A stretch of DNA of 53,670 nt, counting the filler, from Bipalium vagum (taxonomy: Eukaryota): the NCBI GenBank assembly GCA_037834085.1. It is 2 parts of 2 records of this genome, joined end to end, with 100 filler letters (N's around TTAATTAATTAA, not from the genome) between each part and the next. Parts side by side here need not be neighbours in the genome. Positions count along the whole stretch, not along the records: positions 31,608 to 53,670 come from JBBMKC010227763.1; 1 more part is not named here. One strand, given 5' to 3'. Positions 1-53,670 of the stretch are shown here, one piece after another. The notes beneath the pieces are model-generated. The model was not told where the DNA came from. It ran no database searches and saw nothing but the letters and a program-made list of their open reading frames with translations. A program made the position numbers and the translations under genes. The stretch's first letter is position 1. Each line of letters starts with the position of its first letter.

Positions 1-12895: not shown

Positions 12896-14559
12896 TATAA
12901 GAAAGTACAAGACACGTTAACAAAAGCTGGGTATGTGCAGCTGGAGCATTATTCAAGTTCAGATCTTGCATGAAGTAATTTTTGGTTATTCAATCATCTG
13001 AAATAACATAAGAGAAGACAAAAATTTGTTTCAATGAATAACTTGACGAAATTACTCGTAAGAAAGACCTACATTTCTTTGAAATAGGCTAATAGGAAAA
13101 TCTTTATCAATGTAAACGGAAGTTATATAAAAAAATGTGATTTATAAATGTTCACATTCCACAAAAAATTGTTGAGTTGGTTTTATTATTTCCAGTAGGG
13201 TTTAAGTACTTTTTAGTCTTATCACATATCTTCAAAAAAAATTTCTAAGAGAATAAGCTAAAATTTTATGTCGTTCCCAATACTTTAAAAGATTCATTAT
13301 TTTAAAAAAATAATGTCGTTTTGGTTTTATGGAATATTTATTATTATTATTATTATTATTACTTGATTCTCAATAATGCTAGGCTCCATATAAAGCTCCA
13401 TATAGTTTTAAATATCATAATTTTTATTTATTATATGTATTGGTTTGAGAAGAAACTTTGTATGTTCAGATGCATAACATGCTTTCCCTGGAATGTTCCT
13501 ATCTGTGGCTACTTTATGGAAGTAAAGACAAGTGAAAAATATTTTCCTTTATTTAGGGTTCTAGAAATAAATTCATTTATCATCGTCCACAATAATTTTC
13601 GCAGACAGCGTTTCCTTTTTGTCAAATTGAATAAATAACCTTTCAATTTTGACCTTGTTCAGGACACCTTATCTTATGAAAATTACATTTTCTGATATTT
13701 TCAGACCATCTTTTGCAAATTCTTTTGATGGACCATTTTCACAATTAACCATTAAAAATATTCTGAGTTTCTGGGAACATCATTTATTTTAAGGTTGACA
13801 TGACTTCAAATATTAAAATATCTTTTCTGGTCAAGAATTAGTATCAATCGTACTTATAATGATTTAATAAAAATGAAAATTGAATCAAATATATTTGGGT
13901 TCATATGAGTAATTTTTTAATTTACTTGTTTTAGTACTTTAATCCTTAATACTAATATGTACTAAATATAAAATGTTTTCTTTCCTCAACATAACAACCA
14001 TTAATGCAAAAGTTTCTTTACTAATTCGATTAAGAGAAAATGTAGATTGCGTTTAAAGTTTATAACATTCTAAACTTGTGGTATTATCTGAAAAATATTG
14101 CATAATAAAATAATTCATCTTTTAAATGTACCTGTTCAATTTCAAATAAATATATAAAATAAGTATCTGTTTAAAGGTATGTTAACTTGTATTTACACTT
14201 TCACAATGCAAAATTTGAAAAATCACGCAATTGAAACTTATTTAAGTGTTGAGTAAAAGAAATTCATACGAATTTAGTAAATGTGTTGTGTGAATGACTT
14301 CCTTCATATGCCGCAGTAAAAAATGGGTCCTTGTATTCAGATGAGGTCGTAAATCGATGATCTACGTAGTCGTCATCCAAAAATTCTGTCAAAAAATGTA
14401 TTGATGAAATCTAGAACATTGTTAGTGAGATACCAACTATACATAATGTCGAAAAAGATTATGCATTCACGTATACATCATATGTTGAAACATGAATTAC
14501 TTGTGCTAGCAGTTATATCAACAAAATCAGTCATAGTTTGAACAATGTATCTAGACTGC

Positions 14560-16680
14560 TGATATAGTTCATCCACGTCTGAAATAGTGGTGTTAGTGGC
14601 TTTTTTGTCTTAAACAAGAATTTAATTGGTTTATGAACTTCTCACTAGAAATATTTTGCCATACAAGTAATGCTTAAAGTGGTTACAAAATTAATAGATT
14701 GCTAATAGTTCCTTTCTTGTGATGCATTACTCTTTTTCATGATTGTTCATTGCATGTGATCCGTACGCAATCACTATTTTACATTATTGTCTGCCTGTGA
14801 CAACACAGCTCCATTCGCTTCAAAACTGACATCAGTGTCTAATATAAACGTTCTTTTAATGTCTGGAAAGGCTAAGACTGGCGTCTTTGTTAGCAGCGAC
14901 TCTTTCAATTCTTGGAAGGCTACATTGCCTGCTTCGGCCCATATTAATTTCTCACACAATTTTTCTAACACTCTTGATTTTTTTTGCATACCCATTAATA
15001 AATTTTCGATAATTACAAATGCCCAGAAAGCTTTTTACATTTTTACGCAATTTTGCCTCCCTAAGCTTCTGTTTGCCTCAATTTACGCTGGGTCTGTTTT
15101 GATTCCTTGTTTGTCTATTATATGTCCTAGAAATTTAACTTATGTTCTTAGTAAATGGTATTTCTCTGGATTCACTCTAAGTCCTGCTTCTTTTATCATC
15201 TTTAGCACTTCACTTAATACTGTTTAATGATGTTCTATATCCTTTGTGTGAATCATGATATCATCTAAATAAACCATCGTAATTTTCAAATTTCCAAAAA
15301 CCTTTGTCATTAACTCTTGAAAAGTTCCCAAAGCAGCAGCTATACCAAAAGGCATTCTTGTGAAGCAAAACTGTCCTTCTTTTTTTGAAAAAGCAGTTTT
15401 TTATGTGAATCCGTCGTCAATTCAATCTGGTAATATGCATTACCCAAGTCAATGGTGCTTAAATATTTCGGTCCTTCCAATGTATCCATAAAATCCTCTA
15501 TGTTTGGCATCGGAAAAGCCTGAGGTTCAGTCACCTGGTTCAGCTTTCTAAAGTCTAGACATAACCTGACATTTTTTCTTTCTTTTTTCCATTCGCAAAG
15601 TAGTGGTGTTCAATGGTGAGTTGTATCTTTTTATTATTCCGTTCTCAAATAAATTCTTTATTGCTTCCTCAATTTTTTCTTCTAGATGCATCGCCTGTCT
15701 CCACAGTTTCGTGTTAATTTGTTTACCAGTAGTTTTGATTTCGTGCTTCATCATTTTTGTACATCCAATATCCCACGGATCTACCATGAATGTTTCTTTA
15801 TTTTTTTCTATTACTTCCAATAGCCTCTTATCTTCGACGGTGACTAATATCTTCTTTGCTCTTCGCAGGCGCTCTTCATTTTTAAAAAATCTTCCAAACT
15901 TGGCCTCAATGTTGAATACTTGTGAGTCATCCCTTTCTATCGAAATTTTCATTAATTTAAACCAAAACTTTGTCAAAAATTCTGTTCCTCCGATGAGCTC
16001 TGGTGAAACCTGCTATACAATTGTGAATGACATTGACTCAGCTCTATCTTCAATATAAACACCAACTGTTATCTTTCCTACCACATTCATTGCGCTATTA
16101 TTCGCAGTCTTTATGGTCTCCATGCATCTGCATATTTCTACATTGCCTAATTCTAGAAATTTATTTCGAATCATCACATTTATACTAGCTACAGTATCCA
16201 GTAAGCATTCCATTTCGTGTCCATGTATATTAACTGTTATACTTGGCCTTCCTTTCATCATGTTATATTTAATACTCTGTTCTTTAAAACTATTCATCGT
16301 TACTATCTCCTTTTCATCTCCTCTAAATTTTTCTTTAAAAATCTGTTCAACTATCCCAATTCATTCTTTTGCCCTGAAACTTTTTCATTTTCAATACCAC
16401 TTTTCACATTCTCTATTACATTTCTCTCATTGCAAAACCGTATTCCTACTTCTAGTTCAAGGCTTCGATCAAATCGACTTTGGACTGAGCCCGCCCTTTT
16501 GGGTGTTCATAGTATGAGTCTGTTTGTCCCTCTCAATGACCATACAGTCTTTTTCTGTCTTCTAATGTTGAAAACACCTCAGCCGTTTCTTCTGAAATCT
16601 CGTTCACATTTCTCTGGAATCTATTACTTCTTTTATATTCCGTTCCTCTATTTCTCTCATAATTATATAGTTGTCTGATA
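14560..16680 (-). mobile_element. Ty3/gypsy LTR retrotransposon fragment (gag end, protease, RT, RNase H), pseudogenised
   Basis: Protease CLLDTVAS; RT YLSTIDLGNAYYQI and VYLDD (YLDD at 15260-15271); RNase H FILDTDVS..GAVLSQ and CITRKELLA; PR-RT-RH order; frameshifts; no LTRs or integrase seen. Confidence 0.93.
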
Positions 16681-16699
16681 CCTCTTATTCTTGACTCTT

Positions 16700-16890
16700 T
16701 TTTGTGATGGCCCTTTCCATTACCTTGTAAAAGGTAAAGAAATCAATCTCAATTATTATGTAAACCTGTTGGATCAATTGGATAAGATTTTTATTAAAGG
16801 ACCTGGGTTGAAGAAAAAAATCATCATTTCTCATCAGGACAACACAACAACTCACAAAAATGCATTGGAAATGACAAAGCTGAAAAAACT
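16700..16890 (+). mobile_element. Mariner catalytic-domain fragment
   Basis: INLNYYVNLLDQL...SHQDNTTTHK (HDNA-like). Confidence 0.7.
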
Positions 16891-16904
16891 ATTAGATTGT
16901 TCAG

Positions 16905-17045
16905 AAATTTTTGTATCTTTTTTGTACATTCATTTTAAAACAGTATTCAGTCAAAAAAAATAATTTTTTCATTTTAATCAATAAACATTTTGTTTTGATT
17001 GACTATGTTGTTTTAAAATGAATGTACAAAAAGGTGCAAAAATTT
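16905..17045. repeat. Long inverted repeat (MITE/foldback-like)
   Basis: aaatttttgtatcttttttgtacattcattttaaaaca vs tgttttaaaatgaatgtacaaaaaggtgcaaaaattt: ~37-bp arms with 2 mismatches and 1 indel. Confidence 0.8.
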
Positions 17046-17436
17046 ACACACTTAGCATTTACACAATTATCATTTACACACTTTTGCCAATGAATTGGTT
17101 AATTTTTCATTCATATGCGATAGAATTCGGTAGACCTGAAGGCAATGAACTCTTCAAATTCTCTCTTTAGCACCTCTTCGTTCTGATCTTTTTTCATTGA
17201 CCGGTCTTGAATCTTACTTTCATTCACATGGCTTCTAATGAAATTTAAGGTTTCACAGAACGGTTTCATGTACTTCCATATATTATATTATTAATTTATT
17301 AAAATAATCTCTTTTACGCTTTTAAAAATTTCTCCTTTCATACTCTCCTCTTACATGTTCATGTATCATATCTTCATATCTGTCTCTTCTCATAGTATAT
17401 ACATAAATCGATTCTCTATACTTGGCAATTATATAT

Positions 17437-18575
17437 AGGGTGTTTATTATGTATGTTAACATACTTTATTTGTAAATTACAAGTTAAAAAATAAAGGTGT
17501 TACTATTTTTTTATATGGATTAAAAGTTTAATAATCCATTTAGTTAATTTTAAAATAAAATGGCTTTGTGTTTTTCGATGGAAGAAAGAATTCAAATTGT
17601 TGTATGGAACTCCAAATTTAATAATTTTGAAGAAGTAATTAGGCATGGGAAAAAGAAGTTTATCACTCCAGCACCAAGTAGGCAAACAATTAAAAAAGTG
17701 GAAAAGTTTAAGAAGACTGGAAGTGTTCATGTCCAAGTAAAATCCGGCCGACCTCTTTCCGTATTCACAACGAAAAAAATTCAAAGAGTGAAAAAATTGG
17801 TTGAAGAATCTAGCAAGTTGTCAGTTCGGCAGGGTGCTAGGAAACTTGACATGATTGTAAGCAGTTATTACAAGGCAATTAATGAAGCAGGCTTTTATTC
17901 ATTTAAGCCGTCAACCGTAATTGAGATCAGCGATGACGACTTTGACCGAAGAATGGAATTTTGTCAGACAATATTGGTACAACTCCAAAACGACTCTTCT
18001 TTGGTCAACAAAATAATGTGATCAGGCGAGAGTAAGTTCATGCTCAATGGAGTTGTTAATCGCCACAATTGCTGCTATTGGGCCTACTCTAACCCTAAAA
18101 TAACAATTCCTGTTAGAAACTCCAGGGTCGGGATAACGGTGTGGTGTGATTTAAGTTCACAAGGTATCATTGGACCACACTTCTTCGAAGATACGGTAAT
18201 TGGTGAGTCATACATGGAGATGCTGGAAAAGTTTTTATGACCTAGAATAATAAGAGGTCGTAAGTACTTACAAAATGAAGGGGCACCTGTGCACTATTCG
18301 CAAAAAGTCAGGAACTGCCTAGGCAAAAAGTTCCCAAATTACTGGATTGGAAGACGAGGTCCAATTAAGTGGCCTCCTCGTTCGACTTCCTCTTGTGGTG
18401 ATATCTAAAACAAAAATGTGTACAGAGACAGACCTCATACAATCGCTGAGCTCAAGGATAAAATCAGTCATGTTTGTAATGAAGTAGATACTGGAATGTG
18501 CCAGCGAGCATGTCTAAATGTACTGTCACGATTAAGCCATTACCTAGCTATCAACGGGCGTCAAATTATATAATT
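17437..18575 (+). mobile_element. Tc1/mariner element (rosa/DD41D-like); best-preserved transposase pseudogene in the window
   Basis: ORFs 17560-18021 and 18040-18240: HTH region KFKKTGSV..SGRP, then NGVVNRHNCCYW, IIGPHFFE, LQNEGAPVH and WIGRRGPIKWPPRS; in-frame stops. Confidence 0.92.
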
Positions 18576-18879
18576 ACATTACTTATATAATTACATTCTT
18601 ATTACTTTATATTGCATTGACAACGATTGCATTTCATTTGACAAATTTCCTCTTGTGATTCTCAGAATCACAATCAAAACATTGTTTATTTTATTTTTAA
18701 TGTTTCTACTTATGTTCTCTAAGTCGTTAAACTTTGGCGAGAAATTTCAAAACTTTTCTGTCATCACTTTACATATTTGTGTTTATGTAGAACCAATCTG
18801 ATTATTTGGTGTATAGTAATTATTTAAAATTCTTTTATTCCTTTGATTAAGAAATTTCTGTTGATATGGCAGAGAGAAG

Positions 18880-19289
18880 CATAAACAATATGATTTCTTA
18901 TCCCATCTCTGTGTGGGAGGCACCCAATCCCTGATTCATTTGGGTTTGTCTTAATGGACATTCTAACAACTGCAATATTTTTGTACACAGTACATTTGTC
19001 TTATTGGAAACAGCATTTATAAGCGAATAAATTGACTCAAACCTTTGCACCAGACGTTCCATTGTTCTTCTAATGGAATGATTAGAACGGCCAAAAATCG
19101 GTTTTAATAAGCGTAAAGTTTCCTCAATTGAACGGGTAATTTGGTAATAATTTTGAATTATTTGCAATCGTTGCTAATTTGTAAATTGATGGATATTTAA
19201 AATATTGAAGATTAATAAATGTAAAAATGAAAATTTAAAATAAATGAAATTTAATTTAAAGTTTATTTTCAAAATAGAAAATACGTTGT
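18880..19289 (-). mobile_element. 5' half of a Tc1/mariner (rosa-like) element
   Basis: QRLQIIQNYYQ...LKPIFGR...RLVQRFES; TIR-like TAAAGAGTGCTTCATTTAAG. Confidence 0.7.
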
Positions 19290-19904
19290 CTTAAATGAAG
19301 CACTCTTTAGATTATAGAATTTAATTAAGCTGGTGCTATTTTGTTTTTATTAAATTACTTACTTCATACCATAAAAAAACCCGAATTGTTAAAATTAATT
19401 ATAATAAAATAAGACAAATAATATCAAGAAAGTTTATTATAAAGAATGTGGTATATTAACATTTAAAACTTTCTGCTTTATAATTTCCGTTACTATCCGA
19501 GATTTACTTTCAAGAATTGAAGTCGAAGTTTCAGGCTTAGTTGACCAGAAATTCTCTTTAATGAAAACCACAATTAGTCAACATTTTTACATGTATTCCT
19601 AAAAACTCGCTTATTGAGAGACGTGAAAAAAACGATTTAATTTGCATTTAAATCTTGGTTCGTTAATAGTGATTATGCTAGGAACAACTCATTGAAGCGT
19701 TCAAAATTATTCTTTCCAATGTGTGGGCGAGCATTGTCCATTTGCGAAGTCACATTCTAACACGACTGCATTTTGTTACAAATCATAGGCATAAATTCTA
19801 TGGTCATCATGTCATAAAAATTATCTACTGTTATTGTGCAATCAATTTTGTATGAGAGTCACCCTTATGATAATTTTTCGAAGAAGGCTGGGCCTCGACA
19901 TTTT

Positions 19905-20510
19905 TCTGAATCCTCTAGATACCAATCAATCCATTAAATCCATTTTCAATATCTGGTTTCGCAATAGCTGTGAGAGTCATGATCTTTGATTGATTATCTT
20001 GACTGAGTAGTGGCTGTTTTTTTTCGCGAATTGCTGTCATGATATCATTCCCGCTGGAAAGGATACAACTCAAACCACTTCTCATCTATGTCAACATGAC
20101 TATTCTATTGATGATGAAGATTCTGTCGACACCATTTTAGCCTCTTCAATTTCTGGTCATCAGTCCGTTCATCTGGAAATAAGTCTCATTCCTTCTTCTT
20201 TGATAATTCTTTGAACACTTGTATGTGGAATATCAGTCTCCTCATAAATACACATAATGCTAGAGGATCTCCGCTTCCGAATAGATTCCATAACTAATTG
20301 TCGTCTACCAACATATCCTTCAATATACTTTCTTCCTGAACCACTCTCTGTCCAGAGTACCTATTACAAAAAATTTCTTTCGTAAATCGCATGTGTAATC
20401 TTTGTTGACGCTGAATGTATCGCATAGACTTTCAATTTTTTCGTACTGTGGCTGTGCTTTATCAATTTTCATGAGAATCCTCTTATAGTGGGTTAATATT
20501 AATATTTTAT
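19905..20510 (-). mobile_element. Transposase fragment resembling plant-type (DD39D) mariner
   Basis: Minus-strand GSGRK, HVDIDEKWF and KIMTLTAIAKPDIENGFNGLIGI, resembling IHIDEKWF and KVMFLAAVARP...FDGKIG of Soymar/Osmar-type transposases. Confidence 0.65.
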
Positions 20511-20734
20511 TATCATTAGATAGCGTCTTGTATAATAATCAATATTACATCAATTAAACAATTTCATTTCAACGTAATTCATTTTTTCAATTTTTATTCA
20601 ATTTTCAATATATTTTGGATCAATGTCCCTTCATTTTATGACATCACACCAATGACAACTAGTTCTCTTTTAAATGTTTTTAAATCTCATTTGTGGAAAT
20701 CGATCTCTACATTAAATCATTAACTCCTGAAATA

Positions 20735-21600
20735 TATTAGGTGACCTAAAGTTTCTTCAGTTTTTAAGTAAAAGACAAACAATCTTTTTTATATTACAAA
20801 TAAACTTTATTGAATCGAGTATTTTTCATTTTTTTCGATATCCTTTCGTCATTTATATGGAAAATCCATATTAATATCATTACAGAATTTGAGACTTCTG
20901 GTCAAAATCTGTGTAATGTACTTTTCAGTATTCATGAAATCATTGAAACTCCGTTGAAAAAAAATTCCATAGAGACAGAAAAAAATGATAAGTCTGGGCA
21001 TCCCAACAAAATTCTTTGTATATTTGATGAGTCATTAAACATGTGTGTGTAGTCGGGATTGATCGTGATAAACCACAAAGCCCTTTTGTTGAGTAAATTC
21101 TACTGATTAAATTCTTTTCAGATAAATTATGAGGAACACAAATATCAAATTTTTCTTGTAACCACGCTTTTTCAGATGATTTAAAACACCTTGAAAAATT
21201 CATAGATTTTTAGAAGTGTCAAAACTGCACATATTTTTTTGACCAAATGACTAGAATTTTTACCTTTGAGAAAATAAAATTTTATAAATCATCGTATTTC
21301 TATATTTTGATTTTTTGCGACATCTTTTAATTCGGATAAACAAATGATGGTAATGTACACATAGGGAAGTGAATTATATATGAATAAAATTTTTTTTTAA
21401 TGGAGTTCCAATGATATCAAGAGAAGACTGTGAAAAGTACATAGTACAGATTTTGACCGGAAGTCTCAAATTCTGCAGTGATATGATTATAGATTTACCA
21501 GATAAATTAAAAAAGGCTATCAAACAAAATGAAACATTCGATTAAATAAAGTTTATTTGTTATATGAAAAAAAGTTATTTTTTAATGTTTACATTTCAAG
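20735..21600. mobile_element. Foldback mariner derivative with ~190-bp inverted arms
   Basis: ~20783-20970 is the degenerate reverse complement of ~21380-21575 (e.g. gaatttgagacttctggtcaaaatctgt / acagattttgaccggaagtctcaaattc); the interior encodes a WVPHEL-like CVPHNLSEKN on the minus strand. Confidence 0.8.
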
Positions 21601-21669
21601 TAAAACAAAACTTTATTAATAAAAATAAGAACCAATTCATTCAATTCATTTTGACCAACAAAATAAAGT

Positions 21670-22570
21670 ATTTTAGACCATTAATGTTAAATTCAAGTTT
21701 CCTGAAAGCGATGAAATCATTGAAGGCATTTTGGTGTTCTTGGTTTTTAAAATAATTATCCATAAATAATTGCCAAAAGAAGTTGCAGTCAGTGGGCGAA
21801 AGGTCTGGTAAGTATGGTGGATGCGACGGGATTTCGTAACCTAGTTGGTTAATTGTAAAACATGTGCTGCCAGGCGTTGTTGTGAAGCTGAATCGGTCAT
21901 TTTCTTTTGATTAATGCTGGACATAACATAGTCAAAATTTTAGGTGCATATCATCAATTCTGTGACAGTATCTCTACTGTAATTGTTTTCAGATTCAAGA
22001 AGATGTGATGAATGAGATCGAGCACAGACCACCAAACAGTCTACATAACTTTCTTTTGGTGTAACTTTCATTTTGGTATAGTATTTTCATATATTATCTA
22101 CTTTTATTCATACACAATCCGATAAAAAATAATCCTTATCGTGCAAAATGAGTGAAGATGCAACTTTGTTTCGTGTGAAACTCACTTTTCTATATTTTTG
22201 ACTTAACAAGTTCTGCAGGTGGTTCGAAATTGTTTCAGTTATAACACCTAAATCGGATATAAGTTCTGTAATTGATTTATATTGAAGGCCACCTTGCATC
22301 TTCGATCTTCCTTATCTTCAAGTGTTTCATCTCCATTACGAAACATTGTAAATCAACGTTGTAGTGTACCTTCTTTCACAAAATCCGCCCCTAATATTCA
22401 GACTTGCTTACGCTGCTTTGAGGACCCAGCATAAACTCGTATATGATTTTATTATTATTATTATTATTTAACTTATTGGAAATCAAGCACTTTAAAATTA
22501 TATATACTATGAATCAAAATAATATAAAGGTTGTGTCAAAATAACGGGAAAAGGAGATTTATAAAATCCA
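21670..22570 (-). mobile_element. Decayed mariner element
   Basis: SHPPYLPDLSPTDCNFF motif, plus HTH relic TELISDLGVITETISNHL. Confidence 0.85.
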
Positions 22571-23897
22571 AATTTAATTTTTAAAACAATCTAATAATAT
22601 TGGTATTTGTTGTATTTATTCAAAAACTTTTAAGAATTTTTCAATATCGATTGAGTTTCTATCAAATATCTAAATAAAAATAAAAATTATATAATTCCTT
22701 AAACTAAAAGCCTTTTTCATTAAAATTACTCGAAAACATTATAAATCTTATTACAATAAACCAAGATAGTTCTTCATAATTGGGGGTGGGTAAGCAAAAT
22801 AAATAATGTCACATTTTCTTAGAAATAAAGATTTTAATGAAAGTAAAACTTTAATATTTTATTTTTATTTATTATTACTAAAAATAATACTAAAACTTTT
22901 TGGGATCTTCAATGTTGCGTTTAAGAAAATTGGTATTTTAGTGAGAATATTTTCTAATTCTAAATGTTCTTGATAAAATCATTGTTTTATTGTCTTTTGT
23001 ATATAAATGAGGTACATTTTATTAAGTATCGTCCTATGAAGTTGCCGGTTTTTAAAATTTAGCATTTCTATCGTAAATTACAAAATTATTGTTGAGAAAT
23101 CTTAGTATTTATGGTTTCATAAGAAAGCATAACAAATTGAAGAAATGGTTCTATTTTTTATAGAGACAATAAGGAAAATAATGTTTTCATACCATATGTA
23201 ATTATATATCATCAGTATATTCTTTATTCTTTGTTCTTTTGATTCAAAATTTCATTTTTAAAATTGGTAAATTTTTTCTGATGTAACACAAATTTTTCTC
23301 TTATGTTTGCTGAAAATTGCCTTAAAAATTAAAATTATAGAAATATTCGAAAAGTGAGACTAAGAATTATGATATTCTTTAAAGCAGAGTGAAATTCTAT
23401 AAATATCGATTTATAAAGTCAAACCTTAAGAAATTGGAAAAAATTTCATGATTTAAATTTTTATATTATTATTTCAATTTTCACAGAATACTTTCATGTG
23501 TTTTTTGTCATCAAACAGGAAGAAAATCTATGGAAGACCCTACATATACAAGCATCTACTAATGTATGTTATCTAACTATATTTAATGTATTTGTTAAAT
23601 ATTTTTTTTATAAAACTAATGTTTATCAAATAAATATTTTATTTTTAATAAATTAAATTAAGCAATCTTATATTTGAAATTTGCTAAATAAAATAATAAT
23701 AATAAAAGTTGTAATCTCACAATCTTAATCATCATATTATTGAATTGGAAACTAAGTTCTGTCTGTAGAACATTTATAGATAAAAAATTATACAACATCA
23801 CAAAAAGGTAAATAATGTTGCAAATGGTTACATTATGTCATGTGTGTATGTTCCTCTAAATATTTTCCTGTCACATTCAACACATCATCATCTAGAT

Positions 23898-24208
23898 CAG
23901 CGGTCCTCAACCTTTTTTCTAAGGCGACCCATTTTTCATTTTTTATATCTTAGCGACCTCAAAGAAAATCAATATTACTAAAAAAAATCAGAACTCACCA
24001 TATTTTAAAAAAACAACTTATAATAATAAGATTATTAGATATTAACATTAGCTAAAAATACTTAACTGCAGTAGTTAAGGCAATTGTGAACAGAAATAGT
24101 TTAATCAGCATCACAAACTATTTATTTAACAGTATCACAAAACAAAGGACCCTTTAAAATGCTTGCCGATTCCATTTTGGGTTGCCACTTAGGGATTGAG
24201 AATCACTG
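23898..24208. mobile_element. hAT (Charlie/MER5-like) MITE, 311 bp
   Basis: Termini CAGCGGTCCTCAACC / GATTGAGAATCACTG; perfect 8-bp TSD ATCTAGAT at 23890-23897 and 24209-24216 (Charlie-type NTCTAGAN target). Confidence 0.9.
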
Positions 24209-24229
24209 ATCTAGATGGTAAACAGTCAA

Positions 24230-25260
24230 AAGCTACTTGAAAGAATTTTTTATCTTTTGAATTTATCCATTGTATGAAATCCAACTGTATTTCATCAACC
24301 TTTAACATTTTTGTTTCTCATATCATTCTGTAGTGTGGAGAACAAATAAAAATCAGACGGTGACAAGTCAGGTGAGTAATTGTAGTCAAATTAACTGATG
24401 AAATCTTTAGGAGGAACAGTCAGATTACATGTGGTTTCGCTTTATCTTACAAAAAGTAAAAAATAATTTTTAGCTAATCTTCTCTTTGCTTGAAATCCAA
24501 TTGACGTTTTTCTAACAGTTCACGATACACATATGGTAAGTGGTAGAACTAGCATAAAAATGATACCTTTTGAATCCAAAAAAACACCTAAAAGTTGCTT
24601 TCTGTGTGTGAATTGTTATGGCACAACAGAAGTGGAATTAGCTGTTCCGTACTAGCTTTTATTTTGTTAAGATTTCTTAGTGTCCCAGTATATTCTATCT
24701 ATGTTTTATCGACAGTAATTAATCTTGGGAAAAAAATTTTCGTCAAATATGTTCAACAAATAACAACGTATCTGTTATTTGACAGCTTTGTTTTCATTGA
24801 TAAGGTTGTGATGAAGCCATGCATTGACTCTGTAACTCTTACCGATTGCTTCCAAAGGATTCAATACTGTCATGCGAGAGTAACCAGTTCTTTCGGCTAT
24901 TTGTCTACTAGTTGCAAATGGATCTTCATTTAAAGTATTTGGTATAATATTACTCAAATCAATTGATGGACGTCACTCAAGAGTTTTATCTTGAACTAAA
25001 TAAATCATACTGTTTTAAACTTGATATCCATCTTCTGCATATTTGTTCATCAACCATTTCACTTTCAAGAACCGTATTAATCTTAGTCATAATTTTAAAA
25101 GAATTCATATTGTATTTACAACAAAAATAAATCAATTTTCGTAAATCTACTTGATAAATTTCATAACTACAATAAAAATCAGAGTAAACTAATTGATTTC
25201 ATATTTACTAACCATATTTACAAGAAAAAGAACTTATAATTATTTCCGGACAGAACTTCT
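24230..25260 (-). mobile_element. Decayed mariner element
   Basis: EDPFATSRQIAERTG..., NAWLHHNL (WVPHEL-like), PRLITVDK and a YSPDL-like relic. Confidence 0.8.
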
Positions 25261-26879
25261 AACATTTTTTACCTTACATAAAGTTTTCTGATGTTCTATA
25301 ATATTTTATCTAATAAATTTTTGCAAGTAGAATATAGTTTCAAATCTTAAACACATTTATTTTTAATAATTATATAATTTTTTATATTTTACAATTTATC
25401 ATTAAGCGTAAAGTTAAATTTCTTGTCTATCTTTTTATTGGTATTGTGGTTGAAAAGTGGACAGCTCTAAAATAAATTACATAATTAATTATTCAATTAC
25501 TCATTCTGTTTGATGACATTTCTCCGATTTTCTGGTAACCACATAATCATACATTCAGATTCACTGATTTAAAAATGATAATAATAAGGCTATAATTATT
25601 CTATTAGGCAATTATAAATAATGATATAATGAATCAGTTAAAATGATAGAAATGACTAAAAACTTAAGATTATTGGGTATAATTAATGGATATTAAATAA
25701 ATTAAGATATAAATGTTAATAATTCATTCTACGTCGAGAAAGTCAGGTAACATGTCTGATTGAAAGTCTGGTAAAATTATTAACGAAAGTCATCTAGGCT
25801 GCTTAGAAATATTCTAAAAAACTGATACTAAGATGACACAAAGTCTGATAAATACGATAGATGGATTAAAGCGTCATAGTGTAAGGTCAGAAGAGTATGG
25901 TGGATTGACTAAAACGGTTAATTCATGAGGTACCTTGAATCGAGCTTGCTAACCATTCTAAGTTTGTGCAATCATATGGATACTTTTGATACTATTTCAA
26001 GATGCCCATCACTTTCGATTAGCCTTAATAAATCCATGTCAGAAGTGCCAATCTGTCTCCCATACGTGGAACATTACCAAGATCAATATTTTTTAAATTT
26101 TAAAATCACTTTCGAGTCGTGGAAATATCAGCGGATTCTTCACTGTACACGTCGCAAATCTTCTTTGTCATTTGGGCAGTATTTTTCTCCTTGCGAAAGA
26201 AAAACAGAATTAAGTTTCGAAAATGCACGTTATCTTCAGTCATTTAACTTGTTTGTAATTTTTCAAAACCCGCGATTTTTCAGGAAACTAATTTAAATAA
26301 ACAATAGCAACAGTTAATATATGAGATTATATATTTAAGAGACTTTTATATCATAAGCTAGTGTAAATAACAGAATGAGATAAAAACAGGACGAATTTAA
26401 TCACCAACAGTTTAATATCTAAAAAAGATGAGTTGATAAAAAAGTCATAACTCACTTCCCAAAAGGTAAACTTTTAATAGTATTTTTTAGCAAATATTAT
26501 TTTATTTTTATTATTTTTAGCACTTTATTTACTAACCTTCAGTTATCAATCTTCAAATTTTTGATATCTGTACGAAATATTATTCAGGGTCTTTTGAGTC
26601 AAAGAACTGTTTATATCGTACTTCTTCATCGAACGACACGGATAGACATCGTGTATAAAGTGATATTTTGAACTGAAAAGATCATAATAGATGGGAATCC
26701 CAGATCTTTTATTGAATTTGGAACAGATCCTCGGACTTCATTTTAGTTGTTTTCGCTAATATCTACTAGATGTACAGAAAAATAATGTGGATTTATTTAA
26801 ATCGATTCTCTAATATAAATGGTATATGGTAATATAATTTTGATTTCTTATCTAATCCACTTTTTTAAATAATCAATAT

Positions 26880-27963
26880 TTATTGGAGTAATTATACAAT
26901 TTTTAATTAAATTTCAATATAATCAATATTTGTAAGATCTAAACATGTCAACATTCACCATAGGAAAATGTCATTTGCGGAAAATTCTTATTCATTATTT
27001 AAAACGAACAGAAGTGCTGGATACGGCTATCAGATACTTTTTGAGGTTTATAAAAAACTTGTATTATTTCTGGATATATTTGAGTGTTGATGTAAACGCT
27101 ACAGAAATAACGATTTTACTGTGAAGAACAAACAAAATAAAAATTATTGGATGAAGATACATGACTGTTTCAAAAATAACTTGTCATATTATTACTCGAT
27201 AGACAATAAATGCACGATTATATGATATGCTCAAGATTTTTTAAGGAAGAAAAATAAGTGCCTTTTCAACGAGATGAAAGATAACTGGATAATCTGGAAT
27301 GCTAAGTTAAAGGATGTTATAAGAAAAAAGGTCTTCCATCGAATTTTGACAGTAGATGAAAAGTGGATTTTTTTTGAAAATCTCAAAGGCACAAAAGGCA
27401 CCCAGGTCAAACTTCAAAACAGACTACAAAACCAAATGGCTTTGGAAAGAAAACAATGCTGTGTCTAATGAGATCAAATAGGTGTAATGTTCCACGAGGT
27501 TCTCAAACAAAATGAAACTAAGCACGATCAAGACCAATTATTCCAAGTGAATCAGCTTTTAATTGCTAAATGTCCAAAATGAAGATAAAGACGTGGAAAA
27601 ATAATTTTGCTCCGTCATACACTTCTAAAGTTAAAAGCATTTTTAAAATATGATCAGGAAATATTCATCTACTTACAGTTTTCACCAGATCATTCTCCTT
27701 AAGATTTCTATCTGTTCCATTCAGTGATACACAGACTTTCTGAGCAAGCACGTCAGAACGTAAAAAGCTGCCTAAAATGAGTCTCTGGGTGATACGCCTC
27801 AAAACCAGAGAGGTTCTTTTGGTATGGTGTCGATAAATTAATTTTTAAAATGTTAAATGTGTCTTCCAAATGGCCATTTCTTTGAATAAATTTTTTTGTG
27901 TATCTTATGAAATTATCGTGCTTTTGTTATTAAAAATTCTGCATTATTTATATGCACACCTAT
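26880..27963 (+). mobile_element. Decayed mariner element
   Basis: HRILTVDEKWIFFEN and FSPDHSP*DFYLF motifs. Confidence 0.85.
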
Positions 27964-28249
27964 TAAATGAATTTTATCAACGAAGAATTCTTTATTATAG
28001 TCTCATTCTAAAATAAATTACTACACTTCATAGATCATCAAGAATTTACAACTTCTCAATGGAACTTTCTAATTTTTGTTTTAATTCTAAGGTTTAGGAC
28101 TAATAGAAACTGAAATACAACTCGAGTTTGCCCAACTAGAGAAATCGATTATTAGGATTGGTAAATAATGAATATTGTTTTCGACATAGTTGAATTTTAC
28201 CATGAAATATTTGTTTAAGTGCTTCCACAAACGGTATCCGAACGAATTG

Positions 28250-28760
28250 AAAGAAAAAGAAAAAATTCTCATTATGAAGTGATGTCGGCACTAATAATTA
28301 GTAACAAAAGCGACCCGTTTCTCGCTAACAATTTCACGTGTGATGAGAAATAGATTCTTCAGGAGAACCAACGAGAATCACCTCAGTGGTTAGACCAAGA
28401 TTAGTCACCAGAACACTTTCACAAACTGAAACTGCGTGAAGAACTGATGTTGATCGTTTGGTTGTTACAATTTGTCCGATTCATCATAGTTTCTTGAAAT
28501 CAAACAAGACAATTACGGCGAATAAATACGTTCGGGAAATTGAGAAATGCATTAAGTACTTCAGAGAATGTGATCAACGTGGATCTTCAGAAATTACGGG
28601 TTTATTATGAAACTCTTTAAAGAATACAGTGACTTATGTCGATAAATGGTTTCCATTCAACAATCTATGTTATCACAATCAGCGACTGCCTCCAGATAAA
28701 GCTTCCATTTCAATATCAGGAAATCACTTCTTCAAAAATTAGATCGCTTTCTGTTTTGAG
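28250..28760 (+). mobile_element. Mariner catalytic-domain relic
   Basis: TCDEK*I...QWLDQD, IHHSFLKSNKTITANKY and HFFK motifs. Confidence 0.7.
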
Positions 28761-31195
28761 ACCGATGACCCATGATTCTCTCGGAATTGTTAGAAGAAGA
28801 AAAGACCTTAAACACGAAAAAGTAAAAAATGTTGTATATATTTTTCTTAAAATTAATATAATACAAAAGCTCTGTTATAGTAGAATTCTTGATCGGCATG
28901 GAAATTGCAACAGCGTAAAGTAAGGAAGCAATTAGTTTGATGAAACTAATATGCAATTCTTATTAGATCAGTTATACAGATAGACTTAAGAGTGTACTTG
29001 CTTAGCAACGGTGAAATTGAACACTAAAATTATCGAGCATCATTTAGTTTGATATCTTCAAATTTTCTTATATTATGTTATAATTTACTAAATGATTTTT
29101 ATTTCTGACTTAATGCGATCCACTTTGTATTTTTTTTCATTTTATTCTTCTTAAAAACCAAAATTAAAATTAATTGTAATAATATACTTTATAAATCGAC
29201 TAATTGGTGTCTCTACATTTGGTCCTTGATAAAACCTAAAATGATCTTAGACACTTGTTAATTATCAACTTGTTTGTATGATTATGAAAATTTCGTTAAT
29301 TTAGATTTTTTGTAATTTAACTTCTGTTTTACGCAATAAAATTTCTTTTAAAATATTTAATTTTTCAATGGTTACGTACAGTTTAGACTGTCATCACTTG
29401 AAGATCAAACATAAAAAATATAATTTTTCAGTTTGTTTATTAAAAATTAAAAATATTTTCATTTGATTAAAAATTATTTATTCAATATTATTTTTTTCAT
29501 TTGTATTATTTTCTGGTTTTTATGAAATAATATTTGAAAAACGGTTATTAAAGATTCTTTATAATATGATAAATAACCTATTTGTTAAATTAATGTTATT
29601 TATTAATGTAGGCATTCCAGTTAATTAGGTTGATGAATTAAAATAAATTCTACGTCATTTTCATTGGTCAGTAAGTATGACCTTCTGATTTGTCTTCAGT
29701 GACGTGATTCCGAGACATGGGATGATTTCGCTGTCTGATTCCGTAATTATCATTATATGAAATATTTCAATCTAATAAGATAATAGTCATTAAATTGCGA
29801 CTTGTCTGGGTTTTAATAGTAACTTTCTTAATTAGTTTTATAAATATTTATTAATTTATATTTGAAATTTTACGCAACATAATTGTATAAAAGATTTCAA
29901 ATACAATTTTATTTTAATAATAAGAGTAAATTTTGAAGCTCGGGTTAGGTACAAAAGTCAGATTCAAAATATTAATTTCGATAAGTATTAATTATCGTGA
30001 AGAACTTTTCAGAATTAATGGAAATATGTAACACTAGCTGAAGCTCGCTCAAAACAAAAATGATGTTTTATTTAAGATTTCGTTTTTTATTGAGTTTTCT
30101 TCTCCATTACTGTATCAATTATAAATTTAAAAAATTATTTAAAGATGTTGAAATTTCTTTATTATTTTATTGAATTATTTGTGTTTTTATTGATCGAAGA
30201 TATTATGACAGTTGTTAGTTCTGACTTTGTATTTCATAAAAAGATTAAAAATTTGAGAAAAAGGAAGACATTTTTAAAATTTTATTCAAAATCAATATTT
30301 CTGTTTTTATTATTAAATTCCAACAGCTCTAGGTTTGAAGGCTTACTAAAGTAACAAAATTTAACGAGATCAACAAAGATTTATGCATTCAAAATCCACT
30401 AAAATTAATTATATGGAATTATACCATATTGTCTTAACCAAGTATTCTCAGTAGAACAACAGTCTTACCTCTAAATAAGAAGAATATACGGAAATATAAA
30501 AAAGACTTAATTTGTTAGTTTTATAACGAGTACTCGGAATTCAAACTTTGAGTTGCTATCTTTCCGCCACAAATAGTTTATGTTAAAGAAAGAAAAAAAT
30601 CGATAATCAAACTTCATTGACACAAAGGTAATACAATCGTCGAATGTCACATAATAACCAATTCAAATATATAAACAGTTATTGGAAACCACTACAAAAA
30701 CAAATCAATAATCGAATGTCAAATAATTGTATCAATAATAAAATTTCAAAAAACTATATCAACGAGAATCAGTAATGGAACGAATGTTATCAATAAATAA
30801 CAATAAGATAAAAAAAATAAAAAGAAGCACAAAAAATTAATGAACGATTTCAAGCAACCCTTGGGTCATCAATTTGTTACGCTATTAAAAACTATGAACG
30901 CTGTCGTGACACTTAGCTCGTAAAATTTACTGACCCCTTCACTTTTTCCAAAACGTGTATGCAAATGAATGAATCAAAGCAACTATGACTAACACTTTTT
31001 TAACAAAGTATCAACAACAATGCATCAGATAATCAAATCCATAACAATGTGTTGGGTTTCTGGAGTAATTATAATGGTAATGATAATAATGGGAATAATA
31101 ATACGAATAATAAGTTTTAAATATTAGTAATAATTTTTTTATTATTAATAATAATAATTTTTTTTATAATAATAATTTTTTTGTCATTTTCCTAA

Positions 31196-31506
31196 TGACA
31201 GAATCCCGCAGTGGGATTATATATTTTTTTGATCAGGCTAATGGATTTCCTGACGAGATCCATTAGCCTCGCGAGTATGGAGACTATCTCGGCGTGGAGA
31301 TAGTGGGAAGCAATAGTCGTCTCCGAGTAGGGATTGGTGTTCGTAGACCAATCCCTACGCCTATAAAAGGAGATTTATACGGGTATTCCCGTTGATTGCC
31401 AGACAGCATCCAGAAATTATCGAAAGTATTCAGATTCAGTACGTCAATAATCAGTGATTATGCAGCCGGATTTATTCGCAGTTATGCCGTCGGATTTTTG
31501 CAAGGG
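31196..31506 (+). mobile_element. GC-rich, hairpin-packed segment with TATA box; probable 5' part of an LTR, truncated by the gap
   Basis: Abrupt GC rise starting TGACA; four stem-loops followed by CCTATAAAAGG (31360-31370); runs into the assembly gap. Confidence 0.45.
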
Positions 31507-31507
31507 G

Positions 31508-31607
31508 NNNNNNNNNNNNNNNNNNNNNNNNNNNNNNNNNNNNNNNNNNNNTTAATTAATTAANNNNNNNNNNNNNNNNNNNNNNNNNNNNNNNNNNNNN
31601 NNNNNNN
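31508..31607. other. Assembly gap with artificial six-frame-stop linker TTAATTAATTAA
   Basis: N-run, TTAATTAATTAA, N-run: a synthetic contig spacer, so the two sides may not be truly adjacent. Confidence 0.95.

Positions 31608-31675
<68 letters not shown>
31608..31675. repeat. (TAT)n microsatellite
   Basis: Perfect trinucleotide run at the gap edge. Confidence 0.95.
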
Positions 31676-31677
<2 letters not shown>

Positions 31678-31949
31678 TTTAATTTTTACAATATTCTTTC
31701 TTCTGTAAAATAATAATCAATTTATTCTTCCTAAAAGATATTTCTCTTGACATAGGTAAAAATACTTGAAATAGCTGAAAGTAAAATTGGCCTGTAAAAA
31801 CTGTTTCCAGAATGTCTATTAGCTTGCTTTTTTCATTCCAATATTATCGACTTAATTTAAAACGAAAAGTTTTAAATTATCAATTCAATATTCATAATTA
31901 TAATCGATATGCTTAGTTTGAATTACTAAAATTAAGAAACTGCCTTTCG

Positions 31950-32860
31950 ACATATATTATTATATTATTACCAAAACCATTAAAATGCTGCATAACCCAG
32001 AAGAAACTTTTGTTTCGTGTTTAAAGGGGATTTGAAAAGACTTTCGAGATTTTTAGGACTTTCACTTTCTAGATGGTCAATCAAAGCTGATGATGAAATG
32101 AAAACCGCAATTAGTGAAAATAGGTATTTGACAACTTTGGAAATTGGAAAAACATTGAATTTGATGAATTTCTAACTTTTCATTGCATGTTTCACACAGA
32201 ATATATATTTATAGCATTGAGATCTGCGATTTATTTTTGAATTATGATCCGGAAATTTAATAGGAGTCTTTCAAATTTACTTTGAAATATCATCTTTTGT
32301 TGTGAAATATAGCTTTATTTTTACAACTCTCACAGTAACAACTCAAACGATCTACAATTTAAGTATTTAAACGTGAATCCAAATCAACAAAAGTTATTCG
32401 GTCCCGCAAAGCTGTAAATAAAACGATTGCCTGTTTCTTGGGTTTAAGAGGACATATGACAATATAACTTTAGAAAATCCAAGAACTCTTAATGCTGGAT
32501 TATATACAACAGTTTGTTTATCATAGCTGATTTCCAACATTAGAGGAAGCCTTAAAAATTGACAAATTAAATTTTTCTTGATGTTAACATCAGTTCTCAT
32601 GTGTCCGGTGAAACCATCACTTTTGCAGAAACTAAAAATGTAGAATTAATGATACATATTCCGTTTTCTCCTAACTTATAATCTTGTGACTTGTTTTTGT
32701 TCTCAACCTTTAATGATAAATTACATGATGAGCGCTTTTCGTAGCGTGAAGCAGCTATTGAAAATTTTGAGGTATTGGTATCTGAAATGCCAACTTCAGA
32801 ATAGAAAAAATGTTTCCAGAATTGGGTCGGTCTCGTAAAAATGTCGACTTAAACAATTAT
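31950..32860 (+). mobile_element. Mariner fragments
   Basis: WFKG...DLK-like N-terminal relic and HIPFSPNL*SCDLFLF...KKCFQNW C-terminus. Confidence 0.7.
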
Positions 32861-33218
32861 TTTGAAATTATTTCTTTGTTTTGTTTTTTATTTTACAAGA
32901 TACCGCTAACTTTCTCAGTAATTGAACTAGTTTTCTGAAATTTTATGACTGTTAGATTTAGGTATGCTAAATAATTCATAAATCTTTTCAATTTATAAAA
33001 CAAATTTAGTGTTTTCCTAAATCATTACAACTTACATATATAGATATCTTTCATAAATGTATTTTCATTTTTTCAATTAATTTTAAAAGCCCGGTTGTTG
33101 AGAAGTGAATAATTTCATTGAAGTATGTTTAACATCTCTAAGACTTTTCTGGTGATTTTTTAAATTTTCTTGGACATATTGAAAATAGGGCAATACTCCC
33201 AAATTGAAATCATGTATA

Positions 33219-34402
33219 GGTTTTCAAATAATTGGCTAAATATAATAGTCGTCAAGCATTTTCGTCCTAATCAAGTAATTTGATATATTATTTACCTAAA
33301 ATTGATTTAATTTTGAATTAATAAATTTTCAAAAAATTATAGATAAATATATATACTGTTGGTTTGCTTGTTATACCAATTCAAACAAGGTAAAATGGTC
33401 GCTAAATCACATCACAATTTTTGTCAAGTATCCGGAGATAATGTTCCAGTATTACTCTAATGTCAGGAATGATTTCGGCGTTTGCAAGATGGTGATAAAA
33501 GTCTTGAAGACGAAAAACATCAACATCGTCCTCACTTTGTGGATAACGAAGTACTAAGGGAAACCATCAAGTTGGATACCTGTCGAACTACTTGTGAGCA
33601 TGAATAAAAGTTTGATTACACTCATAGTACTATTTAAAATCACCTGTACGCAATCGATAAAATAAAAAAATGGAAGATGGATTCAGCACTAACTTAGCAA
33701 TCACAACAAAACGTTACGAGTAACCAATACTGGAATTTTTCTTCGCAAAGCTAAGAACAGCTGTTTCCTTGACTTTATTGTAATGTCAGATGATAAATGG
33801 ATATCATGCAATAATATGACAAGAAAATGACAGTGATTAGACGTTGGTGAGCAACCAAAACCGGCTCAAAATCCAAATATTCATGGATTTAAGAAAGTGT
33901 ATGGTAGAACAGAAAAGGTTTGGTATATTTTGAGCTGCTATTAAGTGTTAGACGGTTAATACAGAACTATAAGCAAAGTAACTCAACCATGTGGATCAAA
34001 TTTTGCTCCGTTAAGCTATAAATACCTCTAAAATAAAAATTTTCCATGACTACGCTAGCTCGCACATTGCAAAGTTCACACAGCAAAAATCAAGGAACGT
34101 GGCTGCACAGTGCCATATAGTCCAGACATAACTCCACCAAATTACCATCTATTCAGATCGATACAGCATTCCTTAGAGAATAAAACATTCACAAACAACA
34201 AAGAGGTCAAAATGTAAGTGTCACAGTTCTCTGAATCACAGCCAGAAGATTTTTATAAAAAGGACATTTATCTTTGTTTCAATGATTGCATCGAGTTATT
34301 GGCAATAATGGAGAATATCTTTTGGATTGAACCTTTTTTATTGCTGTTTCAGAAATAGATTTTATTTTCATAAAAAACGACTTTTAAACTTTGTCAACCT
34401 AA
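33219..34402 (+). mobile_element. Decayed near-full-length mariner element
   Basis: SLEDEKH..RP, IVMSDDKWI, FHDYASSH and YSPDITPPNYHLFRS motifs; ends ...tcaacctaaTA. Confidence 0.88.
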
Positions 34403-34699
34403 TATCTTGTAAAAGTTTTTCCTAAACGTGTATTCAATTTCTATACATTTTCCATAATAAATCATGGAAATATTTTATTCTGGCCGAGTAGTCGTTGGAA
34501 AGCTTATGTACGAAATATAATACCAAAAGATATTGAAAATCTTGAAATTTAAAAACCAAATTAATCTTAACACTTAGATCACTTCATCTTTTATTAAAAA
34601 TAGAAATAAATGTATTTAAACTCTTTTTTTTGTTTTGACACTTAAATAATTGATTACTTATGGGTACTCCTAATATATATCCATCCTGTCAGAATTAGA

Positions 34700-35230
34700 T
34701 TTAATCTGGTTTCAATAATTAAAAGACCAAATGGAGAGAGTAGTGATGAGAACAAGGAACATGTTTACCGCTGGAAATGCTGTACGGAGATATTGGATTG
34801 CCTCAACCACATTAGCCAGATATGCATCATTTACACTGAAAGAAACGAAATATTCACTGTTAGAATAACGAAGGATCAATTTTACTGAAACCAGATATTG
34901 CGGCAACTTAAATCTGACATAAGCATCTAGTACTGAACCTTCAAATTGTCAGCGATCCAGAATTCTAGATCTTTGCATAGTGAACGAGATCAAGAAGCGA
35001 AAGGAAGACATCCAAGAGATCAGAAATTACTTGGATCCAAGAATTGTCAAAGTTCTTGGTGCTAAGAGTTGTGAAAACTTTTGAAGACCACTGGATTTCA
35101 ATTAGACAATGTTAAGATAATAACTCTACGCTCATTAGAAGGCTCCACTGATATGATCCAGTAAAGAATCCTAAAACTTAATCTTGTAAAATGAATACTG
35201 TGGATATTACCTGTAGCCAGCACCCAAGTT
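34700..35230 (+). mobile_element. Possible decayed retroelement coding fragment (unclassified)
   Basis: Coding-like, purine-rich, stop-interrupted stretch with no diagnostic motif. Confidence 0.2.
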
Positions 35231-35769
35231 TATAAAAAGACATTTTTTGTTAAGATTTTGATAATGAATCTCATTTCCACTTTCTTATCTGTCTTTTAAA
35301 ATAAATATACTCTGTGGAAATGAATATTTTTTTTATTAATTTAAATAAAAAATACCTGTTCTATTACTCTCTGGGTCATGTTTACAGTTTCAAAATTAAT
35401 TAAAGATGTTTTTGAAAACTATTTTTTTAGAAGTTAAAACAGCCTTTCACAATTCATTTCATAAACATTCATAATGACTTTGTCTTAGGTTTGTCAAAGC
35501 TCTGAATCTTAGAGACCACTCTTGGATATTTTTATGTATGCTGACCATATATGAAAAAATCCTTCCTGCTATTTAGTATACAGCTCTATAATTTTGATTT
35601 TTAGATATTAGGATGTCTAAGATAAATATACCGGTTATATCAAAACCGAGGAATTAAAATTGTTGTCAGTCAACTTTGCATGAAAATATAGATTTTTTAA
35701 AATATCTATATATTTTTGGAAACAGAATAAAACCAGGTTTTGTTTAAATGAACATTAGATGAAAAATAT

Positions 35770-36100
35770 TTTAAATTTAGGCAAGAAGCTAGATTTGAAA
35801 ATTGACTTAATTCGATGTTATTATGGCAATGGAAATTCTACTAAAACTGTAATTAGGAAATCAAAGGCCAAAGAAATTTAATTAAGAGCCCATGTACATG
35901 TTTGGGATTATCAAAATTTGTGAAGAATTTTGAGGAAACTAGAAAAACGAATAAAAGAAGAATTTTCCCATTTTACTACCAAAGAGTTGCAACTGCAATA
36001 TTGGCCTTCCCACGAATAATTGAGTTTATGTTATCTGTTAAAGGAAATCATTTCGAGAACATAATGTAGGGAAAACTACTGTATTTCATTTACTGTATGT
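35770..36100 (+). mobile_element. Tc1/mariner N-terminal relic
   Basis: LIRCYYGNGNS...KFVKNFEET resembles the HTH region of the rosa-like elements in this window. Confidence 0.5.
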
Positions 36101-37060
36101 TATTTTTCATTAATAATATAAAATTTTTGTCCATTTTAGTCTTCAGCTATATTTCTTTCTAGGTTTTAATACGACAGATATAATATAATATTTAAGAAAA
36201 TAAATAAATGTTTAATTAAAACTAATTTTGTTTAAATGTTGTTAGAATTTTTAAATAAAAATAGGAACGATTAAGACTAAGACAGTTGAAATTTAAATGA
36301 ATATAATTAATTACCCCAAAATACGAAGAATTGAATGTTTTTCCAGGACATTAATACTTTTTACAATGTTAAACCACCCTCATTAAAGCATGGAAGTATT
36401 TGTAACATATTTTTATTAAATTTGGGGGAAATTATTCTGCTAAATGGATTTCATATCCACAAAATGATGAGAAGAGGCAAAGTGCAAGAAATCGAGGAGA
36501 AAACTATCACTTTACAGACCGGAGCGTTTGTGAAGGCAATAACGAAATTTTGATTTATGAAGTTCTCGCGTTGCAAGGCCAACAGTCAATTAATCAAACG
36601 TCTCAGAGCCCGTGTTCAGGACACATAAATTTCCCATTTCGAGATGTATTCATATTGGGGGGACAAGGCGCGCAAATTGTTCAATATAAATATTGTCTTA
36701 CGAAAAACCACTGGGCAATAAATTGTCACTTTTATTATATTGTCAGCTTTGGCCTGTGACAAGCTGTATTCGACAGTTCGTAAAAATCATAATTATCCTT
36801 CGAAGTTGTCTCCGTTCTATAATAAAAACCTGGAGATTCCATAATCATATTTTCTGCCTCATGTAAATCAATTTCTGGGATAAATGGTGTCATTCTGAGG
36901 AAATAAAAGTGCTTCCTTTTTACACTAAAATATTTTTATGTCGCAACACTGCCTTTCATTTCGACAGTATTATTAAGGGAGCCTGGTTCAAAGAGTGAAA
37001 CTCATTTTAAAATATACTGTAAGGTTAGAATACTTCAGAATTGAAGTGTGACCTGCGTCT

Positions 37061-37112
37061 GTAATCGTCTTTATAGAAATCTTCGCACGTAATCGTCTTT
37101 ATAGAAATCTTC
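37061..37112. repeat. Perfect 24-bp direct duplication
   Basis: gtaatcgtctttatagaaatcttc at 37061-37084 and 37089-37112, separated by gcac. Confidence 0.9.
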
Positions 37113-38595
37113 TAATGGCAATGTTTTCTGAGGGGCGAAAATCTACTGAAATCCCTTAGCTTATATAGTATTCGGGACAGATCTTCATCTGGGAAATATT
37201 CTTCAGATACTCTCAAAATTATACTTGAAATTCTAAAAATTCTATCAATATTCCAAAACTTCCTAAGAATTCCCTAAAAATTATTTCATTATGACCCTTA
37301 TTCTTTATTAAAATACCTCTTTCAGGCTTTTTAAAAATATAAATTATTTTTCAAGGATTATCTTATTTTTAAAGTATTTTCAAAATAAAATTCCTGGGAA
37401 ATTTTCAATTACTTTTCTAGTATTAATTAATTTTAATTATTAATATTATTATCATTATCATTATTAGTATTTATACCTTATTTATAGTTTTTATTACTTG
37501 TTTTTCCCAGGGGGGGATGTCTTGGGTAACCCAACAATATTATAATTAATATTCATTATGAATTTTTAAAAATATTTTCTTAATAATATTTATTTATTTA
37601 CTTTTACTTTATATTATAAAAAAGAATAAATAAAAATATGTAACAGCTGTGAATAAAATCAATTAATTGATTATTAATCATAAATAAAAAAATTCAAAAA
37701 TTCACTATTTTTCAATATATAAACTAATAATAATATTGATTTAATTAAAATTGATTTAATTAATTTATTTTTCCGTGTCCATAATTACAATTGGTCTCGG
37801 AGTCGTTGAATGGTATTGTCGTTCTCACTTTATTTATTATTATATTCATTTGCCATGATTTCCGACGACGAAATGTAGTACCAAAGTGCTTTTCGATTTC
37901 ATGATAAAATAATATTATTTTAACAATTGCATTCCTTCAAGCGAGAAAGACTTCAGAATTTGTTCTTGTACGGCTGTGAACCATCAGATTTTTTCCGTAA
38001 TTTTGCACAGGGAAATTCTTTTGCAGACAATTGATTACTTAAGAAAGGTAAATATGGGGGCGATAAATCAAAACCGAATCGGTTTTATCTTTGCCTCGAT
38101 CGTAAAAAGTGGCAATTATAAGCAGCAGCATTTGATAAATGGGCTGAGGTATAAACAATAAATTATAGTTGAATGTGTGGACATTCTCGGAATATATTAG
38201 TTAAAATACATATTAAAATTTTATTTAATTACCGAAAATTGAAGAGAATTTCCATTAATAATTTTCTTCCATCTCTAATTACGTTTTAATTAGTCAGAAA
38301 TAATTTTCCAATAATTTATTAATAATTATTATGTTCCAATAATTTTTTTTACAAATAATAAATTATAAATAATTTATATTTGTTAAAAAATTAATAAAAT
38401 ATTCAGTATTCAATAAAATTTTAACAAAGACAAATTTTTTATATTGAAAAATAATTTTTCTTTTTCTAAAATTTAAATATAAAAAAAATTATAATAAAAT
38501 AATAATCGGGGGTCCAAAATATTAAAATCAACAAAAAATCGAAATTTTATTATTATATTAATCGAAAAAGAAGAAGGTGCCACTTTATTTATCTA

Positions 38596-39843
38596 TTTGG
38601 TGATCCCGGAAAGATTTTAACCATTGAAATTTTATTGTTTGTTGTTTAAATAATAAGAGCGCCATTTAATTTCTGTGCGAATATTTTGAAAAAATGTAGT
38701 TAAAGCGATAAACTAATGAAATTTAATTAGGTAATTTTACTAAAATATTGATTTTAATTACTTATATGTAGATAAATATGGAAATCACAAAGGAGCATCT
38801 GAGTTGCATAAAGTATTACTTCTTTCGGAATCGAGAAATGACAACTGTCGTAGTTCATTTAATTTGTAATGTTTTTTGGGATTTAGTATCTGAACTAGTA
38901 TCTGATTTAGTATCTTGAACTAGTAGTGCAGTATTGATTTCAGAAATTTCGTTCTGGTAAAAATCGATAAAAGAGGCTACCCGGTCAGTTGGACCCACTG
39001 TCATTGACGAGAATGCTTTGAAGGAGCTGGATTGACATGTCAGGAAATTGCTGAGAAACTTTCAGTTTCCAAAACAACTGCAAATGACCACCTAAGGAGG
39101 ATAAGCTTTGTGAACAAACTGAATTGTTGGATTCCGTCAACAATCCCTAATGTCATTTGATTGACCACATAGAAATCTCCAAATCATTGCTAAAAATGAA
39201 TTAACTTCAGTCAATTTTGAAAAAGATGACAACAGGAGATGAAAAGTAAATCCCAGGTCGTAATGTGAGTAAACCACCATTACCGATATCAAAGGCGAGA
39301 TTACATCCTATAAAGACAATGGTATCATTATCGCGGGATTGGCAAGGTCTCCTCTATTATGACCTACTACTGACCAATGAAACAAGAAATTCATATTAAC
39401 CAACTGAAAAAATTTACAGGCTGCTATTGTAGAAAATCGACCTCATTTAACGATTAGAAAAGTTGTATTTTATCATGACAATGATAGACCCCATATGATG
39501 ATCACCAGGACGAAGTTGAAGGAGTTTAACTGAAAAGTTTTGCAGCATCTTGTATACTCGCCAGAACCTAGCTCTTTAGATTACCATCTGTTTAGATCGT
39601 TACAGAACTCACTCAGGGATCAGAATGTCAGTAATAAAAAAGATGTAAAGTTTCACTTGGAAGAATTTTTAAATTCCAGGAAAAAGAATTTTTGAACATC
39701 CGGAATTTTTTCTCTTCCAAAGAGATGGAAAGAGGTCTTAAATAACAGTGACAGTTATATTTTGTGTTAAACAAATGTATTTTTAAAATTCTGATCTTTT
39801 AAATTTCATTTTAAAAAAATGAAAAACTTTCCGGATCACCAAA
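38596..39843 (+). mobile_element. Full-length (~1.25 kb) decayed mariner element with TIRs
   Basis: TIRs tttggtgatcccggaaag / ctttccggatcaccaaa; motifs MTTGDEK, FYHDNDRPH and YSPEPSSLDYHLFRSL. Confidence 0.92.
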
Positions 39844-40622
39844 TTTTTGTCATTACAAATGCCTTTATTGATTACAACAGGACTTCCGTCAGTGGAAGCG
39901 AATGAAAAAATATTAATTATTAAAAGTAATTTTGAAACATAAATACTATATCAATTTATAATTATTTATACCGAACTCATTAAAAACTAAAACAGAGCTC
40001 CAGGTTAATAAAAGATATTCCACAAATTTTACCTGTCGGCAAAATGATATTGAGCAGTTTTTATGTTTTGATATTAAAACTGTCAACCTCATTAAACATT
40101 AAAAATAAAAAAATGTTTTTAACAAAACGATATCAGTAAACGTGTGCCAAAGAATTGGAATACTTTTATTAACAGCAATAAGCAGGAAGTCCATAAATGG
40201 TTGTTAGTTATTTTTCCTTATCACAAATTGGATCATTCAAACAATTTTAAATCCAAACCGTACGAATTTCAATTCTATTTATTTTAGATTTATTGATTTA
40301 ATTTAATTATAAAATTCAATTAATTGATTATCCCGACGTTAACATTGTATATTGTTGTGTTTGGTATTTAAGTTGAATTATTTATTCATTTTAACTGAAT
40401 TTTATATGTTTATGATAATTATTTTTATTAAATAACCTTTCATTATTATTATTTTTATTACTATTATTTATTATTTTTATTATAACATTTATATAAGTAT
40501 TAATCAAACTATTAGAGATCGTGTGATATCCACCTTATTCCCATTGTCTCTCTCTAACAGATTTCTACTTATTTATTAATTTTGGTAATCATTTAAGGGG
40601 AAAGAAATTCAAAAATGAAGTG

Positions 40623-40723
40623 TGTGAGATATATTGAAAATTAGTCGGGGGATGTAGCTCAGCGGTCAGAGCAGTGAATGCGCATGTGAAGGTCCCGGTA
40701 TCTCCGATTAATTTTCACTAACA
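40623..40723 (+). mobile_element. 101-bp TG...CA element (solo-LTR/TRIM-like) with a tRNA-Ala-derived core
   Basis: 5-bp TSD AAGTG (40618-40622 and 40724-40728); ends TGT...ACA; removing it restores the mariner reading frame. Confidence 0.75.
40648..40705 (+). pseudogene. tRNA-Ala-derived sequence lacking the T-arm/B-box
   Basis: GGGGATGTAGCTCAG.GGT.AGAGC...CGCATGTGAAGGTCCCGG-TATCTCC matches eukaryotic tRNA-Ala ends; the GTTCGA loop is absent. Confidence 0.8.
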
Positions 40724-41499
40724 AAGTGTATTTAAAAATGGAAGTGTCCGATTTCTTTCTCAGTAAGAAAAGAGATTTTTATGAATATGGAATTACTAAA
40801 TTGCAAAACCATTGGGAAAAAGTCGTAGAATATTTAAATAAAATTAATATATCTAAAATTAAAAATTTTAACTTTTGCTTTTTTAAAAAAATCGCCATGA
40901 ACTTATCTGGACTAATAATATTATATTATGAGGTAATATTAAAATTCCATTTTTCTTTAAATAAAAATTGATACCTGTTAGACGCACTAAAATTTACGCG
41001 AGCACCGATTTTTATTCTCTACTAAGAGCTTCACTGTGAGAATCTACAGAGAATTATAGCACCATATGAGAATTTGGTCATATTAAGTAACACAAGGTAC
41101 AATAGATTGCTTTATTATAATAATAATCAAATGGGTGGTTTTTCTATGTTCAGTTTTTCTAAACCAAATATTTATTTCTAATACTAAATTAGAAACAATT
41201 AGGCAACAATGCTGAATAAGACATTACTGGCATTGAGAATACTCTTTTTGCTTTTCAAACTTAGAATGAATGAAGAGCAAATTTATTTGCTTCATATACG
41301 AGTGCAAAAAAGCAAGGTTGTCTTAGGATTCAGTAGAGAACAATCCAATGACAAAAATGGTTGGTTGATATATAAATACTGTGGGATTACTTATTTTCCA
41401 TATATATAAAGCAGTGAACCAATAGAAAAGGAACAGTTCATTTGTTTACTGTTAAAAAATAATTTAAATTCAGCTTATGAAAATGATGTGCTAGATTTG

Positions 41500-42720
41500 A
41501 AAGAATACACATTTTCGATGTATCTTATTTTCGAGTTCGACCGAGAAGTAAATGCTAGAGAACAATAGGACTATGTTGATTTCAAGAGAAAATTTTCTCG
41601 ATTTATGAAAACAATTTCGATGAATATTGCATGAAGACTTGTGAAATTAATTAAAGAAATATTCATGGAGTTGGAAAAGTTTAAAAATTAGAATCATTAG
41701 ACCCTCAATTCCTTAAACCTTCCTTAGACATCAATGTTTGTTTTCTCTTAATTTCCATCAGAATCAATCTTTATTATCAACCAGTATTACCGATGTAGAA
41801 AAATGGTGTGTTCATATTAATTTTAACCAATGGAATGTATGGTTAAACCTGGATGGGCAGAAAGATTTGTAGATAAACCAAAATCTTCAACTGCAGACAA
41901 TAGTGAAAAAGGTTTTTCGATTATGAATTGCTTAAGAAAACTAGACAATCAATTTTAAAGTTGTTACCAGCCGAAATTTAGTTAAAGGCCGAATTCTGGT
42001 ATAAATAACCTAAAAATCCATATAAAGTGATTTTGACATAGATCAATGATACTTTTTTAGTGTAAAACGTAGTCAATGACAAACTTGATAAAAGGATATT
42101 TTCCCGATCCAGATCAAAAAATTATCATCTCTTCGATCTCTATCGAATAGCATGTTCACTGGTTACTCACAACCAATGTGGGTGAAATTTTATAAATTGA
42201 TAATATTTCGGTATGAAGTTAAATGACTGTGGATGTAAAATAAAGTCGTTCTCTTGGTCTATTTCACCACCATACTCTGCACTTTCCAACCCTCTAACTT
42301 AGCATACAGAAATGAAATTATTTACGTCTATCAAAAAAATCATAAGGAGAGATTTTTTGTACAATAAGTAACCACATATCTCTACGTTAATTCTATCTCT
42401 GATCTATGATATTTCTCAACCTATTTTGTGCGTGATTTCTTTTGAACTAAGGCCTTTGTATATTCATCATTGATATTCGATGATAATTCTATACGATTTG
42501 AGTCTTGATCAGACTTTTTGGCTCGTGTGAATAGTTGCAAATTTTTTCTATAGACTGCATTTACTTCACTTTTTGGTTTGGGTCAAACTTTCTCTTTTCG
42601 AAAAAAAAATAATACAACGTCCTAAAATTAAGTTAGCCTTTTAATTCAAATTTGATTCAAACACAATGTTAAAACAACGTTACGTTATAAAAAATGAACT
42701 TTCTGCTCAACTGAGTATGG
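41500..42720. mobile_element. Highly decayed mariner relics (plus-strand copy, then minus-strand copy)
   Basis: ITDVEKWCVH on plus and a DYHLFRS-like segment; a weak second relic on minus. Confidence 0.5.
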
Positions 42721-43094
42721 TAAACTTTAACAGTTAAAGATTAAGTCGGTGTAAAGTTGAATACAAAAAACCTAAGCCCGAAAAATCTCAGAATTTTAAA
42801 ACCTAAAAAATTAGAATGTCTGTCGAGATCACAAAGTTTTCAAAGGTAAAATAAAAAGTAATTATTGTTGTCTTTTTAATGTATTTGATCTTAACACTCC
42901 CCTTTATTCCAAAAAAAAGTTGAATAAATTACCATAGATAATTTATTTTAAGGAAGATCTTCTGTTAATAACCCAACCTTTATTTATTTTATTTTATATT
43001 TATTGCATGTACTTTTTAATTACTAAATGAAGATATGACGAGTATTAAAAATAATTGAAAGGTTTCATTGAGTGAGGTAACAAGTTAATTTCAG

Positions 43095-43267
43095 AAAGCG
43101 AAATATGCCGACATTTCAGAAGATGGAAGAGTAATATCGAAAGATACTTCGGGATCTTCAGAAGAAGAATCGAACATAATATCATCCAGAGATTTGGCAT
43201 TTATTGAACATTCCCCAGACTTTTGTGAATTGGACCCCACGACTGGTTCATTTGGCACACATGGCAG
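43095..43267 (+). CDS. wnt: Wnt-family ligand, penultimate coding exon
   Basis: tttcAG acceptor and AG|GTAAAT donor; translates KAKYADISEDGRVISKDTSGSSEEESNIISSRDLAFIEHSPDFCELDPTTGSFGTHG(R), matching the Wnt DLxYxExSPxFC...GSxGTxGRxC motif. Confidence 0.93.
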
Positions 43268-43314
43268 GTAAATATATAAATTGAGCATCATATATATTAA
43301 TGAACTTGATCAAG

Positions 43315-43498
43315 GAAATGCAGACTAGAAAACGTCACGATGACCGCCACGGATCACTGCACAAATATGTGCTGTGGCAGAGGTTATCGAGTAGTCCTGG
43401 AACAAAAGACCACAAAATGTAATTGCAGAATTGATGACAAATTCCAAATTCAGTGCGACGACTGCTTCTTCATTGCAAAAATTTACTATTGTCTCTGA
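43315..43498 (+). CDS. wnt: Wnt-family ligand, last coding exon
   Basis: After a 47-nt phase-2 intron: (R)KCRLENVTMTATDHCTNMCCGRGYRVVLEQKTTKCNCRIDDKFQIQCDDCFFIAKIYYCL*. Has Wnt CCGRGY and terminal Cys spacing; AATAAA at ~43637 and ~43671. Confidence 0.95.
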
Positions 43499-43851
43499 CT
43501 TTCCCACAGATGGATTTCAAATATTAAGACCAGCTATTTTTATTAGGGTCGAGAAACATGGGCTCTTTACTACATGATCTTCTGACAAATTTATTTATGT
43601 TTATATAAACAATGATAGCGGTGATGGCATTCCAACAATAAATGATAAACAATTAATAATTTAATTAATTAATAAATAACAATTAATTTAATTTTCCCGT
43701 TCATAATTGTAATTATTATTAATGTTATTATGATTATTATTATTATTATTATTACTTTTAAGAAAGATTCATAATTTATTTTTAAAAAATGAATACTATA
43801 ATGAGGGAGTATAAAAAAATAATTTGAGATGAAAGGTTCTTGAAAAGATCT

Positions 43852-44190
43852 TTGATTTTCATAAAATATCGATTATTTTATCGTGTCTGTGAACGGTAAA
43901 CAGTATCAGAAACTGATCTTCAAAATCATTGATCTGTACTGTCAACAAGATCTGTAATTTGATATTGACCTACTGGATGTATAATGAGTGCTGTGTAGCC
44001 GTACGACGTTCGATGTCAGTTCTGACCCTTCGCATTCACACATTTGTCATTACGTATTCCGTAAAGTTGATCATTGTCTTAAGTTCTTTTTGTACAATTT
44101 TTCCAACAATAATTATTATTTATTTCGTAATTTGAATCATGAAGTGAATATTGATTTTCACAAAATATCGATTATTTTAGTGTCTGTGAA
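43852..44190. repeat. ~40-bp imperfect direct repeats flanking a GC-richer TG...CA segment
   Basis: 43852-43893 vs 44151-44190 differ by one substitution and a 2-bp indel; the segment tgtgaa (43888) ... ttcaca (44162) lies between them. Confidence 0.75.
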
Positions 44191-47100
44191 ACAAGGATAA
44201 GAGGCGCATATTCTTATCATGTTAGATGTTTTAGACAAAAAGCACCAATCATTCTGAATGGCATGAATTATTTTTAATTTAATTAACGTTTTATAATGTG
44301 AAATAGATTTCATTTTTATTAGTACAAAATCGAAAAATTGGAATGCCATTACATATAGTAATACTTGCAAATATATAAATACTTGTAAAATATTAAACTT
44401 TTTAGAGGTCTTTTGACTTGTCTGTGAAATAGAAAGCATTAAAAAATAATGATCATTGATTACAGTTCCCCAAGACTTAAAAGAAAAATAAAAAGAATCG
44501 TTCTTAAAATTCTCAGGGACCTTTTAAAATTATCATGTCCAAAGATGTATGCCTATATGAAAACTATTGAATATCAAAAATCAAAAACATAACCACAAAG
44601 ATGATTAAATTAATTAATCAATAATCCTTTTGAACAAATATTCAATAATAAACTTAAGAGTAATATTAGTAATAATATAATATAAATCAAAATAATTACT
44701 TAAAATAAAATTTTTTTAAAAATTCATTAAATTTTTAAAATTTTTTCATAATTATTAAATTTATTTAACAAACATTTCGAGAGAAAATATCTGATGGAAT
44801 CGGTGTTGTAGAGATTTCTTTTAAAATTGGTGGTCGTTCTTGTGTAGAATGTTAAGGACAAAGGCCATCGTCAAGTTACACCTGCGGGTAATTGATTGAC
44901 CACGCATGTTATTAATGAGAAAGATTTATCGAAAATTAAATCGGGTTGATATGATGAATTTTAAATATAAAGGTTGGTCAAGTTGCATATAACATTTCAT
45001 AATATTATTTTTATGTAATGTACATTATCAGTGTTTCATATAATGTTAAAATATTTTTCTTCGTGATTAATGATGCCATTTTGTTTTTATAAACTAGTTT
45101 AAGTGTCCAGATTTCGGTTGGTTCACCCTTGATTCAAATGTCGGTTAAAGTTAGAAATGTGGGAATGTTAAATTGAAATATTTTTAAACTGAAACATATA
45201 ATCAGTTATTATTAATTGAAAAAAGAATAAAATGTGACCAATCAACTGTTTAAGAAGATAAAAATTATTTTTAATCATGAAAAAATAATCAAATTTTAAA
45301 TCATTCAATGTTCAAATTAACTTTTATATCATATACAAAAAATGAAAATGAAAATTATGTAAAAAAATATCATGATGCAAATCCTTTATATTCTAGTTAT
45401 AGGACAAAATCATTAAATATGAAAAATCAAATGAAAAAATATTTTCATGTGTTTTAGTGTTTTAGGATATATTCCACAGTAACATATTTTCCAAAAATAA
45501 AATAAAAATATTTTCCATGATGTTATAAAAAAATTTTATTTTAAAATTTTCTATTTGATCAATTAAAGGATTAGAATATACAATTTTTTATTGTTTTAAG
45601 GTTTAGGTTCTATGTTAACTTGTATCTTCATTTTAACACTATTAATGAAGTTCTTATCACAGAGATTCCACTTAGATTCAAATGATGCATGATTCTTAAC
45701 TTTAATTAATTGGTAACAATTATCGCTGTCTTCTATTCTTGTTGGTCTAACAGTAAACATCCTGCTCTTTATATAATATTTTGATATGGTTCTTCAATAT
45801 GAGGATTGCTCTTGAAATATCTTGATAATTCTTAAAATTCCATTTTATTTTCCTTAACTTATTATTAACAACCCTTATTGTTTTTGAAAAACCTTTTAGT
45901 AAAACTAAATTATCTTAAAAACATCTACTTTTTTTGGGTAATTCTTAAAGTGGCCTTTGCTCTTATTATTTCTATTATTCTTTATTATTATTATCATAAG
46001 TATTAATTATGAATTTTTATAAAACTACCACTACTACTAATTATTATTATTATTGATTATTATTTGAATATTTTCTAGCGGTCACCATAATAAACCCTAC
46101 TCGGATGATGTCTTGAATAAGCCCAACAAAATTAATATTGAAAACCCAATTGTTCTTCATTTAATATTTTAGTTATATATAAAAATAAAGTCAAATTTAT
46201 AAATTATTATGAATATAATTATAATTAATAAAATTATAACAAATAAATATGAAAAAAATAAAAATTGAGAAATTAAATATTATAACCAATAAAAAGAAAA
46301 ACCAAAAAAGCGAAATCATTGAAAAAGTGTTGATCATTTATTTGAAATTTTATTCAATATTAATATTTTTCTTTGAAATTTAGCCGAGAAATTTGATGAT
46401 GGTTTTATTGATAAACGTATTAAAACCGAATATTAATTTAATTTAATAATTCAAAAATGTTCCAAAAAAATTTATTTCACCAATTTTTAAAACAAATGGA
46501 TTATTAAAAAATGAATTTTTCATTATGAAATTTTAAAAGTCAAATAATGTTAAATTAAAGAAAGGAGTTCTATTTCTAAATGAAGTTCTATTAAGATTTC
46601 TGATTCTTCTGTCATGGAAAAATAGTTTTGAGTAGTAACATTGCTGTTCCTAATCACCAACCTTATTATTATCACCATATCACTGGTGTGATACTTTTTT
46701 TAAAACAAAACCGTTTCTGTTTCTTAAAAATTTAATTAACATTAATAATAAAATTAAAATATAATAGAAGTAATAATATTAAGAACAACAGTAATAATAA
46801 TACCATTATTATAATAAAAACTTGGTATGAAATCATAATTGTGTAATAATATGACTATTTCAGATAATATTTTCATAGATGTATCCATTACTAACTTCGA
46901 ACTCTCACCTTCTCTTTATTTAGAAAACATTATAACATTCCCATACATGGTATGATTTATCCAAAACAAATTCGAAGAAAGAAATCCTTAGATATTTTGC
47001 ATAATTTTCTTTTTTTTCGAACTTTTCTTGAATAACTTATTTACTTACTTAATAATTACCCATAACTATGGCTCAAGCTCTAGGTATTACCCCGATCTTC

Positions 47101-48099
47101 ACATTTAACAGATTTCATTCTTTGCATATTTATTTCTATTTTGTATTCCAAAAACAAATGAAAGCGCTTCTCATAACAAGCCTAAGTTTCCGCTGATTTT
47201 TATATATTAAAAAATTATTTATCATATATATCGATATTATATCAATATTAATAGATATATTGATCAGCATTGATTAAATAATCAATTTAAATAAAAATAT
47301 ACCTGTTTTCATGAATATTTATTATATGTAATGAATAATAGAGAATTTTTAAAAACGAAATTAAATTGATACATTAACAAAAAATTAATAAAATCTAAAA
47401 TTATATTTTCATAATCACTTAACTAGGATTTTTAAGTTCTTATACAGTCAACCCCCTCAAATTTTCACCCCCTTATTTTTAGCACTCACTAAATAAAAAT
47501 TCAGATCTCATTCTATATAGCTGCAGAATTTGGATTTTGTTTTAAATGAGTAATTTAATCTCCAAGTAATATTATTGTTTAGCATTACTATTGTAACTAT
47601 ATGGGATGATTAATTAAATTTAACGAAAGTGGTAGTTATTAAGGTCACTGCGTCCGATAAAAGTTCCGCTAATTAAAAAATCAATTTATAAACATGGATT
47701 TTAAAAAAGTGTTTAATGTAAGAAATATTAAATTAACCTTGACAAAGACCTGCAGTGATTTCGAAATTCAACAAAAGAATCAATAAATTAGACGCACACC
47801 ACCTAAAATATACCATTTTATATATTCCAAAAAATAGTGTTTTTTCACCGATTATTTTAATATAAATTGATCCGTATTAGTCTTACTTCTATTTATTATG
47901 AAGATTTTTAATTAGAAAATGGATTGTGTGATTTTATTATTAATATATTGTGTAATCACAATGCCTACCTCTGATAATGATCCATGATTTCATGAAATTC
48001 TTTATACCTTGTCTACAGTCAAGACTATTTATCACTCTACAAATCATTTGCTGCTAACTGTTATTGAAGAGTAAGAAAGTCAAAATGTTTTTCTTTATT

Positions 48100-48850
48100 C
48101 ATTGTTTTTTTTATATAAAAGAAATTGGATCATCTTCTTTTGGACCATCGTTGTCAAAAAACAAAGATGACATACCTTGATGATAAAAAAATGACACTAA
48201 CAATTTTTTTTCATAAACGTAGGTGTTTAATAAATAAGAAAATCATTGTGAATTCTTCTTTTGGAGCACAGACACCCTTCATCTTGATTATTTAATTCTT
48301 TAGTTGTCCCATATGGATTTTATTCTCTGTGTATAATAATTAAAAGTTCATCTAATTATTTACTAGATGATGATTTAATCGATGTGAATAATTTTTGTCT
48401 CTTGCTAATTGGAAGTATGCTTGCCCTTTGCTCAATCATTATAATTGAACCATGCTGAACTTCATCACTGAGTCTTTCTGTTCCACCTTGGAAATAAATT
48501 ATTGACCTTTTAACTTTTTCTGAAGGCACTTGAATGCGTAGAAATCTGACGGGTCAAATCTGTACTATATGGTGGATATTGGAGATTTTAAAATCAGCAA
48601 TTAGCAATGTTTGACATTCAAGTGCAGTTGTTGCAGCTTCTCTTGGCTCATTTGTTTATCATTGCTGCGGCTACTTTAGGCTCATCGACAAACACTGAAT
48701 TGTTTGTGTTTTAAGTTATAATGGGCTGTATTAGGGTAATCAGTGACTTTATTGTTGATCAAAACACATCTAAAGGAACCAACAAATCAAATATTATGGT
48801 TTTTAAGTGGTTTAATATATTCCGTTATTTAAGAAGTTTATAATTAGAAG
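48100..48850 (-). mobile_element. Decayed mariner-like relic
   Basis: Weak WFNYND..KGKH and catalytic-region relics on the minus strand. Confidence 0.4.
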
Positions 48851-51749
48851 TAGAAAATTATGACAAGTTAGGTAAAACCGATGACAGAGTGTAAATTGTT
48901 GAAATTGTAATTACTAAAAACATATATAACAGGGGAAGAACTGTTGACCAACTGTGTCTATTTGGTGCACAGGAGCCCTAACAATAGAACAGCAGCGATA
49001 TTATGGTCTCTAATTAGGAATTTATACACAAGGAAACCAATGTCACAGGTGATTGTTAATTCTCAAACGAGCCCATTTTATAGAAAACCGATGATTATAA
49101 ACATTTAATTAATATTTACGTTAATTTCGAAAAGTGATACATATTGATTGAAGTAACTCATTTTGAAAAGGTGATGCTTATTACGATTTACCAAAATTCA
49201 TTTATATTTAAATTTTACATCTCATGTAATTGAAAAACACTTTATTATTAATCAATAATATCAAATGGTGAATAAAGACAGAAAATCGATATTTTTACTT
49301 TGCATTTAATAAAATAAATTTTTAATTGTGCTTCTTTCTTAAATATATTTACAATTTAACCAAAAGTAACGTTAACAGTTCCAATGAAAATCTATTTGCA
49401 ACACTTTATTTTAAAACTTGTTTTATTAGAGTATTTTGTAATTTAATTTATAATATTAAATTAATTAAATTTAAAAAGAATTTATACAATACTATTTATA
49501 TATTTTTCATTTATATATTATTATGAAGGTATCCGTTCCAAATGTGTAACGAATTGACTTTTCCAGAAAAACTATTTTTAAAAACAGTTATATTTATTTT
49601 TTATTGTTATATTGTTCATTCCGAACCATGTTCAAAAAACCAACCATTTTTTATGAGAGATGACAATTCCTGTGCCAGTTTCAATGAAATTTGTATTAAA
49701 TCAGGTAAGCATGTTTGGAATTTTTAATTAGACAGCTTGAATCGATTGTTCCCGTATTGTTCTCAAGAAATTCATGTTGTTGCATAATATTTTCTTGAAG
49801 AAAAATGATGATCTTTTGGAGAAACTTTTCAAAGATCATCGTAGAACTCAATTCTTAAAATGAATGGTTGCAAAATAAATTAGTCTGTCATGGATTAAAG
49901 TCTATTGTTATTGTTTTGTAAATTAAAAGAAATAGAGTCAAATAATTCTCAGATTTATTATGATAATACTTAATATTTCCTCAATTATTATTTTTTGAAT
50001 TTTTCCATTTTGAATTACTTACCCTAAAAATGATCGATCAGTTTCGATTAGGATAATATAAAATTATTTTTTTGAAAACTCCACCAGATCTTCCTTGTTT
50101 TAATCTCTTAAAGTTGTATTACGATTACCGAGGTGTTTATAGAAATTATTATTTTTTATTATAAAGTGGAAGCAAATTAACGTGTTAACAAGATACGGAA
50201 TCCATTTATCCGAAAAGTATCGATATCTTGATTATCTCTTTCTATTGATTTTATCGAATCATAATTTATGAATAAAGTCCATACCGCTGTCATTTTATCC
50301 TCATGGAAAATATATAATCTACTAAAAAGCATTAATATTAATGTATTAATCGTGACTGATGATTTCATTATTTCTAATGTCATTCTTACACTATTTATTG
50401 GCAGCCAATCAAAATGCAGCAAATTCCATTTCTAATATTTCCAAAATAGACAAATATAAGCATCCATTCACGTTTGAGTTAAATTAAACTTGTTTTTATT
50501 TCACAGACAATGCACAGTGCAAAGCGATATTGAGCGCGTGTGAACGTAAGCTATGTGGTGACCATTTTTTTTTAAATTTTCAATATGCTTTGCAGAATGT
50601 CCAATTTCTACCAACCTCACTACCACAAGTAACGATTTCGTTGCCATGAGGTTTATTTAAACATTGTTTTCCAGTGCTGAACGACCTCATGAGATTCAAT
50701 ACAGGTTGTTTTGTGTTTATTTCGTTTACAGTTTGAACATCTTTGATTATTTATTTTGTGTTTTTGGAAATATTGACTTGTAATTAACAATGAGCTGGTT
50801 CAGATTTACTTATAACTACCTTAATGAAAGGATAATAAGGGTAACGAGTGTCATATTTTTCAGATCTGTTTAGGTTGATAGATAACCGCTGACAGGGAAT
50901 CGACTTTAAGGATTTGTTTTAAAGTACATTAATCAAATTTCAATAAAATTCTCTGGGTCAGGAATACTTAACTTTATAAAATTTTAATGATCTTGAAAAG
51001 TTTTCGAAGTGGTCTTTAGACTTATTTTCTAAGACAAGTGTTCAAATAAAATAAAGGAAGGATGATAATTTTCATTACCAAATATTGAGCTTTAAATGAT
51101 AAAGAATAAATTGTTAATTAATTTGTCTATTTATTTTTATCTTATTGGAAGAAACATTTGAGGGAAGCACCAATCGCTGTTAAAGAAGGCTTAAATATGA
51201 ACATATGGGTTTTCATAATAACAGTAATAATTATGGCCTTAATTATATGAATATGATCTAATGATAATAATAATATTAATATTAATAATAAATAGACTCC
51301 ATCTTTTTATTAAAAATTGGTTAAGTACGCTTTCAGTATTATTTTATTTATTAATAATTATTAAATTAATTATTTGTGAGCAAATACTTTGAATAAATTC
51401 TCATCGATATAATTCCAAGAAGTGAAACTGTAATTTTTACACGGATAAATAAGCAAAGAATCGGCTTCAATTTTTGAAGAAATGAAATCGTGAAGGGTGG
51501 ATAATTTCCTTCTAAAGCAAATAAATTGATATTGTCAATTATTTAAAATTTAGGTTTTTATCATTTAAAACATGTTCTTATTTTTCTTGTTCAATAATAT
51601 TTAACATTTTTTTAAAAGAAAATTAATTCTGCTTCAAATTTTTAAAAAAAATTTTTGCATTTAAAAAAATTTTTAACTGATTTTATTGAAAAATTTTATT
51701 ACATAAAAAAAACTTTCTCCAAGAAAATTATCATTATTTATTATTATTG

Positions 51750-51754
<5 letters not shown>

Positions 51755-51818
<64 letters not shown>
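51755..51818. repeat. (TAT)n microsatellite
   Basis: Perfect trinucleotide run. Confidence 0.95.
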
Positions 51819-51820
<2 letters not shown>

Positions 51821-52719
51821 GATTTTAACACGTTAATGGACATAATATTTTTTTGTTAGTTTAACTGACGGTTTTAGTCGCCTTGTACACAAACGTGTGA
51901 ATAAATTAATTTTTCTTAACTCTGATCGTTGATGATTTGTTAAAGGTGTAAACAAAAAGAAAGTAAATTTCATTTTCAAATACATTTTCTCCTTTCATTT
52001 CTTAATATCACTTTTGCCTATCCGACTCGAGATGATCCATAAGTGATATTTCTCTCGTTCTCTGTACACTTGCCTTTGATAAATGAAGCTCTGTCTTCCA
52101 TGTACTGAGAAAGTTGAAGACAAATTACGAAAAAAGACTTTTAATGCGGCGAATTTCTAAAACCTAAGAATCATGCCAAAATAACTTTCAATGATCATTT
52201 AGAAGCAACATTAATTAAAGTCTGGTATTGTCGTGTGGTGGAGTCATGAGAAAATTTTTTTTATTAATTCTTAAAGATTACTTGGATAATTACTTAATTC
52301 TCTGGTAACTAAAACTTTTCTTTAAGTCCTGAATTTACAACTTTATTTTTATTTTATTATTCCTAAATGTGTACTTTATTTATCTTCGATATCTCGACTC
52401 ACAGAACAACGTGGTACGTTGATTGACATCTACCATTAATAAGTTTATTAATAAAATTATATTTCTTTTGTTTATTATTATTATTTTATTGATTTTATTG
52501 AAAAAATAAAATCAATATTTAATAGAATTATTTTATTTTTTATTTAATTGAAATTTTACACATTCTGTAATATTAAGTTATAAAGCAAATTTAGATTACT
52601 TAAATACATTACATGTATGTCCCGTTGGCAAAGTGGCTGACATGCAATGAAATCTGAAAATATATTTTCATAACATGACTTAAAATATATTATTTGAAAT
52701 ATGATAAAGCTTTAGAAGT

Positions 52720-53256
52720 GATTATAAATATTAAAGAGCAACTCTTCTTTAGAAATATTTCCCAGAACCTCTGGTACGAAATTTTTTATCTCATGATTGA
52801 TATCGTAGTAGTTTTGGAATTAGAGTTTTGCACATATCAACTCTGCCTTGGAAATGCACTATAGGATTTCAATGACAACTGTCCTGTCATAAATCTATGG
52901 GTTGCTATTCGTGAAATGGAGTTTGGGGTTGCAACAGACTGACTCATTTTGTATAATTGTGGCAACTTTGTTAATTTCATTTTCAGTGATCAATTTTGGT
53001 CTTCCAACACATTCTCGGTATTTTATTGATCCAGTTTCGGCTTTTAATTTTCTTTTTACTAAACAAATCGATCTGAATTTTGTCATTAATAAAAAAATTT
53101 TTATTCTGATGTTCATATGAACCGCTATTTGCTAAATAAAATATTAAAACAAAAACTTAATCATACACAATGTTACACAATTAGAAATTTAAATGGGTTG
53201 AAGTGAATGAGAAAATATTTAGGTTTACTTTCGGGTATGACTTTTGGAACACCTTG
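52720..53256 (-). mobile_element. 5' half of a Tc1-like element
   Basis: KLKAETGSIKYRECVGRPKLIT (GRP motif); TIR-like TACAAGGTGTTCCAAAAGTC. Confidence 0.75.
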
Positions 53257-53670
53257 TACAATTTTTTGTTGCACTTTTTACCCATGGGCAAATTTTAAAC
53301 AGAAATCCTTTATTCGATATTAATAATCTTTATGACAAATATTGTGTACACTAATTAAAATAAATAAATAAAATCAATTTCTTAAAAATTAAGTTTTATC
53401 ATCGTATAAAAAATGTTACAAATCAATAACATTTGTTCAAATATTACGCCGAATTATTAGGATGTAAAGAAATTAATGGCGTTTATGAAACTTAATTTTT
53501 GCAGTATGAATTAATAAAGGAAATTTTGTTTTATTAATATAAATTTCTTTTCATATTGCAGTGTAAATTTTTAAAAAGGTATTTCAACACGAGAATTTAA
53601 TAAATAATTAATATCTATAATTTTGTAGGCATTTGAATAATGATTGACGACTCCCAAATTAGAGCAGTTT

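What the first reader, a model, noticed from the sequence alone, without database searches (positions are those of the whole stretch)
43315..43498. Wnt ligand lacking the conserved FxWCC index-finger tip
Seen: CNC-RIDDKFQIQ-CDDC, where canonical Wnts have CxC-KFHWCCxVx-CxxC. The 9-residue spacing and all flanking cysteines are kept, but Trp and the vicinal Cys-Cys are replaced by D-K-F, with an acidic DD pair at the tip. Established: in the Wnt8-Frizzled CRD structure this hydrophobic tip forms binding site 2. The frame and splice sites are intact, suggesting a functional gene. Inference: altered Frizzled specificity, use of another receptor, or an antagonist role; probably one of the divergent flatworm Wnt11-like paralogs (subfamily not assignable by eye).
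Basis: partly seen in the sequence, partly recalled or inferred. Interest (0 to 1): 0.7.

Follow-up and report, generated by a model that had tools for sequence, protein, structure and literature searches.

The report
Flatworm Wnt11 with a rebuilt fingertip
This is the flatworm counterpart of the planarian tail-patterning gene Wnt11-2; it and its relatives in planarians, flukes and tapeworms lack a fingertip motif that mammalian Wnt signals use for export and receptor binding, and they likely still signal through a remodelled, water-repelling tip.

Summary
Observation confirmed. The last exon (43315-43498) encodes CNC-RIDDKFQIQ-CDDC where other Wnts have CxC-KFHWCCxVx-CxxC. The gene is not odd or broken. 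It is the orthologue of planarian Wnt11-2 (tree support 100/99), and Smed-Wnt11-2 has the same IDDKF. Splice sites are intact and selection is purifying (pN 0.16, pS 0.73). The loss is clade-wide: 0 of 23 flatworm Wnt11 fingers (triclads, flukes, tapeworms, monogenean) keep Trp or Cys, while 54 of 54 non-flatworm fingers keep Cys-Cys. The acidic DD is not what is conserved. Phe/Tyr replaces the second Cys (23 of 23), Val/Ile stays at V337, and Met/Ile/Leu/Val sits at F331, so three of four known site-2 positions remain hydrophobic. The predicted hairpin is intact. Best reading: one vicinal disulfide was lost as a unit and site 2 was remodelled, leaving a likely Frizzled (Fz4-type) agonist. Published RNAi of the orthologue gives tailless worms, which argues against an antagonist. 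Binding was not tested. My five literature searches found no mention of the loss. It matters as a natural exception to a motif reported essential for Wntless export and Frizzled binding.

The parts
31608..43094 (+). 3' part of a long phase-0 intron (at least 11.5 kb, cut by the contig start) holding transposon remnants; the N-terminal exons are off this contig
   Evidence: stretch = G000:C227763; no upstream Wnt exon found by tblastn; HTH and Transposase_1 remnants at 39008-39396
43095..43267 (+). Penultimate coding exon (linker, DLAFIEHSPDFC, GTHG)
   Evidence: Pfam wnt 31.6 bits
43268..43314 (+). 47-nt GT-AG intron, phase 2; same position in C123577
43315..43498 (+). Last coding exon: C-terminal domain with hairpin 3, stop TGA
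   Evidence: predicted strands 24-39 and 45-59
43418..43465 (+). Index finger CNC-RIDDKFQIQ-CDDC; four flanking Cys kept
   Evidence: 16 codons with pN 0.06 and saturated pS against C123577
43436..43444 (+). D-K-F replacing W-C-C; the Phe (43442-43444) is the clade-wide replacement of the second Cys

Best explanation
The window holds the last two exons of the orthologue of planarian Wnt11-2, whose index finger lacks the Trp and the Cys-Cys pair as in all flatworm Wnt11s examined, and it likely still acts as a posterior Frizzled (probably Fz4-type) agonist through a remodelled hydrophobic fingertip. Shown: identity, intact frame, purifying selection, clade-wide loss, and the conserved I/M/L - F - V/I pattern. 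From the literature: C334-C335 is a disulfide between neighbours, so losing both Cys leaves no free thiol; site 2 is F331, W333, C335, V337. Inferred: the lipidated thumb supplies site 1 as usual; on the retained hairpin the new Phe at 335 takes over part of the pocket-filling role of W333 and the disulfide, in Frizzled and in Wntless; affinity is probably lower or narrower than for Wnt3a/Wnt8. The change is at least as old as the triclad-neodermatan ancestor and was inherited by Wnt11-1/-2 and Wnt11a/b.
For: Orthology: window + C123577 + Smed-Wnt11-2 + a Dendrocoelum Wnt form a 100/99 clade; 74/117 identity to Wnt11-2 vs 51/120 to Wnt11-1; all 19 flatworm rows of 37 form a 97/93 clade. Loss: 0 of 23 parsed flatworm fingers (of 28 proteins, 14 distinct loops) have W or C; 54 of 54 parsed non-flatworm fingers (of 61) have CC and 45 of 54 WCC. 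9 of 9 other complete finger exons read in this assembly have FxWCC. Compensation pattern: C335 column F22/Y1, V337 column V20/I3, F331 column M15/I5/L2/V1. Selection: pN 0.162, pS 0.730 over 117 codons. Fold: window exon gives a two-strand hairpin, pLDDT 94-96 over residues 31-50, from a flatworm-only alignment; Smed-Wnt11-2 model pLDDT 87.8 matches Wnt3 at E 7e-20. Lipid-site motif CKC(H/Q)G(V/T)SGxC in 26 of 28 flatworm proteins. Papers (passages): Smed-wnt11-2 RNAi tailless (PMC4661829); Fzd4-1 proposed as its receptor from matching expression and phenotype (PMC7830089); Wnt3a W333A, C335A, F331A still active in zebrafish while V337 is critical (PMC4068752). An Fz4-type receptor is in the assembly (L044, E 2e-38 to Fz4).
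Against: In cells, Wnt3a W333A nearly abolishes Fz8-CRD pull-down and C335A abolishes reporter activity; V337I, the residue found here, is itself partly impaired (PMC4068752). W333A blocks Wntless-dependent export (PMC13434646), though earlier work found hairpin 3 less important for secretion (PMC10112924). A conserved Phe at 335 could serve hairpin stability rather than binding. PMC4661829 suggests Wnt11-2 acts on beta-catenin only indirectly and that Wnt11-1/-2 may be non-canonical. The Fzd4-1 pairing is genetic inference, not binding. The N-terminal exons could not be linked to this contig, so the lipid-site Ser of this copy is inferred. No RNA was examined for this species.
Confidence: 0.62

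Rival explanations
1. Site 2 has been abandoned. Flatworm Wnt11 holds Frizzled only by the lipid thumb, or signals through a non-Frizzled receptor or co-receptor (Ror, Ptk7, Ryk) in a beta-catenin-independent way; the conserved Phe is structural or fits that other partner.
For: W333 and C335 are the strongest binding and reporter determinants in Wnt3a assays. Triclad Wnt11s also lack the hairpin-1 Trp (0 of 4, vs 56 of 56 parsed non-flatworm), and the site-1 Trp column is F12/Y2/I1. Non-canonical action is proposed in PMC4661829.
Against: V337 and F331 positions stay hydrophobic in 23 of 23, as expected if the same face still contacts a CRD. The wnt11-2 and fzd4-1 knockdowns give similar tailless worms.
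Confidence: 0.24
2. The acidic DD tip is an electrostatic specificity switch that selects one Frizzled paralogue.
For: IDD/IDE is kept in all 4 rows of the Wnt11-2 clade, and Wnt11-1 loops are also neutral to acidic.
Against: Neodermatan loops have Q, K, N, E, P there with net charge 0 to +3, so the acid is not the reason for the loss; it could only be a later triclad refinement.
Confidence: 0.08
3. It is a secreted antagonist or dominant-negative Wnt that occupies Frizzled without activating it.
For: Some Wnt3a site-2 mutants bind but do not signal (V337R).
Against: Orthologue knockdown removes the tail, as do wnt1, beta-catenin and fzd/lrp knockdowns; removing an antagonist should do the opposite.
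Confidence: 0.04
4. Decaying copy, or a sequencing or assembly artefact.
For: The assembly is fragmented and seems mixed. The window's branch is longer than that of C123577 (0.38 vs 0.10). Two Wnt11-2 copies exist in the assembly.
Against: The same loop is in independent named proteins; the frame is open; pN is far below pS.
Confidence: 0.02

Closest known systems
Schmidtea mediterranea Wnt11-2 (UniRef C3U5B2, P0001)
   Same: Orthologue (100/99); identical IDDKF tip; 74/117 identity over the last two exons.
   Different: Different species. The window copy has drifted more than C123577. Expression and phenotype are known only for Smed.
Smed-Wnt11-1 and neodermatan Wnt11a/b (Schistosoma, Clonorchis, Echinococcus, Hymenolepis, Spirometra, Cichlidogyrus)
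   Same: All examined lack W and CC and carry F/Y at the second-Cys position.
   Different: Tip residues vary and are not acidic outside triclads; 14 of 16 neodermatan proteins keep the hairpin-1 Trp that triclads lost.
Wnt3/Wnt3a/Wnt8/Wnt5a with Frizzled CRD or Wntless (PDB 6AHY, 4F0A, 7DRT, 7KC4)
   Same: Fold, finger length, flanking cysteines, hydrophobic 331 and 337 positions.
   Different: W333 and the C334-C335 vicinal disulfide are absent; position 335 is aromatic.
Non-flatworm Wnt11 (molluscs, nemertean, arthropods, nematodes)
   Same: Best non-flatworm hits of the flatworm profile.
   Different: All parsed keep CC; 9 of 54 have N, H or Y for W (for example beetles, nematodes), so W alone is replaceable but CC was not lost there.
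Sponge Wnts without WCC (Halisarca P0012, Oscarella P0020/P0047)
   Same: Also lack W-C-C, with F or I four residues before the next Cys.
   Different: Loop length 8 or 12; no supported kinship with the flatworm clade (support 71, long branches), so probably independent.
Drosophila WntD
   Same: A divergent Wnt that breaks a supposedly universal rule.
   Different: WntD lacks the lipid and is Wntless-independent (PMC10112924); flatworm Wnt11 keeps the lipid-site motif and changes the finger.

Membership tests
Wnt family (PF00110) | Profile match above the curated cut-off | tested here: met
   31.6 and 35.9 bits for the two exons vs 20.3
Wnt family (PF00110) | Wnt fold with C-terminal hairpin 3 and its flanking cysteines | tested here: met
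   predicted: hairpin in the window exon; orthologue model matches Wnt3/Wnt8 at E 7e-20 to 2e-15; the exon-only model's best match is Wnt8a but weak, Z 3.2, rmsd 4.0, 57 aligned
Wnt family (PF00110) | Palmitoleoylation motif CKCHGxSGxC | tested here: inconclusive
   exon not in the window; present in both candidate 5' halves C108149 and C210572, but no contig overlap links either to the window
Wnt family (PF00110) | Signal peptide and secretion | not tested
   first exon not located; orthologues have a hydrophobic N-terminus by eye
Planarian Wnt11-2 | Clade with Smed-Wnt11-2 to the exclusion of Wnt11-1 | tested here: met
   100/99
Planarian Wnt11-2 | Posterior graded expression; tailless on knockdown | not testable with these tools
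   known for Smed only (PMC4661829)
Bilaterian Wnt11 subfamily | Flatworm clade groups with other Wnt11 | tested here: inconclusive
   full-length tree leaves the flatworm clade's sister unresolved; best outside hits are labelled Wnt11; preprint 10.64898/2026.07.29.741434 keeps Wnt11-1/-2 in Wnt11
Canonical site-2 ligand (Wnt3a/Wnt8/Wnt5a type); considered, not filed here | Trp plus vicinal Cys-Cys disulfide at the tip | tested here: not met
   D-K-F
Canonical site-2 ligand (Wnt3a/Wnt8/Wnt5a type); considered, not filed here | Hydrophobic residues at F331 and V337 | tested here: met
   Ile and Ile in the window; hydrophobic in 23 of 23 flatworm fingers
Canonical site-2 ligand (Wnt3a/Wnt8/Wnt5a type); considered, not filed here | C-terminal domain binds a Frizzled CRD | not tested

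The most novel reading that the evidence does not exclude
Flatworm Wnt11s are a distinct class of Wnt that is exported by Wntless and read by its receptor without the WCC tip (and in triclads without the hairpin-1 Trp), using a new Phe-centred interface that fits only a dedicated receptor such as flatworm Fz4 or a non-Frizzled partner. This would give planarian tails and parasite posterior tissue a private Wnt channel that the host lacks.
Probability: 0.3. Interest if true: 0.72.

Novelty: new variant of a known kind. Interest (0 to 1): 0.45.

Why it matters
The gene is known, but the feature seems unremarked. A 2026 structure paper calls WCC a conserved motif whose Trp is needed for Wntless export, and mutagenesis makes it the core of Frizzled site 2. 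Yet a ligand needed to build the planarian tail, and its relatives in flukes and tapeworms, lack it. That gives a ready natural test of whether hairpin 3 is needed for secretion (disputed in print) and of how Wnt-Frizzled specificity is encoded. It may explain why Wnt11-1/-2 phenotypes differ from those of Wnt1, and it marks a parasite-versus-host difference in a developmental ligand.

Tried and rejected
Word-based homolog search with the last exon alone found nothing; the N-terminal profile and HMMER searches did. Linking a 5' half to the window by contig-end overlap failed, 0 of 4 pairs. Wntless pocket co-evolution was dropped: only the transmembrane part was found, and one Wntless serves all Wnts. 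Receptor-side compensation: L044 and L051 have Phe where human Fz4 has Gly next to the conserved Tyr, but that position varies in other CRDs of the assembly and its place in site 2 is recalled, so it is not used. Convergence: 6 of 6 distinct CC-less non-flatworm loops have F/M/I at the 335 position, but they were retrieved with a profile that has Phe there, so this is biased and not counted. No Macrostomum or catenulid Wnt11 was among the hits, so the age of the loss is a minimum. My note that hairpin-1 Trp is lost in all flatworm Wnt11 was wrong: it holds for triclads and 2 of 16 neodermatans. Three papers asked for by PMC id were not held. No earlier scan finding matched.

Full report
Observation. 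The window is a pack of two stretches; the finding lies in the second (31608-53670), which is G000:C227763. Two exons, 43095-43267 and 43315-43498, are separated by a 47-nt GT-AG intron and end in TGA. Both pass the Pfam wnt cut-off. Against solved Wnt3 the finger aligns without gaps: RIDDKFQIQ for IFHWCCYVS.

Identity. A Pfam search of the assembly gave 44 Wnt exon matches. 9 of 9 other complete finger exons read from the fetched loci have FxWCC, and a tenth ends at FFW. Three lack it: the window, C123577 (RIDDKFRIQ) and C158983 (KLEEGFVVK). A profile of the matching 5' exons found Smed-Wnt11-2, Smed-Wnt11-1, two Dendrocoelum Wnts and a Cichlidogyrus Wnt11. Smed-Wnt11-2 ends CGC-FIDDKFKIQ-CDDC. 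In a 37-row tree of the last ~120 residues, the window groups with C123577, Smed-Wnt11-2 and one Dendrocoelum protein at 100/99, C158983 groups with Wnt11-1, and all 19 flatworm rows form one clade at 97/93. The gene is Wnt11-2. Its 5' half is probably C108149 or C210572, both with an intact CKCHGVSGGC thumb, but neither overlaps the window's contig. My full-length tree does not resolve the clade's sister group; the Wnt11 label rests on best hits and on a preprint (10.64898/2026.07.29.741434; abstract and passages).

The second copy. The assembly holds two different T-rich COI frames, open in table 9 and 79% identical, plus other COI types. Calling the two flatworm-like is my inference. C123577 may therefore be the orthologue from a second species and not a paralogue. 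Either way the comparison shows purifying selection: pN 0.162 and pS 0.730 over 117 codons, and pN 0.06 with saturated pS over the 16 finger codons. dS is saturated, so the ratio (about 0.07) is rough.

How wide the loss is. HMMER over 1.84 billion representatives and a full-length profile search added flukes, tapeworms and a monogenean. Of 28 flatworm-labelled proteins, 23 have a readable finger (5 models stop short; several are near-duplicates; 14 distinct loops; one unlabelled Logan protein left out). None has Trp or Cys in the loop. Of the 61 non-flatworm hits, 54 could be parsed: all have CC and 45 have WCC. The loss is therefore fixed in this clade and at least as old as the triclad-neodermatan ancestor. 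No macrostomid or catenulid sequence was retrieved.

What replaced it. The second-Cys column is F22/Y1, the V337 column V20/I3 and the F331 column M15/I5/L2/V1. The Trp and first-Cys columns are free and polar, and loop charge runs from -1 to +3 (same pattern in the 58-row alignment). Site 2 is described as F317/W319/C321/V323 in XWnt8 (PMC7667561, passages) and F331/W333/C335/V337 in Wnt3a, with C334-C335 a disulfide between neighbours (PMC4068752, passages). So one whole disulfide is gone, no Cys is left unpaired, three of four contact positions stay hydrophobic and one gains an aromatic. The pairing of the flanking Cys (327-342, 329-339) is recalled. AlphaFold2 on the window exon with 22 rows (21 flatworm or G000, 1 unlabelled) gives strands 24-39 and 45-59 with a D-D-K-F-Q turn at pLDDT 94-96, though pTM is only 0.41. 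The Smed orthologue folds as a Wnt. Side-chain directions could not be inspected.

Function. Smed-wnt11-2 is expressed from mouth to tail tip and its RNAi always gives tailless worms; the authors suggest an indirect effect on beta-catenin and a possibly non-canonical role (PMC4661829; first fifth of the text, Discussion and passages). Fzd4-1 is proposed as its receptor from similar expression and phenotype (PMC7830089, passages). In Wnt3a, W333A nearly abolishes Fz8-CRD binding and C335A the reporter signal, yet both mutants still act in zebrafish; V337 is the critical residue and V337I is partly impaired. W333A also blocks Wntless-dependent export (PMC13434646, passages), against earlier work summarised in PMC10112924 (passages). 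The most economical reading is a lipid-anchored Frizzled agonist with a remodelled, probably weaker or more selective site 2. That the Phe substitutes for the Trp is inference. Against it stand the cell-culture losses above, the further loss of the hairpin-1 Trp in triclads (0 of 4) and the non-canonical proposal, which keep the alternative-receptor reading at about one in four. Binding was not tested.

Novelty. The gene is known. Searches pairing wnt11-1/-2 or Wnt11a/b with cysteine, index finger or WCC found no statement of the loss; 'WCC motif' occurs in one paper only. Passages of PMC4778295, PMC13029709, 10.1101/2023.10.02.560491, PMC4028453, PMC5797367 and PMC8235796 do not mention it, and the flatworm Wnt preprint has no 'cys', 'finger' or 'disulfide' in its main text. 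Gurley 2010 was not held, Riddiford and Olson 2011 was not looked up, and no supplement was read; alignments there may show the loss. Sponge Wnts from Halisarca and Oscarella lack WCC too, so the exception is not unique among animals.

Verdict. Real, conserved and apparently unremarked, in a well-studied gene: a new variant of a known kind. Interest 0.45, or about 0.7 if a distinct binding or export mode is shown.

Noticed in passing
L065:120-1793 and L066:1-1026; also L067, L069, L074: The assembly holds two different T-rich COI frames open in table 9 (79% identical) and further COI types; degenerate copies (L068, L070-L073) resemble L066 only. G000 is probably a mix of species, which may explain its paired Wnt and Frizzled genes.
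   Followed up: partly
L037:3724-4110, L038:2081-2449, L035:6041-6394: Triclad Wnt11-1/-2 also lack the hairpin-1 Trp (FAGC or YTNC for WGGC) that contacts Wntless in mammalian Wnts; most neodermatan Wnt11 keep it.
   Followed up: partly
P0001 residues about 119-132; L037:4109-4158: The database Smed-Wnt11-2 protein has a 14-residue insert exactly where this assembly has a short intron, and the model is least confident there: probably a retained intron in the record.
   Followed up: no
P0012, P0020/P0047, P0010, P0016, P0019, P0022: Sponge and unlabelled Wnts that also lack WCC, each with F, M or I four residues before the next Cys; possible convergence, but retrieval was biased.
   Followed up: partly
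P0018, P0075, P0077, P0070, P0108: Beetle and nematode Wnt11-like proteins keep CC but have N, Y or H in place of the fingertip Trp.
   Followed up: no
L051:1468-1830 and L058:1435-1770: Two intronless Fz4-like receptors with a six-residue deletion in the N-terminal CRD; L058 is strongly divergent. Candidates for partners of divergent Wnts.
   Followed up: no
window 39008-39396, 34059-34355, 17554-18570, 14777-16360: Broken transposon remnants: mariner/Tc1-like pieces in the Wnt intron and in the first stretch, and a decayed retrotransposon-like region on the minus strand at 14.8-16.4 kb (label by eye; no Pfam hit for the piece scanned).
   Followed up: no
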